Positions 1-64,000 of a stretch of DNA of 64,000 bases are shown here, one piece after another. How positions within the stretch are numbered: the first letter of the stretch is position 1; every line of letters begins with the position of its first letter. The stretch comes from Promethearchaeota archaeon. GTDB lineage: Archaea > Asgardarchaeota > Hermodarchaeia > Hermodarchaeales > Hermodarchaeaceae. The DNA lies in assembly GCA_048939625.1 (NCBI GenBank), contig JBHLPH010000007.1, positions 30,766-94,765 of the forward strand. The letters run 5' to 3'. Position numbers and translations under genes: made by a program. Below the pieces are notes generated by a model. That model saw only the letters and a list, made by a program, of their open reading frames with translations, ran no database searches and had not been told where the DNA came from.

Positions 1-122
1 GTCTCTGGATTTTGGGTGCAGGTCGAAGCGGAATTCGCTTCATTCCCCCTCTCACAATCACGCCTGACCAAATTGATATTGCCCTTGAACGCTTTGGCAA
101 AGCAGTGAAATCTGTCAAATAA
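1..122 (+). CDS. 3' end of class III PLP-dependent aminotransferase (GabT/ArgD-like), truncated by window start
   Basis: Frame from nt 3 reads LWILGAGRSGIRFIPPLTITPDQIDIALERFGKAVKSVK*, the typical IRFxPPLxI C-terminus of class III aminotransferases; not in ORF track. Confidence 0.8.
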   Translation, partial: LWILGAGRSGIRFIPPLTITPDQIDIALERFGKAVKSVK

Positions 123-146
123 ACAGCTCAATAACGAGGGTAATCT

Positions 147-338
147 ATGCTATTTAAAGCGGATCGACTCCTCTTCATCGGTATTCTTTGTCTCATCATC
201 GGAATCATCATCTTCATCATTGGACCCTACCTCCCCATTCCTTCAATTATTCCCCTAGCAATCGCCTCCATCCTCGTCCTTATTGCTATAATTGCCGTGT
301 TACTCGCCTTATGCAACTATCAACGCGGTTATGCCTAG
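147..338 (+). CDS. small two-TM membrane protein
   Basis: 63 aa with two hydrophobic helices; GAGGG upstream of ATG. Confidence 0.6.
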   Translation: MLFKADRLLFIGILCLIIGIIIFIIGPYLPIPSIIPLAIASILVLIAIIAVLLALCNYQRGYA

Positions 339-380
339 TCTCGCGGACTTAACGTTTTCTAATTCACATCAGCTGATTTT

Positions 381-422
381 CCCTCCCCCCTCCTGGACCC
401 TCCCCCCACCCTTTAGGTGGGG
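381..422. repeat. polypyrimidine/polypurine element (G-quadruplex motif on - strand plus hairpin; REP-like)
   Basis: CCCTCCCCCC occurs at 381 and 398; minus strand reads GGG-T-GGGGGG-A-GGG-TCCAGGA-GGGGGG-A-GGG; CCCCACC(404-410)/GGTGGGG(416-422) inverted repeat. Confidence 0.55.
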
Positions 423-746
423 ATTGGTGATGGTAGTGTTGGAGGGTGAGGTGTTGGCTCGTGAAGGTGAGGGGGAGGCGAATCCAGCTGAGGTTGTAGT
501 CGGAGATTTGGTTGATGTATTAGTGGGAGGTGAAATCCATGATGTTTGATATGCTGTGGGTGTTCCAGGGTAGGAGGCAGGCAAAAAATTTGAAGTGGGT
601 GGCGATGAACAGTATTAGTAATTCTAATTGAATGGGCTGAATAGATCGGAACGCTTTCGACGCATGATCTCTCTGTCTCTTGGGGTTATTTGATATGTTT
701 TTTTGGAATTTGTTTCCGTTTCAACACTCTCTTGAGGGTACAAAGC

Positions 747-788
747 AAAAAGAGGAGTGGTAGGGTGGAGGTCTTACCACGCCTACTC
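747..788 (-). terminator. stem-loop plus T-run downstream of SCP2 gene
   Basis: GTAGGGTGG(760-768)/CCACGCCTAC(777-786) stem followed on - strand by CTCCTCTTTTT. Confidence 0.45.
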
Positions 789-851
789 GATTCCATACAC
801 CACTAACTACGGTGGGATGGGATGCTGTTTCAGAACGGTTGACCAGGAGGT

Positions 852-1172
852 TTAGCCGAGTTTGAAGACGCTTTGCAGTTTCATGAGGTGGCTCATGTCA
901 CCTTGAGACTTGAGTTTACCTGACATGAAGGCTGCGACGGCATTTAGCTGTCCATTGGAAATGGCCATCCAGTCGTCTTTGCTAATGGTGATGATTAGGT
1001 CTGCCTTATCAGCAGGGCCTTCACCCCAGTCGATTTTCTGGTCTTTGATGGTAATGTTGTATTTATTGTCGCCTTGGATGTCCATTTCGATGACGCAGTT
1101 CCAGCCTGCGGCAGCGGCAGGGTCAAAGGTTCCGACCATGGCTTCTAAGCCTTCTTTTGGATTGTCTACCAA
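852..1172 (-). CDS. SCP2 sterol/lipid carrier domain protein
   Basis: 106 aa; C-terminal AFMSGKLKSQGDMSHLMKL signature of SCP2; TTG start after GGTGA. Confidence 0.9.
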   Translation of the reverse strand: MVDNPKEGLEAMVGTFDPAAAAGWNCVIEMDIQGDNKYNITIKDQKIDWGEGPADKADLIITISKDDWMAISNGQLNAVAAFMSGKLKSQGDMSHLMKLQSVFKLG

Positions 1173-1269
1173 TAGAATTCACCTAAGAGTATTGGAAGTT
1201 CTGCCAATGTTGAGGCAGTATTCTTTAAAAGCATAACTTACCGTCAAAAAATAGTCTTCAATCGCGCTA

Positions 1270-1977
1270 TTAGCGATGGGTGATAGTGTATTGGCATTTA
1301 TGTGCTCCTTCGGCAATCGCCTCATCATGGGTAATTTGAAGGGACTTATCATGAGTACGGACTAGATTTGTGATGAGGCTTTCATGGTACCGGCAAATCG
1401 TGCCAGGGTAAGTTGTCGAGACTCCGTGGTAAATGCAGTTACCCACATACAAGTAGAATCCCTTCGAGAAGGCTTGATGTTTTGCATAACAGCCTTGCTC
1501 GTTGATATGGTCACAGATGAATTGCACCATATCAGCTAAAGTATTTGGACGGGTTCTTGATTTGTCCCATTTTACAATTAACCGTTCAACCTGCAATTTC
1601 GCTGCTCGATCTAAAAGACCCACAACATGTTCTATTCCTTCTTCTTCGATGAGCTGTTCCACAAGTGTGATGGCTAGATGTTGAAACTGGCGGGGTGGGA
1701 TGGACAGCTTCAAGCCTTTATCGATTTGAAAGTAAGTTGCTGGCCTGCCTCGCCGGGCTGGTCCCTCGGTATCAGTTGTTTCAATTACCACACCTAGATG
1801 GACTAGGCGTTGAAGGCTATTTCGGACAGCAGTATAGCTCAATCCAGTTGCTTTTGCAATACCATCAATAGTGACCTGGGGTTTAGTAGCAATGGTTTCG
1901 ACGATTCGCGAATCGATTTCATACCGGTCCATAACGCGACCGAGTGCTCGCTTAGACATGAAGACACCTATGTTCAT
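1270..1977 (-). CDS. ArsR/SufR-like HTH regulator with C-terminal 3-Cys effector domain (COG2345/V4R-like)
   Basis: N-terminal wHTH ending RRGRPATYF; C-terminal NCIY...ICRYH...KCQY cysteines. Confidence 0.8.
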   Translation of the reverse strand: MNIGVFMSKRALGRVMDRYEIDSRIVETIATKPQVTIDGIAKATGLSYTAVRNSLQRLVHLGVVIETTDTEGPARRGRPATYFQIDKGLKLSIPPRQFQHLAITLVEQLIEEEGIEHVVGLLDRAAKLQVERLIVKWDKSRTRPNTLADMVQFICDHINEQGCYAKHQAFSKGFYLYVGNCIYHGVSTTYPGTICRYHESLITNLVRTHDKSLQITHDEAIAEGAHKCQYTITHR

Positions 1978-2072
1978 TGGCCTCGAGGGAAACTGACTCA
2001 GAAATTGACGGCGTTTTAGCTAAAGTCAGTTTCTAGAGTTTCTATTTCTTGTCTTCTTACAATTAAATTATT

Positions 2073-3266
2073 CTATTTTGCAAGCGAAATCCTTTCCAGG
2101 CTCTGCACTGCAGTTGTAACCATTTTTTCTAAAGGTAACGCTGATTCAGCTTGATGTATCTCAACTAATTTTGCTCCAATGGTCGGTTGCCGGGGTACAG
2201 CGAAGCAATCTCCAACGTCTTGACTCGAGTATTCGTACGTGCCAATACGACGAGCCAGATCCATAGTCTCAGTTTTGTCCGTCCCTATCAAAGGACGGAA
2301 AATCGGAAGGGCAACGGCGGAATCTAATATGGTTAGATTAACAAGGGTTTGGGAAGCCACCTGACCCAACGTTTCACCAGTTACTAGGGCGTGAGCGCCT
2401 TCTTGGGCTGCAACCATTGCACCAAGGCGATACATCATGCGTTTACAGAGAATACACGTGAGTTTAGGAAAATCAGGTAGTTGCAGCTGGCGAAGAATCT
2501 CATAATAGGGAATAACCAACAGCTCCACTTTTTTGGTAGGAATCCACTTTGCCAGTTGCTGTGCACTGCGAAGAGCCCGAGTTCGAAGGACATCTTGCTG
2601 CGGGCGATCTGAATCGAAATACAGGGGAATCACACGAGCGCCTCGTTTCATCATCAGCCATTGGGCAACAGGGCTATCAAGCCCTCCCGAATGGAGGCCT
2701 AACACTTTGCCCTGGGACCCATAGGGGAGTCCCCCTGGCCCAGCAATAATAGATGTGAAGATATAACTGAATTTCTCACGAATCTCGATATGAACTTCAA
2801 CGTCGGGATTATCCAGGTCAACACGAGCTGCAGGTTGATTCTTTCCTGTAACCTCGATAATAGCAGTTCCAACACGGGCTGCAATCTCTTGGCTAGTAAA
2901 GGGATGGCTTTTCACACGCCGGACTCGAGCAGCAAAGCTTTGCCCCTCCGAGATGATGCTTGGTGCCAAGGTTTTGACCTTCTTGATGATTAATTCAGGT
3001 TCTGATGCAATAGTCCAGACTGGACTAACGGAAATGACTCCAAAAACCTGAGCTACAATCTGTGCAACAACATTAGCTTCTGTTGTGAGAATAAAGAAAC
3101 GACCTCGCTCTCGAGTAATTTCTGAAAACTCGGTACCCTGCCGTGTGAGCATGATGTCTATATGGTTATGAAGCAAACTCTCAAGATGACGGCGAACACC
3201 CGGGCTTTTCAAAGTAATTTCGCCATATCGAACAAGTACTCTATCGGGATTCAAAGATGTTGACAC
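2073..3266 (-). CDS. thiI: tRNA 4-thiouridine synthase, archaeal CxxC+C type without rhodanese domain
   Basis: VRYGEITLKS N-terminus, THUMP domain, PP-loop SGGLDSPVA, CILCKRMM, GQVASQT. Confidence 0.95.
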   Translation of the reverse strand: MSTSLNPDRVLVRYGEITLKSPGVRRHLESLLHNHIDIMLTRQGTEFSEITRERGRFFILTTEANVVAQIVAQVFGVISVSPVWTIASEPELIIKKVKTLAPSIISEGQSFAARVRRVKSHPFTSQEIAARVGTAIIEVTGKNQPAARVDLDNPDVEVHIEIREKFSYIFTSIIAGPGGLPYGSQGKVLGLHSGGLDSPVAQWLMMKRGARVIPLYFDSDRPQQDVLRTRALRSAQQLAKWIPTKKVELLVIPYYEILRQLQLPDFPKLTCILCKRMMYRLGAMVAAQEGAHALVTGETLGQVASQTLVNLTILDSAVALPIFRPLIGTDKTETMDLARRIGTYEYSSQDVGDCFAVPRQPTIGAKLVEIHQAESALPLEKMVTTAVQSLERISLAK

Positions 3267-3344
3267 AGTGCATTCACCAGTATTTCATCACATCTTGAAG
3301 GGAGGAGGTAGGCTTTTTTTATACTTTCTTTGTTTTCATTACTT

Positions 3345-4613
3345 ATGCCTTCTTCAGAACGTGTCTCGTGTTTCTACTGTGCTCAATACGCAAAAGTGGT
3401 TAAGGAGTATCCCATAAATATTGCATCTCATGATGCGAGCTCCTTTACTCCGCGTTGTTCCCTGCACTGGCAATATGAATGCAATACATGTGGAAAATTA
3501 AGACACTTCAACGGAATTGCCTGGTGTTCCACTTGTAAAACATTTACCTGTCTAGCCTGTGGCGATGAAAAAATGGTCCACAAAGAATTCCTGATCTATG
3601 ACAACTACTATACAATTCCCTGTGCAAATTGTGGAAAAATGAATCCTGCATTAGATTTCGCAGAATACGATGGAACCCATCCCTACCAAATTGGGGCTCT
3701 CCAACCAGTAGAAGGTCTTGCTATCTGGAAACCCAGCCCCACAGATGAGATTGCAACACAGGAGTTTCCCCATCAGGCATGGGGGCGTCAAAGAGTTCTC
3801 AGGCTTGGAAGATGTGGATACTGGAAGAGGCTCGACTCGCTTGATGAAATCAGTCCAATAGCCCTCTGGGACGAAGCTGCTCCAACTTGGGTATCCTTTG
3901 TTGGAGAAGGCGGAGACTACCATCACAAATACATTATTTTGCCTGAACTATATCGCCTGATTGATGTGCAACAAGACGAGATAATTTTAGACGTTGCTTG
4001 TGGCGAAGGAAACGTCGCCCGCCATCTAGCTAAAAACGGAGCGAAGGTCACTGGGATAGACATTTCCAAAATGCTGGATTTTGCCATTGAACGAGAAGAA
4101 AAAGAACAATTGGGCATTCGCTATGTGAAACTCAATGCTGAACAGCTTCTAGACAAATTCAGTGAAGGCTCCTTTGACAAAATAGTCTGCAATATGGCGT
4201 TAATGGACATCGATGATTACAAAACGACACTCAAACAGATATCGCAGGCACTAAAAGAAAATGGCATTTTTGTGTTTAGTATTCTCCATCCAGCATTCAG
4301 CTGGCCTGCATGCAACACAATCAGGGTTCCCGGAGATAGCCAAAGAAATGAAGACCGGATGAAAGTTGTCATCGATTACTTCGATGAACGACCCGTGCTC
4401 TACACCGATGACCCGCCAACGATACAGTTCACTAGACCGATAAGCGCATACCTCAATGAACTGGTTAAAAATAATTTCGCGCTTGTTGAGGTGAGTGAAC
4501 CAAAAGCTTCTGAAGACGTGGTTCAGCAATTTCCAAGAAAAGCTTACCTTGATGATCACCTTGTACCCGATTTTCTCATCCTGAAGACGATCAAGAAATC
4601 AACCTCTAATTAA
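3345..4613 (+). CDS. class I SAM-dependent methyltransferase with N-terminal multi-Zn-finger domain
   Basis: ILDVACGEG motif I, VTGIDIS, NMALMDI; N-terminal CFYC, CSLH, CNTC, CSTC, CLAC, CANC; ATG at 3345 preferred over TTG 3330. Confidence 0.85.
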   Translation: MPSSERVSCFYCAQYAKVVKEYPINIASHDASSFTPRCSLHWQYECNTCGKLRHFNGIAWCSTCKTFTCLACGDEKMVHKEFLIYDNYYTIPCANCGKMNPALDFAEYDGTHPYQIGALQPVEGLAIWKPSPTDEIATQEFPHQAWGRQRVLRLGRCGYWKRLDSLDEISPIALWDEAAPTWVSFVGEGGDYHHKYIILPELYRLIDVQQDEIILDVACGEGNVARHLAKNGAKVTGIDISKMLDFAIEREEKEQLGIRYVKLNAEQLLDKFSEGSFDKIVCNMALMDIDDYKTTLKQISQALKENGIFVFSILHPAFSWPACNTIRVPGDSQRNEDRMKVVIDYFDERPVLYTDDPPTIQFTRPISAYLNELVKNNFALVEVSEPKASEDVVQQFPRKAYLDDHLVPDFLILKTIKKSTSN

Positions 4614-4782
4614 GACTGGAACACGGGTCAATATTCATCCACACTTGGATCACTTTCTTTCCTTTGCTTTTTTATATACATCCAAAAAAACGGTGCTCGA
4701 ATTATCGGTCTAAACAGCAGCATATTTATGAGATGTGTTTTTTTCCATTACTGAACATACCCAGTTATGGAGTGTGGAGAGT

Positions 4783-5961
4783 ATGACAAAAGAACAACAA
4801 CGCCCCCCATTATGGGTATTTTTAGCAGTGCTGTTGGTTGCTTGCGTAATCATCACAGTAGGCTTAACCAATCCCCTCCTTCCTCAGATTATCAGACCCC
4901 CCAATCCTTTCAGTGTGGCTATCGTGTTGACCGAAGAGGGTCTTAATGATAGGGGGATTAATGATGCCTGTATCCAGGGTGCTCTAGACGCTCTCGATGA
5001 TTTCGGGGTAGAATTTACACAAGCTGTGCCCTCATCATATTCAGATATCGAGGTGCTCTTACGGCGTTATGCTGAACACGTAGGGTGGGCAACACCGTAT
5101 GAGCTGATAATAGCTGTTGGAGTGGATGGTTCAGGTTCAGTAAGGTCTATCGCTCCTGATTATCCGAACCAAAAATTCGCTGCTATAGACGACTACATTA
5201 ATTCGGGTGTACTTCCAAATCTACGATCAATCCGGTTTGCTGAGGAAGAAGGAGCTGCCCTTGTTGGTGCTCTTGCTGGACTTTATACAGTCACAAACAA
5301 GGTTGGATTCATCGGAGAGTCAGTTATCCTTCCCCGTGTTTATAGATATGGTGCAGGATTCTTCTGGGGTGCCGATCTCACAAATCCTTCCATAGCTTTG
5401 GAAATCGATGTGCCGTCCCCTAATATTGACTTTGGATTCGTAAGTCCGTATGAAGATGAAGTCCTCGCTGAAGTTGAAGCTGATGAACAATATTTTGGAG
5501 GTTGTGATATTATTTTCTCAGTTGACGGAGTAATATCAAAAACGCAGTTGTCAGCTGTGATCAACTCAGCTCGAAGAAACAACGCCACCAGAGGTCCTAT
5601 CTGGGTTATTGGGTCTGATAATCCTAAAATGCATCTAGGAACAGCTAACTCAACCCAGCCCATTGCACCGACACTTGTTCTTTCATCAATGCTTAAACGC
5701 TTTGATGTCGCTGTTTATGACACGATTGTGAACTATGTAGTAAACGGGCAATCTATTTCAGGCATTTCTCGGTTTAACTTGCTAAACAATGGTGTGGGCT
5801 GGGAGCTGAACAATACTCTTCTTGGACCACATTGGGCAGTTTCTGTAACAGACCAATTAATCATTTCAGATATCGCTCTTGGCATCATAAACGGAACGTA
5901 CATAGTTCCTACAGATTACCCGTGGTTGTCACTCTATACCTCAAGAGGACAAGGTTTTTGA
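4783..5961 (+). CDS. BMP/PnrA-family ABC substrate-binding protein (orphan, divergent paralog)
   Basis: N-terminal TM anchor; EEGAALVGALAG, SSMLKRFDVA motifs; aligns end to end with 15065-16189. Confidence 0.85.
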   Translation: MTKEQQRPPLWVFLAVLLVACVIITVGLTNPLLPQIIRPPNPFSVAIVLTEEGLNDRGINDACIQGALDALDDFGVEFTQAVPSSYSDIEVLLRRYAEHVGWATPYELIIAVGVDGSGSVRSIAPDYPNQKFAAIDDYINSGVLPNLRSIRFAEEEGAALVGALAGLYTVTNKVGFIGESVILPRVYRYGAGFFWGADLTNPSIALEIDVPSPNIDFGFVSPYEDEVLAEVEADEQYFGGCDIIFSVDGVISKTQLSAVINSARRNNATRGPIWVIGSDNPKMHLGTANSTQPIAPTLVLSSMLKRFDVAVYDTIVNYVVNGQSISGISRFNLLNNGVGWELNNTLLGPHWAVSVTDQLIISDIALGIINGTYIVPTDYPWLSLYTSRGQGF

Positions 5962-6096
5962 TATAAGGAACCTTGCCTAAGAGGTATTTCGTCCTTATCA
6001 ATGGCAGGTAAATCCATTTATTAGCACAAAGGGGTTGTTGATGGGAAAAGGACCTTCTATTATTGGAAGATCTGAATCATCGAAGTGTGGTCAGCA

Positions 6097-7512
6097 ATGG
6101 ATTCAATTGAAACACAAATGGATCGCTTCTTCAAACCGAAAAGTGTCGCCATCATCGGGGCTTCCCGAAGACCAGGACGAATTGGGCATATTGTTGTTGA
6201 ACAAATGGTCGCAGCCAAGTTTCCTGGCCGATTGTATCCTATCAATCCCAAGGCGGCTAAAGAAGGGCATCATATCCTTGGTATCAAAACCTATGCCTCA
6301 ATCAAAGACTGTGGAGGTCCCATTGAGCTTGCAGTCATTGTAATCCCTGCCAAATATGTTCCTCAAGCAATGAAAGAATGCGCTGAAGTCAAAGTCCCTA
6401 ATGTCATCATAGTATCTGGTGGTTTCCGTGAATCCGGTCCGGAGGGGGTTGCACTTGAAAATGAGGTGCTGGAAATTGCCCAGAAGGGGAACATTCGGGT
6501 TCTAGGCCCCAACTGTCTGGGAACCTTCAGCCCAAGCACACATATTGACACTCTCTTTCTTCCCGAAAGTACGACACCTCGACCTCAAGTGGGTCGAATC
6601 TCTTTCCTTTCACAATCTGGTTCGGTAGGCGGATCCGTGATGAGTTTCGCTTATAATGAAAAAATAGGATTTAGTAAATTCGCGAGCTTTGGTAACGCTA
6701 TTGACGTTGATGAAGGTGATCTTATTGATTATCTTGAAGACGATGAAGACACTCAAGTCACAGGACTCTACCTCGAATCCATTAATCGTGGACGAAAATT
6801 CATCGATATCTGCAGCCGGGCTTGCAGGGTCAAACCCTTCGTTGTAATTAAGGCAGGACGGAGTGAAGCTGGCACTAGGGCCGTTTCAAGCCATACTGGC
6901 TCACTTGCTGGCACCGATCGCATCTATGATGCAGCCTTTGAAGCAGCAGGAATTATTCGCGTTAAAACAATTGGTGAGTTCTTTGACGTTGCGAGAGCTC
7001 TTGCACACCAACCACCCGCAAAAAGTAACCGTATTGGCGTAATCACAAGTGGGGGTGGCTTTGGAGTGATGACGCTGGACGCGCTTGCTGACTACAACCT
7101 CGAAGCCCCGGAGTTATCTGCGGCTTTACAAAAGCGACTCCACACCAAACTCCCGTATTTCTACTCGGTTAAGAATCCTGTAGATCTAACCGGGTCTGCG
7201 ACAGCCGAGCAATTTGCTTTTTCGATGAACACCTTGCTCGATAGCGACGAGGTCGATGGTATCATCGTGATTCCCCTTTTCATGACACCTTTGCTGGATG
7301 CTGAACAGGTCAGCCAGGCAATTGTGGAAGCCTCCGAGCAACGGAAGAAACCTATTATTGTTGTTTCAGTTCCATCAACCAAAGAAATCAGGCAACGAAT
7401 GTTCAAACTCCGATTAGCAGGTGTACCATCTTATCACTTGCCTATGCGTGGGGCAAGAGGAATCGCAGCACTCGTTGAATATGGAGAAATTATAACCCGT
7501 CCCAAAGACTAG
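6097..7512 (+). CDS. acdA: ADP-forming acyl/acetyl-CoA synthetase alpha subunit
   Basis: PKSVAIIGAS CoA-binding motif, GPNCLG, SQSG, catalytic SHTGSLAG, NPVDLTG. Confidence 0.92.
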   Translation: MDSIETQMDRFFKPKSVAIIGASRRPGRIGHIVVEQMVAAKFPGRLYPINPKAAKEGHHILGIKTYASIKDCGGPIELAVIVIPAKYVPQAMKECAEVKVPNVIIVSGGFRESGPEGVALENEVLEIAQKGNIRVLGPNCLGTFSPSTHIDTLFLPESTTPRPQVGRISFLSQSGSVGGSVMSFAYNEKIGFSKFASFGNAIDVDEGDLIDYLEDDEDTQVTGLYLESINRGRKFIDICSRACRVKPFVVIKAGRSEAGTRAVSSHTGSLAGTDRIYDAAFEAAGIIRVKTIGEFFDVARALAHQPPAKSNRIGVITSGGGFGVMTLDALADYNLEAPELSAALQKRLHTKLPYFYSVKNPVDLTGSATAEQFAFSMNTLLDSDEVDGIIVIPLFMTPLLDAEQVSQAIVEASEQRKKPIIVVSVPSTKEIRQRMFKLRLAGVPSYHLPMRGARGIAALVEYGEIITRPKD

Positions 7513-8234
7513 CCAGTTCCTGAGAGTTGAAATTTAAGTAAATCATTTAGATTTGTGATCGTCAGATCGGGCGGAGGGTCCAAGTCGGTTGGAGCAGCTT
7601 GATCGGGGCGTTTAATGAGGACCGTAATCATCCCAACGCGATTCCCCCCAATGATGTCACTACTCGAATCACCAACCATCACCGCATTCTCTGGAGAAAC
7701 TTCAAATTTATCTAAAAGACGAAGGAATCCATCGGGTTCAGGTTTCGCGAATTCTTGTTCCTCGGTACCTAACATGACAAGTCCTTTGAAAAATCGCTCA
7801 AGATTAAACATTTTTAATTCCAAGATGGCAATTTCTGGTGGAGTATTCGTAAGAAGGCCCAGAGGGACCCTCTCGTGCAGTGACTCTAAGACATCCACAT
7901 CATCAAAAAGGCGAATAATCCCTTTTGCAATAAACTCTTGGCGTTTCTTGTAATCAATTTCGTCAAAGTGAGCAATGAAACTATCATACTCCTTTACACC
8001 CCAACTGCGCAGGACTAACTCAAATTCCCCACCCGAATGCCATAACCCCAAACGTATGGCTTCTGAAGGAATTGTGATATTGAACTCAGTGAGGGTTTGG
8101 ACAAGAATTTCATCGAAAAAACTCCAAATTGATGGAATATTCACTAAGGTTCCATCTAAATCAAATAGCATCGTTCCAATTGGACGTTGAAAAATCGCTT
8201 CCAATAAATCACCCACGCAAGTGTAGAAAGACAA
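7509..8234 (-). CDS. HAD-superfamily phosphatase (phosphoglycolate phosphatase-like)
   Basis: FDLDGTL, LTN, KPEP, MVGDSSSDI motifs. Confidence 0.9.
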   Translation of the reverse strand: MSFYTCVGDLLEAIFQRPIGTMLFDLDGTLVNIPSIWSFFDEILVQTLTEFNITIPSEAIRLGLWHSGGEFELVLRSWGVKEYDSFIAHFDEIDYKKRQEFIAKGIIRLFDDVDVLESLHERVPLGLLTNTPPEIAILELKMFNLERFFKGLVMLGTEEQEFAKPEPDGFLRLLDKFEVSPENAVMVGDSSSDIIGGNRVGMITVLIKRPDQAAPTDLDPPPDLTITNLNDLLKFQLSGTG

Positions 8235-8304
8235 TTCATCGACTGGCTCCCAAAACTCTTTTGGTCACGAATCCGATTAATAACTAAACTGGAGGTCTCG
8301 GTCA

Positions 8305-9423
8305 ATGCAGATTAAAATCGATGGGCAAATAGTCGACATGCTCGCTGTTCAAATGGAACACCATATGGTTCGAATGATTGACCAGCGATGGTTACCTTTC
8401 AAATTTGAAATCAAAGAGCTAGATACTTATCAAGATACAGTAAAAGCCATTAAGGATCTTGTAACTCGCGGAGCAGGTTCAGTCGGAGTGGCAGGCGCAT
8501 TCGCTATGGCACAGGCCGCTCATGAGATTCAGACGTCTTTAGTGCTAGAGTTTAACCACTTGCTAATGGAATCTGCTCAAATAATTAAGGGTGCTCGACC
8601 TACCGCTGTTAATCTCTCTGCAGCTGTGAATTATTGCCTTTCTGCAGCTGAGGTTCAAAGCACTATAGAAGAAAAGCAGGCGAGTATTGATCAAGCAGCC
8701 CAATACATTTTGGCCTCTGATATGGCTGCATCTCAAGCCATTGGTCAAGCTGGGGCAAAACTTCTCAAACCCCAAAGTCAAGTCCTCACTCATTGTAATA
8801 CAGGTGGACTCGGGCTCCAAGATCATGGATCCGCTTTGAGCATCATACGCTATGCATACAAAGCTGGAAATCTAAGGATGGTTTATGTATCAGAAACGCG
8901 ACCTTGGCTGCAGGGAAGCCGGTTGACAACCTGGGAATTGCAACAAGAAGAAATTCCTCACCAACTTATCGTGGATAGTGCCTGCGGACATTTATTTCAA
9001 AAGAATCTTGTTAATGCCGTGATCGTTGGCGCTGATCGAATTGTGGCTAATGGTGACGTCGCCAATAAAATTGGCACCTATGAGAAAGCTGTTCTTGCCA
9101 ATGTGCACAAGATCCCGTTCTATGTTGCAGCACCTATTGCTACCTTTGATTTGGAGATTCCCACTGGAGATCAAATAGAAATCGAAGAACGACCTTCAAA
9201 AGAAGTGCGAACTGTGATTGGACGACTTCCAACAGGCGGCATGGGACCAGTCCAAGTAGCCCCTGATCAAACGCCCGCCCTCAATCCAGTTTTTGATGTG
9301 ACACCTGCAAAGTATATCACCGGGTTCATTACAGAAAGAGGAGTTTTGACAAAGATTAAGGCTAGTAAAATAATGAAGCTGGTAGAGAAATCTGGTTACT
9401 CCTCTAAAGAGAAAGGCATTTAG
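8305..9423 (+). CDS. mtnA: S-methyl-5-thioribose-1-phosphate isomerase (eIF2B-related family)
   Basis: IDQRWLP, RGA, RPTAVNL, THCNTG, ETRPWLQGSRLTTWEL, GADRI, NKIGTY, NPVFDVTP. Confidence 0.88.
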   Translation: MQIKIDGQIVDMLAVQMEHHMVRMIDQRWLPFKFEIKELDTYQDTVKAIKDLVTRGAGSVGVAGAFAMAQAAHEIQTSLVLEFNHLLMESAQIIKGARPTAVNLSAAVNYCLSAAEVQSTIEEKQASIDQAAQYILASDMAASQAIGQAGAKLLKPQSQVLTHCNTGGLGLQDHGSALSIIRYAYKAGNLRMVYVSETRPWLQGSRLTTWELQQEEIPHQLIVDSACGHLFQKNLVNAVIVGADRIVANGDVANKIGTYEKAVLANVHKIPFYVAAPIATFDLEIPTGDQIEIEERPSKEVRTVIGRLPTGGMGPVQVAPDQTPALNPVFDVTPAKYITGFITERGVLTKIKASKIMKLVEKSGYSSKEKGI

Positions 9424-9465
9424 GGAATATTCAACGAGGATGCAACGATTTGGAGGTTTCTTATC

Positions 9466-9912
9466 ATGTCAGATCCTATGACACGATTGACTCAAGCTAC
9501 TATGGACTTGAAGAAATTCACGAGTGCCTTTAATTATTGGACTTTCTTGACCATTGTGATTTATGGTGTTCTTTTAATCGGCGCTGGTTTATTCCCCGCA
9601 ATATTTCAGGAACCGTTCCTGGCAATTGTTGCCGGAATAACCCTGTTTTTTATAATCATTGCGTTTCTCGCTGTCTTTTTCGTTAAAGATACACAGAAGG
9701 CCATCATGCTCACTTTAATTCGATCTCTAATTGGAGCAATTTTGCCTCTTGCTTTAATCTTTGCAACACTTGGTCCTTTCAGCCTTTACTTGAAAGTGTT
9801 AGGAATTGCCTTGTTTCTTGTCGGATTAATCTTCTTCTACTTCCTACTCCGACCACTCCTCACAATGAACGCCATTACCAAGGAATTGATGAAAGGTTCA
9901 AAGACGGAGTGA
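9466..9912 (+). CDS. four-TM membrane protein of unknown function
   Basis: GGAGG then ATG; four hydrophobic segments. Confidence 0.8.
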   Translation: MSDPMTRLTQATMDLKKFTSAFNYWTFLTIVIYGVLLIGAGLFPAIFQEPFLAIVAGITLFFIIIAFLAVFFVKDTQKAIMLTLIRSLIGAILPLALIFATLGPFSLYLKVLGIALFLVGLIFFYFLLRPLLTMNAITKELMKGSKTE

Positions 9913-9955
9913 CACACTTCAGAAACTCCTAAATGGTAGAAATACTTCCTAATCC

Positions 9956-10060
9956 GTGAGCATGCGGATACCAACGATGACGAACATGCACCTAACCAGA
10001 GCCACTCATCATGGCGGATGACGGAACTGATCTGCTCGGAGGTTAGTGTCCGCAGCTCGC
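9956..10060. ncRNA. candidate structured RNA in a 350-bp intergenic gap
   Basis: GTGAGC-A-TGCGGATAC (9956-9971) pairs with GTGTCCGCA-GCTCGC (10046-10060); inner hairpins TCATC/GATGA and GAGC/GCTC. Confidence 0.3.
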
Positions 10061-10265
10061 AACTTTTGTACCAGATTCTTCAAAGAGCTCTATTCATGAA
10101 TCGATAAGACTCTATGATCTGCAATACTGTATGGAGTGAAATCGCATTCAAACCACGTGCCAAAATAAAGGAGGATTAATCAGAAGCAGTAAACGTGCCA
10201 CCAATCAAATGAAAAATTATTGACCCAAAGCTCCCTTTTTATATCCAACCAATCCATCTCTCATT

Positions 10266-10859
10266 ATGACACTTGAATACAAATACGCTGATTGGTCACA
10301 AGTTTATGAGTTATGTTTTCAGCTCTATCATCATATTCGAAAAGCTGGATTTTCACCAGACCTCATTGTAGGTGTGGCTCGAGGGGGATGGGTTCCTGCC
10401 CGAATTATCGCTGATTTTTTCATCATCCAACACACAGCCAATGTCAAGGTTGAGTTCTATCAGGATTTGTTCGATACTAAGGAACATGCCTCCATAACCC
10501 AGCCGGTGAGTGGAGAACCACGATGGAAGAAAGTCCTCGTCGTCGATGACATTGCTGATTCGGGAGCGAGTTTGGAAGCAACGGTTAAACACTTAGAACG
10601 TCGCAAGGTTTCTGAAATACAAACAGCCTGTTTGCATGTTAAACCTTGGGCAGACCCCTTGCCCAACTTTTATAGCAAGAAATTAGATGCCTGGGTAATT
10701 TATCCATGGGAAGTGAAAGAATTTACATTTTCATTTGCTCATCAGTTGTATTCAAAAAATATTGAATATCAGGAGATTAAATCACAATTATTAGAGATCG
10801 GGCTCCCTGAACACCCAACAAAAGAGTTCCTCCGGGAATGGAAAGCAATCATGAATTAG
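10266..10859 (+). CDS. purine (hypoxanthine/guanine/xanthine) phosphoribosyltransferase, COG2236-like, copy 1
   Basis: GVARGGWVPARI, PRPP loop VLVVDDIADSGASL, WVIYPWE. Confidence 0.9.
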   Translation: MTLEYKYADWSQVYELCFQLYHHIRKAGFSPDLIVGVARGGWVPARIIADFFIIQHTANVKVEFYQDLFDTKEHASITQPVSGEPRWKKVLVVDDIADSGASLEATVKHLERRKVSEIQTACLHVKPWADPLPNFYSKKLDAWVIYPWEVKEFTFSFAHQLYSKNIEYQEIKSQLLEIGLPEHPTKEFLREWKAIMN

Positions 10860-11103
10860 ACTCTCTTGTAGGCTGTAGAACAAATCGTGACATCTTCGTA
10901 ATTGAGAGAACGACAAGATTCGCTTCATAAGTATGAGTCAAGTTATCGACAACGTCAGGAGGTAATCCTTGGCTATTCAGGGTTTTCCGAAAGACACGTA
11001 TTCCATCGTTAGCAAAGCGTTTTCCTCGCCGCAACGCAATCCAAGAACGAATTGCTACTCGGAGTCCATAATACATGGTAGCAACGATTTCTCGGGCATT
11101 CAT
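10849..11103 (-). CDS. small hypothetical protein (LxxxGLP helical-hairpin motif)
   Basis: 84 aa; GAGG upstream; LNSQGLPPDVVDNLTHTY resembles the upstream gene product. Confidence 0.65.
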   Translation of the reverse strand: MNAREIVATMYYGLRVAIRSWIALRRGKRFANDGIRVFRKTLNSQGLPPDVVDNLTHTYEANLVVLSITKMSRFVLQPTRESNS

Positions 11104-11136
11104 TCCTCTAAACGCCTCTTTTTTTAATGGTAGGAG

Positions 11137-11195
11137 GAATGAGAGAGAAAGTATCTGACCTGGAAAATTCGGCCAGATGATTTCTCACTCCATTC
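11137..11195 (-). other. long intra-operon stem-loop
   Basis: GAATGAGAGAGAAAGTATCTGACC (11137-11160) is an imperfect inverted repeat of GGCCAGATGATTTCTCACTCCATTC (11171-11195). Confidence 0.6.
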
Positions 11196-11204
11196 GGCCT
11201 CGTT

Positions 11205-11549
11205 CTAGATACTCTCCTTTTCTGACCGTTTTTTCTCAAGGGCACGTTCAATTTTGATTTCCAAGTCTTTGGATTTCCGTCCCGTGCTTAATCCTTCGCT
11301 CATGAAATCCTTTATGTCTAAGACACTCATGTATTTCCGGGTCATATCAAGAACTAACTCATCTGGTAGGCCTTTTTTCTTAAGTCCTTGATACAGAGAA
11401 CCAACGGATTCAGCGATGCTTTCCGCAACTTCGGGAGAATAGATTGCTTGAACGAGTTGGCTGATGAGGGCAGGTACGGTTTCTTGAACGGCTTCAAGAA
11501 TATCTCGAACCTCCTCGACATCAGTTGATTTTGGGTCCTTGTCGCTCAT
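11205..11549 (-). CDS. hypothetical helical protein (LxxxGLP motif)
   Basis: 114 aa; GGTG upstream; YQGLKKKGLPDELVLDMTRKYM. Confidence 0.8.
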   Translation of the reverse strand: MSDKDPKSTDVEEVRDILEAVQETVPALISQLVQAIYSPEVAESIAESVGSLYQGLKKKGLPDELVLDMTRKYMSVLDIKDFMSEGLSTGRKSKDLEIKIERALEKKRSEKESI

Positions 11550-11643
11550 AATTGTTTACACCAACCTATACTTGTGTGGTCAGAGAACAAATACTATCTG
11601 CGAAAAAGTGACCAGATTTCGGTTCACAAACTCTATTTTCAGC

Positions 11644-12132
11644 TTACAGGAGGTCATCTGTGAGCTTGTAATACGTGGCCTTCTTATCGCGATGAGCTTC
11701 TTTGATGAGTCCCATAGCTTGAAGTTGCTGAAGCCGTTCCCGGACAATTCGACGAGAAGCGGTCCCTCGACCACGTCTGACTGCAACTGTCAATTGGCTG
11801 ATATTTTGAGGATTACCTGGTTCTAAAGCATCCACAATAAGCCGGCTTATCTCATCTTTTGCTAGAGTAGGGAATTGCTTTTGAAGCCGTTGACGTCCTG
11901 AAAAACGACCCATCATCTCAAATAGGTTGCCATAAAAGTCCATCCCATCACGAATAAGGCGGGTGGATTGTTGAAATTCACCCATCTCGGGTTCAAGCCT
12001 CGCTAAGACCCGTTCAATTCTGGTTAATCGGGAAGAGATGTCTTCGAGTTTGGCTTGAAGGTCTGCTTTTTCTGGTTCTTTCTCCGACTCCGGTTTCTTT
12101 CTTTCATTCTCGGAGTTGGTAGATTTTGTCAT
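11644..12132 (-). CDS. coiled-coil plus C-terminal winged-helix DNA-binding protein
   Basis: Heptad region LQAKLEDISSRLTRIERVL; wHTH NISQLTVAVRRGRGTASRRIVRERLQQLQAMGLI. Confidence 0.8.
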   Translation of the reverse strand: MTKSTNSENERKKPESEKEPEKADLQAKLEDISSRLTRIERVLARLEPEMGEFQQSTRLIRDGMDFYGNLFEMMGRFSGRQRLQKQFPTLAKDEISRLIVDALEPGNPQNISQLTVAVRRGRGTASRRIVRERLQQLQAMGLIKEAHRDKKATYYKLTDDLL

Positions 12133-12278
12133 TAGCTCCAGCCTAATCCTCTTTGGTAGTTAATGCCTTTATACATAATTATTCATGAATCCAAAGTCAA
12201 ATCACTTCTTCGACTTCGAGCTTGTTGTGAGGCGGTTTTTGACGATAAGCTTTATAGACTGGTTAGATACCTAGCAGT

Positions 12279-12932
12279 ATGGCAACCAATTTTGAATTTG
12301 TCTGGTGGGAACGCCTTTACGAGCTCTGTTTTACGTTGTATGAGAAGATTATGGAATCTAATTTTCAACCTGATGTTATTGTGGGTGTGGCTCGTGGGGG
12401 ATGGATACCTGCACGAATTCTCTCAGACCTCTTTTTCACACGAGATACTGCAAATGTCAAAGTCGATTTATATCGAGGAATCTATGCGCGTGATCAAGAA
12501 CCGCATATTAGCCAAGAAATTCCGAGAGATATGAAATGGGAGGCTCCGCTCCTCGTTGATGATATTTCTGATACTGGAGATAGTCTTCTCATTGCGGGTC
12601 AGCATCTACAGCACCGTGGTTATAAAAATCCACGGACTGCTACAATGCATATGAAACCTTGGACCAAACTCGTTCCTGACTATTATGTGGTGGAAACCGA
12701 AGCCTGGGTCGTGTATCCTTGGGAACTCAAAGAATTCACCTTCAATCTTTCAAGTCAACTCGCAAAGGAGGGAAAGACCCGTCACGAAATTGCAGGGTAC
12801 CTCTTCGAAGTTGGGGTGCCAATCCATTATGCGAAGATGTTTTTGGACCAATGGGTAAAACGTAATGAGTCCAGCCTCAAAGAGAGTAAGGCGAAAACTA
12901 AAACGAGAAAATCCAAATCAAGAAAGACTTAG
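12279..12932 (+). CDS. purine phosphoribosyltransferase, copy 2, with basic C-terminal tail
   Basis: GVARGGWIPARI, LLVDDISDTGDSL, WVVYPWE; paralog of 10266-10859. Confidence 0.9.
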   Translation: MATNFEFVWWERLYELCFTLYEKIMESNFQPDVIVGVARGGWIPARILSDLFFTRDTANVKVDLYRGIYARDQEPHISQEIPRDMKWEAPLLVDDISDTGDSLLIAGQHLQHRGYKNPRTATMHMKPWTKLVPDYYVVETEAWVVYPWELKEFTFNLSSQLAKEGKTRHEIAGYLFEVGVPIHYAKMFLDQWVKRNESSLKESKAKTKTRKSKSRKT

Positions 12933-12935
12933 ACC

Positions 12936-14123
12936 CTATTTTGGCTTAGGCTTGTCAACGTGTTTGAGCTTATACTCCTTCTGACCTAGCCCAAGTTCGG
13001 TCGCATAATCTAATTGAACCAGATGACACTGGGTCGGCGTTCTCTCTCCCGTATGTGGATCAGGCCAGGGGGTAGCAACAGCTAGTTTATCCTCACCCGG
13101 AGCGATATCTCCACACGCAGAACTAGCAATAGGAAGAGCTTCATTTAGTTTGTCCACGCTTGCCGCGTCAATGGCGACTGGATCTCGAGAGGCAAAGATG
13201 CCTAAATCAGGTACTAGGGCTTGAGGACCTGCTGGCATACAATCACACCATTCACTGATATCCAAGGCGACGTTAAAGTAGTAGAACCGGTCACGTCCAA
13301 TTCCATCCATGACGCCGAGGGCGTTTTCTATCATTCGTTCTGTCGCAACTGGGGGGTTCTCTCCCCATTTGGCTGTGATGGCTTTCGCATCGGCTTGCCG
13401 ACATGCAGAGACACAATGAATACAATGAATACACCGTTCAAAGTCGATTTTCACTTTAGGATTAACCGTGATGCACTGAGTGGGACACACACGCACGCAT
13501 TTACTACATTCAGGGCCCTTACATTCATCAGCATTGACAATCGGGTTTTGTGGACCATGCATCATTGTCTTGCTGTATTTGCCGACACAACCAATCCCTA
13601 GGTTTTTTAGGGTGCCTCCCATGCCAGTTCCACCGTGACCTTTGAAGTGAGTCATTATTACAATAACATCAGCATCACGCAATGCCATTGCAACCTCGAC
13701 TTTGTCAAGGTGTTTTCCCTTAATGGGCATCGTAAAGGTGTCGGTCCCCCAATATCCGTCTAGTAATATAATTGGTGCCCCCATCGTACCAATGGAATAG
13801 CCGTTAGCTGCAGCCATCTTATAATACTCAGCTGCAGTGGTGCGTCCCCCATATAATCCAGCGCCATAACCTAACCCTGCAGATTCAGCAAGAATTGGCC
13901 ATGCTTTTTGAGCTTTTACGAGATCAACTGCCTTCCTAAGAAGAGCAGGTCGCAGGTACATGAGGTTGCCATATGCCCCGAAATGAGTTTTGATAATAAC
14001 CCGGTCATCTTCCTTGATGGCTTTATTCAAACCGATTTTGTCCCAAAGGACTTCAAGTTTATCGAGCATAGAGTACCGCGGGAACACAGATCTATCCACA
14101 TACAATACTTCAGATTTTGTCAT
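12936..14123 (-). CDS. DUF362 protein with inserted 2x[4Fe-4S] ferredoxin domain
   Basis: KTHFG, THFKGH, GGTLKNLGIGC, CSKCVRVCP, CIHCIHCVSAC, WCDC, DPVAIDAAS. Confidence 0.9.
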   Translation of the reverse strand: MTKSEVLYVDRSVFPRYSMLDKLEVLWDKIGLNKAIKEDDRVIIKTHFGAYGNLMYLRPALLRKAVDLVKAQKAWPILAESAGLGYGAGLYGGRTTAAEYYKMAAANGYSIGTMGAPIILLDGYWGTDTFTMPIKGKHLDKVEVAMALRDADVIVIMTHFKGHGGTGMGGTLKNLGIGCVGKYSKTMMHGPQNPIVNADECKGPECSKCVRVCPTQCITVNPKVKIDFERCIHCIHCVSACRQADAKAITAKWGENPPVATERMIENALGVMDGIGRDRFYYFNVALDISEWCDCMPAGPQALVPDLGIFASRDPVAIDAASVDKLNEALPIASSACGDIAPGEDKLAVATPWPDPHTGERTPTQCHLVQLDYATELGLGQKEYKLKHVDKPKPK

Positions 14124-14276
14124 TATGCTTAAACCTCTCTGAACAGCTTATTTCAAAAGAAGGCTGGTAACCCTTATTCCCTTTATTCTTTTGTAAAAAT
14201 CAACCACCTTCTCACGGAATCACACTTGAGGTAAAATGGGAAGGTTTTTGTTGAGTGTAAACAAGCCTCAACGAGA

Positions 14277-14867
14277 ATGAAAGTTCTCTTTTTCTCAGAT
14301 CTTCATGGACAATCACACGCAATATCGCACATCAGAACCCAGTTAGTACAGGTCGATGTAGGATTTGGTCTCGGAGACTTTGCTAGTTTCGGAAAAGGAC
14401 TAAGCGACATACTCAGATCTCTCGAAACAGACACCTCAATCTATTTCATACCCGGAAATCATGATGATGCTGATGAACTAAAATGGCTATGTCGAGAATA
14501 TGATAGTTTTCATTACCTTCATGGCGACCATATAGAATTGAAAGGAAAAACATTCGCTGGTTTGGGTGGAGGCTTACCAGGTCTGCCCTTTGGACTTACT
14601 GAAGAAAATGTCCAAAAGATATTAAGTCGATTCTATTATCTCAATGATCTAATTCTTTGCACACATACTCCTCCCTACGGCACCGCCGTTGATGTAACCT
14701 GGGGTGGGAACCATATCGGCTATCAAAGCTTACGAGATTTCGTCACAGAAGTCCAACCGTTGGCTGTGTACAGTGGACATGTCCATGAGGCAGAAGGCAA
14801 ACATGATAATCTCGGTTCAACCAAGTTGGTTGCCGTGGGCGCTCATGGTTTCAACATCGACATCTGA
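14277..14867 (+). CDS. calcineurin-like metallophosphoesterase
   Basis: SDLHG, GDF, PGNHD, THTPP, GHVHE. Confidence 0.92.
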   Translation: MKVLFFSDLHGQSHAISHIRTQLVQVDVGFGLGDFASFGKGLSDILRSLETDTSIYFIPGNHDDADELKWLCREYDSFHYLHGDHIELKGKTFAGLGGGLPGLPFGLTEENVQKILSRFYYLNDLILCTHTPPYGTAVDVTWGGNHIGYQSLRDFVTEVQPLAVYSGHVHEAEGKHDNLGSTKLVAVGAHGFNIDI

Positions 14868-15064
14868 CGAAATGAATCCTATTAAACCATGCTAGCCGGT
14901 TTCCTTTCCATTTGATGAATGTCTATATTTTTATACTCCTTTGCTTCTACACATTTCAAGCTCTTTGGACCATACCAGAAATGAGTCGGCTCAATTAAGC
15001 TGCTTTATTCTTCTTTGAGCAAGGATGCCATTTCTGCGAGAGGTCGATTGGAGGAGCCAAAAAA

Positions 15065-16189
15065 ATGAAACGAAATACACTCATAGCCGTTATTCTAATA
15101 GTGATTATCATAGTGGTTACAGTCGGCGCTGCTACCTTCTTCTTCTTCTTCCCACCGATTCCACCTGCTCCTGTTGATAACCCGCACGAAGTAGCAATTG
15201 TTTTTGCTACAGGTGGTCTTGGTGACAAATCATTCAACGACGGATGCTATGCCGGTGCTGTAATGGCACACAACGATTTCAACGTCAACTTCACCTTTGT
15301 TGAGCCTACTGCTATCGCTGAATACGAGCCCTTCCTACGGGCCTATGCAGAACATGCAGGATTAGCTAATCCCTATGATCTCATTATCAGTATCGGATTC
15401 GACCAAGCTGATGCCATTATGGCAGTTGCAGAAGATCATCCTACACAAGAATTTGCAATTGTGGACATGTTTATCGATCCTGTAAACTATACCAATGTTC
15501 GATCAATTCTCTTCTCAGCAAATGAGGGTTCTGCCCTTGTAGGCGCCCTTGCTGGAATATACACAGCCACTGGTAACATTGCCTTCGTAGGCGGAATGGA
15601 TATCCCACTTATCCGCGAATTTGCTGCCGGATACTTCTACGGAGCCAATATCACTGTTCCTGGTATTGCTATGAACGCAACTCAAACATCCTTCGTAGAC
15701 AATGCATGGGTCGGTGACTGGGCTAACCCAGGTTATGCAGAAACCCTAGCGGACGGTCTATATACTACAGGTTTTGATATCATCTTTGCGGCAGCTGGAC
15801 GATCTGGTCTTGGTGTCATTGACTCAGCAGTTAAGAACAACGCCACGATTGGTCCTGTCTGGGCCATTGGGGTCGACAGTCCACAGATGTATCTTGGCAC
15901 AGCTGATCCAGATAATCCCGTAGCTCCAACAGCAGTTTTAACTTCAATGTTGAAGCGTGTTGATGTTGCTATTAACCAAACCATCGTCCAAAAGGTGATT
16001 GGCGGTTCAAGCATCGCTGGACTTTCCTTCTGGAACTTAGCAAATGGTGGTGTTGGTTGGGAAATGAACAACACACTGCTCGGAACTAACTGGGCGGTTT
16101 CAACAACTGACCAAAACACCATTGCTATGATCGCACAAGGCATTATCAACGGAACTTATACTGTTCCAACTGATCTTGTTTGGCTGTAG
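15065..16189 (+). CDS. BMP/PnrA-family nucleoside ABC substrate-binding protein
   Basis: GGLGDKSFND, IGF, GGMDIPLI, AAAGRSG, AIGVDS, SMLKRVD; heads the ABC operon. Confidence 0.93.
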   Translation: MKRNTLIAVILIVIIIVVTVGAATFFFFFPPIPPAPVDNPHEVAIVFATGGLGDKSFNDGCYAGAVMAHNDFNVNFTFVEPTAIAEYEPFLRAYAEHAGLANPYDLIISIGFDQADAIMAVAEDHPTQEFAIVDMFIDPVNYTNVRSILFSANEGSALVGALAGIYTATGNIAFVGGMDIPLIREFAAGYFYGANITVPGIAMNATQTSFVDNAWVGDWANPGYAETLADGLYTTGFDIIFAAAGRSGLGVIDSAVKNNATIGPVWAIGVDSPQMYLGTADPDNPVAPTAVLTSMLKRVDVAINQTIVQKVIGGSSIAGLSFWNLANGGVGWEMNNTLLGTNWAVSTTDQNTIAMIAQGIINGTYTVPTDLVWL

Positions 16190-16197
16190 TTGATAAA

Positions 16198-16234
16198 AGA
16201 GTGGGCCAACAGGCCCCTCTCCCTCTCTTTTTTT
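16198..16234 (+). terminator. stem-loop plus T-run after binding-protein gene
   Basis: AGAGTGGGCC-AACA-GGCCCCTCT then CT-rich and T7 tract. Confidence 0.55.
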
Positions 16235-16353
16235 CATTATTTCTTTTTGTTCACGAGCATTGAGATTAAATACTAGAAAATGGCACTTTTGTATAATTCG
16301 ACGTTCTGTAATGGAATGTTCGCACCGACACTATCCTTATGGAGGCGATTTGT

Positions 16354-17943
16354 ATGGACGCCATCGAACTCGAAAACATCTGGAAAGTATTTCCTGGTAA
16401 TGTTCAAGCCAACAAGGACATCACCTTACGGATCAAAGAAGGTGAAGTTCATGGGTTACTCGGGGAAAACGGAGCTGGAAAGACTACATTGATGAATGTG
16501 TTATACGGTCTAATCGAACGAACATCAGGAACAATCAAAGTTCGAGGACAAGAAGTGAATTTCAGATCTCCTCATGATGCAGTTCTGTGTGGAATCGGAA
16601 TGGTCCATCAACATTTCAAGCTTATTCCTAATCTAACCGTTACTGAGAACGTCATCTTAGGCGCTGAACCAATGTATCTGAATCTTACAGCCAACTTGCG
16701 CGTCTGGAAACCTAGCATTAATCCAATGATGCCAACGGACTTCAAAGGGGCAGAAAAAGAAATTAAACGCATTAGCAAAGAAAATGCTCTCAACATCGAT
16801 CCTCGCGCCAAGATTCAAGATCTTTCAGTAGGCCAACAGCAACAAGTTGAAATTATTAAAATTCTTTATCGCCAAGCAGATATTCTCATTCTTGACGAAC
16901 CTACTGCTGTTTTAACTCCACAGGAAGTCGATGAACTTTTTGAAACATTGGAGACATTTCGGAATGAAGGAAAAACAATCATACTCATTACTCACAAACT
17001 ACGCGAACCAATGGCTCTTTGTGATCGCATCACAGTTCTCCGTGATGGTGAGCTTGTTGGAACAGTGAATAAGAAAGACACTTCACGAGAACAATTAGCT
17101 GAAATGATGGTTGGACGAAAAGTTGTCTTCAGGGTGGCAAAAACACCAGCCAAACCCGGTGCTCCTGTGCTTCGTGTAGAAGATCTCTATGTTCGCGATG
17201 ATCGTGGTCTTCCCTCTGTCCAAGGGGTGTCTTTTGAAATAAAATCAGGAGAAATTCTTGGTTTGGCAGGCGTTCATGGGAATGGACAACGCGAACTCGT
17301 TGAAGCCATCTGGGGGCTTCGAAAACCCACTAGTGGTGAAATCTACATCGAAGGTGAACGAATAACTAAATACAATCCTCGGAAGGTTCGACGAATAGGG
17401 GTTGGATACATACCGCAGGATCGACAGAAACGTGGTTTAATTTTAGATTTCTCAATAAAAGAGAATCTCGTCCTTGGTGGTCAATATCGACCTCCATTTG
17501 CTATTGGTCCTATGAATTCATTTCTGAATGCTGCCAACATTGATGACTACTCCAATCACCTTGTAAAAGATTATTCAATTCGACTTCGAAATATCGATGA
17601 GCCGGTATCTACACTCTCGGGGGGAAACCAACAAAAGGTCATTGCAGCACGAGCGATGGGTCCAAATCCGAAATTACTCCTTGCATCAAATCCAACTCGA
17701 GGTCTTGATGTGGGGGCGACTGAATATATTCACAATGCTCTCATTCGAATGCGTGATCAGGGTGTGGCAATTTTTTTGATTTCAGCTGATTTAGATGAAG
17801 TGCGTAATGTAGCGGATCGAATTGCGGTCATCTTTGAAGGAAAGATCGTTGCAATAAGAATGCCTGAAAAAACAGATGAGCGGGAATTGGGACTCCTGAT
17901 GGCAGGAGAAACTGGGGAAGTAATTTCAAAGGGGTCAGCATAA
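16354..17943 (+). CDS. nucleoside/sugar ABC transporter ATPase (CUT2, NupA/YufO-like)
   Basis: GENGAGKT, MVHQHF, LSVGQQQ, ILDEPT, second domain LSGGNQQK, PTRGLD. Confidence 0.95.
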   Translation: MDAIELENIWKVFPGNVQANKDITLRIKEGEVHGLLGENGAGKTTLMNVLYGLIERTSGTIKVRGQEVNFRSPHDAVLCGIGMVHQHFKLIPNLTVTENVILGAEPMYLNLTANLRVWKPSINPMMPTDFKGAEKEIKRISKENALNIDPRAKIQDLSVGQQQQVEIIKILYRQADILILDEPTAVLTPQEVDELFETLETFRNEGKTIILITHKLREPMALCDRITVLRDGELVGTVNKKDTSREQLAEMMVGRKVVFRVAKTPAKPGAPVLRVEDLYVRDDRGLPSVQGVSFEIKSGEILGLAGVHGNGQRELVEAIWGLRKPTSGEIYIEGERITKYNPRKVRRIGVGYIPQDRQKRGLILDFSIKENLVLGGQYRPPFAIGPMNSFLNAANIDDYSNHLVKDYSIRLRNIDEPVSTLSGGNQQKVIAARAMGPNPKLLLASNPTRGLDVGATEYIHNALIRMRDQGVAIFLISADLDEVRNVADRIAVIFEGKIVAIRMPEKTDERELGLLMAGETGEVISKGSA

Positions 17944-19553
17944 TGAGTGATGATACAGTTACTCCTGATTTTGAAACAAACGTGGATGAAAAGCATTTGC
18001 AAAGTGGTGGTATTAACGAATTCTTTCGGGGGCTCTATTTCCAATTCATTGGCTTTTTCAGATGGTCTAATCTTCGGAGAGGGCTCATTCAAATCGGATG
18101 GGCAATTATGTCTATCTTTCTCGCGATTTTTGCTACCTCCCTAATAATGCTCGCGACAGGGTATAATCCATTCATTGCATTTCGAACATTGATTCTAGGG
18201 GCATTTGCCCGAACTGATCTTATTTTTTGGTATGCCACTCCCCTCATCTTCACAGGTCTTGCAGTGGCTTTAGCCTTCCAAGCGGGGCTCTTCAATATTG
18301 GTGCAGAAGGCCAGTTGTATATGGGGTCAATGGCTGCCACGGTTGTCGGTTTCATGATTTTACTGCCACCTGTAATTCACCCTGCTCTTGCTTTACTTTT
18401 TGGCTTCATTATTGGTGGTTTATGGGCTCTCGTTCCAGCGTTATTAAAGGCATATCGAGGCGCTCATGAAGTCGTAACTACGATGATGATGACTTTCATT
18501 GCGACTCTCTTTACTCAATGGCTGGCTGCTGGACCTCTTCAAGAACCTGGACAAGTTCAGCCACAAGCCCAAACTCCTCTCATCTTTCCCACAGCTGAGC
18601 TAGTTAAGCTCTTTGGCTCGAATTTTCTTAATTTTGGCTTTGTAATTGGCATCTTTGTTGTTATTGGCGTATGGATTCTTCTCAGAAACACGGTTCTTGG
18701 CTATGAGATGCGAGCTGTTGGTAAGAACCAGTCTGCTGCTCAAGCTGCAGGAATTAATCCCAAGAAAATGATTGTTATTTCGCTTTTCCTAAGTGGGTGT
18801 CTTGCAGGGCTTGCTGGTGCCGTTGAAATTCTAGGCTACTATCATCGGTTCCGTGATGGCTGGTCAGCGGGTTTAGGTTTCGACGGAATCACTGTTGCAG
18901 TACTTGGCGCTAATAATCCCATCGGTGTTCTCTTAGGTGCTATTTTCTTCGGATTTCTCCGTGCTGGTGCGATTCCAATGCAAACAATCGGAGGAGTTCC
19001 TGCAGAAATGGTGGATGTCATCCAAGGATTAGTCGTCCTTTTCGTCGCTGCTCCGAAAATCGTAATTTGGCTAGCGAAGAAGGGAGTCACATGGGCGAAA
19101 AGGCTTGTAAAAGACCCTATGAAAGCCGTTCCCATCTTCATGGGATCGATTATAGCAATAATTGGTAGTATTGCTAGCATCGCTATTGGTGCGAGTATGT
19201 TCGGTACCCTTGTCCAAGCAGGGCTTATTGGTGATATCTTTACTTTGATACTCACCGAACCATTCTTTGCGATGTATATAGGGCTAGCATCCCTTGCAGT
19301 GATAATCGGTCTCATATCGCTCTTTGCATTCTATGGCCTTATGACAACTCAGAAATGGTCGACTATTGCTCTCATACCTTCCGCGGTTATTTGGATAATC
19401 ATTGGCTATATTACAATGGTCATGTTAGGTGCTACACTCCTCATTCCGCTCAGCGTCTTAGGAGTGCTAGGTATCATCTTTGGAGTATGGAGTTTCATTC
19501 TCCTGTATCGACAAGGTGTTACCTTTGTGGAGGTGAAAACTGATGCAGATTGA
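17943..19553 (+). CDS. nucleoside ABC permease (NupB/YufP-like) with extra C-terminal TM block
   Basis: GLFNIGAEGQ, HEVVTTMM, GYEMRAVG, GFDGITVAVLG; about 160-aa hydrophobic extension. Confidence 0.92.
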   Translation: MSDDTVTPDFETNVDEKHLQSGGINEFFRGLYFQFIGFFRWSNLRRGLIQIGWAIMSIFLAIFATSLIMLATGYNPFIAFRTLILGAFARTDLIFWYATPLIFTGLAVALAFQAGLFNIGAEGQLYMGSMAATVVGFMILLPPVIHPALALLFGFIIGGLWALVPALLKAYRGAHEVVTTMMMTFIATLFTQWLAAGPLQEPGQVQPQAQTPLIFPTAELVKLFGSNFLNFGFVIGIFVVIGVWILLRNTVLGYEMRAVGKNQSAAQAAGINPKKMIVISLFLSGCLAGLAGAVEILGYYHRFRDGWSAGLGFDGITVAVLGANNPIGVLLGAIFFGFLRAGAIPMQTIGGVPAEMVDVIQGLVVLFVAAPKIVIWLAKKGVTWAKRLVKDPMKAVPIFMGSIIAIIGSIASIAIGASMFGTLVQAGLIGDIFTLILTEPFFAMYIGLASLAVIIGLISLFAFYGLMTTQKWSTIALIPSAVIWIIIGYITMVMLGATLLIPLSVLGVLGIIFGVWSFILLYRQGVTFVEVKTDAD

Positions 19554-20469
19554 TCCAGCTACACTCATTCTCTTCGGATGGATACTCAATTCAACCCTTC
19601 AAGTGGGAACTCCACTCGTCCTAGCAGGACTTGGTGGTATGTTTTCTGAAAGGTCAGGAATCGTCAATATCGCCCTTGAAGGCATCATGCTGATGGGAGC
19701 ATTTGCTGCTGTCGCTGTAACATACTTCACAGATAATCCGTGGTTGGGTGTCCTCGGAGCCATTATAGCAGGCGTACTAGTTGCCGCAATCCATGCTGTA
19801 GTAACTGTCAAATTGAAGGGAAACCATATAGTAAGCGGTACAGGCATTCTCTTATTTGCAGCTGGTTTCACAACATTAATGCTTTTTGTAATCTGGGGAC
19901 TTCGCGGAGTGTCTCCTGGAGTTACACCGCTTCCTGAGATTTATCTTCCCGGGATAGGCTTTCTCTCTCCACTAATATTCATCATGTTCGCGCTGGTTCC
20001 CATTTGCTGGTTCGTACTGTATCGAACACCCTTTGGACTGCGGCTCCGAGCTGCTGGAGAAGATCCAAGCACACTCGATACCGCGGGAATTAGTGTTGAA
20101 AAGTACCGAATTTACGGAGTACTTCTAAGTGGTGCGCTAGCTGCAATGGGTGGTGCTCAAATGTCGATTGGCTTTGGATCGTGGTTTGGAAAAGGAATGA
20201 CCAGTGGTGCTGGCTTCATTGCTCTAGCGGCGCTAATCTTTGGAAACTGGAACCCCATTGGAGTTCTGATAGCAGGACTTTTCTTCGGCTTCACTAGTGG
20301 CCTTAACTACGCCTTACAAATTGCGCCCGGCTGGGACTTCCTCGTCGGAGTTGGTAATTTCATCCAAATGATTCCTTATGTCTCAGTCATCATTGCTCTG
20401 GGTATTATCAGGCGGTCAATACCACCGAAGGCTATAGGTGTCCCATATATCAAAGAGAAGGAAAGCTAA
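19543..20469 (+). CDS. nucleoside ABC permease (NupC/YufQ-like)
   Basis: FSERSGIVNIALEGIML, GLRLRAAGE, GFIALAALIFGNWNP, PKAIGVPY. Confidence 0.95.
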   Translation: MQIDPATLILFGWILNSTLQVGTPLVLAGLGGMFSERSGIVNIALEGIMLMGAFAAVAVTYFTDNPWLGVLGAIIAGVLVAAIHAVVTVKLKGNHIVSGTGILLFAAGFTTLMLFVIWGLRGVSPGVTPLPEIYLPGIGFLSPLIFIMFALVPICWFVLYRTPFGLRLRAAGEDPSTLDTAGISVEKYRIYGVLLSGALAAMGGAQMSIGFGSWFGKGMTSGAGFIALAALIFGNWNPIGVLIAGLFFGFTSGLNYALQIAPGWDFLVGVGNFIQMIPYVSVIIALGIIRRSIPPKAIGVPYIKEKES

Positions 20470-20560
20470 GGTTTCAACAGAGACAATTGGTCAAAGAATC
20501 ACCAAGAGAAACGTTTAATCAGGTAGTTCACAGGTACTAAACTAATAGGAACGTGATACT

Positions 20561-20728
20561 TTGAGTTCAGATGATGTCTGTCAAGCATGTGGCAAGATGG
20601 TCCAAACACCCATTAAATGCTCTAACTGTAACGCCTCATTCCACCGTGCCTGCGTTTTTAAGAAAAAGAAATACAAATGCCCAGTTTGTGGTCACGAATC
20701 AGATACCCATGAACTTCGATTCGGTTGA
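20561..20728 (+). CDS. stand-alone 55-aa C4HC3 zinc finger (PHD/RING-variant-like); not in ORF track
   Basis: TTG start; MSSDDVCQACGKMVQTPIKCSNCNASFHRACVFKKKKYKCPVCGHESDTHELRFG* = C-x2-C-x9-C-x2-C-x4-H-x2-C-x8-C-x2-C. Confidence 0.88.
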   Translation: MSSDDVCQACGKMVQTPIKCSNCNASFHRACVFKKKKYKCPVCGHESDTHELRFG

Positions 20729-20750
20729 ATTCCAAAAATCGTGGCATTTG

Positions 20751-21233
20751 TCATAATGCTTTTAATTTCTCCGCAGCTTCCTTGATGAAATCAGGTGCGG
20801 CCTTCATGCGGGCCGTGGAAAGAATCATTGCTCGATAATTTCCGAATTGATCAGGTGCAATATCAAGTTTCTGACAGACCTCTTGAACAAAACTCTCTGT
20901 GTCACCCTTGAATTCAGTTTCTACAACTATTTTCGCAAAGGTCTTTTGACTAGGCGCTACTGTACGTTCACTTCTCGGCTCACCAAAACACGCAGTAACA
21001 GCTGTAAGCTGCTCATCATCGGACACGCGGATATGAACTTCAACCTTCATAACACCTCTATCCGTTGTACTGGCCTGTAACTGTGCCGAAAAGGTGCGGT
21101 CCTCCGACCGCGCACTTAGCCCACCTCCCATATCAACTTCTTTGGGTTGGATTCCTAATCGATCACACACACATTTGAAAGCTTTCTTAGCGGGTGGTAT
21201 TGACGTAAATTCGTAGCTTAACTCCTTTCGCAA
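20751..21233 (-). CDS. hypothetical protein
   Basis: 160 aa from TTG 21233 after AGGTG; protein-like composition. Confidence 0.7.
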   Translation of the reverse strand: MRKELSYEFTSIPPAKKAFKCVCDRLGIQPKEVDMGGGLSARSEDRTFSAQLQASTTDRGVMKVEVHIRVSDDEQLTAVTACFGEPRSERTVAPSQKTFAKIVVETEFKGDTESFVQEVCQKLDIAPDQFGNYRAMILSTARMKAAPDFIKEAAEKLKAL

Positions 21234-21439
21234 TAGACACACCTTTCTGAAACTTCTTAAAACCACTGAGTGATTGAGTTCTTAATTATCTTTTGCGCTC
21301 AAAGTCGTCAGGTGTTTAGCATCAGAAAAAAACCCTATTTCTTCTTCTCTGGGTTTTAGTCGGCTTCTAGAAAAAGCACAAGGCTATATAGCTAAATACT
21401 CTCAAAACTGTACACTCTATCAATTCAATCAATGGAGTA

Positions 21440-22762
21440 ATGCTAATGCGGCGTACAATCATCCCACAATTACTTCTGCTAATAATAATCGGGCTCATGA
21501 CCTTTGCATTCTTTCAACCAGTTGCTGACCCTACATTAACGGTTAATGCACAGCCCCCGCTTGATAAACCTGCATCCATTTACACCGGTTCCGCAACTGT
21601 AACCTGTTTCTCATCTCCGGACTCGAGTTTTGACATAATCACAGATCTTTTACAAAACACAGAGAATGAAATGCAAATCATGGTCTATGCTCTAACCAAC
21701 TGGTTTCTAATTGATGAAATCCACGATGCCCTTGCACGAAACGGAACTATGGAAATTACTATCATCGTTTCATGGAAATGGGCCTCAATTGCTGAACGGA
21801 GCCTTACAAAAGGTGCTTTCTATAATCTGTCACAAAATGCAGCCTTTGGATCCAATCTACAACTCTATTTCTCAGAAGATACATACCTTGAATTTACTCA
21901 CGCTAAATTCATGATTTTCGATCAAGAGGCTGTCGTTGTAGAAAGTGCCAACTGGGCAAAATCAGGAATTCCACCTGCAAGTAGTGCTGGTAATCGTGAA
22001 TGGGGCGTTGTAATCGAACAACCCGACGTCGTTGATTATTTCTATGACACATTCATGCATGATCTGCTGCTCGACAACGTAGAGCCATACGTGCCGGATA
22101 TCGCCGATGAAGAAGATTTCAGTGAAAACATCGATACTGGATCCTACCCCGCACCTTTTACCAGTCAATCCTTTACAGGTTCAATGAGCATTCAATGTGT
22201 GCTCTCTCCAGACAACGATGTCTCTGCAATCAAGGCTATGATTGATTCTGCTACTTCAACACTCATGGTACAGCAAATGTACTCGAAAATGGATTGGGAT
22301 AGCAATCCAAATCAGTTCAATGATGCTATTGTTGCTGCAGCTGCTCGTGGTGTGGATTGTAAAGTTATCCTAGACAATCGCAGCTCGGGTATGCAAGCTG
22401 TTGCTGAGATGTTTCTAGCAAATGGTGTGGATGTCCGGTTTAGTAACCAATCCTATTTTGGATGGACCCACAACAAGGGCGTCATTGTTGATGGACAAAA
22501 AGTACTTGTTTCAAGTATCAACTGGAGTTATGAATCCACCCACGAAAACCGAGAGGCCGGAGTGATCATCACTCATTCTGGAATCGCCAATTACTTCAAA
22601 CAGATTTTCGACTGGGACTGGGATGTTGGCGTTCAACTAGGCGCACCAACCACTCCTCCTCCACAAGAACCCATACCCATCGAATACATCATCATAACAG
22701 TCGTAATTGTTGTAGTGATAGCCATAGGTGGATGGGTTTACCAGCGTTACATCAAGAAATGA
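21440..22762 (+). CDS. secreted, C-terminally anchored phospholipase D-family enzyme
   Basis: Signal peptide; two HKD motifs HAKFMIFD and HNKGVIVD; NREWG/NREAG; Pro linker and TM tail. Confidence 0.92.
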   Translation: MLMRRTIIPQLLLLIIIGLMTFAFFQPVADPTLTVNAQPPLDKPASIYTGSATVTCFSSPDSSFDIITDLLQNTENEMQIMVYALTNWFLIDEIHDALARNGTMEITIIVSWKWASIAERSLTKGAFYNLSQNAAFGSNLQLYFSEDTYLEFTHAKFMIFDQEAVVVESANWAKSGIPPASSAGNREWGVVIEQPDVVDYFYDTFMHDLLLDNVEPYVPDIADEEDFSENIDTGSYPAPFTSQSFTGSMSIQCVLSPDNDVSAIKAMIDSATSTLMVQQMYSKMDWDSNPNQFNDAIVAAAARGVDCKVILDNRSSGMQAVAEMFLANGVDVRFSNQSYFGWTHNKGVIVDGQKVLVSSINWSYESTHENREAGVIITHSGIANYFKQIFDWDWDVGVQLGAPTTPPPQEPIPIEYIIITVVIVVVIAIGGWVYQRYIKK

Positions 22763-22786
22763 TAAATTAAAACCTGAAATGTCCAA

Positions 22787-22835
22787 GGAGAGGGTACCCC
22801 AGCGGATGGGCATCCTCTCCTCAAACCTTCTTTTT
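22787..22835 (+). terminator. GC-rich stem-loop plus T-tract between convergent genes
   Basis: GGAGAGGGTACCC / GGGCATCCTCTCC followed by CCTTCTTTTT. Confidence 0.55.
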
Positions 22836-22855
22836 AGCAATGGTTGAACTATAAT

Positions 22856-23107
22856 TTAGTCATAAAATGGGATATCCCCACTGAGAAACCTGTAGACAAA
22901 ACGCTTCAAGGCGGCCTCCCCTTCTTCTGTGGGGCCTGCACGCCAATGAAGTCGACAAGCATAATCAAGTAGTGGGCGGAGCCGTTGCACCTGACTGGCA
23001 CGAAGCATTGCTGGATGTTGGATTGGATCACGGTGTGGTTGTAATTCACGGAGTACCTCCCAGAGAATGCGTTCGGATTCCGCTTGAGGTTGAATGAGTT
23101 GTGTCAT
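22856..23107 (-). CDS. small hypothetical protein
   Basis: 83 aa from ATG 23107 preceded by GGAGG. Confidence 0.6.
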   Translation of the reverse strand: MTQLIQPQAESERILWEVLRELQPHRDPIQHPAMLRASQVQRLRPLLDYACRLHWRAGPTEEGEAALKRFVYRFLSGDIPFYD

Positions 23108-23291
23108 CTTTAGTGATGCCTCCACCAAGCAATGATTCATAACATGGCTACTAAAAGGCAGAGAGGGTTTAGGATAAGTAAAGATATCATTCTCAATACA
23201 CTACATCACCTAGGATGTGAAACAGAGCATCGACACCTTTGAAAACACATATCAAGGATGACCCTCTACCTTTTTGGTGAGGGAAGTTTCT

Positions 23292-23957
23292 ATGGATGAA
23301 CCGCTTCCACCCTCGTCTACTGACATGAGAGGCTGGTGGATCGCCTGTGTCCTAATTCTGCCTATTTTAGTCTTTATTTTTATCTGGGTGGTAGCGATTG
23401 GAGATGTAATCGTGATATTTGGCGCATTTTTTATCATTGCTATTGCCCTTGCAATTTTTGGTATTCCGCTCTTGATTGATGATGAATACAGGAAGCGATT
23501 TTTTAATCGTCTTCGTAGACGAGTTCCACCATCAGAAATCTTTCAATGTAATGAAGAGATTAGATGGGATGAGATACCTCTATTGGAAGTGTGGCCAACC
23601 ATTCGTTCTGAGACAGGTGACACCGTATCAATTCCTCCCGATTACGATTCATCAGTGTCTCAATTGCTTCCCATTAATGTAATTCAACAGCATATATCGG
23701 AGTTAGAAGCTGCTGTTGAAGAACTAGACGCCAATCTTCATATGATTCCAACGACCTACGAGTCCCCCACTCGGGTGCATGAACAGCTCCTCATTGAACG
23801 GGGTGCTGCTAACTTACTATTGGCATCATTAATCCTTCAGCGTGGGAAAAAAACCATTGCACCAAAATACTATACTCGTAAACGCCGGCAATTACTTCGC
23901 ACTATTGCACGTATTGATGAAAAGATAGATGAGCTTTCAGAGCTTATGCGTGGTTAA
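23292..23957 (+). CDS. two-TM membrane protein with cytoplasmic helical C-terminus (paralog of 27425-28252)
   Basis: Two TM helices, NRLRRR, C-terminal IERGAANLLLASLILQRGKKTIAPKYYTRKRRQLL. Confidence 0.8.
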   Translation: MDEPLPPSSTDMRGWWIACVLILPILVFIFIWVVAIGDVIVIFGAFFIIAIALAIFGIPLLIDDEYRKRFFNRLRRRVPPSEIFQCNEEIRWDEIPLLEVWPTIRSETGDTVSIPPDYDSSVSQLLPINVIQQHISELEAAVEELDANLHMIPTTYESPTRVHEQLLIERGAANLLLASLILQRGKKTIAPKYYTRKRRQLLRTIARIDEKIDELSELMRG

Positions 23958-24081
23958 TCTTTTTGTGAATTGTGTATTAATCAATGAGTTTTGAATCAGA
24001 TTATATGTCCCTGAATATCACAAGAGTATAAGTCAAGGAATCACAATCTTACTTTGAACTTGCCTTGTAGGATGGTGTAGG

Positions 24082-27051
24082 ATGCCGCCACTTCGAAGAA
24101 TAATTCTTGTTAGTCACACTCACTGGGACCGGGAATGGTATCTGCCCTTCGAGGATTTTCGATGGTTGCTAGTGAAGACCTTGGATCAGCTCATTGAATT
24201 GATGGAGCGCAACTCAGAATATTTACGATTCAACCTAGATGGTCAGACCATCGTCCTCGAGGATTATTTAGAACTGCGACCAGAAAATCGTCCTCGACTC
24301 AAGCAACTCATTGAACAGAATCGGATACAGATTGGGCCTTGGTACGTACTTGCTGATGAGTTTCTTGTCAGCGGCGAATCGCTTATTCGGAATCTGCTCT
24401 TTGGCAAGCAGACGGGTAGTGAATTTGGCGATGTAATGGCAATCGGTTATGTGCCAGATGCCTTTGGTCATATTGCACAACTTCCTCAAATCCTGCGAGG
24501 ATTCGATATTGACAAGAGTATCTGGTGGCGTGGGCTAGAAGACCATGGAAAAACACTCCCTACTGAACTCCGATGGCGAGCGCCAGACGGGTCAGAAGTC
24601 CTCCTAGTACATTTACGATCAAGTTACTCCACCGCAGCTAACCTGCCTGATTCAGTAGATGCCGCACTTGCACAGGTTCTTATGCCCCTAAACGTCCTTT
24701 CTCTGCGGGGAACCAGTTCTGCCGCCCTTCTTATGAACGGAAGTGACCATCTACCCCCACAATCACATCTCCCCCAATTGATACATAATCTGAACGAACG
24801 TTTCCACTCAGGCGACATTCTACAGGGCAGGACTGTTACCCAACTCCTCGAGACTTACGGAAAAAGCCCAATTGAAAAAGAGATAACTGGAATGGATGAA
24901 CTGAGTCCTTTCATCAATCAGCTCTTCGCAGACTTCATCACCGAACTCAAGGACGTCACTGTCCAACATGGCACCTTCAAGGATTACTTCGACATCATCA
25001 AAAATGAAGTGAATCTAGCGGAAATACCTGTCATTGATGGAGAACAGCACGCCAGCAAGTACGTCCCCATTCTCCCTGGCGTGTTTTCAGCCCGTATGTA
25101 TCTGAAACAACAGAATTTCTCTACTCAACAATTACTTGAACGCTGGGTGGAACCGTTTTCAACCATTGCATGGTGGTTGGGGGCGAAATATCCATCTGTT
25201 CCTTTACGGCGAGCATGGCAGCTCCTGTTACAGAATCATCCGCATGATTCAATTTGTGGTTGTAGTGTAGATGCTACACATGAAGACATGGAACGCCGCT
25301 TTGCATGGAGCCAGCAACTCGCGCATCAACTCCTCAGCGAAGCTATCCACTATATCAATACACACACGAACTCAAATCCATCAACCAAAACTCCCCAATC
25401 TCCCATTGTAACCTTCCGTGTTTTTAATCCCCATCCATGGGATGCAACGGATGTGATCCGGGTTCTCCTTAACCTCCCGACCTCATCTGATAAAACATCC
25501 CAACTAGCCCTTTATACAGCTAGGGGCGAGCAAATCCCATTCCAGATGATCACAGCTCACAAACTAGATCCAATACTTCAATCCCTACTTGATGTCCACA
25601 CACTTCCCCCAATCTATGACGGAGAACCACAGCTGCCAGACAAAACACGCCAAATCATGATAACATTCTGTGCAGAAGCCATTCCCAGCCTCGGCTATGC
25701 AACCTTTTATCTAGCGTCTGCTCCGACCGCTTCCAACGGGTTACAAAAATCCGAATTACGGGTTCAAAAGAAAGGCGAATTCTATATCATCGAAAATCCC
25801 TTCATTCAACTGCAAATATCTAAAAAAACAGGGACCCTACGCCTGCATCATAAACCCTCCAAAAAGACTTATCATAACGTTTTGATGTTGGAGGACACCG
25901 GCGACGTAGGCGATGAATATAATTACTGCCCACCTCACCAAGATCAACGGATAACCAGTCATGACAATATACAAACTAGGGTCCTGCTTCATGAAAAAGG
26001 ACCAGTTACCGTTACCTTAGAAATTCAAACGCAGCTCAAAGTTCCCAAAATGGCCCACAAAACCCGAACCCGTCGCAGCTTGAAAACAATACCTCTTTCA
26101 ATCCAAACTCTTATCACGGTCACCTCAAGTTCACCACGGATTGATGTACAGCATACCATCCAGAACACCGCAAAAGATCACCGCCTCCGAGTTCTTTTTC
26201 AAACCGGCATCAACACAAACACTGCTTGGGGAGATACTCCTTTCCACGTAACCGAACGTCCCCTTGAACCCGCCCCACAGGAGTGGGGTGCCCAACTGTA
26301 TCCCATGATGATGGACTACTACCTCACTTCAATTCTCAAACGACCCAATATTCCTGGCAAACCCATGGGATGGTTCGAAGATTCAGCCACTACTCACGCC
26401 CTCCAAACCTTCCTTGATGTCAACGATGACAAACAAGGCCTACTCATCGCCACCCGTGGTCTTCCCGAATATGAAGTCCTCGAAGATCCGAATCGCACAA
26501 TCGCCCTGACACTGCTCCGATCCATCGGTTGGTTATCCCGTGATAACCTAACAACCCGTCGGGGACATGCTGGTCCGCCAATGGCTACACCTAGCGCACA
26601 ATGCCTTGGACAATATCATGCAAATTATTCAATTATACCTCATTTAGGAACGTGGAAGACCCCCACTACTCGCCAACACACCCAACAGTATATCACCCCT
26701 CTGAAAGCCATTCAATTACACAAGACCACAGACGGTCATTTAGCACCCTCGCAAAGTTTCCTATCAGTTTCCCCGGGAACCTGTACCTTCAGCTGCCTTA
26801 AAAAGAGTGAACAAACCGACTCCACAATCCTACGCTTCTACGAAACCAGCGGCAGCTCCTCCAAAGTCCAAATCACATCCAAGTTTGCAATTAAGCAAGC
26901 TGTATTCGTCAATTTAGCTGAAAAACAACTTGAACCAATCCCTATGGCAAAGTCTAATTCGAACCAGATAGCAGTCTCATTCTCCCCCTTTCAAATACGT
27001 ACACTTCAATTACAATTACAAAGCAGTTCAAAAGTCAAGAAATGTGTTTAA
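24082..27051 (+). CDS. GH38 alpha-mannosidase (MngB-like)
   Basis: SHTHWDREWY, LDGQ, GPWYVLADE, nucleophile PDAFGH, NGSDH, HDSICGCS, GDEYNY. Confidence 0.95.
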   Translation: MPPLRRIILVSHTHWDREWYLPFEDFRWLLVKTLDQLIELMERNSEYLRFNLDGQTIVLEDYLELRPENRPRLKQLIEQNRIQIGPWYVLADEFLVSGESLIRNLLFGKQTGSEFGDVMAIGYVPDAFGHIAQLPQILRGFDIDKSIWWRGLEDHGKTLPTELRWRAPDGSEVLLVHLRSSYSTAANLPDSVDAALAQVLMPLNVLSLRGTSSAALLMNGSDHLPPQSHLPQLIHNLNERFHSGDILQGRTVTQLLETYGKSPIEKEITGMDELSPFINQLFADFITELKDVTVQHGTFKDYFDIIKNEVNLAEIPVIDGEQHASKYVPILPGVFSARMYLKQQNFSTQQLLERWVEPFSTIAWWLGAKYPSVPLRRAWQLLLQNHPHDSICGCSVDATHEDMERRFAWSQQLAHQLLSEAIHYINTHTNSNPSTKTPQSPIVTFRVFNPHPWDATDVIRVLLNLPTSSDKTSQLALYTARGEQIPFQMITAHKLDPILQSLLDVHTLPPIYDGEPQLPDKTRQIMITFCAEAIPSLGYATFYLASAPTASNGLQKSELRVQKKGEFYIIENPFIQLQISKKTGTLRLHHKPSKKTYHNVLMLEDTGDVGDEYNYCPPHQDQRITSHDNIQTRVLLHEKGPVTVTLEIQTQLKVPKMAHKTRTRRSLKTIPLSIQTLITVTSSSPRIDVQHTIQNTAKDHRLRVLFQTGINTNTAWGDTPFHVTERPLEPAPQEWGAQLYPMMMDYYLTSILKRPNIPGKPMGWFEDSATTHALQTFLDVNDDKQGLLIATRGLPEYEVLEDPNRTIALTLLRSIGWLSRDNLTTRRGHAGPPMATPSAQCLGQYHANYSIIPHLGTWKTPTTRQHTQQYITPLKAIQLHKTTDGHLAPSQSFLSVSPGTCTFSCLKKSEQTDSTILRFYETSGSSSKVQITSKFAIKQAVFVNLAEKQLEPIPMAKSNSNQIAVSFSPFQIRTLQLQLQSSSKVKKCV

Positions 27052-27104
27052 ACGAAAACAGCTTTAATAAACTGATTCATTAGAAAGAATGGAGGCGGAA
27101 GGCA

Positions 27105-27359
27105 ATCAGCTCAATTGCCAAAATAGCATATTCACAAATTGAACGGCGTATTAATCCATGGATCATTCTCTCACTACTAATCGGTTTTACCATTTGTCTA
27201 ATAGTTGGATGGTATTTCTTAGATCTCGCAGCCTTCTATAGTCCATATCTTATCAGTTTTGGCAGTTATTTACGATTACTCGGCTTCTTAGCAATATACA
27301 TCGGCGTAATACAGCTCTTCATCTTAGTACTCGCCCATATAAGCACCATTAGATCCTAG
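27105..27359 (+). CDS. two-TM small membrane protein lacking an NTG start (ATC/ATT initiation or frameshifted pseudogene); not in ORF track
   Basis: Open frame 27084-27359 encodes ...ERRINPWIILSLLIGFTICLIVGWYFLD...RLLGFLAIYIGVIQLFILVLAHISTIRS*; GGAGG at 27091 then ATC at 27105. Confidence 0.55.
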   Translation: MSSIAKIAYSQIERRINPWIILSLLIGFTICLIVGWYFLDLAAFYSPYLISFGSYLRLLGFLAIYIGVIQLFILVLAHISTIRS

Positions 27360-27424
27360 AAAACATTGCATCTAAAAACCAAATAAAAGAATAAGTAGAT
27401 AAAAAACTAGGTTAACCTGGAGGT

Positions 27425-28252
27425 TTGGAGGCTATTACCACCTTTTCGGGGCTCTACAGTAGAGATCCACGAACCATTAGAGTGCCCAGTCGTCTACCAG
27501 TCCGAATCTCGTTCGGAATTTACCTTTTCCTTATTTTCCTGATCTGTCTGATATGCGGACTATTTTTCCTGTATATGGCCCCCATCAGCCAATTTAATGA
27601 CATATGGACTATTTTTCCTATTTACAATTATTTCTTCTCCCCGCTATATCTTGGAATAATATGTCTTCTCATTAGTGGAATCCTCGGAGGAATTCTCATC
27701 ATCAATGGGGCATTATACCTCTTTCAAAGGAAACATAGGAACCGTTTACGCCGTCGACCGCGTAGATGGCGTCGTCCCCAATACACACCCATGGAACATG
27801 AACCCCAACCACCTTCCTCCCAGTCAGACGACTTGATTCCAACTGCGGATAACATTGACGACATCGATCTCTCATACACGAATATACCTAGTTGGTTAAT
27901 CCCCCTTTTGAAAAATCGTTCAACAGCGATGGCAATTCATGAAGATTTGATTGCATCATCCAAAACCCCAGAAGAGGCGGAATCTCAGTTTCAATCGCGA
28001 ATTGATGATTTAGACACCGTAGTAATCACTATCTATCAGCATCGCCAAACCGAGGCCCAAGAACCTGAACCATCAGATGGATCTCCGATGAGCCTCCTCA
28101 CCGAAACTGAAATTGAAAAAGAAGCCGTGTTGGACCTCCTTGGAGCCCTGGAACTCCAATACAGGAATGGTAAAGTCACCAAGACTTTCTATGAACATAA
28201 ACGGGATCAATTGCTTGAACGCCTTGCGAAAGCTATTCGTGATACAGAATAG
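27425..28252 (+). CDS. two-TM membrane protein with Arg-rich linker and helical C-terminus (paralog of 23292-23957)
   Basis: Two TM helices, RKHRNRLRRRPRRWRR, IEKEAVLDLLGALELQYRNGKVTKTFYEHKRDQLL. Confidence 0.82.
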   Translation: MEAITTFSGLYSRDPRTIRVPSRLPVRISFGIYLFLIFLICLICGLFFLYMAPISQFNDIWTIFPIYNYFFSPLYLGIICLLISGILGGILIINGALYLFQRKHRNRLRRRPRRWRRPQYTPMEHEPQPPSSQSDDLIPTADNIDDIDLSYTNIPSWLIPLLKNRSTAMAIHEDLIASSKTPEEAESQFQSRIDDLDTVVITIYQHRQTEAQEPEPSDGSPMSLLTETEIEKEAVLDLLGALELQYRNGKVTKTFYEHKRDQLLERLAKAIRDTE

Positions 28253-28317
28253 GTGTTCACACCTCTCTTGTTTTTTCCCCATTCTTTAATTTGATGAGAT
28301 GAAATTTAGACCAAACC

Positions 28318-28362
28318 TTTTTATACTTGCAGTAAAAGGTGTAATTTAATTACAAATTACAC
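28318..28362 (+). promoter_or_regulatory. TATA box plus nested palindromic operator
   Basis: TTTTTATA at 28318; GTGTAATTT-AATTAC-AAATTACAC (28339-28362), containing TGTAATT-T-AATTACA. Confidence 0.65.
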
Positions 28363-28381
28363 AATGGAATGGTGAAATAAA

Positions 28382-29320
28382 ATAACCGAAACACAGCAGG
28401 AATTATCAGACCTTATCGACACCTTCGATTCCTTTGAATTGGGTGAACCTATTCCAATGGGAAATGCCCATTATGTCCCCATACTCACAGAAAGAGAGGA
28501 TTTTCCTCGGGAGTATATTACAGTCCACGAAGCCCTTGAGCAAGGGTTAGTTGAGCTCCAAGATTCTGGACGGATTGATGCGGCTTGGGTAACAAACAAC
28601 GCCAGGAAGTCCGTCCTCTTTATCGCGGGTATGGATGTTCATGCTCAAGGAACTCAATCGCGCATTATCATTGGGAGTCATCTTGTGCCTCCCAAAACTA
28701 AAGTTGAATTACCCTGCCGATGTACCCATGATGTTCATCCGATTCGACAGTATCAATGTCTGATGACCGATGTCGAACATTATATGGTGGCCTCTCCAGG
28801 TGTTCGTGGGGCATCCATCGCAGGTGAAGTCGCTGCTCAGGACCACGTCTGGATGAAAGTCAAAGCACACCGAGAAAAACTCAAACATACATCTATTAGA
28901 GGTAAACCGCTACTAGATAAAGCGGAGAGCTCATCTCGACTGAGTATAGTGCAACAGAAAGCAGCGATGAATATTCAAGCGGAAATTAAAGAAATCCAAC
29001 CGCTTCCTTGTCAGATTGGGCTTGCCGTAATTAGTGAGGGAGAAGTTCAAGCCCTGGAGGTGTTTGATAGTCCCATAACTTATCGTCACTTCCACAAGCA
29101 TCTGATCGGCCGATTTTCGTATGAAATTGCAGCCCCCAAAGCCACACCAACACGGAAAGTAGCAGCACTCCGAGCGAAGATGCTGCAAGAGGTGCAACGT
29201 CTTAGTCAGCACTTGGATATCGAGGACGGCAAAGGAACTGCCCAGTGCAAAGGAAAAATTCTTGGGACCCTACAGAACAAGAATCACCGGCTTGTTCACT
29301 TGTGTCTCGAAAAGCTCTAA
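28382..29320 (+). CDS. ARPP-1/DUF6569-family protein, probable ATA start
   Basis: LGEPI...YVPI...YITVHEALEQGLVELQDSG...NNARKSVLFIAG...QSRII...LPCRC pattern; GGTGA at 28371 then in-frame ATA at 28382. Confidence 0.7.
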   Translation: MTETQQELSDLIDTFDSFELGEPIPMGNAHYVPILTEREDFPREYITVHEALEQGLVELQDSGRIDAAWVTNNARKSVLFIAGMDVHAQGTQSRIIIGSHLVPPKTKVELPCRCTHDVHPIRQYQCLMTDVEHYMVASPGVRGASIAGEVAAQDHVWMKVKAHREKLKHTSIRGKPLLDKAESSSRLSIVQQKAAMNIQAEIKEIQPLPCQIGLAVISEGEVQALEVFDSPITYRHFHKHLIGRFSYEIAAPKATPTRKVAALRAKMLQEVQRLSQHLDIEDGKGTAQCKGKILGTLQNKNHRLVHLCLEKL

Positions 29321-29435
29321 ACTGATTTGCTAGGACGTGCTCTGGGCAGTTCCTCTATTTTTTTATTCGTCAAGACCAAAGAATTTTGAAGCTCCAACAC
29401 CAACCTATTCAAAGTAAGGTTTAGGAGCTTCGCTA

Positions 29436-30392
29436 GTGAACTCTAAGTTACGATTAACAATTCGATGGCTCTTTGTCCTGTCCATTCTTCTGAGTTCGCT
29501 AGGCTCCTTCAGATTTCTAGTCTTAGAATATTCTTGCACTAGTTTCCAATCACCCGAAAACCCCCGCGAAGGTTGGGCAGTGTTGATGGAAATGAATTAT
29601 TATCCATCTGGATCCAATCTAGAAACCGGCTATAGTGACACTCAAAAATGGAATACCACTCTTCTGGCTCTGGGTTGGCAATCCAATCACATTTTGATTC
29701 ATCAAGGTCTTATTGATCAACAGGTTGGTTTGGCAGCATTTGATTTTCTGTTTGCCAACGTTGATACGAACGATGTTGTGCTATGGTTTGTGTTTGCCCA
29801 TGGCAACTATCTCCTCGAAAATATTGATTGGCAAACCTGGTTTCCGGACCACTGGACGAATCTCCAGAGTCAAGAAAAAATCTTCATTGCTTCTGCATGT
29901 TCATCGGAATTTCTCATTCAATCCCTCTCTGATGATGGAGTGCCCCATGTATACATTTCCTCTTCTGAAGCCGATGAATATTCCTGGGCCGGATTACCTG
30001 AAGAGGGGTTACCAATAATCGGAGAGGTATTCAACCATTTTCTAACCAATGCTTTACTAAATGCGTCAGCTGACTCAGATACCGATGGAGAAGTAACCAT
30101 GGAAGAGGCTTTCTTTTTTGCCGCTCCTCTTAGTCGAAGTTACATCTCTACGATTGTCTTTCCAGCTTTTCCTGATTTCGCTGAAATGTGTAACAATACA
30201 GCCCCTAATCCAGTTATGGATGATACTTATGAAGGTAATTTCTCTTTGCTAATTGAAGACGGAGCACCTCCAATAATGGCACCCTGGGTACTTCCAATTG
30301 AAGTAGGCATAATTATCGGTTTTGTGTGTGTAATCATAATTATTCTCATTACATTTGCGCTTGTTATTCAAAGACGAAAAATTCAATCCTAA
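29436..30392 (+). CDS. membrane-anchored clan CD (caspase/legumain-like) cysteine peptidase
   Basis: N-terminal signal; FVFAHG and IASACSS dyad motifs; DSDTDGEVTMEEAF; C-terminal TM. Confidence 0.75.
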   Translation: MNSKLRLTIRWLFVLSILLSSLGSFRFLVLEYSCTSFQSPENPREGWAVLMEMNYYPSGSNLETGYSDTQKWNTTLLALGWQSNHILIHQGLIDQQVGLAAFDFLFANVDTNDVVLWFVFAHGNYLLENIDWQTWFPDHWTNLQSQEKIFIASACSSEFLIQSLSDDGVPHVYISSSEADEYSWAGLPEEGLPIIGEVFNHFLTNALLNASADSDTDGEVTMEEAFFFAAPLSRSYISTIVFPAFPDFAEMCNNTAPNPVMDDTYEGNFSLLIEDGAPPIMAPWVLPIEVGIIIGFVCVIIIILITFALVIQRRKIQS

Positions 30393-30395
30393 TCG

Positions 30396-31187
30396 TTACA
30401 GTTTGTTTCGAATACGATTCGGAAGTGGATCCAAGATAATTTGATTTGTGCGTCTAGCTTGACGAATGAATTCAAGCGGTGTCTCGCTTCGCATTAGAAA
30501 GCGTAGGGTTTCGTCATCTGTGAAAAATCCTAATGTTGGGGATCCAAATTTTCTAGCAACAACTTCGAGTAATTTTCCATAATCGGTTTGCCAATCTTTA
30601 AAGGTGAATCCAAGCGGTTCTAAGGCTTTCGTTGTCGTAATCCGTTGAATTCGACCATCAGTAACCTGAAGGATTAGACTTGCCCATATGGTGTTTTCTT
30701 CGAAAATTGTGATAACACTCACGAAATTCGTAGGGAGTTGATCTAGCGCCATTCGGATTCGTTGAAATAACGAGAATAGTCCTTTCTCCCAAAATTCTCG
30801 AGGGAAGACATGAAATCGCCGATTGAACTCCTTTTCTAGACTTGAGTGGGCGATTTCAAGATATTGGAAGATATCCATTTCAGGGGCAAAAGCTGCTTGC
30901 ATTCTTGCTAACAGGTATACAACTAATCCTTGCTCAACCATAAACACGGCATCGATCCCTTTTCGTTGCTGCATCTGTTGTCCAATAATCGATGGGGTTG
31001 AGAATGGACCCGTTAAATCTGGTCGTAAACCCTGTGTTGAATGGAAGGCATGAATAATTTCACTGTTCTGGTACAATAGGAAAAGGATTGCTCGCTCGCT
31101 AGTGAACTGTGGGAGGGTGGATATCAGGTTGAACCAATGGGTGGTCTCAACATTTTGAAACTCATAATTATCATCAAGACGTCTCAT
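30396..31187 (-). CDS. hypothetical protein translationally coupled to the GH35 gene
   Basis: 263 aa; ATGA overlap with upstream stop. Confidence 0.8.
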   Translation of the reverse strand: MRRLDDNYEFQNVETTHWFNLISTLPQFTSERAILFLLYQNSEIIHAFHSTQGLRPDLTGPFSTPSIIGQQMQQRKGIDAVFMVEQGLVVYLLARMQAAFAPEMDIFQYLEIAHSSLEKEFNRRFHVFPREFWEKGLFSLFQRIRMALDQLPTNFVSVITIFEENTIWASLILQVTDGRIQRITTTKALEPLGFTFKDWQTDYGKLLEVVARKFGSPTLGFFTDDETLRFLMRSETPLEFIRQARRTNQIILDPLPNRIRNKL

Positions 31188-33343
31188 CGTACCACCTCAA
31201 AGATTCGAAAATCATGAGCGTTCAATGCAATTTCCTGAGGACCCTTCTGGGTTAATTGCTCGCCTGTCCAAAGATCACGAATCACCGCCCGTTTAGCAAC
31301 CATCAAGGACACTGACTGAGGTTGATTTGTTGCATTCACTTGAAAGATAATGCGAGGAGCACGGGTGCCCCAATAGACTTCATCAACAGATGAATTCCGG
31401 GCATCGCCAACAGCCGAGATATTCAGATGCTTCAAGGATTTCGTTAATGCTGTCTCAGCTTCAATGGCATCCTCTCGGTCGAGGGTAGGAGGAAGTGTAA
31501 TTCCAAGATACATAATCTTGCCTTTTCCAAGATCGGAGATACCTCCTGCAACTCGATTTCCTACACGTACTTTATTGTCTGATAGGCTAAAGGGATCGTG
31601 TAAACCCACTAGGGGACGGCGAGTTGAAGTCGGCTGAATGCCAGCTCGATCAGCCAGAATAGTACAACCTCGCATATCTGTACCTAAATAGGGAATTTCT
31701 GGGCCTACGATTGCTGTACCTCCACGTTCCACGAAGTCACCAATTTTCGACTGTAATGCTTCAGACATAAAATCAAAGCTGGGAATAATGAGTGCTTGAT
31801 AGCTATTTAGCGCGGGAGGATCCATTTCGGTGTCCCCAATAACAAAGGGAATTTTAGATCGGGTAAGTCCCCAATAGAATGCATTCCATAAGGCAGGATA
31901 GGCTTTTTGGATTGTTTCAGTATAGCTAAATGTTCGATTACTAAGGAGCAACTCATCCGGAAGACCTAGCAAATGGCTGAGCCAGTTGGAGTTTGTGCAC
32001 ATCCGGTAGAGCCGTTCATATTCAAGATTACGAAGCAGCACAACCGGCACATTTCGTTGTAATGAATGAAATTCCTGTGACTGGAGGATCTCCAGTATAC
32101 GTTTTAAAAATGTGAATTGGGTATCATCGATGATTCCTTGCTGGGAGATGGGGCTTCCCAACCACCGGTTTCGTCCAACTAGCATGTGCGTATTGAACCC
32201 ACGAAAACCATACATCATTGCGACAAGTAATGCAAATTGCTGGTCATTTGCCTGTAATCCTGGACCCCATGGCCAAATTCCCATGCCACTCTCAGATAAA
32301 TAGGGAAATCGACTGACTGTGCTAAGGTACAGAGCACTTCGGCGAATGTCATCATAATGCGATTGGCTGAGGTATAATCCAACACCTTGAAAGTCTAACT
32401 CCCGTTCAGTACGATAAACATTGAGAGGCAAGGAAGGATAGGATGAACGGATGCTATGCGAGGTGGGGATACCCCGAACTCCTCGAGACCAAAGAAGGCT
32501 GGCAAGGACACTGAGGGAGAGTGCCACATAATATTCTTGGAATTCCATCCAATCAAGGAATCGCGGAAGGGCTTCACGTTCTGTTGCAGCCAATGCCCGT
32601 GGAGGTTCAATATCAGTGAATTCGTTATATCTAGTTCTATATGCTCGGTTCAATCCTCCAATGGACGGATACTTACTGGTCAAGAATTCGTGGTACCACC
32701 GAATAGCATGTGCTGAGTAATCCGCACTAAACGCACCATTCAAGAAAATCCGAGAAATATCATTATCAATCTGAACGCTGATGATGGGACCTCCTGGTGC
32801 CAGATGACGGGTAATAATGGGACACACGACATCAAAGAATTTTGACACTTCATCATAGAATTTTTCGCTGGCATAACTTGGCATGGGAAACGGGTTGGGT
32901 ACTGCGGGGATGATTACCCGGGTCCCATAAGCGGTTTGCGCCTGAATTTCCGCATCATATAAGATGCGCTTCGGATATCCAAAATAATTGAGTTCCTCGT
33001 TTACACAAGGTCCTGGTCGGACAATAACATAGAGCCCTCGATTCCGACAGAGGGTGAGAAATCCCTCTAGGTTCCGTTGTTTGTTCGTTGTGCCAAAATC
33101 AAAAAGACCACTAGCTATCTCATGGATATTCCATGGAATAGCCAATGAAATGATGCGAAATCCGATACCAACGATTCGCTCTAGAATCTGGTCCCATTTT
33201 TCTGAAGGAATTCGCCAGTAGTCGACTGATCCACTATATAGAGGAAATACTTCGCCCTCGACCCTAATCGTATAGCCTTCAAGCTTTAGCGATGGTTGCA
33301 GACTTACACTAGAAACCTCTGTTCCAATGCTGTTCTGTTCCAT
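31184..33343 (-). CDS. GH35/GH42-like beta-galactosidase-family glycoside hydrolase
   Basis: YWRIP, IPWNIHE, RPGPCVNEE, GGPIISVQIDND, YLSESGMG, C-terminal trimerisation-like domain. Confidence 0.85.
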   Translation of the reverse strand: MEQNSIGTEVSSVSLQPSLKLEGYTIRVEGEVFPLYSGSVDYWRIPSEKWDQILERIVGIGFRIISLAIPWNIHEIASGLFDFGTTNKQRNLEGFLTLCRNRGLYVIVRPGPCVNEELNYFGYPKRILYDAEIQAQTAYGTRVIIPAVPNPFPMPSYASEKFYDEVSKFFDVVCPIITRHLAPGGPIISVQIDNDISRIFLNGAFSADYSAHAIRWYHEFLTSKYPSIGGLNRAYRTRYNEFTDIEPPRALAATEREALPRFLDWMEFQEYYVALSLSVLASLLWSRGVRGIPTSHSIRSSYPSLPLNVYRTERELDFQGVGLYLSQSHYDDIRRSALYLSTVSRFPYLSESGMGIWPWGPGLQANDQQFALLVAMMYGFRGFNTHMLVGRNRWLGSPISQQGIIDDTQFTFLKRILEILQSQEFHSLQRNVPVVLLRNLEYERLYRMCTNSNWLSHLLGLPDELLLSNRTFSYTETIQKAYPALWNAFYWGLTRSKIPFVIGDTEMDPPALNSYQALIIPSFDFMSEALQSKIGDFVERGGTAIVGPEIPYLGTDMRGCTILADRAGIQPTSTRRPLVGLHDPFSLSDNKVRVGNRVAGGISDLGKGKIMYLGITLPPTLDREDAIEAETALTKSLKHLNISAVGDARNSSVDEVYWGTRAPRIIFQVNATNQPQSVSLMVAKRAVIRDLWTGEQLTQKGPQEIALNAHDFRIFEVVR

Positions 33344-33465
33344 CGCGCTATATCACCGCATCCACACTGGTTCGGTTATCCGAACCCCGATATCCTCGTA
33401 ACATCCCACTCAACATTCAGTACTTGCTCATATTGAAATAAGTTGCCCTGCACGCTAAATTTCTG

Positions 33466-33897
33466 CTATTTGGTTGTGAAATCAAGCTTCTTTACGGGTT
33501 CTGGATACATTTGTCCTGGTTTCATGTACTCAATTTGTTTCGGAGTAATTTGGAGAAGCGTGAACTTCGGATCATCTGCTGATTTGAAGTAATTTGAAAA
33601 GAATGAGGTTGCACTTGCCAATCGACTTCGTATCTTTTTGTCATCGATAATTCTCGCAATAGCTGAAAAACGAACATATCCTCCACCATCTTCAAATCTG
33701 ATTAAACGAACAACCTCGACTTTCTCATTTACCTTGATTTGCGCGACTTTCGCATCAGCAGTACCAGTAAGGACGAAAAGCTCTCCTTCATTTTCAACTA
33801 GGGTTACTGGCCGCACACGAGGTTGATCCTTCTCTGCAGTTGCGAAAAAGATATTGTTTTCACCTCGCAACAAATCCTCTACAGTTGGGATATTCAT
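33466..33897 (-). CDS. pyridoxamine 5'-phosphate oxidase-like FMN-binding protein
   Basis: FFATAEKDQPRVRPV, KVAQIKVNEKVE split-barrel motifs. Confidence 0.88.
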   Translation of the reverse strand: MNIPTVEDLLRGENNIFFATAEKDQPRVRPVTLVENEGELFVLTGTADAKVAQIKVNEKVEVVRLIRFEDGGGYVRFSAIARIIDDKKIRSRLASATSFFSNYFKSADDPKFTLLQITPKQIEYMKPGQMYPEPVKKLDFTTK

Positions 33898-33911
33898 ACA
33901 TAGTCAACCTC

Positions 33912-34979
33912 CTACGGTTGCCATAACTGAGTGAATCCATATACTAAATCGATAGCGGCTTTGATGTCGCTTAATCGGAGCAGGGAAATGGCTGAATGGA
34001 TGTAGCGACAGGGCACAGAGACAACACCTGTTGGAATCCCTTTTCGGCTCTGCGAGATTGGTCCCCCATCAGTCCCACCCCCTAATGGCTGTTTGTACTG
34101 ATGTGGGATCTTTTTCTGCTTTGCAACTTCTTCTAAGGTTGTCAAAACCTTTGGGTGTGTAATCAAGGAGCGATCCGCCACAGTAATTGCTGGACCTTTA
34201 CCAAGGTCTGTCGGGGATTTGTGTCTGGGAATGCCAGGCATATCACCCGCGGATGTACATTCTAGCGCTATTGCGACATCGGGATCTAAGGTATAGGCCC
34301 CAGTTCGAGCCCCACGGCCTCCTACTTCTTCAGCTACTGCAAAATTCACTGCGATAGTTGATTTGTGTTCTCGTGACTTTGCTAACCGCTTCAATACTTC
34401 AATAATAATTAGACAACCGACTCGATCATCAAAGGCTTTGCCTGATACTGTGTCATCGGGGAGTTCGATGAAAGGTTGCCACACTGTTAAAGGCGTTCCA
34501 ATACGAATACCCATGGCTTCAATGACATCCTTTGATTGAACACCAATATCCACGTATAAATCATCAATCGAAATCACACTTTCCCGCTCTTTGGCTGTTG
34601 TAAGATGAGGGGGAGTTGCCCCAATTACACCGAAGATCTGTGTGGTAGGATCGGATCTTTGTGGACGGAGTATGACTCGATGTCCGGGAAGAATGCGTGG
34701 ATCCCAGCCACCAATTGGGGTTAAACGTAGGAATCCGTTCTCATGTATATAGCGAACAATGAATCCAATCTCGTCCACATGGGCATCAAGCAAGATTCGT
34801 GGCTTCTCCTGAGCACCCTTTCGGATACCCAGCAGATTTCCCAGCGGATCAATCCATGCTTCATCAACAAAGGCCTCGATTTCCTGATGAATGATAGATC
34901 GTGCGTCAGCTTCAAACCCTGAGATTCCTATCACTTCAGACAAAGAACGTAGAGTTTTACGTAGTGCCTCATCAGACAT
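33912..34979 (-). CDS. M42 (TET-type) aminopeptidase
   Basis: AHVDEIG, IGGWD, GKAFDDRVG, EEVGGRGA, GGTDG, RYIHS. Confidence 0.95.
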   Translation of the reverse strand: MSDEALRKTLRSLSEVIGISGFEADARSIIHQEIEAFVDEAWIDPLGNLLGIRKGAQEKPRILLDAHVDEIGFIVRYIHENGFLRLTPIGGWDPRILPGHRVILRPQRSDPTTQIFGVIGATPPHLTTAKERESVISIDDLYVDIGVQSKDVIEAMGIRIGTPLTVWQPFIELPDDTVSGKAFDDRVGCLIIIEVLKRLAKSREHKSTIAVNFAVAEEVGGRGARTGAYTLDPDVAIALECTSAGDMPGIPRHKSPTDLGKGPAITVADRSLITHPKVLTTLEEVAKQKKIPHQYKQPLGGGTDGGPISQSRKGIPTGVVSVPCRYIHSAISLLRLSDIKAAIDLVYGFTQLWQP

Positions 34980-35166
34980 TTTCGGGTCACCGGAAATGGT
35001 ACTTGTTCTACGTCTTTGTTGCCTAGGTTTGATTTAAGACTAATGTCGTTTTCTGATTTTGATTCGAAGATTTTTCTATATGGTTGCGGAAACCTTTAAT
35101 TGCTTAGAATCCACGCTAACCTTATGAATCTCCGTTAGGGACTTTGGCAAAAGGGTGGTGAAACTA

Positions 35167-36270
35167 ATGTTGCACTCGGTATTCATTTTTCTTCAATCCG
35201 GTGAAACCCTTGTCTCACACAGTTCACCAGTGGTAAAACTCGAACAAACGCTCCTAACGGGACTTCTCACTGCTATCCGCGAGTTTGGACATGAAGCAAT
35301 TGCTGAAGAAATTCGCACTATCGGCGCTGGTGAATATCGCTTCCACTACGACGTATATGATAAAACATCTTCCTCAGCTTCTCAGCAAGAAAAACCGCGT
35401 ACTGCAAGTGATGCCCCGATTGGTCTCATTACTGTCGGTTTAGCGGACGGAAATGCTGATGAACTCGAGGTCCAAGCCGTCCTCCACAGTCTCAATGTCC
35501 TCTTTTATGCTCAGTATGAATCACTTCTCCAGAAATGGAATGGTGATGTAAAACCTTTCCAAGCCTTTCTTCCCATCATCAATGATGCTCTTGAAGCGCA
35601 TAACGAACGATCACAAGTTGCCAAAAGGCGAATCTCATCCGCTGAATACATTCTTGAAACCTTCGAAGAAACACTGGACGTGGTCCTTCTTAACATCCTC
35701 GTTGGAAATGCCGTCATTATTACAGGTGTCAAGAATAAGAAATTTGAAGAACTTAGCGAAGCCATTGATAATGTGCTCCCATTCACTGTTCCCAACATGC
35801 TTGGGATTACGGATCTTGAAACTGCCCAGGGGATTCTTCAAAGCCGCGATGACCAACAACGCAAACGTCCAACACTTCTTGGTGTCTCTGAGAAAATCTA
35901 TCGGAGCTTAACCACTCCTAAAAACTTGGAACATTATCTGTTTGTGAACCTCTCCAAAAAATCACCTGTCTTTATTGCTCCCTCAAATCAGCCAAGTATG
36001 GATTTAGCCAAACAGGCTCTTGAAATGGCGAAGGATGACGTAGCAATCCAGGCAAAACTTCTTGAACTACAACTTGAAACTCTCCGAGCTCAACTTGCCA
36101 GCTTCATGGAATTTCGACGCAGTGCTCAACACTTCACACTGGAGCACCTGCGAGCATTAATGCACCTTGATTCTGAGCGTTTCCGGTTACTTACCTATTT
36201 ATCTCAGGAATCTATCCTTGTCCAACCAGCTGACCATGAAGTTTCTACAGTTTCAGACGATGATTCGTGA
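35167..36270 (+). CDS. longin domain plus DENN-like module (folliculin-like small-GTPase regulator candidate)
   Basis: N-terminal MLHSVFIFLQSGETL...LLTGLLTAIREFGHE (longin); NILVGNAVIITG...NVLP...TLLGVS and a helical tail resemble folliculin-type DENN. Confidence 0.7.
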   Translation: MLHSVFIFLQSGETLVSHSSPVVKLEQTLLTGLLTAIREFGHEAIAEEIRTIGAGEYRFHYDVYDKTSSSASQQEKPRTASDAPIGLITVGLADGNADELEVQAVLHSLNVLFYAQYESLLQKWNGDVKPFQAFLPIINDALEAHNERSQVAKRRISSAEYILETFEETLDVVLLNILVGNAVIITGVKNKKFEELSEAIDNVLPFTVPNMLGITDLETAQGILQSRDDQQRKRPTLLGVSEKIYRSLTTPKNLEHYLFVNLSKKSPVFIAPSNQPSMDLAKQALEMAKDDVAIQAKLLELQLETLRAQLASFMEFRRSAQHFTLEHLRALMHLDSERFRLLTYLSQESILVQPADHEVSTVSDDDS

Positions 36271-36518
36271 TTTGGCGCGCTAACTTTTCATCGGGTTTTC
36301 TGGGAATTTCTCTGTGCATCTTCTCAAAAATTAACGGGGCGTTTTAATGTTCATTTAGTCCATTTAATGACCGACTTAATTTTATTTTTTTAAAAATAAC
36401 CACTAATTAGCTTTTTTATGGAATTCTCTTCCATGACCTTTTTGTTCTGAATGTTAGTTTTTTTATTTTTCTTAATTATACGCATTTCTAAGCCCATTAG
36501 ACGACGTGGAGAAAACAT

Positions 36519-36584
36519 GCGAAGCTTTATATGTGCAAAAATGAAAATGAATGAACATCAATGAAATTTAATGAGGTATAATGA
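36519..36584 (+). promoter_or_regulatory. BRE/TATA followed by helically phased AATGA array
   Basis: GCGAAG-CTTTATAT (36519-36532); AATGA at 36540, 36550, 36560, 36570, 36580 (extra copy at 36546). Confidence 0.75.
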
Positions 36585-36587
36585 GAG

Positions 36588-36791
36588 ATGGCAACCGAGA
36601 AAGCGTCGGCGTCTGGGAGAGCTCAAACGGACGCGCTGACTCGTCTCCAAGCACCCAGCATCGAGGAGCAACTCAAAGAAGCGATGCCCTTGGTGACCGC
36701 GACGCTCCGAGTGCGGATTGCCCGAACAATTGCACAACTTCGTGAAGACGAATCACTAGCCAAACAAAAAAGAGGAGTGAGGAATTCGTGA
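36588..36791 (+). CDS. small helical hypothetical protein (first gene of AAA+ operon)
   Basis: 67 aa; GAGGT upstream; GTGA overlap with next gene. Confidence 0.7.
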   Translation: MATEKASASGRAQTDALTRLQAPSIEEQLKEAMPLVTATLRVRIARTIAQLREDESLAKQKRGVRNS

Positions 36792-37069
36792 GCGACAAAG
36801 CCAAAGCGCTTCAACCCAAGCTACGACTTCAAGAAGCTATGGCCCAACTTGATGCCGCAACCGTACTTGAACTCATCACCCCCACCACCCGGACCTTCCA
36901 ATGTCAACGTAATGGTCACTTGGTCGATGGCGGGTATTGTGCCCTCTTCTGTCCAATTGGAAAGGAGATGGTAGTCTATGATCCCACCGGCGGCATTGAA
37001 GTCGTCTGTCCCTTCGCTTTCAACAATTTCTTGGGGCGAATGGGAGACGGTACTTCCAGCGATGCATAA
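36788..37069 (+). CDS. small Cys-rich (putative metal-binding) protein
   Basis: 93 aa; FQCQRNGH...YCALFCP...VCPF; GGAGTGAGG upstream. Confidence 0.72.
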   Translation: MSDKAKALQPKLRLQEAMAQLDAATVLELITPTTRTFQCQRNGHLVDGGYCALFCPIGKEMVVYDPTGGIEVVCPFAFNNFLGRMGDGTSSDA

Positions 37070-37143
37070 GGTAACCGGATCTGGGAGAAGTGTGGAAAGA
37101 AACAATCTGGTGCTGAAAACACCTCAACCATTGGTGAAGGAAT

Positions 37144-38304
37144 ATGTTCGCTTTTGATGAGCGATTAAAAAGTCTAGGCTGGTCGGATTTTCCATTTCGT
37201 ATTGATGTTATGCCAGAGGTGTTTGCAGGGCACAAGCGTCTACTCAATCCCTTAACGATTCAACTTCGAACAGGGAATATCATTCTTATTGAAGGCGGTC
37301 GCGGTACAGGGAAAACCCATGTGCTTCGATGGATCAATGATTCATTAACCAAATCAAAGGGGATGGTTCCACTTCTCATTTCGGAACCCCTCGATTCATC
37401 CATTCTCAGTAATGCCTTAATCGGATTGATGAATCACCGACTGATACAGAAGAATAAAACCGTGCCAACTCTTGTCGACGTGATGGTAGCAAAGATCCGA
37501 GAGTTCTACCAACAGAGTTCCCAACGTATTGTTTTGTTAATTGATGATGGGCAATCCCTCGCGCTTGGTCAAGACGATTCTGAAGTCGTTGAAGTTGAAA
37601 AGCGAAAAACGGTTCGCTGGTTACGTGTCCTCAGCGATTTGCAAGCGGTTGTGGTGTTTATTGCAGGGCTCACGGGGTTTTCTCAGGCTCTCACCAGTAT
37701 ATTTCCCCCTATTGCTGAGCGAGTAACCTTGGAATTTACCTTAGAGACCGAAGGACCTGACGGTCTCGAAGTTTTAACTGTCAAAGAAACCGAGCAGCTC
37801 ATTCGAGACAGAATCAAACATTTTGGTGGCAAGGGATTAACACCCTTCAACGCTGAGGCTATTGAAGAGATTCATCTCCATACTCGTGGGTATCCACGAA
37901 GCACTTTACGGTTTTGTGAAAACATCATTTCCATGGCCTTTCAAGAAGATACCCCTGCTGGGGACCGGATAACCCGAGAGTTTGTCCAACAGGTCATCAA
38001 ACAACGACCCAGTCCACCACCTGTCACTACATTGGCACCTTCAGCTCTTGATCAAACACGGTTTGTTGAAACCAGTCCAGCGGTTGAGGACGAAGAGTGG
38101 TTTGAAGAATTCGATGAGCTCACGGCTACTCAACGTGAAATTCTTGCGATTACCAAGGAGTTGAAACGCGTCACCTCCGCAGTTGTAGCCGAAGAAATTG
38201 GAATTACTAAGGGTACTGCTTCAAATGAACTCAAAAAGCTGTACGATATGCAGAAACTACAGCGACGGAAAGGTTATCGTGGTTTTGAGTATCTTCCTCG
38301 CTAA
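37144..38304 (+). CDS. AAA+ ATPase (ExeA/MshM-like) with C-terminal winged helix
   Basis: LGWSDFPF, Walker A GGRGTGKT, Walker B LLIDDG, FIAG, IHLHTRGYPR; wHTH LTATQREIL...KGTASNELKKL. Confidence 0.88.
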   Translation: MFAFDERLKSLGWSDFPFRIDVMPEVFAGHKRLLNPLTIQLRTGNIILIEGGRGTGKTHVLRWINDSLTKSKGMVPLLISEPLDSSILSNALIGLMNHRLIQKNKTVPTLVDVMVAKIREFYQQSSQRIVLLIDDGQSLALGQDDSEVVEVEKRKTVRWLRVLSDLQAVVVFIAGLTGFSQALTSIFPPIAERVTLEFTLETEGPDGLEVLTVKETEQLIRDRIKHFGGKGLTPFNAEAIEEIHLHTRGYPRSTLRFCENIISMAFQEDTPAGDRITREFVQQVIKQRPSPPPVTTLAPSALDQTRFVETSPAVEDEEWFEEFDELTATQREILAITKELKRVTSAVVAEEIGITKGTASNELKKLYDMQKLQRRKGYRGFEYLPR

Positions 38305-38423
38305 TACTTTTTACCATCTCGCAGGTTTCTCCAAGAATCTCCCTAAGAAGCTTTGAGACACATATCTTTAAGTGACACTTCCACAGAAATAAGATTAGAA
38401 AATCCTGTCGCCGGGACCAGCCT

Positions 38424-38954
38424 ATGTCACACGATGCCTTCGATTACCTTTTCAAAGTCGTGCTAGTCGGTGACGCAGAAGTTGGAAAGACAAGCCTCAC
38501 CACCCGCTTTGCCTATGGCACGTTCACAGATGGCTATATCTCCACCCTCGGCGTTGACTTCATCGTAAAGTCACTTCCCCTCAACAACTACATAGTTAAA
38601 CTCCAAGCATGGGATACAGCTGGACAAGAACGGTATGCTGGTGTACGCCCGATTTATTATCGAGGGGCGAAAGGTGCATTATTGGTCTTTGATATTACCA
38701 TGCGTCAAAGTTTCGTGAATGTGGATAAATGGTATGATCAGATTCGGAAATTTTCTGGGAATGACGTTCCTATCATTTTAGTAGGGAACAAGATTGATCT
38801 CGTGGATTCTCGAGTTATCAGTACTGATGAGGTTCAGGCGTATGCGGCACAAAAAGGAATGCCCTACTTTGAAACCAGTGCAAAAACCGACTATGCCGTC
38901 AATGAGGTATTTCAGAAACTAGCAGAGGTCATTCTATCGAAGGAACTTGGCTGA
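38424..38954 (+). CDS. Rab-like small GTPase (no prenylation tail)
   Basis: FDYLFKVVLVGDAEVGKTS, TLGVDF, KLQAWDTAGQE, YYRGA, LVFDIT, NKID, ETSAK. Confidence 0.95.
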   Translation: MSHDAFDYLFKVVLVGDAEVGKTSLTTRFAYGTFTDGYISTLGVDFIVKSLPLNNYIVKLQAWDTAGQERYAGVRPIYYRGAKGALLVFDITMRQSFVNVDKWYDQIRKFSGNDVPIILVGNKIDLVDSRVISTDEVQAYAAQKGMPYFETSAKTDYAVNEVFQKLAEVILSKELG

Positions 38955-39010
38955 GAAGTGACAAAAGAATAGCAGGGTCCTTTGCAGTAGAATTTCAGGG
39001 TCGAATTGTG

Positions 39011-40219
39011 ATGTCTGAGGATACCTCCTCATCAGAAGTTCAACCACCCAAACGAATGTGGAAACTCTTAGAACAATATCTAGCCCTGAGTGAGAAGTAT
39101 GATCAACGGACTCGAAAAATCGAAGATGATGCCAATCAGCGGCTGGTACAATACTTCCACGAAAAATCACCGGAATTAAAACACCATCTCATCGATACCA
39201 ACACGCTGACTGAATATTTGGATGAATTTGCTAAACATTTGCTAATTTATTATGGTTATTATCGAAGTGTTCGGCGAAGCATGGCCACGTTATTTGCATC
39301 TATTGGGATCACGGATCATCGGATGTTTGCGGAAATGGTTCGTGCAACTAGTGATCCCCGTGTGAAGGTTCAAATCAATGAGTTGGATTCACAAGGCGTA
39401 GCGTGGTTTTTACGTCAGTTTCTGGATGAGTACCAAGCAGTTGAACGGCATATCAACAGGCTAACGGGATATTTACCGAAATTAGATGAAGCGGTAAAAC
39501 AAACTTACAGCGAAAGTATGCGCCGGTTCCATGATGTCCTGGCTTATGTGATATCAGAGGAATCTAAGGCCTTACGAATGGCAGGTCATGAAAAGGTAGA
39601 AGCAGCGATTGAAGATGATGATCTAAGTAGTAAGGCTAATCTTGTGGTCGAAGCTATTGAATACTTTGTAAAGGATGCGCAAAACCATCCAACCTATATT
39701 CTCACTGAATCCGTTGGCTATTTTGGAACTGCTGAATTGGAAGAATTCGACAATAAAATAACTTCGTTTAAGAAGGTCCATGAGCTGTTTAAAGAGCATG
39801 TCAGCCTTTCTAATCGTACGCGGTGGATCTATGAACGTCATCATGCAACACTCTTTTCAAGTATTTTCGAAGGGTCGCATTTCGAGCTGTTGGAAATACG
39901 AGATCACATCCGAAACGGCGCGAATATGAAAACCTTTCAACAATATATCCGAGATTGTCCTGGCATGCTTTTAGGCGTTTCACAGGCCTATTCTCTTTAT
40001 CTCGAGTATAGTGCTTATTCAAAACAAATGCTCACCTTAGTTGATGCATATCGCGAAATGTCGGAATTCCTTCAAAGTGAACTTCTGCTAATTCTTTATA
40101 CGATGGAATTGCAAAGGAATCATTTGTACCTGGAGATTCGAGATGATTTCCGGCAAACCTTAGATGAATTTCAACAAACCCTGTTAGAAGTGTGTTCATT
40201 GAATCCTTCTGAAGACTAA
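39011..40219 (+). CDS. all-alpha-helical hypothetical protein
   Basis: 402 aa, long amphipathic helices, almost no Pro; 56 bp after the Rab gene. Confidence 0.82.
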   Translation: MSEDTSSSEVQPPKRMWKLLEQYLALSEKYDQRTRKIEDDANQRLVQYFHEKSPELKHHLIDTNTLTEYLDEFAKHLLIYYGYYRSVRRSMATLFASIGITDHRMFAEMVRATSDPRVKVQINELDSQGVAWFLRQFLDEYQAVERHINRLTGYLPKLDEAVKQTYSESMRRFHDVLAYVISEESKALRMAGHEKVEAAIEDDDLSSKANLVVEAIEYFVKDAQNHPTYILTESVGYFGTAELEEFDNKITSFKKVHELFKEHVSLSNRTRWIYERHHATLFSSIFEGSHFELLEIRDHIRNGANMKTFQQYIRDCPGMLLGVSQAYSLYLEYSAYSKQMLTLVDAYREMSEFLQSELLLILYTMELQRNHLYLEIRDDFRQTLDEFQQTLLEVCSLNPSED

Positions 40220-40318
40220 TCTAGTTCTACTAAAGGTCTTATTCATCGATTTTGATAGTTTGCTGTATTAGCAAAGAATATAACAAGAAATTTCCCTTCA
40301 CAGGAATAAACTCAATGA

Positions 40319-42385
40319 TTGAAGGGATTGTACTTGCGTCTGTCTCCCATATTTTTACTGGCTATCTTTTTCGTAGGTTTGATTCCTGTAATCTATAGTC
40401 CTGTAAATTTGGGATTTCACTTCATATCCAGAATAGACCAGTCTTCATCAGATCACGATACTTTATCCTCCCCCCTTTTTTTTCAAAACAAGGAAGTACC
40501 AAAAAGATCAGAAAAAACTTCAGTTCCTTTACCTGCTCCTCCAGATATTCAAGCAATTCTCGATTTAATCACTCCATCCTCGTTTGGTGGGGTTGTAAGC
40601 ACTATCTCTAATGGAATAGGGAGCCGTGTATATGGGTCAGAAGGGAATACACAGGCAGTAAACTATGTCTCACAGAAATTTGAAGAATTTGGGTTAGTTG
40701 TAAATCATCATGAATTTTCTTCAGCTCAGCCAAATGTTATCGGCACTCTTCAAGGAGGAAGTCTGAAGAATAACCAGTGCATTATCGTAGGTGCCCATAT
40801 TGATACTTATCCAGCTTCTTCGCGAGGTGCTGATGATAATGGATCTGGTATTGGAGCAGTATTAGAAATCGCTCGAGCCATGTCTCAATATAGTTATAAT
40901 TATACAATCTTATTTGTTGCATTCAATTCAGAAGAATTAATGATAGCGGGAAGTAATGCCCTTGCTGCCGATCTTGTTGAAGCCAATGTTTCGATTGCTG
41001 TTATGTATAACTTTGATATGATTTTGTGGGATAGTCCTCTTTCTTCTGAGAATCTCAAGACTTACATTGTTCATAATGGAGGGGCAAGTGCATCATACGC
41101 TTCACATGCAGAGAATATTGGTAAAACCTGGTTAGACGCTCCTGTCCAATCTCATCTTGAACCCTATTGGGTCCACAGTGACCATTCCGCCTTCTGGAGC
41201 CGTAAAATCCCTGCAGTTTGGTTCTTTGAACACGACGGCTACAGCAATCCGTACATTCATAGCATCCAAGACACAACATCTCAACCCTCCTACTCTTACG
41301 AAATAGGATCTTTAGCCACAAAAACGGCCGCAGCTGCTGTAGCCGATTTTGCTACAATTGTATCCAATCAAAATGGTTTTCCTGATATCAACTTCATTAC
41401 ACCGGAGAGTGATACTTTTGTTCGCCCCTCTGATCAGATGCCAATTTTTCTTTCAATCGATGATGCCGATAATGATGTAGAATATCTTGAAATTTCCATA
41501 GGTGGAGGGCCTTGGATTAACGCTACTGCTGGTCTAAATTCAACTCACTGTGAATATTTTTTGAATACAACAGGAATGTATGGGCCTGTCACAATTTATG
41601 CCAGAGCCTATGATGCAAATGGTTGGATAGCTAGGACATCAACTTCCTTTACAATTGATAGAGGTATTAATTGCAGTATTTTTAGTCCCTTAGATGGAGA
41701 GGTTTTGGTTCAAGGTGAACAAACCACGATTTGGGTGAACGTGACTGATCCCGATGGGCGTTATGTTCCAGCGGTAGAAATCCGTATTAATCAAGATGAT
41801 TGGCATCGGGCATCTGAACATGTTCGAAATAAGGAATACTATTACAATTTAATCCCGTATGAGGTTGGGTCAATAACTATTGAAACTCGTGTGATAGATC
41901 TGAATGGGAATCGAAATAATTCGATGGTTTCTGTGACGGTGACAAATTATCCTCCAATCATCACAGGAGTTTGGATTAACCCGATTTCACCATTGAATAC
42001 TGATCCGGTCCAGGTTTATGCTGAAGTGACTCAAGATAGCCGTGGCTCGGGAATCGATAGTGTATTAGTATATTATAGTACAGATTATTCTCTTTGGCAT
42101 CCACGTGAAATGGATTTGGTAGATAGCGATATTTCATTCGATCTATACATGGTTACACTTGATGCTGTTCCAGCGGGCAGTCAAGTGCGATTCTATATTC
42201 AAGCCCGAGATAATTTTGATAACATCGTTATTAATGACAACAATGGCCTCTATTATGAATATTATGTGGCTGCAAATCTCACAATGGTCATTTTTGCAGC
42301 TGCAATAATCAGTATATCTGTTGTAGCTGGTGTATCGTACTACGTTCTTCGATACCGACGACGAGAAAGACCTACACCCACTTAA
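40319..42385 (+). CDS. secreted M28 metalloaminopeptidase with Ig-like domains and C-terminal anchor
   Basis: GAHID, GADDNGSG, SEE, NFDM, SDH, IHSIQD; beta-rich repeats; TM tail. Confidence 0.92.
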   Translation: MKGLYLRLSPIFLLAIFFVGLIPVIYSPVNLGFHFISRIDQSSSDHDTLSSPLFFQNKEVPKRSEKTSVPLPAPPDIQAILDLITPSSFGGVVSTISNGIGSRVYGSEGNTQAVNYVSQKFEEFGLVVNHHEFSSAQPNVIGTLQGGSLKNNQCIIVGAHIDTYPASSRGADDNGSGIGAVLEIARAMSQYSYNYTILFVAFNSEELMIAGSNALAADLVEANVSIAVMYNFDMILWDSPLSSENLKTYIVHNGGASASYASHAENIGKTWLDAPVQSHLEPYWVHSDHSAFWSRKIPAVWFFEHDGYSNPYIHSIQDTTSQPSYSYEIGSLATKTAAAAVADFATIVSNQNGFPDINFITPESDTFVRPSDQMPIFLSIDDADNDVEYLEISIGGGPWINATAGLNSTHCEYFLNTTGMYGPVTIYARAYDANGWIARTSTSFTIDRGINCSIFSPLDGEVLVQGEQTTIWVNVTDPDGRYVPAVEIRINQDDWHRASEHVRNKEYYYNLIPYEVGSITIETRVIDLNGNRNNSMVSVTVTNYPPIITGVWINPISPLNTDPVQVYAEVTQDSRGSGIDSVLVYYSTDYSLWHPREMDLVDSDISFDLYMVTLDAVPAGSQVRFYIQARDNFDNIVINDNNGLYYEYYVAANLTMVIFAAAIISISVVAGVSYYVLRYRRRERPTPT

Positions 42386-42479
42386 TTTCTGTATAATTTC
42401 GGATTATGTCATACTGTTCAAAAGCTTTTTTAATTAGAGGTCCGTCACTCCTTCTCAGCAGTATAGAAGGTAGTTTGGT

Positions 42480-44492
42480 GTGGGGTTTAAAAACATTCAA
42501 TCTAGCCAGTGGTTCCGAAGCTATACGCAAAAACTCATTGCTATTGCCTTTACCTTGGCCATTATCTTCTCTTTTTTCCCCATACTAATCGGATATTTTG
42601 TTCCGCAAATTGCTTCTGTGTATCTTTATAGCGCTTATATCGTTGTATTTCTAACAATTTTTGGAATTTGCCTTATTCTATTTCAGTTTCACAATCCCAT
42701 TGCGCGACGGCTCGCTTATATCATTTCAATTACAAGTCTATTAGGGGCATTGGCTCATTACTGGATACTGATTACGAATCTGTTCTTGGGAATCCCACTC
42801 ACTTATCCTAACCCAACAGCTTACATCGCTGCAGCAGCAAATTTAGTCATGCTTGTTGGGTTTGCCCTTGTATCCATTGAACAGCGGAGACGATCCTGGC
42901 GACAAATCGGAGGCTTTGTTCTCATCACCGGATTATTTGCAGTATGCATTCTCTCCACTTACTTGATGAATCTAACCTTTCACCCCCCAATAATTCCGGC
43001 TATCGGAACAGGATTACGAATTCTTATCGGATTCTTAACTGCCATCTTTGCTTGGATTTTTTATTTCAACCAAGACCCCCCTCCGGAGGTTATTGGACGA
43101 AACAGTCGCCTCCTCCTCGTCCTTGCAAGTCTCGTTCTCATCTTAGGTTATACTGCATTTGCTTTTCAGTATGCCATGGAGTGGAACACACTCTCGGTAT
43201 TCTATTATGCTGGATCAATATCAGATGCGATAACCCTCTTTGCCATATTCATCTTCCTCATCGCCGTTCTTGTCACTTTCACAGAGACCCTCGAAAACAT
43301 GGCTTCAAGCCGTCCGTTATCAATCAGTTATGAAGTCCTTAATCGGGTGGTCCTGATTACATCACTTATCGTGGTCTTGACGATTTCAGGAGCAATCGCT
43401 ATCACCCTAATTGGGCGGGTCTTGCTAGTCTATCTCTCTCCTATTGATGCAACTATTGCCTTACAGACTATAGGAACTGGTTTACTCATTGGATTGGGTA
43501 TAATCATAATCATTGTTGCAGGTGCTGGCTACTATCTTTCTCGGTGGTTATACCAACCTCTTGCGTATCTTGAAGCCGAAACCGCTGCTGTAACCGAACC
43601 TGGAATTATCTCATATTCGGAACCTCAAGGTCTTGTCTTGACTGAATTGCAGGGCGTATCTGATAGCTTTGCGAAAATAATCGATGAATTAAGCCGTGTT
43701 CGAGCGGAGCTTCGCCGCTTCACCATAACAGAAAGTCGGTTACGAACCCCCTCAACATCCCAACTTGCTAAGTTGGACTATTATCTCGCAATTATAAATA
43801 ATTCAGTGACCAACCGAATCCAAACCATAATGAGTCTTTCTGAAGCTAGTCGAGATCTCTCAGATCCTAAAGAACGTGACCACATTTGGGACATGATTCA
43901 AACCGAAATTACCGAGATACATTACCTTTTGAAAAGTGTACAATTGCTTCGTCTTATCGACACTCAAGCTCTTCCCGAGTTCCATCGAATTGATTTAACG
44001 CCTTTGCTAACTGAACTGATCACAAAATTACAGGAAGTACTTCCTAAAACCACAAGGCAAATCGCGATATCTTTACCTTCTGAGAAGGTCAATGTTTTGG
44101 CGAACGAATACGTGTCTCATATCTTTCAGCCCTTAATCCGATTAGTTTTGGAACGGGATGTCGGTGGACCAGCAATTATTGAAGTGACATTTACTCAGGT
44201 GAAAGAATCAGGAATCGATTATTGGCAGATAGATATCACCCATCCAAAGTGGGTGCTCCCTGATATTGAAAAAGTACTTCTCTTTCGTTCAGACCCCGAA
44301 CAACCTCAAAAAGCGAACCCCAATCTATTATTGGTTCCTAATCTGGTTGAGTATTTCCGTGGTAAATTCCGTGTAAAGAATATCGTGATTGATGATCCTC
44401 AATATGGCACGGTAATTCAAGTTCTCCTCCCCCGAGCAAATCGTCGCCGAGGAAAACCTTCACCTAACGATGAAGCTGAAGAAGAGGACTGA
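42480..44492 (+). CDS. multi-TM sensor with degenerate histidine-kinase core (pseudokinase)
   Basis: About 9-10 TM, HAMP-like linker, HisKA-like helix YYLAIINNSVTNRIQTI without His, HATPase-like fold lacking N/G1/G2 boxes. Confidence 0.8.
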   Translation: MGFKNIQSSQWFRSYTQKLIAIAFTLAIIFSFFPILIGYFVPQIASVYLYSAYIVVFLTIFGICLILFQFHNPIARRLAYIISITSLLGALAHYWILITNLFLGIPLTYPNPTAYIAAAANLVMLVGFALVSIEQRRRSWRQIGGFVLITGLFAVCILSTYLMNLTFHPPIIPAIGTGLRILIGFLTAIFAWIFYFNQDPPPEVIGRNSRLLLVLASLVLILGYTAFAFQYAMEWNTLSVFYYAGSISDAITLFAIFIFLIAVLVTFTETLENMASSRPLSISYEVLNRVVLITSLIVVLTISGAIAITLIGRVLLVYLSPIDATIALQTIGTGLLIGLGIIIIIVAGAGYYLSRWLYQPLAYLEAETAAVTEPGIISYSEPQGLVLTELQGVSDSFAKIIDELSRVRAELRRFTITESRLRTPSTSQLAKLDYYLAIINNSVTNRIQTIMSLSEASRDLSDPKERDHIWDMIQTEITEIHYLLKSVQLLRLIDTQALPEFHRIDLTPLLTELITKLQEVLPKTTRQIAISLPSEKVNVLANEYVSHIFQPLIRLVLERDVGGPAIIEVTFTQVKESGIDYWQIDITHPKWVLPDIEKVLLFRSDPEQPQKANPNLLLVPNLVEYFRGKFRVKNIVIDDPQYGTVIQVLLPRANRRRGKPSPNDEAEEED

Positions 44493-44497
44493 TATTC

Positions 44498-44851
44498 ATG
44501 TCAGAAACGGTGATGGTGATTTCAGCCCAGAACTCTCTTCGTTATTCAATTGAGACTCTCCTTGCACAAGGAGGTCACACCGTCTGCCCTGGGATTGACA
44601 ATCTTGGGGGTTTTCGGCATGCGCTCAATGCCTCTGAGAATATACCCACTTTGATCTTACTAGATTACTGGCTAGGACGGTCTGAGACTAGATCCTTTGT
44701 AAAAAGTTTGAAACAGCAAGGCTTTGCTGTTATTTTAATGGGGAACACCTTTTTAGGGCGAAATGTGGCTGCGACTGAGGGTGTGGGATTTCTCGAAAAA
44801 CCATTTACAAAGAAGGAATTACTGAAGGCAGTTTCTCAAGCTAGCCGCTAA
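44498..44851 (+). CDS. stand-alone atypical receiver-domain (CheY-like) protein
   Basis: PTLILLDYWL and FLEKPFT retained; acidic pair replaced by SAQ; conserved T/S absent (ILMGN). Confidence 0.85.
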   Translation: MSETVMVISAQNSLRYSIETLLAQGGHTVCPGIDNLGGFRHALNASENIPTLILLDYWLGRSETRSFVKSLKQQGFAVILMGNTFLGRNVAATEGVGFLEKPFTKKELLKAVSQASR

Positions 44852-44855
44852 GGTT

Positions 44856-45692
44856 CTAGATGAGGACTAGCTCTCGCTTTCCTGACTCCATAACATGGAG
44901 TGCTTTACCAGCAATCGGACCGCGATACTCTCGACAAGAAAATAGACTGAGTACACGGCCTTCGAAAAACTCGTGGAATCCATGCGGAAAGACTTCGTGG
45001 GCTCGTACAATAAGTTCGACTGCATTAAAGTCCATGAACTCCTCAGTTACATCTTGTCCAAAGGTTCGAATTCGACCTCCCCGCATGGAGGGGCCAAAGC
45101 CTTTGAGCGTTTCACGTGGATCATTCCATAGCAGTTGATATGCAATCTGATTTTCAATGGTAATTTCTCGTGGGAGTGAATCAATTTGCTTTACATCCCT
45201 GAGATTTTCCGGAATCCCGCCATGAACAGCAAAGATACGGTGGTCTCGACTAATCCCTGCCAATGGAAGATTCGCAAAGGTCTCCCAGTATTCTTGGAGT
45301 ATATCCCCATACTTGGCTTGAACCACGTCATAGAAACCATAAGCTCGATTGACCCATGGCGTTTCATGGTTGCCTCGAAGAAGCATCATTCGACGTGGAA
45401 TCTCGACTTTGAGTCTAAACAAGAAATTCATGTTTTCGATTTGAAAAGGTCCTCTATCTACGTAATCACCCAAAAAGACAAAGACCGAGGGGCTATCCCA
45501 AAACCGAGTTAGAATGCGCTGTGTAGCATCCCAATCGCCATGTGTATCTCCGATGAACACAAGCGGGGTATCAGGGAGTCGCAATAATCGCGGTTCTTGG
45601 AGTAAAATGGGTTGAACCTCCTCAAGAAGATTAAGGGCATCTTCTTTGTTGTATTGCCTGATGGCAGCCGCTGTTTTGGCGATCATATTCAA
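44856..45692 (-). CDS. PPP-family Ser/Thr protein phosphatase (PP1/PP2A-like)
   Basis: GDTHG, GDYVDRG, RGNHE, HGG, LLWNDP, RAHE. Confidence 0.95.
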   Translation of the reverse strand: MNMIAKTAAAIRQYNKEDALNLLEEVQPILLQEPRLLRLPDTPLVFIGDTHGDWDATQRILTRFWDSPSVFVFLGDYVDRGPFQIENMNFLFRLKVEIPRRMMLLRGNHETPWVNRAYGFYDVVQAKYGDILQEYWETFANLPLAGISRDHRIFAVHGGIPENLRDVKQIDSLPREITIENQIAYQLLWNDPRETLKGFGPSMRGGRIRTFGQDVTEEFMDFNAVELIVRAHEVFPHGFHEFFEGRVLSLFSCREYRGPIAGKALHVMESGKRELVLI

Positions 45693-45758
45693 AGAACCTC
45701 CTGATTTAATTACGGAAACTTGCCGTTAAGGATTTTGAAATCAGGAATAGACAATGAG

Positions 45759-46700
45759 CTAGTCTGGAACGATGTGTGTACCAGCTTCTCCGCGAATCGC
45801 GTGAGCAATATTTTCAGGGGAAGTAATAATTGCCAGTTCCCCGCCTTGTTCGAGGAACTGAATAACGGATTCGATTTTTGGTGCCATGGATCCAGGGGCA
45901 AAGTGTCCTTCTTTCAAATACTGTTTCGCTTCACTAACCGTCATTCGATTAATTGCCCGTTGATTTGGTTTTCCAAAATTCAAATACACCTTATCAATCG
46001 ATGTCGAAATAAGAAAGCCTTTTGCATCCAAGGCTTTACACAATAGGGCTGAGGCTCGATCCTTATCAATCACGGCTGCTACTCCTCGGAGATCCCCATC
46101 CTCTCCCTCAATAACTGGAATACCACCTCCACCCACAGTAATAACCACAAAACCATCATTGAGGAGATTATCAACAGCCTGACTCTCAATAACCTTCTTG
46201 GGGATTGGTGAAGGGACAACACGACGCCATCCACGTCCAGCATCTTCCACAATATGCCATCCCTCTTTGCTTCGCCGTTCAGCCATGTCCTTATCCATAA
46301 ACGAGCCAATCGGTTTGTTCGGATGAATAAATGCTGGATCCTCTTTGTCCACTAAGACCTGAGTGACAACGGTGACCGCTAGCTTGTTCATCTTGCGGCG
46401 TCGAAACTCGCCTAAAAGGATTTGCTGGAGCATATACCCTATTGCACCCTGAGTGTCTGCGCCACAGAAATCTAGAGGTACTTCATGAAGCTCATGTGCG
46501 GATAATTCCGACCGGCGTAAAATGAATCCCACTTGGGGGCCATTTCCATGGGTGATAGCGACATCCCACCCTTGCTCAACTAGATCTACAATAAAGGGAA
46601 CGGTCTCCGCTGCTGCAGCATATTGATCGGGAACGGTTTTACGTGCAGCATCCTTGATGAGGGAGTTACCACCAATGGCAACAACAATTCGTTTAGCCAT
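45759..46700 (-). CDS. arcC: carbamate kinase
   Basis: VAIGGNSL, THGNGPQVG, KPIG, GWRRVVPSP, VIDKD, GSMAPK. Confidence 0.95.
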   Translation of the reverse strand: MAKRIVVAIGGNSLIKDAARKTVPDQYAAAAETVPFIVDLVEQGWDVAITHGNGPQVGFILRRSELSAHELHEVPLDFCGADTQGAIGYMLQQILLGEFRRRKMNKLAVTVVTQVLVDKEDPAFIHPNKPIGSFMDKDMAERRSKEGWHIVEDAGRGWRRVVPSPIPKKVIESQAVDNLLNDGFVVITVGGGGIPVIEGEDGDLRGVAAVIDKDRASALLCKALDAKGFLISTSIDKVYLNFGKPNQRAINRMTVSEAKQYLKEGHFAPGSMAPKIESVIQFLEQGGELAIITSPENIAHAIRGEAGTHIVPD

Positions 46701-46819
46701 TTTCTTTTCATCCTTGGGTCTGATAACGAAGGAAGCATATCTCACATGCTGGGTTGATATAAAGGCTTCTCAACCAAAGGTCTAAACACTTATTGTGTAC
46801 CAAATACAAAGAGACCTTT

Positions 46820-47785
46820 ATGGTGTCCTTAACTGATGTGAAGGAAGCGTATGAACGGATTCGACGGGCAAGCATCCAAACCCCCTTGATGACCTCCCTC
46901 ACAGCGAACCGCTGGACCAACTGTAGTATTTTTTTCAAATGTGAAAATTTCCAACGAATAGGTGCTTTCAAATTTCGAGGGGCTTACAACGCAATTTCAC
47001 AGTTGACTCAGAAAGAAAAGGATCGTGGTGTTATAACACATTCATCAGGCAATCATGGTCAAGCGGTTGCCCAAGCTGCAAAGATGCTCGGAATAAAGGC
47101 GACTATCGTGATGCCCACAAATTCATCCCCCGTGAAAATCGCGGCAACCAAAGAATATGGTGCAACCGTTGAGTTCTGTGACCCTGATCAGAAATCAAGA
47201 GAAAAGGTGACAAATGCGTTAATCAAGAAGCACAGGTTTGTCTTGATTCATCCATATGATAATCCACAGGTGATTGCTGGTGCAGGCACTGCTGCGTATG
47301 AGTTAATCAGCGAAGTAGGTGCCTTAGATGTAATGTTTGCTCCAGTTGGTGGGGGAGGATTGGTAAGTGGCACCGCCATCGCAACCAAAGGCTTATGCCC
47401 AACGGCTAAGGTCTTTGCTGTCGAACCAGAACAGGCCGATGATGCCTATCGGTCCTTCAAAACCGGCACTATTGTACCTAGTGAAAATCCCATCACAATT
47501 GCTGACGGCTTACGTACTTCATTGAGTGAGCTGACTTTTTCAATAATCCAAAAACATGTTGATGACATCATCACTGTATCCGAAGAAGAAATCCTAGATG
47601 CAATGAAATTCTTATGGGAACGCATGAAATTAGTCATCGAGCCATCTGGGGCCGTGCCCCTAGCTGGGCTGTTTAAACTCAAAGATCTCTTGGATAATCA
47701 ACGAATCGGTATCGTCCTAAGTGGCGGAAATGTTGATCTAACGAGTTTCTTCGATCAATGGCGAAAAGAAATCAAGGAAAACTAG
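46820..47785 (+). CDS. PLP-dependent threonine/serine dehydratase (short form)
   Basis: KCENFQRIGAFKFRGA, SSGNHGQ, PVGGGGL, EPSGA, LSGGN; no ACT domain. Confidence 0.92.
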   Translation: MVSLTDVKEAYERIRRASIQTPLMTSLTANRWTNCSIFFKCENFQRIGAFKFRGAYNAISQLTQKEKDRGVITHSSGNHGQAVAQAAKMLGIKATIVMPTNSSPVKIAATKEYGATVEFCDPDQKSREKVTNALIKKHRFVLIHPYDNPQVIAGAGTAAYELISEVGALDVMFAPVGGGGLVSGTAIATKGLCPTAKVFAVEPEQADDAYRSFKTGTIVPSENPITIADGLRTSLSELTFSIIQKHVDDIITVSEEEILDAMKFLWERMKLVIEPSGAVPLAGLFKLKDLLDNQRIGIVLSGGNVDLTSFFDQWRKEIKEN

Positions 47786-47788
47786 TTT

Positions 47789-48745
47789 CTATTCCATTAA
47801 TCCCGCGTCTTTGAGCATTTCATCCAATCGATGTTGAGTTGGATCCCGATAATGACCTCCACGATATTGCTGGGGTATCAGATAATCTGTTACTGCTCTC
47901 ACATTAGGGATCTCCCGAATCTGATTAGTAATCTCTTCTATTTGGGTTGGATCATTTGTGAGCAGAGTTACAATGACGGTGGGCTCATCTAAGAAAGTAC
48001 TGGCATGCCAAAACTCGCCAGAATATCGCAAATATATCCATTCAATTATTTCCTTCGGTGATGTTTTCAAATCATCATAGCGAATTATGTATTCGAGTTC
48101 AACATCTCCCAATGCCAGATAGTTCATCCGCATCGTGAAGTGAACACCACCCCCTTCCCTTAATTCATGGAGAATTTTGCTGACTCGACGAGGTGTCAGG
48201 TCTGTATGTTTTGCGATATCACCGATTGACATTCTGACATCGTGGCAAAGGCATTGTAAAACTCGAAGTTGGTTATAAGAAAAAGTGACTTTCTGCCCCC
48301 GGCTGCGAACCTTACTATCTGGAGGGGCGTCGGGAACAAATGTGAATATAGGGTGGATATCGACTTTCTGAACGGCTGGGACGGATTCGAGGTTATGCTT
48401 CAGTTCAAAGAATTCGGTGGTCCCTGTAACAAAGGCAGCTCCGGCATATCTGTTTGAGCCCGATCGATATACATATCGGACCTGATGCTGACTGCCAATT
48501 TGGTCCATAAGGGCGTTAGTGTTTTCCGAACCATCGGTTTTAATTAAAATGAGTAAGGGTTCTAGATCAAGCATTGCCATGCTTAACTCGATTGTATATT
48601 CTTGGATAACACCTGCTTTTTCAAGTTTTTTTACTCGATTCTTAATTGTGTTGAATGATTGGTTGTATTTTTTCGCTAAATCTTGGAAAGAGACTCGAGC
48701 ATCACCAAATAATTCCCAGAGCAATGCCTTATCCAACGGATCCAT
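47789..48745 (-). CDS. tandem double Lrp/AsnC transcriptional regulator
   Basis: Two HTH+RAM repeats: DARVSFQDLAKK...NRVKKLEKAGVI and DVRMSIGDIAKH... Confidence 0.88.
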   Translation of the reverse strand: MDPLDKALLWELFGDARVSFQDLAKKYNQSFNTIKNRVKKLEKAGVIQEYTIELSMAMLDLEPLLILIKTDGSENTNALMDQIGSQHQVRYVYRSGSNRYAGAAFVTGTTEFFELKHNLESVPAVQKVDIHPIFTFVPDAPPDSKVRSRGQKVTFSYNQLRVLQCLCHDVRMSIGDIAKHTDLTPRRVSKILHELREGGGVHFTMRMNYLALGDVELEYIIRYDDLKTSPKEIIEWIYLRYSGEFWHASTFLDEPTVIVTLLTNDPTQIEEITNQIREIPNVRAVTDYLIPQQYRGGHYRDPTQHRLDEMLKDAGLME

Positions 48746-48883
48746 GACCGGAATCCCTTCTTGGAATTGACAGAAGTCATCGGCTCATTTCCTGGTTAAT
48801 GATAGCCTAAATGATGCCTCCTTCCCAACCGGTTATGCAAATATAATCGATGATATTAAAGAATTCCTTCTTTTTTGCATGAA

Positions 48884-48957
48884 ATTGCAGAGTTCAATGC
48901 AATAATTAGCGATATTCTTTGGTTTTACTGCGTATTATTGCAACCTCGATTTGCAAT
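48884..48957. promoter_or_regulatory. two ATTGCA...TGCAAT palindromes (candidate Lrp operators) in a divergent promoter
   Basis: ATTGCA-N8-TGCAAT (48884-48903) and ATTGCAA-N7-TTGCAAT (48937-48957), plus extra TGCA half-sites. Confidence 0.6.
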
Positions 48958-49085
48958 CAGTTCAAAAAATCTGCGAAACTATTTTGATGCGCTGAAATCC
49001 CGGAAACCTTTGGTAGCTGGGAATTAAGCACCTATAGAGGATTTGCTGGTCTTGACGACCATGGTTTCTAGCAAGTATCAGGGAG

Positions 49086-49607
49086 GTGAACAGTCTGAAT
49101 AGATTACGAATCCTAAGAACAACAGGAGTTACTTTGCTAATTCTATCATTGATGGTTCCATTGTTTTCAATTGGTGCAACGCAAGCCTGTCGTTGGCGTG
49201 GCCCTACTATCGGAAACATGGATCTTGCTTTTCTTGGGCGACAATCGGAATCGGGTGATCCAGGATACCCCGATAGCGTACTAACTTGGGACGGTACAAT
49301 CAGTAGAGATGTCACTGGTCATATGATCTTCTGGCTATTGAAATTCGAAATGGAGGGTCCCAATCAGGATTGGACTCACTTCTGGGAAATCTGGCAAATC
49401 TTTGATGACGCTGGAACATTACTAATGCAAGGCAACGATGAAGGCTATGCCGCACCCAATGGCAAGTATGCTATGATTGGTCGCGTAACCTACGCCACGG
49501 GACCTTATTCACGTTTAGAAGATCATATAGTGTTTATGTATGGGACCATCGATTGGGTGATTCCATTCATGGAAGGTACGGCACCAGGGACCTTCATAGT
49601 ATTCTAG
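49086..49607 (+). CDS. secreted beta-rich hypothetical protein
   Basis: GTG start; signal peptide ending ATQA; Trp/Gly-rich beta strands. Confidence 0.78.
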   Translation: MNSLNRLRILRTTGVTLLILSLMVPLFSIGATQACRWRGPTIGNMDLAFLGRQSESGDPGYPDSVLTWDGTISRDVTGHMIFWLLKFEMEGPNQDWTHFWEIWQIFDDAGTLLMQGNDEGYAAPNGKYAMIGRVTYATGPYSRLEDHIVFMYGTIDWVIPFMEGTAPGTFIVF

Positions 49608-49627
49608 TGGCACACAAGCGATTTTCA

Positions 49628-49671
49628 GAAGGTCTCTTGGAGCAATTCAAGAGGCCTTCATCCTGTTTTTT
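49628..49671 (+). terminator. stem-loop plus T-run
   Basis: GAAGGTCTCTTG / CAAGAGGCCTTC then T6. Confidence 0.65.
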
Positions 49672-49794
49672 ACAAAATACACAACGCTCTATAGAAACCT
49701 CGCAGCTTCCTCAGTCTCTTGTGTAAAGATGAAATAGTGGGAGCGAACCCTTTAAGGTCAAACTCTTATCGAATATATTCATCTGGCGAGAATT

Positions 49795-50937
49795 ATGCCA
49801 AAAATGTCAAACCGCGATCTTTTGCAATTAAAGGTGGCCTTGCTCACCCGGGGAGTCGTTTTTCCATCTGATGAATTAAGTGGACGCACGGGTGGCGCAG
49901 GACCAACACTAGGTCGGTACTTTCTTCTTAATGACAGTGTTGTTGTAAATGCTCCGGTACGGACGAAAGCGCAAGCCAGAAAATTTCATGCTCTCCAAAT
50001 TCAACACGCCAATAATGACCAATATGAAGTTCATTTAGACGAAAGAACCTTTCTAATAACTCTCGTTAAGACCCCTCAATATTATCGGAGGGAGTTAGAG
50101 AATGGTACGCCTATGACTCACATCGCATTAGTGCATGGAACTGACTGCTTAGCTACAACATTAGTTCAACATTGCGATTATTTTGATCGGGGGTTAGAGT
50201 GCCAGTATTGCAGCATTTCCATTAGTCTAGCTCAAGGAAACACCATTCTCCGAAAATCTCCATCTCAATTTCTGAAGGTACTTGAAGCGGCTCAAAAAGA
50301 AGGTTGCGCCAGCCATCTAACATTGACGATGGGTAGCCCAGATCGTCCAGATCGGGGGGCAAAGGATTATGTAAAGTTTGTTTCAGCGGTTCGTCAACAA
50401 AGTGACGTTCCTATTCATGTACAATTAGAGCCCCCTGACTCACCAACACATCTTCGGGCATTGAAGGACGCAGGCGTTGATACTGTGGGGATTCATCTTG
50501 AAATTTATGATGATGTTCTTCGGAAGAAATACTGTCCCGGCAAATTTGCCCATGCCAGCTTTTTTGAATATTTCAGCTCCTGGCGAAATGCTGTACGTGT
50601 CTTTGGGAGAGGACAGGTAAGCACATTTATTCTCCTAGGTCTCGGTGAAACACCAGAACAATTACATCAAGGCTTCAAGACAACCATTGAACTCGGTGTC
50701 ATTCCTGTTCCAGTTCCTTGCCGACCCAATCCGGGGTCACACCTGGAAGATTATGTTCCACCTTATGTTGAGGATTTGGATAAAATCATTGATATCTATC
50801 TGGATTGTGCTGAACTTTTATTTTCTCACAAGCTTGATCCTTCCATTCATCAGGCAGGATGTATTCGATGTACGGGGTGCACTGCACTAATGGAAGCCTA
50901 TCGGGTTGTCCAATCGGAGTATCAAGGCAAGCATTGA
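49795..50937 (+). CDS. radical SAM enzyme (MSMEG_0568-like family)
   Basis: GGAGP, IALVHGTDCLATT, C-x8-C-x2-C (CDYFDRGLECQYC), PIHVQLEPP, C-terminal AGCIRCTGC. Confidence 0.85.
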   Translation: MPKMSNRDLLQLKVALLTRGVVFPSDELSGRTGGAGPTLGRYFLLNDSVVVNAPVRTKAQARKFHALQIQHANNDQYEVHLDERTFLITLVKTPQYYRRELENGTPMTHIALVHGTDCLATTLVQHCDYFDRGLECQYCSISISLAQGNTILRKSPSQFLKVLEAAQKEGCASHLTLTMGSPDRPDRGAKDYVKFVSAVRQQSDVPIHVQLEPPDSPTHLRALKDAGVDTVGIHLEIYDDVLRKKYCPGKFAHASFFEYFSSWRNAVRVFGRGQVSTFILLGLGETPEQLHQGFKTTIELGVIPVPVPCRPNPGSHLEDYVPPYVEDLDKIIDIYLDCAELLFSHKLDPSIHQAGCIRCTGCTALMEAYRVVQSEYQGKH

Positions 50938-50965
50938 AAAATCTCAAATTCACATGTTTGTTACT

Positions 50966-51475
50966 ATGTCCCTGTCACCATCAACCCGTGATTTCCCCGA
51001 AGAGGATGCCGATATCCACATCGTTGAATTCACCTCAGAAGATGCTCCAGAACTCTCTAAGTTGATGGACCTTGTCTGGTCCCAAGCGGCACATATCCCT
51101 CGTGAATGGCGGCAAAAACGTGTTCTAAGCCCAGATGCTATCATTGAGGAAATGGGGCATGGATTTCATTACTTCGGCGCTCGGTTGGAGGGTCAGATTG
51201 CTGGATTTTACAAAACATTTCTCAAAGCTGAAGGATTGGTGGGGGAACACCAAACAGTGCACCCAGATTTTCGACATCGTGGACTTGTCCGGGCGATGTA
51301 TCGTCAATTCATTTCCTATGCAGAAGAACTCGATGCCCCAGCGAATTTATGCAATATTCTCTTCGACCATGAAACGATGAGGGCGCTTGTTGAAAGCTTC
51401 GGGTTCCATCCTGAAGGTGAGCCATATGAACAAACTCCTGGAATGCGCGTTCAACTATACAAACGTCCTCGCTAA
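50966..51475 (+). CDS. GNAT-family N-acetyltransferase
   Basis: VHPDFRHRGL acetyl-CoA motif, LVESFGF. Confidence 0.88.
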   Translation: MSLSPSTRDFPEEDADIHIVEFTSEDAPELSKLMDLVWSQAAHIPREWRQKRVLSPDAIIEEMGHGFHYFGARLEGQIAGFYKTFLKAEGLVGEHQTVHPDFRHRGLVRAMYRQFISYAEELDAPANLCNILFDHETMRALVESFGFHPEGEPYEQTPGMRVQLYKRPR

Positions 51476-51538
51476 GGCACAACCATCCCCCTAGCAACCA
51501 TTCCTGACATTCAGTGTTCTCACAGATATAAATTGGGT

Positions 51539-51563
51539 GAAGGGCGGTTCCCAGCCGCCCTTC
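51539..51563. terminator. GC-rich hairpin between convergent GNAT and permease genes
   Basis: GAAGGGCGG-TTCCCAG-CCGCCCTTC perfect 9-bp stem. Confidence 0.6.
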
Positions 51564-51592
51564 GGTGCTGGTTCGCATTGGAGGTTTCTTCC

Positions 51593-52573
51593 CTAGTTAT
51601 AGCGGACGCGTGGATCAAGAAAGCCGTATAACATATCGGCGATGAAGTTCGCGATGATTACTGTGACGGCCATGATGTAGAAGATGGCTTGGAGGACAGG
51701 GTAATTGTGTCCCATGACCGATTCAAAGATGAGTCGACCGAGGCCATACCAGTTGAACACAGTCTCGGTGAGGGTTGCTCCGGTGATGAGGAAGCCAAAG
51801 GTCAACGCAATCATCGTGACAAGGGGTAAGATGGCATTTCTCAAAGCATGCTTGTATAGGACAGTACGCTCATCAACTCCTTTAGCCCGCGCCGTGACGA
51901 TGTAGTCTTCGGTGAGGACATCAATGAGGCTGTTGCGCATAACCAGCATATACCCACCATACGATACCAAGGCTAGTGTGGTAGCAGGCAGGACTAAGTG
52001 CCAAGCCACATCCATTGCAATGGCTAGGGGGTCGGTGGGTGCTGGCACGGATATAGTGCCGCCCATCGGAAAGAGGGGGAGAAAGAATCCAAACGTCATG
52101 ATGAACATCATGCCAAGCCAGAAGGTGGGAACCGAGTAAAGGGTCAAGGCGCTGATCACCATTCCAATATCTGCGCTACCTCCACGCTTTGAAGCGGCTA
52201 AGATGCCCGTAATAACGCCTATGATAATTGTGATAATCGCGGCTGTCCCCATTAATATGAGGGTGTTGGGAAGTCGAGCTGCAATCATTTCAATGACTGG
52301 ACGAAATCCTTGGCCAAAAGAAATGCCGAAGTTAAACGTGAACATGTTTTGTAAATACACGACGAACTGGATCGGCAAAGGGAGATCCAATCCCCACATT
52401 GCCCGAAGTGCCGCGGCTAAATCCGGTCGGTTGGCCACGATCTGACCACTTAGGATAATCGAGACTGGATCGCCGGGCATCATACGGAAGACAAAGAAAT
52501 TGAAAGTAATCGCTCCAAAAACTAGAATGACGCTGTTAATTAGCCGTCGAATCACAAATTCACGAAGACCCAT
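51593..52573 (-). CDS. oligopeptide/dipeptide ABC permease (OppB/DppB family), orphan
   Basis: MPGDP, GLDLP, RLPNTL, EAA loop DYIVTARAKG, HALRNA, DPRVR. Confidence 0.93.
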   Translation of the reverse strand: MGLREFVIRRLINSVILVFGAITFNFFVFRMMPGDPVSIILSGQIVANRPDLAAALRAMWGLDLPLPIQFVVYLQNMFTFNFGISFGQGFRPVIEMIAARLPNTLILMGTAAIITIIIGVITGILAASKRGGSADIGMVISALTLYSVPTFWLGMMFIMTFGFFLPLFPMGGTISVPAPTDPLAIAMDVAWHLVLPATTLALVSYGGYMLVMRNSLIDVLTEDYIVTARAKGVDERTVLYKHALRNAILPLVTMIALTFGFLITGATLTETVFNWYGLGRLIFESVMGHNYPVLQAIFYIMAVTVIIANFIADMLYGFLDPRVRYN

Positions 52574-52821
52574 TTTTTTTCACCAGGCCGTGTAACTATT
52601 TGGCGTTTGATGTCAGTTCATCACACTATCATAGACTAAGGTTTGCGTTGCACTTTATCCTACATATTAGAACGGGGCTAGACGGCGTGTTCTATGGTTT
52701 AGAACGGCTTAGGATGAAATGGTTTTCTTGCTAACTAGGGAAGTGTAAATTTGTTCAAACGAAACTAGTAAGAACGAAAAGCCTTATATACTTCTTTATG
52801 TAAACAATTAACAGAGTTAAG

Positions 52822-53064
52822 ATGTTGTCGAATACTGAAGCACTCCAACATAGCACCCGGAGGAAAATCATGCACAAGCTTTCCAAGGACAAGGCCTTCC
52901 TCCGTGAAATCGCCAAAGATTTGAACATCCCCACTTCAACTGCTGCTTACCACTTAAAACGACTGACCCAGATTGGTCTCATCAACGAACGACGAGGCGT
53001 TTATCATGTTTGGTTTGATCTAACGGATAAGGGCCGACAGCTGCTCGATAGCGAAGCAGCATAA
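52822..53064 (+). CDS. small ArsR-family winged-helix regulator
   Basis: ALQHSTRRKIM...REIAKDL...TAAYHLKRLTQIGLI...LTDKG. Confidence 0.88.
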   Translation: MLSNTEALQHSTRRKIMHKLSKDKAFLREIAKDLNIPTSTAAYHLKRLTQIGLINERRGVYHVWFDLTDKGRQLLDSEAA

Positions 53065-53463
53065 GCTGAGTAGGAAAGCACAGCGTGATTTTCCACTCAC
53101 CGTTTTTTCTTCATTGATTTTTCTGTAAAGTATAGCTATATTTCATTTATCCAAAGCACCACATAATCCTCTTCATGAGGGAAGTGGTATCATAATGGCA
53201 AATAAAGTAAAATCTCATGATCGTGATAAGCTCTCTGGAAAAATTAATCCAGATACAATTCTAAAATCGGTACGTGTTCATTAATGTCAGTGGCGTGAAG
53301 CGGATTTATCTTGAAACCCTAATAAAAGTTGCAATTCTAATGGCATCATACAGATTGTGGGTCGTTGGGGTATCTGATTGAGGAGATCCTCATGGAAAGA
53401 GAAGAATACTGAGGTAGCCTATCCTTCCTCATTATTAAGTTCGATGCCACTCCCCCTCTAAAA

Positions 53464-53585
53464 TTTATATAGCTAATCTTGAATAATAGTTCGCGGTTAG
53501 AGGGTGTATTGGTTTCCAAGGCATCGCAGAGTCACACTACTAGTTCTCAACCTCAGTTAGCCAAGGCTTTCGTACACCTCTAATC
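53464..53585 (+). promoter_or_regulatory. TATA box and structured 5' leader of the large secreted protein
   Basis: TTTATATA at 53464; GGTTAGAGGGTGTA (53495-53508) pairs with TACACCTCTAATC (53573-53585); inner TTGGTT/AGCCAA. Confidence 0.55.
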
Positions 53586-53604
53586 ACCAAGGAAAGGAAT
53601 AATC

Positions 53605-55788
53605 ATGAAACGCAATCAAAAAGCAATCTGTGCCCTGTTCTTTACCCTCACCGTGTTTTTTTCGGTAACCATCGTCTTACAAACGATGGCCGTCTGGCCC
53701 CCACCAGAATTCGGCATTGACCCACCCAGCTTTTCGAACGTCCAACACACTGTAGACAACTTCACGGCGGTCACAGTTACATGGAATGTGGATTTTGATC
53801 CACTATCCGAAGCAAATTGGATGACCTTCTACTGGCGTCCTGTAGGCGGAAGCTGGACGGGCCTTCAAACTTGGAATCCTGCCTATAGCCAAGGCTACTC
53901 TCGCACTATCAGTGGTTTAGATCCAGGAACTTATGAGTATAAAATCACAGCCTGGTCTCGAGACTTCATCGAGGATGTCTATACAACCACAACAGGACCC
54001 CACTCAGTTGACTGTAGCCCCATCAGTATTACTAACGTGCAAGCAACCCAGCGACCTGCTCCTGAAGACTATATTGTCGATTATAGCTGGGATATTAACT
54101 GGGATCCTTCACTGACCAACCATTCAGTCAGTTTCTACTTTAGCAATATAAGCACTCTAACAGAAAATGATATTATACAAACATGGAACATTGATAACTC
54201 AACGTTCGATTATTCATATCCAGTGCCATATTTTGGTACATTCTGGTACCAAATCAAAGCCGAGGCAATTAATTCAACCGAAGTTATTCAAACTGAAACC
54301 AGTGTTGCTGAAATCCAGGTGAATTTACTCCAGCCTTCTAATGAAGATGTTCTCGTCTTCGAAGATGCACATGTTAAACAATCTCATCCAAATACGAACT
54401 ACAACGGTGAATCCCTAATTGTCGCTGATGAACTCCCCGACCCTTTTGAAATACAGCAAATCCAGACTTATGTGAAGTTTGACTTGCGAGGTGTTTTCGA
54501 TGTCACGTCTGCTGAATTAACACTCTACGTTCAAGGAGTCAGTGGCACACCCGAGGATATTCATTGTAAAGGTGTAACCAGTAACTGGTTTGAATCAAAT
54601 CTCACATGGAATAACCGACCTTCAAGTTTTCAAACTTCTGAAGATTCGATCATTCCAATAGTAGGACAATGGGTAACATGGGATGTCACAAGTTGGCTGC
54701 AAAGTCATGAAGATCGAGTTGTAGCTTTCGTTCTCTACACAATGTCATATCAGACTATTACTTTTACAGCAAAGGAAGGTGGTGATTATCCCATATCAGG
54801 GAATATCCCCTATTTGCACGTAGAAGGTAATTATCGAGCACATCACTGGGAAGCATATGATTATACTTACTCTAATTCCACGCCAGTCCCACCAAATCCC
54901 ATGAATCCGCTTCCCCCAAATTATCCCCTAGATCCACCAATCTATCCTGGTTTCATCGTTCCACTTTATACACTTTATAATCCACCAGGAGACCAAAGTT
55001 ACCAGAGAATCACACATTCCGAAGAGATGAATTTCGACTTGTCTTTTTCAGTTTGTGCAGAAGTTGGTGTCGGAGGGTTTATGGGAGGAATATCGGGTGA
55101 AATAGATGTGAAATGGATGGCTGGTGTAAGTTTTTCAGCAAAACAATCTGTAACAACTGCAACCTCTAGTGATTTGTCTTTGTACCCAGAACTTCTTGCT
55201 GATGCGGGTGGTGATACAATCGTAGGACTTCGCTATACAGCTGACATACTAGGATTTGGGGTTACTCGAGTTAGTAACGAAGGTTCCATTTCAACTGTCT
55301 ACCATGTCATATTTGAGAATGTTCAATATCAAGGCGAATTCCAAGGATTCAGAGGATTTTCGAATATGTGGAGGATGTTCGTCGTAGATGAAAGTGCTGA
55401 TCCGAACTTCATAGAACTTGAAGATTTGAGAGGTGTTGAAGGACCCTATACTTATCCCTCAAATGATGGGAATTACTTCCTTGATCCCTGTCAAGACTTT
55501 GATTTCGTAATTACTAGATCACTTAGTGCAGGGTATAAAATTAAACAAAGTTTTAATTTCGAACTTAAATTTCCAGTTAAGGTCAAGATTAAACTTGGAT
55601 TCGAGATGGAGGTTCAATCAGAATCAACATTCGAAACAGAGGTTCATATTGAGGATTCTTACCGTGGAATTGCATTCAATATCAATAGCTGGAGTAGTAT
55701 CTTGCTTAACGAAGGTCTTCCTCGGTTCGGTTTTCAAGTCAATGATTGGATTTATTGGTTTAACAGTGAATACTATACGTACTTCTAG
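53605..55788 (+). CDS. secreted multidomain protein: FN3/Ig + DNRLRE(CBM96)-like + C-terminal domain with two amphipathic beta-hairpins
   Basis: Signal peptide; ISGLDPGTYEY (FN3); EDAHV...PNTNY...TYVKFDL...WFESNLTWNNRP...WDVT (DNRLRE); Pro-rich linker; NPPGDQSY; alternating hydrophobic hairpins. Confidence 0.8.
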   Translation: MKRNQKAICALFFTLTVFFSVTIVLQTMAVWPPPEFGIDPPSFSNVQHTVDNFTAVTVTWNVDFDPLSEANWMTFYWRPVGGSWTGLQTWNPAYSQGYSRTISGLDPGTYEYKITAWSRDFIEDVYTTTTGPHSVDCSPISITNVQATQRPAPEDYIVDYSWDINWDPSLTNHSVSFYFSNISTLTENDIIQTWNIDNSTFDYSYPVPYFGTFWYQIKAEAINSTEVIQTETSVAEIQVNLLQPSNEDVLVFEDAHVKQSHPNTNYNGESLIVADELPDPFEIQQIQTYVKFDLRGVFDVTSAELTLYVQGVSGTPEDIHCKGVTSNWFESNLTWNNRPSSFQTSEDSIIPIVGQWVTWDVTSWLQSHEDRVVAFVLYTMSYQTITFTAKEGGDYPISGNIPYLHVEGNYRAHHWEAYDYTYSNSTPVPPNPMNPLPPNYPLDPPIYPGFIVPLYTLYNPPGDQSYQRITHSEEMNFDLSFSVCAEVGVGGFMGGISGEIDVKWMAGVSFSAKQSVTTATSSDLSLYPELLADAGGDTIVGLRYTADILGFGVTRVSNEGSISTVYHVIFENVQYQGEFQGFRGFSNMWRMFVVDESADPNFIELEDLRGVEGPYTYPSNDGNYFLDPCQDFDFVITRSLSAGYKIKQSFNFELKFPVKVKIKLGFEMEVQSESTFETEVHIEDSYRGIAFNINSWSSILLNEGLPRFGFQVNDWIYWFNSEYYTYF

Positions 55789-56025
55789 CTTCTTCTTTTT
55801 CGAGGTGAGTGATTTCAGTCGAATTCACTCACGACTCCTCTTTTTTCTATCAAAACTTGAAATGTGTCATAGTTAATCCCATAGCTGTAATAAATTTATA
55901 GACAAAAATGGTGGGAATAATAGGTTTTATCAAAATTAGCGTTCTCTAGTGGAGATTGCTATCAGGTAAAATTCCAAGCACTAGTGTTCTTACATTTTCC
56001 AAGGGATGCTGTAATTTTTTATGGG

Positions 56026-56646
56026 CTATGAGGTATTTCTTTGTAAGTGAAGTAATGCTATCCTTGCCTCGTGCGCTACGATTTCATCAGAATCAGTCTC
56101 GGCTACTTCTTTTAGAAGGGGGAAGGCTCGCTGATCACCTAGGAAGCTTAATCCGACGACAGCTCCAGTTCGAACGGTGGAGTGTTGTGCTTTCAATTCT
56201 CTCTCTAAAAGATCATATGCATCTGCGCCACCGAGGTGACCCAGTGCTCGAAGAATTTGGTCCTGTACATGGATGGTTTCATTATCATAACGATGTAACA
56301 ATTCAGGTGTTGCACGAGAGTCTTTGAGGAAGGCTAGCGCGCTGATGGTTTGGAATCGAACTGCCTCCTCTTCGTCATCGAGTAAGGGGAGCAGATACTC
56401 GGTCTCTTCTTTAGTTCCAATAAATCCAATGGCGATGGCTGCCTCGAGGCGCGTGATAAAGTCGGTGTTGGTTAGAGCTTTTCGTAATGCAGGAAGAGCC
56501 GTGCATGCTTCTGATCCGAGTTGTCCCAGGGATCGGATGGCTTGACGACGTATCTCTTCGTCTTCGTTAGTCACGTCTTGGATTTGCGAATTTATCTGAT
56601 GAGTTCGATTAGAGCTTGATGATTCAGAGGAATGGTGTGGCGCCAT
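56026..56646 (-). CDS. HEAT-repeat (PBS lyase-like) protein
   Basis: Repeats IRRQAIRSLGQLG, TRLEAAIAIGFIG, VRFQTISALAFL, VRTGAVVGLSFLG. Confidence 0.9.
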   Translation of the reverse strand: MAPHHSSESSSSNRTHQINSQIQDVTNEDEEIRRQAIRSLGQLGSEACTALPALRKALTNTDFITRLEAAIAIGFIGTKEETEYLLPLLDDEEEAVRFQTISALAFLKDSRATPELLHRYDNETIHVQDQILRALGHLGGADAYDLLERELKAQHSTVRTGAVVGLSFLGDQRAFPLLKEVAETDSDEIVAHEARIALLHLQRNTS

Positions 56647-56724
56647 TTGAGGGAACCTCGCAGGTTCACGGTAGTGTGGTTATTTGTATCTTCCGCTATG
56701 CGTAAAGGTCGAAGAAAAGGGTGG

Positions 56725-57231
56725 CTAGTAGCGTTTCTTCTTTTTCTTCCGTTTAGTCTGCTTGCGTTTAACGCGTTTTCGTTTGGGCAGCTCATCAGTG
56801 GGGATGCGCTCAGGTCCCGGTGGGAGTCCCAGATCATCGGCTGGTGGATAGATGATTTCAGCAAACAAGGCGCCAAGTTGCCCTCCGACGCCGGTGATGA
56901 CGCCTCCAATAAGGGCGACAAAGAGTTGTGGGGCTGGTATCAGTTGTCCGACAAGAATCCAGGCGTTAATGAAGGCGTTTGTGCTACTAGCGGCCATAAT
57001 CCCGAATAGAGTGAGCCAGGCAAGGAATCCGGCTAGGAAGCTGATAATGATGGCGCGGAGGGTATTTTTCATGAGAAAGCCAGCAAGGATTCCTGCGATG
57101 ACGATGAGGATTCCTTGCCCGGAAAATTGGATGAATAGGGCAATGAAGAAACAGAAGAGAAATCCTATCAGGATGTTGTGTTTCCTTCGGAAGAAGGCTC
57201 GGACATTTTCCATGCTAATTTCCCCAGACAT
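56725..57231 (-). CDS. four-TM membrane protein with polybasic C-terminal tail
   Basis: Gly-rich TM helices; KRKRVKRKQTKRKKKKKRY terminus. Confidence 0.82.
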   Translation of the reverse strand: MSGEISMENVRAFFRRKHNILIGFLFCFFIALFIQFSGQGILIVIAGILAGFLMKNTLRAIIISFLAGFLAWLTLFGIMAASSTNAFINAWILVGQLIPAPQLFVALIGGVITGVGGQLGALFAEIIYPPADDLGLPPGPERIPTDELPKRKRVKRKQTKRKKKKKRY

Positions 57232-57235
57232 GGTA

Positions 57236-59656
57236 TCACCCCGGAAGAAGATGGAAAATTGAGGTAAACTCGGTTATTTCCCCGAGTGCTGAATGATATG
57301 GTAAAATATGATATTCTCCGACGATCCATAAACCCAGTTGGTCCTGATAGTTTTGTGAATACCCGTTGCTCCGTTGTCCACCAGGTAATACTCCACGGCA
57401 GTTCGTGAAATCTGCAACATCAATAATCAGTCGGTAACTGGCTCCAGTTGCTACAAGATAGCCAGGAGCGTAATTTACGGTATATTCGCTACCGTTGACT
57501 GGAACTCGAGGACCATTAAGATAGGCAAAGTTATCAGCCATTGGATGTTGTATCCAAAGTAAGTGAATCTGTCCATACTGCCAAGCTGCCGTATCAGGAC
57601 CAAGATTTTCTGTTAGAAATTCGATGGTCTCAGTGAAGCTCGCTAGAATGATGTCATCACGGGTTTGGTTCCCTGATTGTGACACATCATTGAACCAACG
57701 ATCATAGTTCATGATCGTGAAATTATCTAAGACTGCAATAGATGGATACGGACCATCAGGTATCCCAGCAATGAAGTATTCGTCATAAAAGGTTGCGTTC
57801 AGGAAGGTTGGAGAAAAGCTGGACCATATAGTCGCACCGATGCTCTCTGTATCCATGCTTCCATCCCAGGACTGAAGAGCGGTGGCTGCCGCATGCGTGA
57901 TTGGTTCTGAGCTGGCAGAAACTGTTGCAAGCACTACCGATGCGACGATATCTTTGATCGCCATGGCGTGAAGGGATAGGGCATCTTGCTGGATAACGCC
58001 CATATCCAGAAGTGAATAAGTTGCTGTTGTGTTTAACAGGTTTGTAATCCTGTTTGCTCGATAGGGAGTATCAAAATCATATCCTAAATAGTAAGGGTAG
58101 CTAGAGTTGACAGGACGATTATTCGCAGAGACAAGAAAGCCAGATGTAGGATTCAAACTTTGGGGAAGTTGGTTGAAGGGGATAAAGCCTTGCCAACTGG
58201 TAGTTGTGTCTGAACCGTTGAGGGGGCTGGGTCCTTGTCCGGGACCTCGGATGGGTTGCGCCGCAGCTGCGTGGTAGGCGATGTTTCCGGTAGTATCAGC
58301 ATACAGAAAGTTGAGATTTGGGGTTTCGATCTTTTGGATGGCAGAAAGAAAGCTGGCATGGTTTGTGGCGAGTCCAACCTCATAGAGAGCCTCGGTGGTT
58401 AGGGATCCATTAGCCCCAGTCCATTTTAGGGCAAATCGACCGTTCTCTTCATCAAAGAGGGGTCCATGGACGGTGTAGTTGAGGGTGACTTCCACAGGAG
58501 CAAATCCGCCTTCGACACGAGCTACAATGGTGATGTTGCGTTGTTCAATGCTATTCCAGCCTCCATTCCACCAGTATTGGCTGGCATCACTGGGGTTCCA
58601 CAGATAATAGTAGAAATCACTCACATCGGAAAGCATACTCGTCCATCCCCAGGCAATGTTTGGATTGTGTCCTTGATAGACGAAGGGAATGCCTGTGTAG
58701 GTAATTCCTTGGACATTGTATCCTGGGGTGACTAATTGGATTTCGTACCAGCTAGGCGGCAGGCTCATGGTGAGATGGGGGTCCGTTGCCAATATCGGGG
58801 CGCCGGTTGTAGTATGAGAACCGTTGATCACCCAACAATTACTCCCAGCACCCGAGAACGGAGCAGGATTCTCATTTTGCACATCTTCGAGTCGTTGGCC
58901 CAGGGATGCAGCGGCTGTCTTGAGGTGTTCTGGAAGAGCAGGGGAAGGAACGATGAATCCATCATTATATTGGACTTCGGGGAACAAATCCGTGAAGACT
59001 AGGTCCGCTCCATAAGTATCGATGAGGTTGGCCATCTCCAAATCTTGAAAGGCATAGGTTGCTGAGAGTTGCCAAGCCATATACCGTTCGATAGCTAAAG
59101 TATCCGTCTCGTTCCATGGTTCAGGGAAGTAGCCAAGCACTCGTATCTCTAACGGGATTTTCGAACCAATCGTTTCTATATACCGATTAATACCTGTGGC
59201 ATAACTTTTCAATAGATCTACAACCGTAGGATCGAGGAGTAGAATCGAGGCATTAGCAGCAGCACCAAAGCCTAATTGGCGATAGAGTAGATCCAATTCA
59301 ATGTAAGTGGGGCCATACAATTCGGATAGTCTTCCTAATGCAATACGTCGGAACAAGTCCAACTGGAACAGGCGGTCTTGGGCATGGACATAGCCACAGG
59401 CTAGATACAAATCATTGATATCATTGGCAAATATTTGAGGTACGCCCCAGGCATCACGAACAATATGAACTTCATCCGATAATCCGGGTATGGTCTCAGC
59501 TGAGTATGGTGGAAGGTTTGCCCAGGGAATATCAGCCCACAGACCACCGTTGGGTTGAAGCCAAGGTACGACGCTAAACATCATCCCTAAAATCAAAGAA
59601 CAAATCAGAATGATGGTGATGGTTTTGCAGGTAAACACTTTGCGTTGACTTGACAC
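57236..59656 (-). CDS. penicillin acylase family (S45 Ntn-hydrolase), exported
   Basis: RDAWGVPQI, HAQDRLFQL, G/SNCWV cleavage site, DPHL, GHN, HGP, SANN. Confidence 0.95.
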   Translation of the reverse strand: MSSQRKVFTCKTITIILICSLILGMMFSVVPWLQPNGGLWADIPWANLPPYSAETIPGLSDEVHIVRDAWGVPQIFANDINDLYLACGYVHAQDRLFQLDLFRRIALGRLSELYGPTYIELDLLYRQLGFGAAANASILLLDPTVVDLLKSYATGINRYIETIGSKIPLEIRVLGYFPEPWNETDTLAIERYMAWQLSATYAFQDLEMANLIDTYGADLVFTDLFPEVQYNDGFIVPSPALPEHLKTAAASLGQRLEDVQNENPAPFSGAGSNCWVINGSHTTTGAPILATDPHLTMSLPPSWYEIQLVTPGYNVQGITYTGIPFVYQGHNPNIAWGWTSMLSDVSDFYYYLWNPSDASQYWWNGGWNSIEQRNITIVARVEGGFAPVEVTLNYTVHGPLFDEENGRFALKWTGANGSLTTEALYEVGLATNHASFLSAIQKIETPNLNFLYADTTGNIAYHAAAAQPIRGPGQGPSPLNGSDTTTSWQGFIPFNQLPQSLNPTSGFLVSANNRPVNSSYPYYLGYDFDTPYRANRITNLLNTTATYSLLDMGVIQQDALSLHAMAIKDIVASVVLATVSASSEPITHAAATALQSWDGSMDTESIGATIWSSFSPTFLNATFYDEYFIAGIPDGPYPSIAVLDNFTIMNYDRWFNDVSQSGNQTRDDIILASFTETIEFLTENLGPDTAAWQYGQIHLLWIQHPMADNFAYLNGPRVPVNGSEYTVNYAPGYLVATGASYRLIIDVADFTNCRGVLPGGQRSNGYSQNYQDQLGLWIVGEYHILPYHSALGEITEFTSIFHLLPG

Positions 59657-59804
59657 ACAATAGCCCCCAAGGGACGCCCAGTCTCATACATTTTGTGACT
59701 GCTGAGGCGAACTCCTTTCCATTGGGTCTTATAAAATGCGTGGTTCCAGAACTATCGACAGAATCCTGAAATGACATCAGTAACTAATGAAACAGGCTAT
59801 CTAA

Positions 59805-60395
59805 TTATTCGTCGATCTTGTTTTCAGTGCTGTTTTCTTTCTTCTGACGGCGAAGCCGACGTTTCGCGTGCTCATAAGTCTCTTCAATGACTCGTCGTAC
59901 AGATCGGCGTTTTCGTTCTTTCATGGGAACCTCAAGGTGAACAACACCCTCTTCACCTTCAACAGATGCGATGATATGGCCTGTGGCATACTCAGGAAGC
60001 GGACGGAATTTGTAGGCATAGCGAAGGACTCCCGTTCGTCCGGCTTCACCAATACGGCGAAAGACCACCTGGACGCTCAGACCAATCTTCAGTTGCTCGA
60101 AATCTACATCCACGATTTGCGAAAGAACGAGAGGTCCTTCATCAAGTCGGACCAGTGCAATAGCATATGGGGCTAAATCTTTGAACCCCGTTGGTGGATC
60201 GTGAATAATCGTGTATGAGTAGATTTTTCCTAGTCCAGAGAATTGCGTATCAACAAAATCGGTTTTCCTTCGGCATTTCGGACATAAAGGGATGGGCGGG
60301 AAATATTTCGTGCCACATGTTCGACAGTGTCGACCAACAAGATTGTAAACGTTTTTGATTCGCCGCCATAACATTGGAACACTTTGCTCTGACAT
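59805..60395 (-). CDS. DUF35 Zn-ribbon/OB-fold scaffold of the thiolase-HMG-CoA synthase complex, with C-terminal extension
   Basis: WRR, CRTC...FPP...CPKC, GKIYSYT, VFRR...YAYKFRP; follows thiolase. Confidence 0.92.
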   Translation of the reverse strand: MSEQSVPMLWRRIKNVYNLVGRHCRTCGTKYFPPIPLCPKCRRKTDFVDTQFSGLGKIYSYTIIHDPPTGFKDLAPYAIALVRLDEGPLVLSQIVDVDFEQLKIGLSVQVVFRRIGEAGRTGVLRYAYKFRPLPEYATGHIIASVEGEEGVVHLEVPMKERKRRSVRRVIEETYEHAKRRLRRQKKENSTENKIDE

Positions 60396-60412
60396 ATCTC
60401 ATTCACCTTCTC

Positions 60413-61594
60413 TTATTCGCGATTCAGGACATGAAGCACAGCAGTGGAGCCGGTGCCTCCGAGATTCAGCGTAATTCCGCGTTTAACGCCTTTCACCTGG
60501 CGTTTACCTGCGGTTCCACGGAGTTGTTCAACAATTTCACAAACTTGAGCGATACCAGTTGCCCCGACAGGGTGACCTTTGGCTTTGAGACCACCACTGA
60601 CATTAGTAGGAATTTGCCCTTTCTTGTCAAAGAATCCATCCGCAATCCTTTTTCCTCCTTCACCCTTCTCAACAAAACCAAGGTCCTCAACGGATATGAT
60701 TTCGCTGATGCTGAATGAATCGTGGAGCTCTGCGATTTCGACGTCCTCCGGTTTCATCTTCAATTTGTCATAAGCTTGTTTTGCTACACTTTTCACTGCA
60801 CGAAATGTCGTGATGTGTGGTCGGTCATGGATTGCAAGTGTATCAGAGGCTTGAGTGGATGCATCAATCCAAATGGGATCTCCTTCAAATTTCTCAACCA
60901 GATCTCCTCGAATAATAATTGCTGCTGCAGCACCATCAGAGATAGGCGCACAATGGAGCATATGCAAGGGATCTGCAACAATGGGTCCCCGAAGCACTTG
61001 GTCAGTACTTATTTTGAAACGAAATTGAGCATAGGGATTATCTACGGCATTCGCATGAGCTTTCACTGCGGGGGCAGCAAGCTGTTCTTCAGTTGTCCCA
61101 TAATGATGCATGTGACGACGGGCGAGGAGTGCAAAGAGGGCTGGGAAAGTGGCCCCAATTTGTCCCTCCCATTCACGGTCTGCCGCACTCATCAGTGTGT
61201 CTGCAATGGCTGGTTCAGAGATATCGCTCATTTTTTCGCAGCCAATGACCATTGCAACTTTGTGTTCCCCAGATTTGACTGCTAGGTATGCATGACGAAC
61301 AGCCACTCCTCCACTTGCACAGGCTGCTTCGACTTCAGTGGAGGCGATGGGGAGAAGTCCACCAGAGTCCGCAGCCATGACAGCTTGATGTTCTTGCTGG
61401 ATGAACGAACTTGTCGATGTGTTACTGACATATAAGCAATCAATGTCGTCACCACTGACTCCGGCATCAGCTAGACAGGCAGTGGCAGCCGTTAATGAGA
61501 TTCGGCGAATACTTCGGTCCCACTGTTCCCCAAAGGCAGTTTGACCAATACCGATAATTGCAACACGATCTTTTACTGGAATTTCTTTCGACAT
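60413..61594 (-). CDS. archaeal acetoacetyl-CoA thiolase
   Basis: EAACASGG, ISDGAAA, ELHDSF, SGGLKAKGHPVGATG. Confidence 0.95.
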   Translation of the reverse strand: MSKEIPVKDRVAIIGIGQTAFGEQWDRSIRRISLTAATACLADAGVSGDDIDCLYVSNTSTSSFIQQEHQAVMAADSGGLLPIASTEVEAACASGGVAVRHAYLAVKSGEHKVAMVIGCEKMSDISEPAIADTLMSAADREWEGQIGATFPALFALLARRHMHHYGTTEEQLAAPAVKAHANAVDNPYAQFRFKISTDQVLRGPIVADPLHMLHCAPISDGAAAAIIIRGDLVEKFEGDPIWIDASTQASDTLAIHDRPHITTFRAVKSVAKQAYDKLKMKPEDVEIAELHDSFSISEIISVEDLGFVEKGEGGKRIADGFFDKKGQIPTNVSGGLKAKGHPVGATGIAQVCEIVEQLRGTAGKRQVKGVKRGITLNLGGTGSTAVLHVLNRE

Positions 61595-61599
61595 AATTT

Positions 61600-62649
61600 T
61601 CACTCCACTTTGATGGTGCGACGATGCTTCGCATATTGAGCGTAGTCAATGTAGACCTTATCGTTAATGTAATCTTGCACCATGGGTTTACGCTTGCGTT
61701 TTTCTTTAATGGATTTCATTACCTCAATATGAAACGCGTCACTCCCTGCACCTGACCCATACGACACAACGAGGATTTTATCGCCAGATTTTGCCACATC
61801 GAGAGTAGCAGCCAACCCTAAGGGTGAACTCCCAGCATAGGTATTCCCCACATAATCCACAACTAAGGAAGGCTGTATCTGGTCGTCTTTGAATCCAAGT
61901 TGTTTTGCGGCTCGCCGCGGAAATTTGCCATTCGGCGAATGGAATACACCATAATCATAATCATTAGCTTTGGTTCCCATTTTTTCAAAGAGACCCATAG
62001 CAGCTTGTTGGACATGGCGGAAATAGGCGGGTTTACCGGTGAACCTGGACCCGTGCTCTGGGAAATCAGTGCCTTCCCGGCGCCAAAAGTCAGGAGTGTC
62101 ACTGGTATACGAATAAGTTCCATCAAAACAGGCGACCATTTCCTCATCCTTGCCAATAAGAAACGCCGCTCCACCTGCGGCTGCAGCGTATTCAAGGGCA
62201 TCGCCAGGCTTAGCTTGAGCCGTATCAGCCCCAATCGCTAACCCGACATCCACTTCCTGGGACTTGACCAAGCCGATGCAAACTTGCATGGCTGCGGTTC
62301 CAGCTTTACAAGCAAAGGAAAAATCAGCACATTGAAGACTGTTTGGAGCGTTAATCGCCTCCGCGACGACGGTTCCGGTGGGTTTTGTAGCATACACATG
62401 GGATTCGGAGCCCACATAAACTGCCCCGATTCGAGTTGGATCGATTTGAGCACATTTCAAAGCGTTCCGAGCGGCTTCAACTGAAATCGTAGTCGTGTCC
62501 TCATCGAGTCCAGGTACACTCTTTTCAATTAATCCGAGCCCTTTTCCGATAGCTGCTCCATCTTTTCCCCAGACTCGGGCGATTTCTTCCACTTTAATGC
62601 GATACTTGGGAATGTATCCGCCATAACCTAATATTCCAACTTCTGGCAT
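61600..62649 (-). CDS. mvaS: hydroxymethylglutaryl-CoA synthase (archaeal type)
   Basis: [49 protein letters not shown]; ATG at 62649. Confidence 0.93.
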
Positions 62650-62845
62650 GGCACTCTTTGTCTCCTGGCGTTTTTGGTTGCGTGAGATATCGCACTCCGC
62701 TATGTATCGGCTTTTCAATCTTCCGCTTCGTAGTTTTACTATTTCGGCAATCGGTTAATCGTATCGGATTAGACAGAACGGAATCGAATCCTCCTACATG
62801 CGTGGGTGAATACTCCAAAGATTGGAAAGATACAAAATGCTAAAT

Positions 62846-64000: not shown

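Follow-up and report, generated by a model that had tools for sequence, protein, structure and literature searches.

A putative longin-DENN regulator of small GTPases and its Rab-like gene neighbour in a Hermodarchaeaceae archaeon

Eukaryotic cells use longin-DENN proteins as switches of Rab, Rag and Arf GTPases, both in membrane traffic and in nutrient signalling. A sequence-only reading of a Promethearchaeota archaeon contig had proposed that an unannotated gene encodes a folliculin-like protein of this kind, and that this protein forms a pre-eukaryotic regulator/GTPase pair with a Rab-like gene downstream. Here we ask what the encoded protein is, and whether small GTPases, that neighbour in particular, are its likely clients. 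The window is the whole analysed stretch of 64,000 nucleotides, taken from contig JBHLPH010000007.1 (assembly GCA_048939625.1, 30,766-94,765, forward strand; GTDB lineage Archaea; Asgardarchaeota; Hermodarchaeia; Hermodarchaeales; Hermodarchaeaceae).

The gene and the predicted fold of its product

The gene and its parts are the following:

35154-35161, + strand: Shine-Dalgarno-like GGTGGTGA, 5 nt ahead of the ATG at 35167 (read from sequence)
35167-36270, + strand: unannotated gene of the longin-DENN protein (P0001), 367 aa (ORF, homologues, AF2 models, fold searches)
35167-35541, + strand: longin domain, aa 1-125 (domain model, VIA, Foldseek)
35359-35424, + strand: low-complexity insertion of about 22 residues, aa 65-86, in the strand 4-strand 5 hairpin of the longin (alignment)
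35635-36234, + strand: DENN module, aa ~157-356 (AF2 model, VIA, Foldseek)

The ATG at 35167 is preferable to the GTG at 35155 as the start, given the placement of GGTGGTGA and an alignment in which the homologues begin at the same place (MT[LM]HSVF). These homologues form 38 clusters of 41-91% identity with intact frames, and the reading frame is therefore not a chance ORF. All 38 derive from Asgard MAGs or sediment metagenomes and, among the genomes sampled, the family is predicted to be restricted to one Asgard lineage. The motifs first picked out in this protein, namely NILVGNAVIITG (aa 176-187), IDNVLP (aa 200-205), TLLGVS (aa 236-241) and LRALMHLDSERFRLLTYL (aa 331-348), all fall in conserved columns, where A182, P209, T236, L238, G239, V240, R338, L342 and L345, among others, are invariant or nearly so; the gene proposed at the outset is thus real and conserved.

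The DENN module is well predicted in the full-length AF2 model, with a pLDDT of about 85-96 over aa 151-350. It comprises an alpha/beta core, with strands at aa 182-186, 210-214, 236-240, 258-261 and 268-270, and a C-terminal helical part at aa 292-348. When compared with 48,161 solved chains by VIA, the best six are all DENN proteins (Z 8.8-13.0): DENND10 at 13.0, FLCN (6nzd_H and 3v42) at 11.3 and 11.2, SMCR8 (6lt0_B) and DENND1A at 10.9 each, and SMCR8 (7o2w_B) at 8.8. These chains align over 177-211 residues spanning aa 127-362, and the next fold reaches Z 7.2 over only about 100 residues. The Foldseek comparison with FLCN, SMCR8 and DENND1 that had been suggested gave DENN proteins throughout the top 12 (FLCN and SMCR8 at E 3e-4 to 6e-4), and a PF02141 DENN cluster ranks first in an Atlas shape search. 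The predicted structure thus bears out the proposed longin plus DENN architecture, a layout shared with FLCN and SMCR8.

At the sequence level this relationship is invisible. The window protein matches no Pfam family at E<=10, including DENN, uDENN, dDENN, Folliculin, Folliculin_C and C9orf72-like. Across 25 family members, single ones reach Folliculin_C (0.14), Longin (0.11) and Fuz_longin_1 (0.24), none significantly, and profile searches of the genome with PF02141, PF16692 and PF11704 returned no match. Sequence searches with the window protein do not reach folliculin either; fold comparison alone does. Homology to DENN proteins rests on the predicted structure, since the Pfam DENN, folliculin and longin models lack significance in all 25 members. 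In a separate language-model comparison, which we treat as a lead only, clusters of Folliculin and C9orf72 come out as neighbours, at 0.76-0.81.

The longin domain model (mean pLDDT 81.5, pTM 0.76) has the topology strand-strand-helix-strand-strand-strand-helix, followed by a conserved W-x-G-x4-F-x2-F helix. In the full-length AF2 model pLDDT is below 50 over aa 1-116, and the longin is not placed relative to the DENN module. The insertion at aa 65-86 occurs in the five closest aligned homologues (rows one to five, at 84-100% identity), is absent from all others, and has a pLDDT below 50 at aa 70-77 of the domain model. VIA matches the domain best to the VAMP7 and Sec22 longins (Z 13.7), all of the 50 matches listed being longin or roadblock folds, while the top Foldseek matches are TRAPP Bet5/Trs23, AP sigma and Mon1-Ccz1. 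As modelled, this longin is closest to those of VAMP7, Sec22, TRAPP and Mon1; folliculin-type longins score lower, with Lst4 at Z 9.0 and a GATOR1 chain at 9.7.

Two features characterise FLCN-type GAP longins, an arginine finger and a GP motif. The arginine-finger position in FLCN is R164; the invariant columns of our extended longin alignment include no arginine, and R38 in longin helix 1 is nearly invariant in family A (that of the window protein) only. The strand 1-strand 2 loop has no GP motif and reads S-G-E-T/N in family A; in family A and the extended alignment the nearly invariant G12 precedes E, L or S, never P. The GP motif marks FLCN, NPRL2, SMCR8 and C9orf72 and is missing from DENND proteins (PMC12290439). 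A specifically folliculin-like label is therefore not supported: DENND10 is the best match, FLCN, SMCR8 and DENND1A are no more than about 2 Z units behind, and neither a GP motif nor a Pfam folliculin or DENN match is found.

The resemblance to DENND10 (FAM45A; PDB 8p0v chain M) extends over 178 residues with an rmsd of 4.2 and is colinear (model 157-356 to chain 157-357). The two proteins are of similar length (357 aa in DENND10 vs 367 aa) and both are minimal longin plus DENN proteins, despite a sequence identity of 12%. In humans, DENND10 is the DENN subunit of Commander, a eukaryote-specific complex, and we know of no established GEF activity for it. DENND1A and DENND1B (6ekk, 3tw8) are GEFs for Rab35. 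They resemble the window protein in the DENN module (Z 10.9 over 192 residues) and in a longin without GP motif, and differ in sequence, at 9-16% identity.

The same genome encodes a second, full-length longin-DENN paralogue of 349 aa (family B, G000:C9), which aligns to aa 2-246 of the window protein with an hhalign probability of 99.3%; its gene is not adjacent to a GTPase gene. Of the 19 genomes in the GTDB family, this one included, 17 have family A and 17 have family B. Since the genomes that lack either one, two in each case, are 72-80% complete, true absence is not established there.

The Rab-like gene and the conserved neighbourhood

Downstream of the longin-DENN gene the following features are found:

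36271-36587, + strand: AT-rich spacer, 317 bp (read from sequence)
36588-36791, + strand: 67-aa ORF without Pfam family; kept in L001, L007, L013 and L014 at 49-78% identity
36788-37069, + strand: 93-aa ORF with four Cys, overlapping the previous one by 4 nt, without Pfam family; kept in L001, L003, L007, L013 and L014
37144-38304, + strand: P-loop ATPase (AAA_22) with a C-terminal winged-helix (MarR-like) domain, 386 aa (PF13401, E 2.1e-8)
38424-38954, + strand: Rab-like small GTPase, 176 aa (PF00071 Ras, E 5.6e-59)
39008-40219, + strand: all-helical protein, 403 aa, 54 bp past the GTPase gene, without Pfam family

The neighbour described in the sequence-only reading as a co-oriented Rab-like gene about 2.1 kb away proved to be just that, starting 2,153 bp past the DENN stop codon. 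Judged by sequence, the GTPase is Rab-like and closest to Rabs: its best PDB matches are Rab1A (6.6e-50), Rab3, Rab35 (E 2.9e-46), Rab1B and Sec4, and the best 60 are Rab, Ypt or Sec4 without exception. The motifs GDAEVGKT, WDTAGQE, YYRGA, NKID and ETSAK are visible in its G domain, and orthologues are 66-80% identical. It is highly similar to Rab35, the DENND1 client, though Rab1A and Rab3 score slightly higher. Unlike the eukaryotic DENND1 client, neither this GTPase (ending ...ILSKELG) nor its orthologues have a C-terminal cysteine for prenylation.

The two genes are probably transcribed from separate promoters. The spacer contains oligo-T tracts (36380-36391, 36412-36417 and 36458-36470), a TATA-like element, TTTATAT (36526-36532), and AATGA repeated at 10-nt intervals (36540-36584); together, the T tracts and the TATA-like box argue for separate transcripts of the DENN gene and the genes after it, the former probably ending, and a new promoter beginning, within the spacer. 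Another TATA-like element, TTTAAG (38367-38372), lies 52 nt upstream of the GTPase gene.

Five related contigs, whose DENN proteins are as little as 48% identical, preserve the core of DENN, small ORF(s), AAA_22 and Rab-like genes without change, while the genes flanking this five-gene core are gained and lost among them. The ATPase is 59-76% identical in all syntenic loci and shows weak HTH matches at aa 326-376. The gene of the 403-aa helical protein is present in L003, L007, L013 and L014 and absent from L001; as a lead only, the language-model features of this protein are nearest to dynein heavy chain N-terminal clusters (0.93). In the same contigs a surrounding block of roughly 15 kb is largely syntenic, with GH35/42, PNPOx and M42 peptidase genes upstream and an M28 peptidase gene downstream, so the conservation of the DENN and Rab-like genes is not specific to this pair. 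The 2.31 Mb genome has 27 Ras-family matches, so that chance alone would put a GTPase gene no farther than 2.2 kb away, on one side or the other, in about 5% of cases.

Gene order is kept in all five related contigs, and yet three genes and a T-rich spacer lie between the DENN and Rab-like genes, inside a larger block whose linkage extends well beyond them; a functional link to this Rab-like gene is suggestive only, and the regulator/GTPase pair is still a hypothesis. Hints that the family works with small GTPases in general are better. A relative with 43% identity (P0037, in L004/L005) sits in another gene context, directly flanked by three GTPase genes, the upstream one being missing in its own relative in L012. 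Moreover, longins of the same subtype are joined to Arf/Ras-like GTPase domains, both in further Asgard families (L015; hhalign 99.75% probability, E 2.7e-27) and in this genome itself (L025, 36.5 bits; L021, 29.2 bits).

Possible roles of the longin-DENN protein

The gene product would be a minimal two-domain protein, with an N-terminal longin, long helices and a DENN module, which agrees in size and layout with human DENND10 and with the structured core of folliculin. By analogy with characterised longin-DENN proteins, it may bind a small GTPase and control its nucleotide state or recruitment. A DENND-type role, as an exchange factor or a GTPase-binding adaptor, is favoured over that of a folliculin-type GAP because the longin domain lacks the GP motif and an invariant arginine, although the missing GP motif is an indirect argument against GAP activity. 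Candidate clients would be the Rab-like GTPase 2.15 kb downstream and the longin-GTPase fusion proteins of the genome, whose longins are of the same subtype and might pair with that of the DENN protein. We consider this reading as a whole, a putative small-GTPase regulator of DENND type, to be moderately probable.

Longin-to-longin docking platforms are known from Rag, Ragulator, FLCN-FNIP and Mon1-Ccz1. A bolder proposal, distinctly unlikely in our estimate, is that the longin of this protein belongs to a distinct Asgard subtype, recognisable by the W-x-G-x4-F-x2-F helix after it and present by itself, in DENN proteins or in fusions with Arf/Ras-like GTPase domains. This subtype would act as a pairing module, through which the DENN protein would dock onto longin-GTPase fusions and set its DENN module on their G domain, the Rab-like GTPase possibly being a second client.

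FLCN and SMCR8 belong, as longin-DENN subunits, to complexes with GAP activity towards Rag and Arf GTPases, FLCN pairing with FNIP and SMCR8 with C9orf72. A similar GAP subunit could pair with the family B paralogue and stimulate GTP hydrolysis through its longin. The shared architecture, the rank of FLCN and SMCR8 among the top structural matches and the presence of both full-length paralogues in one genome fit this idea, as does the language-model lead; the co-occurrence of families A and B counts for little, since the genomes concerned are close relatives from a single family. The loop sequence and the family A-only arginine speak against it, as does a longin not nearest to the FLCN or NPRL2 type, for which Lst4 and GATOR1 rank under VAMP7, Sec22, TRAPP and Mon1. 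With a neighbouring GTPase that is Rab-like rather than Rag or Arf, we regard a GAP subunit as very unlikely.

The DENND10 match, near-identical in length and colinear, raises instead a non-catalytic scaffold like DENND10 in Commander, in which case nearness to the Rab-like gene would be inherited gene order. Synteny of the whole 15-kb block, the likely separate promoters and a family B paralogue without adjacent GTPase are all consistent with this. However, it leaves the GTPase genes flanking the L004 relative in an unrelated context, the repeated fusion of this longin subtype to GTPase domains and a five-gene core intact amid changing flanks harder to account for, and we hold it unlikely. 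Finally, the DENN and GTPase genes are invariably separated by the small ORF(s) and the AAA_22/winged-helix ATPase gene, and this unit, engaged for example in a nucleic-acid or regulatory process, might be the true partner, the DENN-like core being merely a P-loop-like alpha/beta domain. In VIA the core also matches AAA+ and STAND domains (Z 6-7) and the last helices winged-helix domains (Z ~6), and three family members have weak linker-histone or HTH matches. Yet the matches to DENN proteins are much stronger (Z 11-13) and extend over twice the number of residues, helical part included, the core sequence has no Walker A motif, and the 317-bp spacer separates the DENN gene from this unit, which makes an ATPase partnership extremely improbable. 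The DENND-type regulator is thus the reading we retain.

Relation to Asgard DENN proteins and meaning

DENN proteins are already known in Asgard archaea, as the sequence-only reading stated: Liu et al. (bioRxiv 10.1101/2020.10.19.343400; Nature 2021) reported them, including Heimdall-group proteins with a folliculin-like longin plus DENN organisation, and predicted an operon in which a DENN protein is encoded together with a Rab-like GTPase and a LAMTOR1-like Roadblock protein. The window protein shares with theirs an Asgard host, the longin plus DENN layout, a nearby Rab-like (not Rag) GTPase gene and a proposed role as small-GTPase regulator, and is a further example of these proteins, not a new kind; its family differs in being undetected by the Pfam DENN and folliculin models. 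As in that operon, the DENN and Rab-like genes are co-oriented in a conserved cluster, although co-transcription is doubtful here. In contrast to it, the window cluster has no Roadblock gene (the genome's 13 PF03259 matches all lie on other contigs, and the small ORFs have no family), and two small ORFs and the AAA_22 winged-helix ATPase intervene between DENN and GTPase, with separate promoters likely.

While the concept of Asgard DENN proteins is published, this locus adds a compact, Pfam-undetected family with two paralogues per genome. The 367-aa regulator, the 176-aa Rab-like GTPase and the longin-GTPase fusions offer small soluble candidates for a first biochemical test of an archaeal DENN protein. 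Longin-DENN proteins in Asgard archaea bear on the origin of the eukaryotic GTPase-switch machinery; if true, longin-to-longin docking would mean that the longin-platform logic in eukaryotic GTPase regulation had a prokaryotic forerunner.

The longin-DENN gene and the spread of its family

For the longin-DENN gene discussed here, prediction and comparison show how the product folds, that the gene is conserved and which genomic associations it has. Its product would probably act as a binding partner or regulator of small GTPases, with a GEF or adaptor favoured over a GAP, a reading drawn by analogy with all characterised longin-DENN proteins and from the genomic associations of the family.

The two genes of the proposed pair
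35167-36270, + strand: longin-DENN gene, an open reading frame of 367 aa
38424-38954, + strand: Rab-like GTPase gene, 176 aa, matching PF00071 at E 5.6e-59

The start codon chosen at 35167 in the sequence-only reading holds, since a Shine-Dalgarno-like box (GGTGGTGA) stands 5 nt upstream of the ATG and the aligned homologues begin at the same residue. The host DNA is Asgard-archaeal, from a 2.31-Mb MAG that is 87.6% complete. Homologues fall into 38 clusters from Asgard MAGs and sediment metagenomes, at 41-91% identity and all with intact frames; they are labelled Promethearchaeota, and one (73% BLAST identity, 75% in the alignment) is labelled Candidatus Hodarchaeota. When 1.8 billion representatives were searched exhaustively, only nine clusters came back, so the family is real but narrow. 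In a phylum-wide search of 400 sampled genomes, full-length matches were confined to the GTDB family of the window, and outside that family the N-terminal domain alone matched. That search gave no independent lineage, and synteny outside the GTDB family was compared on metagenomic contigs alone. A query with residues 1-150, aimed at short relatives, returned just fragments of the protein's own family. An insertion of about 22 residues, rich in Ser, Gln and Lys (35359-35424), lies in the hairpin between longin strands 4 and 5; among the aligned homologues only the five closest have it (rows 1 to 5, at 84-100% identity), and the model shows it as disordered.

Predicted folds and likeness to folliculin

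Neither the protein nor any of 25 aligned family members has a significant Pfam match, and neither sequence nor profile searches of the PDB found anything relevant. Folded at full length, the protein is modelled confidently by AF2 over residues 151-350 (pLDDT about 85-96) but not over residues 1-116. Using the confident part as query, all of the top 12 Foldseek matches were DENN proteins (FLCN, SMCR8/C9orf72, DENND10, DENND1A/B), and a Foldseek-independent structural comparison against 48,161 solved chains gave the scores listed here.

Structural comparison of the DENN module
DENND10: Z 13.0
FLCN: Z 11.3 and 11.2
SMCR8: Z 10.9
DENND1A: Z 10.9
SMCR8 (7o2w): Z 8.8

The top DENN matches span 177-211 residues, followed by AAA+/STAND domains at Z 7.2 over only about 100 residues. 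In a shape search of the ESM Atlas the first-ranked cluster was PF02141 DENN, while the language-model neighbours of the protein, which serve as a lead only, were Folliculin and C9orf72 clusters. The longin was modelled by folding residues 1-155 alone, with the alignment diversified by distant relatives, and the result (pLDDT 81.5) has longin topology. Against solved chains its best matches are the longins of VAMP7 and Sec22 (Z 13.7), and each of the 50 rows listed is a longin or a roadblock domain; Foldseek agrees, ranking TRAPP, AP sigma and Mon1-Ccz1 highest. The motifs singled out from sequence map to conserved columns in DENN-core strands 1 and 3 and in the last helices. AF2, Foldseek and structural comparison confirm the proposed order of longin domain, DENN module and helical tail.

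The label "folliculin-like" stands for the architecture but not as a specific likeness: DENND10 is the best structural match, of nearly equal length and with colinear coordinates, and FLCN, SMCR8 and DENND1A trail it by no more than about 2 Z units. GAP-type longins (FLCN, NPRL2, SMCR8 and C9orf72) are reported to be marked by a GP motif ahead of longin strand 2, which occurs also in one class of Asgard longins and is missing from DENND proteins, adaptins and TRAPP (PMC12290439). The corresponding loop in our protein reads S-G-E-T/N instead. The extended alignment holds no invariant arginine in the longin domain, which by structural comparison is closer to the SNARE, TRAPP and Mon1 longins than to those of Lst4 or GATOR1. 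Indirect as they are, these features point to a role of DENND type and away from a GAP of folliculin type.

The Rab-like GTPase and the gene neighbourhood

The Rab-like gene reported some 2.1 kb downstream is indeed there, its start 2,153 bp from the DENN stop codon. The best solved relatives of its product are Rab1A, Rab3, Rab35, Rab1B and Sec4, and its switch motifs are Rab-type; a C-terminal cysteine is absent. Three genes separate the pair: two ORFs of 67 and 93 aa, and one for an AAA_22 ATPase that ends in a winged helix. The 317-bp spacer 3' of the DENN gene (36271-36587) contains a TATA-like box, tracts of oligo-T and AATGA repeats phased at 10 nt, and the 120-bp region upstream of the GTPase gene holds a TATA-like box of its own, so the two genes are likely, on these sequence features, to be transcribed separately. 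The AATGA copies start at 36540, 36546, 36550, 36560, 36570 and 36580 (five spaced exactly 10 nt) and extend over 36540-36584, running up to where the 67-aa ORF starts (36588).

As for synteny, five related contigs, whose DENN proteins are as little as 48% identical, share one gene order: DENN, small ORF(s), AAA_22, GTPase. The same contigs are also syntenic over much of the 15 kb around it, which makes the conserved neighbourhood only weakly specific to the pair; flanking genes that do vary are ABC_tran, a radical SAM gene, a duplicated PNPOx and the gene for a 403-aa protein. Given 27 Ras-family matches across 2.31 Mb, chance alone would place a GTPase gene no more than 2.2 kb away, to one side or the other, in about 5% of cases. 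Complex prediction for the 367-aa protein with the GTPase scored 0.29 (mark 0.32), which counts neither for nor against binding.

Several neighbours deserve description. The 67-aa (helical) and 93-aa (four Cys) ORFs, at 36588-37069, overlap by 4 nt and belong to no family; every related contig has them, at 35-78% identity, and each time they sit between the DENN and AAA_22-wHTH genes. The 403-aa all-helical protein (39008-40219), encoded 54 bp 3' of the GTPase gene and present in four of the five related contigs, has no Pfam family; its language-model features are nearest to dynein heavy chain N-terminal (PF08385) clusters (0.93, 21 of 30 matches; a lead only). We considered it as a DENN or Roadblock partner, a role left unsupported by its lack of a family and its dynein-tail-like helical-bundle neighbours.

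Small-GTPase links across the family and the proposed role

A 43%-identical relative, P0037, is directly flanked by GTPases of 292 and 273 aa in a context unrelated to that of the window. Beyond them is a 781-aa protein (L004 8358-10703; longin HMM match 24.5 bits) that runs from a longin through two G domains, the first Arf-like and the second Rab-like, to a C-terminal SCP2 lipid-transfer domain; window positions 855-1184 (- strand) encode an SCP2 segment 64.5% identical to its own. L012, a locus related to that of P0037, lacks the upstream GTPase gene. Other Asgard families have fusion proteins in which this longin subtype, together with the W-x-G-x4-F-x2-F helix that follows it, precedes an Arf/Ras-like G domain.

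Longin-GTPase fusions (289-325 aa)
L015 6661-7557, - strand: longin first, Arf/Ras-like G domain second (298 aa; hhalign probability 99.75%, E 2.7e-27)
L016 6645-7583, - strand: longin first, Arf/Ras-like G domain second
L017 6782-7759, - strand: longin first, Arf/Ras-like G domain second (325 aa)
L020 2058-2930, - strand: longin first, Arf/Ras-like G domain second
L025 736-1605, - strand: fusion in the window's genome (G000:C3, 289 aa), 36.5 bits against the longin profile
L021 743-1612, - strand: fusion in the window's genome (G000:C60, 289 aa), longin-profile score 29.2 bits

By tblastn, the two GTPases next to P0037 are homologous over their full length to the fusions of other Asgard families (30-36% identity); with hhalign, the longin profile gave no significant match to the N-terminus of either (292 aa, probability 13.9%; 273 aa, 5.2%). 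The flanks of P0037, the fusions elsewhere and those in the window's genome connect the family with small GTPases as a class.

The genome also encodes a second longin-DENN paralogue, family B (349 aa, contig C9), aligning to residues 2-246 of the window protein at probability 99.3%. Some 1.75 kb downstream of this paralogue is a Roadblock gene, an arrangement shared with L006, a metagenomic relative. The family B loci are L009 1501-3046 (G000:C9:52893-54438) and L006 6001-9271, with paralogues of 349-352 aa; the 3' end of the gene is overlapped by a conserved 181-183-aa gene, and the Robl_LC7 gene follows at about 1.75-1.8 kb in both the window's genome and a Guaymas-type sediment contig. Elsewhere in the genome (G000:C12:54392-56651), a divergent Ras-like GTPase gene (29 bits) is tightly clustered with four Robl_LC7 genes, resembling a Ragulator or MglB-type arrangement. 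In this genome the same longin subtype also heads a protein of >650 aa (open frame 736 aa; L010 1420-3375, G000:C71), stands alone as a 216-aa protein (L011 1444-2094, G000:C42), and recurs in proteins of about 690 aa in other Asgard families.

Mechanistically, the longin-DENN protein would bind or regulate a small GTPase; within that role the neighbouring Rab-like GTPase is a possible client, tentatively proposed. A non-catalytic scaffold, with the adjacency to the Rab-like gene meaningless, would fit the syntenic surroundings and seems unlikely given the GTPase links at unrelated loci. A folliculin-type GAP, in which the protein pairs with paralogue B as a heterodimer, would find a candidate partner in the genome and its architecture in the DENN comparison; judged by the loop and the longin, we consider it quite improbable. 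A role with the AAA_22-wHTH unit would draw on the conserved gene order, and we hold it very improbable indeed. Regulation of a small GTPase is the reading that we favour.

DENN proteins in Asgard archaea, mentioned in the sequence-only reading, had already been reported, together with Heimdall-group proteins whose domains are ordered as in folliculin and a predicted operon that combines genes for a Roadblock protein, a Rab-like GTPase and a DENN protein (Liu et al., 10.1101/2020.10.19.343400). In contrast to that operon, the window locus is without a Roadblock gene, has an ATPase unit between the DENN and GTPase genes and probably uses separate promoters; unlike the proteins reported there, the family escapes Pfam detection. 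The kind is thus already known, and the locus is useful chiefly as a compact biochemical test case.

Follow-up and report, generated by a model that had tools for sequence, protein, structure and literature searches.

Secreted toxins of the aerolysin and ETX-MTX2 type that bear lectin domains combine a carbohydrate-binding part with an elongated all-beta module behind it, and aerolysin, LSL and natterin/Dln1 share this lectin-plus-beta-module layout. Multimodular carbohydrate-active enzymes also use dedicated glycan-binding domains; CBM96, whose founding member has alginate as its ligand, is normally found attached to catalytic modules (PMC9971899). The protein described here, P0001, is encoded in a 64,000-nucleotide window of a Promethearchaeota genome and resembles both types. 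Like the toxins, it is predicted to be secreted, has a carbohydrate-binding part ahead of an all-beta module and carries an amphipathic hairpin with Ser/Thr-rich flanks, and an oligomer is predicted for one of its homologues. In contrast to them, it has two hairpins rather than one, the second of which is conserved and charged, and it shows neither a profile match nor a convincing fold match to this class (Z 3.5, 2.7 and 2.0). Like the CBM96-bearing enzymes, it has a true CBM96/DNRLRE domain in a secreted multi-domain protein, but no catalytic module can be recognised; instead, the CBM96 domain is paired with a domain of a new beta family in which no catalytic residues are conserved.

The domain architecture of P0001 (Table 1) is a matter of observation. 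The reading frame is open throughout, and a second public assembly (GCA_016550385.1) holds the identical 727-aa protein with the same neighbouring genes. A sequence-only reading of the window had proposed a signal peptide, a CBM96-like domain, a proline-rich hinge, a short motif, two hairpins and no C-terminal membrane anchor, and this anatomy was borne out by our re-analysis. The N-terminus consists of a basic n-region and a 19-aa hydrophobic core; residues ~7-27 are the only hydrophobic segment in the Kyte-Doolittle profile and are followed by TMA/V, the putative cleavage point. Kyte-Doolittle analysis of the whole protein found no C-terminal transmembrane (TM) segment, in contrast to the neighbouring M28 and caspase-like proteins, whose C-termini consist of a TM segment and a basic tail. 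The CBM96/DNRLRE domain is firmly identified by Pfam PF24517 (E 4e-23, 82.5 bits against a cut-off of 26), by NCBIfam NF033679 (E 2e-22, 80 bits against a cut-off of 34) and by a solved relative, PDB 8wab_A (E 8.8e-6 over residues 248-361). The proposed FN3/Ig domains stood in part: residues ~38-240 do form two tandem repeats of ~100 aa (mutual identity 28%, E 0.001), but their identity as FN3 is less secure, with weak matches to PDB FN3 chains (E 0.05-0.12), a match of Pfam fn3 to the ortholog P0003 that stays under the cut-off of 25 (E 5.5e-4, 20.5 bits) and no match of that profile to P0001. Both the proline-rich hinge and the YNPPGDQSY motif behind it are present in the sequence, and in a pairwise alignment P0003 has an 18-residue gap at the linker.

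Table 1. Features of the P0001 gene and its surroundings (positions in the window).
Feature	Position	Strand	Basis or remark
Whole gene	53605..55788	+	727 aa plus stop; single long ORF; identical protein in second assembly
Signal peptide or N-terminal anchor, residues 1-29	53605..53691	+	Sole hydropathy peak; putative cleavage, from sequence
FN3-like repeat 1, residues ~38-135	53716..54009	+	Internal repeat; weak FN3 matches
FN3-like repeat 2, residues ~136-240	54010..54324	+	As for repeat 1
CBM96/DNRLRE carbohydrate-binding domain, residues 253-406	54361..54822	+	PF24517, NF033679, PDB 8wab
Pro-rich linker, residues 424-448	54874..54948	+	Sequence; missing in ortholog P0003
C-terminal all-beta domain, unnamed 'YDPPG' family, residues 449-727	54949..55785	+	hhalign; AlphaFold
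Family signature Y-[DNK]-P-P-G-x-x-S-Y behind first strand, residues 458-466	54976..55002	+	Alignment, 11 members
Amphipathic hairpin 1, Gly-rich hydrophobic tip (GVGGFMGGISG), Ser/Thr-rich exit, residues 466-517	55000..55155	+	Alternation
Amphipathic hairpin 2, Lys/Glu-rich polar face, residues 631-683	55495..55653	+	Alternation; conserved register
Conserved C-terminal strand D-x-x-x-W-F plus aromatic tail, residues 714-727	55744..55785	+	Invariant W, F
Strain-specific segment carrying the gene	53111..56036		Synteny; between conserved ArsR-type gene and HEAT-repeat gene

The 279-aa C-terminal domain matched nothing in Pfam, NCBIfam or PDB sequences, and its profile likewise found nothing among PDB sequences at E up to 10. 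Only two close relatives, P0003 and P0005, emerged from an exhaustive search of 1.8 billion cluster representatives, and word-indexed searches, run with the domain or with a three-sequence profile at near and longer lengths, brought up no protein other than P0001 itself and P0005. Two further matches of the exhaustive search, to cadherin-like and DUF7507 giant proteins, were dropped as low-information repeats because only 35-68 residues align, many times over. Distant relatives were retrieved through the family signature motif. A metagenome scan with profile A1 confirmed no relative, one with profile A4 yielded three further loci, and a scan of genome contigs added one further protein, from Fibrobacteria. 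Aligned by hhalign, A1 from the P0001 domain and A4 from the stand-alone Asgard family match at 98.7% (E 2.8e-16, 216 aligned columns). The C-terminal domain of P0001 is a member of a previously unnamed extracellular beta family that starts with a strand and Y[DN]PPGxxSY and ends with a WF strand; our literature searches on the signature motif and on Asgard pore-formers found nothing relevant, nor did we find a publication on the stand-alone and giant Asgard proteins.

The family always appears to be displayed extracellularly, in three formats. Its free members are secreted Asgard proteins of ~225 aa that are homologous to the C-terminal domain over its whole length. The first ~110 residues of the domain, with hairpin 1, recur (96-97%) in a Fibrobacteria T9SS protein and in giant Asgard proteins, which carry the domain on an Ig stalk and have a TM anchor in the membrane. 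The lectin-fused format, with FN3-like repeats and CBM96 ahead of the domain, is confined to P0001 and P0003. The stand-alone 'LYDPPG' proteins share with P0001 the strand-YDPPGxxSY start, hairpins 1 and 2 in register, an EDL(T/R)GxxGxY loop and the terminal WF strand, but hairpin 1 of P0001 is longer by 8-10 residues, a GGDxI(Y/V)G motif of the P0001 subfamily is missing from the stand-alone group, and next to the P0001 gene there is no counterpart of the gene beside some stand-alone members whose product is a doubly anchored membrane protein. Their C-termini mostly lie 0-2 residues past WF, and up to 8 in others. Across 11 aligned members Y458, P460, G462, S465, W718 and F719 are invariant, a set that looks structural rather than catalytic. 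Few polar residues of the domain are conserved, namely S465 and D607. No internal duplication of the domain was detected (E 0.42), and the absence of N-glycosylation sequons from it in P0001 is not significant (P 0.11), some homologues carrying them.

The two long alternating hydrophobic/polar hairpins noticed in the sequence proved to be well founded. In P0001, 32 of the 18-aa windows alternate at 16 or more positions, where shuffled sequences give 0.84, and all 32 lie within residues 472-517 and 636-677; its best 26-aa window, with 25 alternating positions, was matched by 1 of 2000 shuffles. At the same residues AlphaFold places long beta-hairpins, with strands 466-489/500-517 for hairpin 1 (alternation 19/24 and 16/18, or ~10 alternations per strand) and 631-655/658-683 for hairpin 2 (22/25 and 23/26). 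Hairpin 1 has the lowest conservation and the greatest length variation in the family, lengths differing by more than 10 residues; its pLDDT of 50-61 is the lowest in the P0001 model and is low in the homologue model too. In the giant proteins this hairpin has a strongly acidic polar face. Hairpin 2 keeps the same register across the family, is modelled in the homologue with pLDDT 87-88 and has a strongly charged polar face, Lys/Glu-rich in P0001; six homologues have a conserved N-x-S/T sequon in it. The aerolysin-like arrangement of an amphipathic hairpin with Ser/Thr-rich flanks is also present, hairpin 1 being followed by SAKQSVTTATSS, as a likeness of sequence pattern only.

The AlphaFold models of P0001 (pLDDT 69, moderate) and of a stand-alone homologue (pLDDT 82.5, pTM 0.79) are both all-beta, with just two helices of 4-7 residues each. 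Compared with 48,161 PDB representatives, the homologue model found nothing beyond Z 3.0, a poor fit that would suit a subunit compact only within an assembly. For the P0001 model the best PDB matches were secretins (Z 5.6) and epsilon toxin, none of them convincing. The secretins PilQ, InvG, GspD and pIV match it with Foldseek E 5e-5 (VIA Z 5.2-5.6, rmsd 5.4-8.4 Å), and their pore domains likewise place several antiparallel strands of 18-26 residues in a large curved sheet; secretins work as oligomers, and the host of P0001 is an archaeon. However, secretin ancestry was rejected, given TM scores of 0.15-0.25, no match of the Pfam secretin profile to P0001 or the family, and the lack of secretins among the matches of the better homologue model. 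As judged from the models, the resemblance comes from strand length, not ancestry.

Comparison with the MACPF/CDC and aerolysin/ETX-MTX2 folds, to which the hairpins had been likened, gave no better result. Epsilon toxin 3zjx (Z 3.5, rmsd 4.5 Å, 92 aligned), epsilon toxin 1uyj (Z 2.7) and BmALP1 6lhz (Z 2.0) all lie under the level of unrelated folds and amount to noise, and 3g4n reached a Foldseek E of 0.13 with the predicted model. PF01117, PF03318 and related profiles did not match P0001 at E up to 1, PF01823 and PF01289 (MACPF/CDC) matched neither P0001 nor family members, and the MACPF, CDC, aerolysin, ETX-MTX2 and leukocidin profiles of Pfam had no match in 20 family members at E up to 10. 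The soluble form of MACPF/CDC proteins has two helical clusters (TMH1 and TMH2) beside a bent central sheet; in the predicted models both P0001 segments are beta-hairpins. MACPF, CDC, gasdermin, leukocidin, TasA-like and class II fusion chains do not occur among the fold matches listed, which is an absence and not an exclusion, and viral structures in BFVD gave nothing under E 0.001.

Four copies of a stand-alone homologue, L009, are predicted to pack together with ipSAE 0.81, against 0.02 for the best of three controls, and the four-copy runs share at least 82% of contacts with partner pLDDT of at least 74. Among proteins solved as pairs, 20 of 30 cleared the same mark, as did 1 of 23 of those solved as single chains. 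This calibration used two copies and other alignments and thus applies to the L009 four-copy run only roughly; as many as about 19 monomers in 100 may pass such a complex test. Given that no solved relative exists, the predicted complex is not recall of a known one. Its interface is head-to-tail: one copy contributes residues 60-78 and 107-121 and the next contributes 136-150, and both hairpins lie outside it. Above-average conservation of the interface columns was rejected, their mean BLOSUM scores being 0.65 and -0.03 against 0.93 for the rest. The proposal of a self-assembling beta protein is indirectly supported by the predicted packing of L009, which the oligomer modelling covered and which is 23% identical to P0001, but gains nothing from conservation of the interface; by extension from this homologue, P0001 itself may self-assemble.

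The gene is a strain-specific accessory insertion. Two genomes of the same genus keep the order radical SAM-GNAT-ABC permease-ArsR-HEAT-orf168-amidase but lack the gene, with gaps of only ~100 and ~430 nt at its site. No flanking repeats surround the inserted segment, and GC content was rejected as a sign of transfer, since the gene (41.4%, against 44.4% for the window) equals other local secreted-protein genes. The ArsR-type gene was rejected as a dedicated regulator because relatives without the P0001 gene still have it.

Our tentative reading, to which we give somewhat less than an even chance, is that P0001 is a self-associating, glycan-binding, secreted multi-domain protein. It would reach the cell exterior by Sec export, with its two FN3-like spacers and its CBM96 lectin domain, a putative glycan binder, joined through the proline-rich hinge to the all-beta domain. 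By beta-edge contacts the C-terminal domains may then join head-to-tail and build up a ring or chain, and such an assembly would present several CBM96 units for high-avidity binding of a polysaccharide, possibly one on its own surface or matrix, or one on a partner cell. Both hairpins would belong to the domain's sheets as long strands; hairpin 2 would be a fixed structural element, and the variable, Gly-rich hairpin 1 the part likeliest to contact ligand or membrane.

The long amphipathic hairpins, the Gly-rich tip and the patchy accessory distribution would be just as fitting for a toxin. In that case P0001 would be a lectin-targeted beta-pore-former of a new fold family, whose CBM96 domain docks on a target-cell glycan before a ring forms and hairpin 1, possibly with hairpin 2, turns into a transmembrane beta-barrel. 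We consider this unlikely. Hairpin 1, with its many alternations, hydrophobic tip and Ser/Thr-rich exit, is the least conserved and least confidently modelled segment, as expected of one that refolds; the head-to-tail oligomer of L009, the layout shared with LSL, natterin/Dln1 and aerolysin, and the strain-specific insertion also fit, some stand-alone members adjoin a small membrane-protein gene that is a candidate immunity gene, and oligomeric barrel formers are the sole structural neighbours of the P0001 model. However, all toxin profiles failed and the toxin Z-scores are those of unrelated folds, hairpin 1 tolerates large changes in length and an acidic polar face, and hairpin 2 is conserved, confidently modelled, Lys/Glu-rich and in six homologues marked by a sequon; moreover, neither hairpin is part of the predicted interface, and the giant proteins tether the domain to the producer's own membrane. 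The receptor-targeted toxin of the sequence-only reading thus found no backing beyond the sequence pattern. A wider version, in which the YDPPG domain would be a new Asgard membrane-active fold family that forms head-to-tail rings, inserts hairpin 1 as a pore or a fusion-loop-like anchor, and is delivered free, on an Ig stalk or by the CBM96 lectin, also appears doubtful to us.

It is likewise improbable, in our estimate, that P0001 is a two-headed adhesin with CBM96 and a monomeric YDPPG domain as its binding ends, the oligomer prediction being non-transferable or a false pass. In the giant anchored proteins the domain tops the Ig stalk, as the head of an adhesin does, the membrane protein beside stand-alone members could be a receptor, and both the unconserved interface and the rate at which monomers may pass the complex test point the same way; yet the oligomer scored reproducibly high while the controls stayed close to zero, and the homologue monomer model fits compact known folds unusually poorly. 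Least convincing, and in our view very unlikely, is a new enzymatic role for the C-terminal domain, as a polysaccharide lyase or hydrolase with CBM96 in the supporting part that it has in ordinary carbohydrate-active enzymes. Although CBM96 is usually appended to catalytic modules (PMC9971899), beta-rich jelly-roll enzymes are common and the weak Foldseek matches of the homologue model include GH12 cellulases (E about 0.01), these GH12 matches have TM scores of 0.13-0.15 and a probability of 0.15-0.21 or less, no CAZy-type Pfam family matches, neither an acidic pair nor a His/Arg/Tyr set is conserved, and the domain also sits within the Ig stalks of giant surface proteins.

The ways in which Asgard archaea make contact with syntrophic partners, construct their surface and fight competitors are poorly understood. 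What is newly defined here is an extracellular beta-domain family, mostly Asgard, without a match to library profiles or solved folds, displayed free, lectin-fused or stalk-anchored, and with one member strongly predicted to self-assemble; its stand-alone members, at about 225 aa, are small enough for expression and structure solution. If the domain is membrane-active, it could be a new archaeal beta-pore-former and would be relevant to how cells interact in the lineage closest to eukaryotes. If its role is no more than that of a scaffold or adhesin, it would still be a new building block of Asgard surfaces.

Residues 440-727 of the 727-residue protein P0001 match no Pfam, NCBIfam or PDB sequence, and, when 1.8 billion cluster representatives were searched exhaustively, two true relatives emerged: P0003 (697 residues, hydrothermal-vent metagenome), which has the architecture of P0001 and 33% identity over the whole length, and P0005 (310 residues), which consists of a signal peptide and the C-terminal domain only. 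Across 400 genomes of the phylum, profile searching initially gave just the motif strand-YDPPGxxSY, in open frames of ~260-300 residues; the extracted frames form a family of ~225-residue secreted or anchored proteins with a common N-terminal signature, two amphipathic hairpins in register (hairpins 1 and 2; residues 466-517 and 631-683 of P0001), an EDL(T/R)GxxGxY loop and a C-terminal WF strand. The P0001 domain is homologous to this family over its full length (profile-profile, 98.7%, E 2.8e-16, 216 columns), and none of 20 members of the family, here called YDPPG, matches Pfam even at E up to 10. The first ~110 residues of the domain, hairpin 1 included, recur in giant Asgard surface proteins and in a Fibrobacteria protein (hhalign 96-97%). 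One such giant, in which the module carries large insertions, has a second paralog ~16 kb away, and giants of 1000-2600 residues occur in at least seven further Asgard genomes. In the Fibrobacteria protein, the sole bacterial relative found with the patterns used in 185,579 species genomes, the N-terminal part of the module lies between an N-terminal domain without assignment and Ig-like domains, and the protein end weakly matches a T9SS sorting tail (19.7 bits, below the cut-off of 23).

The P0001 gene is not an assembly artefact, because a second public assembly (GCA_016550385.1) holds the identical protein with identical neighbours. Most of the architecture proposed by the sequence-only reading is borne out, including the N-terminal signal segment, the CBM96/DNRLRE domain and the Pro-rich hinge, the last of which is missing in P0003. 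The founding CBM96 binds alginate (PMC9971899). Hydropathy gives no C-terminal TM segment in P0001, whereas the neighbouring M28 peptidase and caspase-like protein both finish with a TM segment and a basic tail. The proposed FN3/Ig domains are seen as a tandem repeat whose FN3 signals are sub-threshold. The alternation in the two flagged segments is genuine and outstanding: at least 16 of 18 positions alternate in 32 windows, versus 0.84 in shuffles, and all 32 fall within residues 472-517 and 636-677.

Features of the P0001 locus and of loci with related modules
Feature	Position	Strand	Description
P0001 gene	window 53605-55788	+	single open frame, 727 codons
Sole hydrophobic segment	P0001 residues ~7-27		followed by TMA|V; hydropathy
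Two tandem repeats	P0001 residues ~38-240		28% mutual identity, E 0.001
CBM96/DNRLRE domain	P0001 residues 253-406		Pfam 82.5 bits (cut-off 26); NCBIfam 80 (cut-off 34); PDB 8wab E 9e-6
Pro-rich linker	P0001 residues 424-448
Variable spot between ArsR-type and HEAT genes	window 53111-56036		2.9 kb here; ~430 and ~100 nt in two same-genus genomes
ArsR-type winged-helix regulator, 80 aa	window 52822-53064	+	Pfam HTH_5 E 3e-10; 540 nt upstream of P0001 gene, same strand
168-aa ORF (orf168)	window 56725-57231	-	no Pfam family at E up to 0.001; 78-87% identity in same-genus relatives
670-aa ORF	window 42480-44492	+	no Pfam family at E up to 0.001
Stand-alone YDPPG locus	L021:2441-3247	+	beside doubly TM protein gene
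Stand-alone YDPPG locus	L026:2418-3134	-	beside doubly TM protein gene
Stand-alone YDPPG locus	L023:2380-3144	+	beside doubly TM protein gene
Stand-alone YDPPG locus	L051:1280-2170	+	beside doubly TM protein gene
Giant Asgard surface protein, 981 aa	L056:318-3263 (G082 contig 29)	+	signal peptide, Ig-like domains, YDPPG module, Big_7-type repeats, C-terminal TM anchor
Fibrobacteria MAG protein, 928 aa	L052:3137-5923 (JADFYW010000002.1)	+	N-terminal part of YDPPG module

The window's genome carries a single copy of the domain, and none of 18 genomes elsewhere in the same taxonomic family has it. The order radical SAM-GNAT-ABC permease-ArsR-HEAT-orf168-amidase is preserved in two same-genus genomes that lack the P0001 gene, which marks this gene as an accessory insertion specific to the strain. 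In the closest relative (amidase 89% identical), ~380 nt of unrelated sequence occupy the spot, and no repeats flank the insertion. The ArsR-type gene, 96-99% conserved in the two genomes that lack the P0001 gene, is probably not its dedicated regulator. The window also holds thiolase and DUF35-type OB genes, which are typical of archaea.

For P0001 residues 440-727, AlphaFold gives a moderate model (17-row alignment; pLDDT 69, pTM 0.61) that is all-beta; it has strands 18-26 residues long and shows the two alternating segments as hairpins. Its structural neighbours are only secretins and outer-membrane barrels, on which it superposes poorly (Foldseek E 5e-5, TM 0.15-0.25; VIA Z 5.2-5.6, rmsd 5.4-8.4 A); for epsilon toxin the Z values are 3.5 and 2.7. 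The model of L009, a stand-alone Asgard homologue, is better (20 rows, pLDDT 82.5, pTM 0.79), and with it Foldseek found nothing below E 0.001 in PDB and BFVD, while VIA gave a top Z of 3.0 among 48,161 representatives (2.5 on a second look). Given that unmatched models in the tool's own benchmark usually still reach Z 7-8, the L009 shape is either unusually remote from solved folds or non-compact as a monomer.

Four copies of L009 are predicted to associate, with an ipSAE of 0.81 against at most 0.02 for three controls; in a calibration on two copies and different alignments, 20 of 30 proteins known from solved pairs and 1 of 23 known from solved single chains attained the mark that it passes. 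Contacts agree between runs to at least 82%, partner pLDDT is at least 74, and, since no solved relative exists, the result does not reproduce a known complex. The predicted contact is head-to-tail (residues 8, 10, 60-78 and 107-121 of one copy meeting 136-150 and 200 of its neighbour), which fits a ring or an open chain, and leaves both L009 hairpins (35-56 and 159-182) outside the interface. The prediction was made on L009, 23% identical to P0001, and the interface columns are no more conserved than the remaining alignment.

The sequence-only reading proposed a pore-forming toxin or a self-assembling beta-barrel surface protein, and noted that MACPF/CDC-type proteins use two hairpins per protomer. 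Hairpin 2 is a poor candidate for insertion, as it is conserved in register, confidently modelled (pLDDT 87-88) and Lys/Glu-rich on its polar face in P0001; in six homologues it bears a conserved sequon, N-x-S/T. Conservation is lowest in hairpin 1 (mean BLOSUM column score 0.14 versus 0.93 elsewhere), whose length differs by over 10 residues between members. The tip of hairpin 1 is usually Gly-rich, with aromatic or hydrophobic residues, and both models place this hairpin among their less confident regions, that of P0001 giving it the lowest confidence of all. Therefore any membrane-inserting element would be hairpin 1, an aerolysin-like rather than MACPF/CDC-like arrangement. Although a pore-former would be consistent with the hairpin 1 pattern, with head-to-tail assembly as predicted for L009 and with the gene's accessory distribution, membership tests for known pore-former families were all negative or at noise level, and with the features of hairpin 2 this makes the reading unlikely. 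It is likewise doubtful that the module serves as a monomeric adhesin head, and quite improbable that it is a new catalytic domain.

The YDPPG module occurs in three contexts: free with a possible anchored partner, on an anchored Ig stalk, and fused to a lectin. The possible partner is a doubly TM protein of 240-300 residues (N-terminal TM, sequon-rich ectodomain, C-terminal TM and basic tail), whose gene adjoins stand-alone YDPPG genes in three Asgard genomes and on the P0005 contig and is absent beside the P0001 gene; two of these proteins are 24% identical (E 9e-6), the remaining ones being alike in architecture alone, and they could be docking partners or immunity proteins. All three contexts place the module extracellularly, away from the membrane. 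The best-supported account, which we put forward tentatively, is a self-associating extracellular beta module: the C-terminal module of P0001 would self-associate outside the cell, and in doing so may multimerise its CBM96 lectin.
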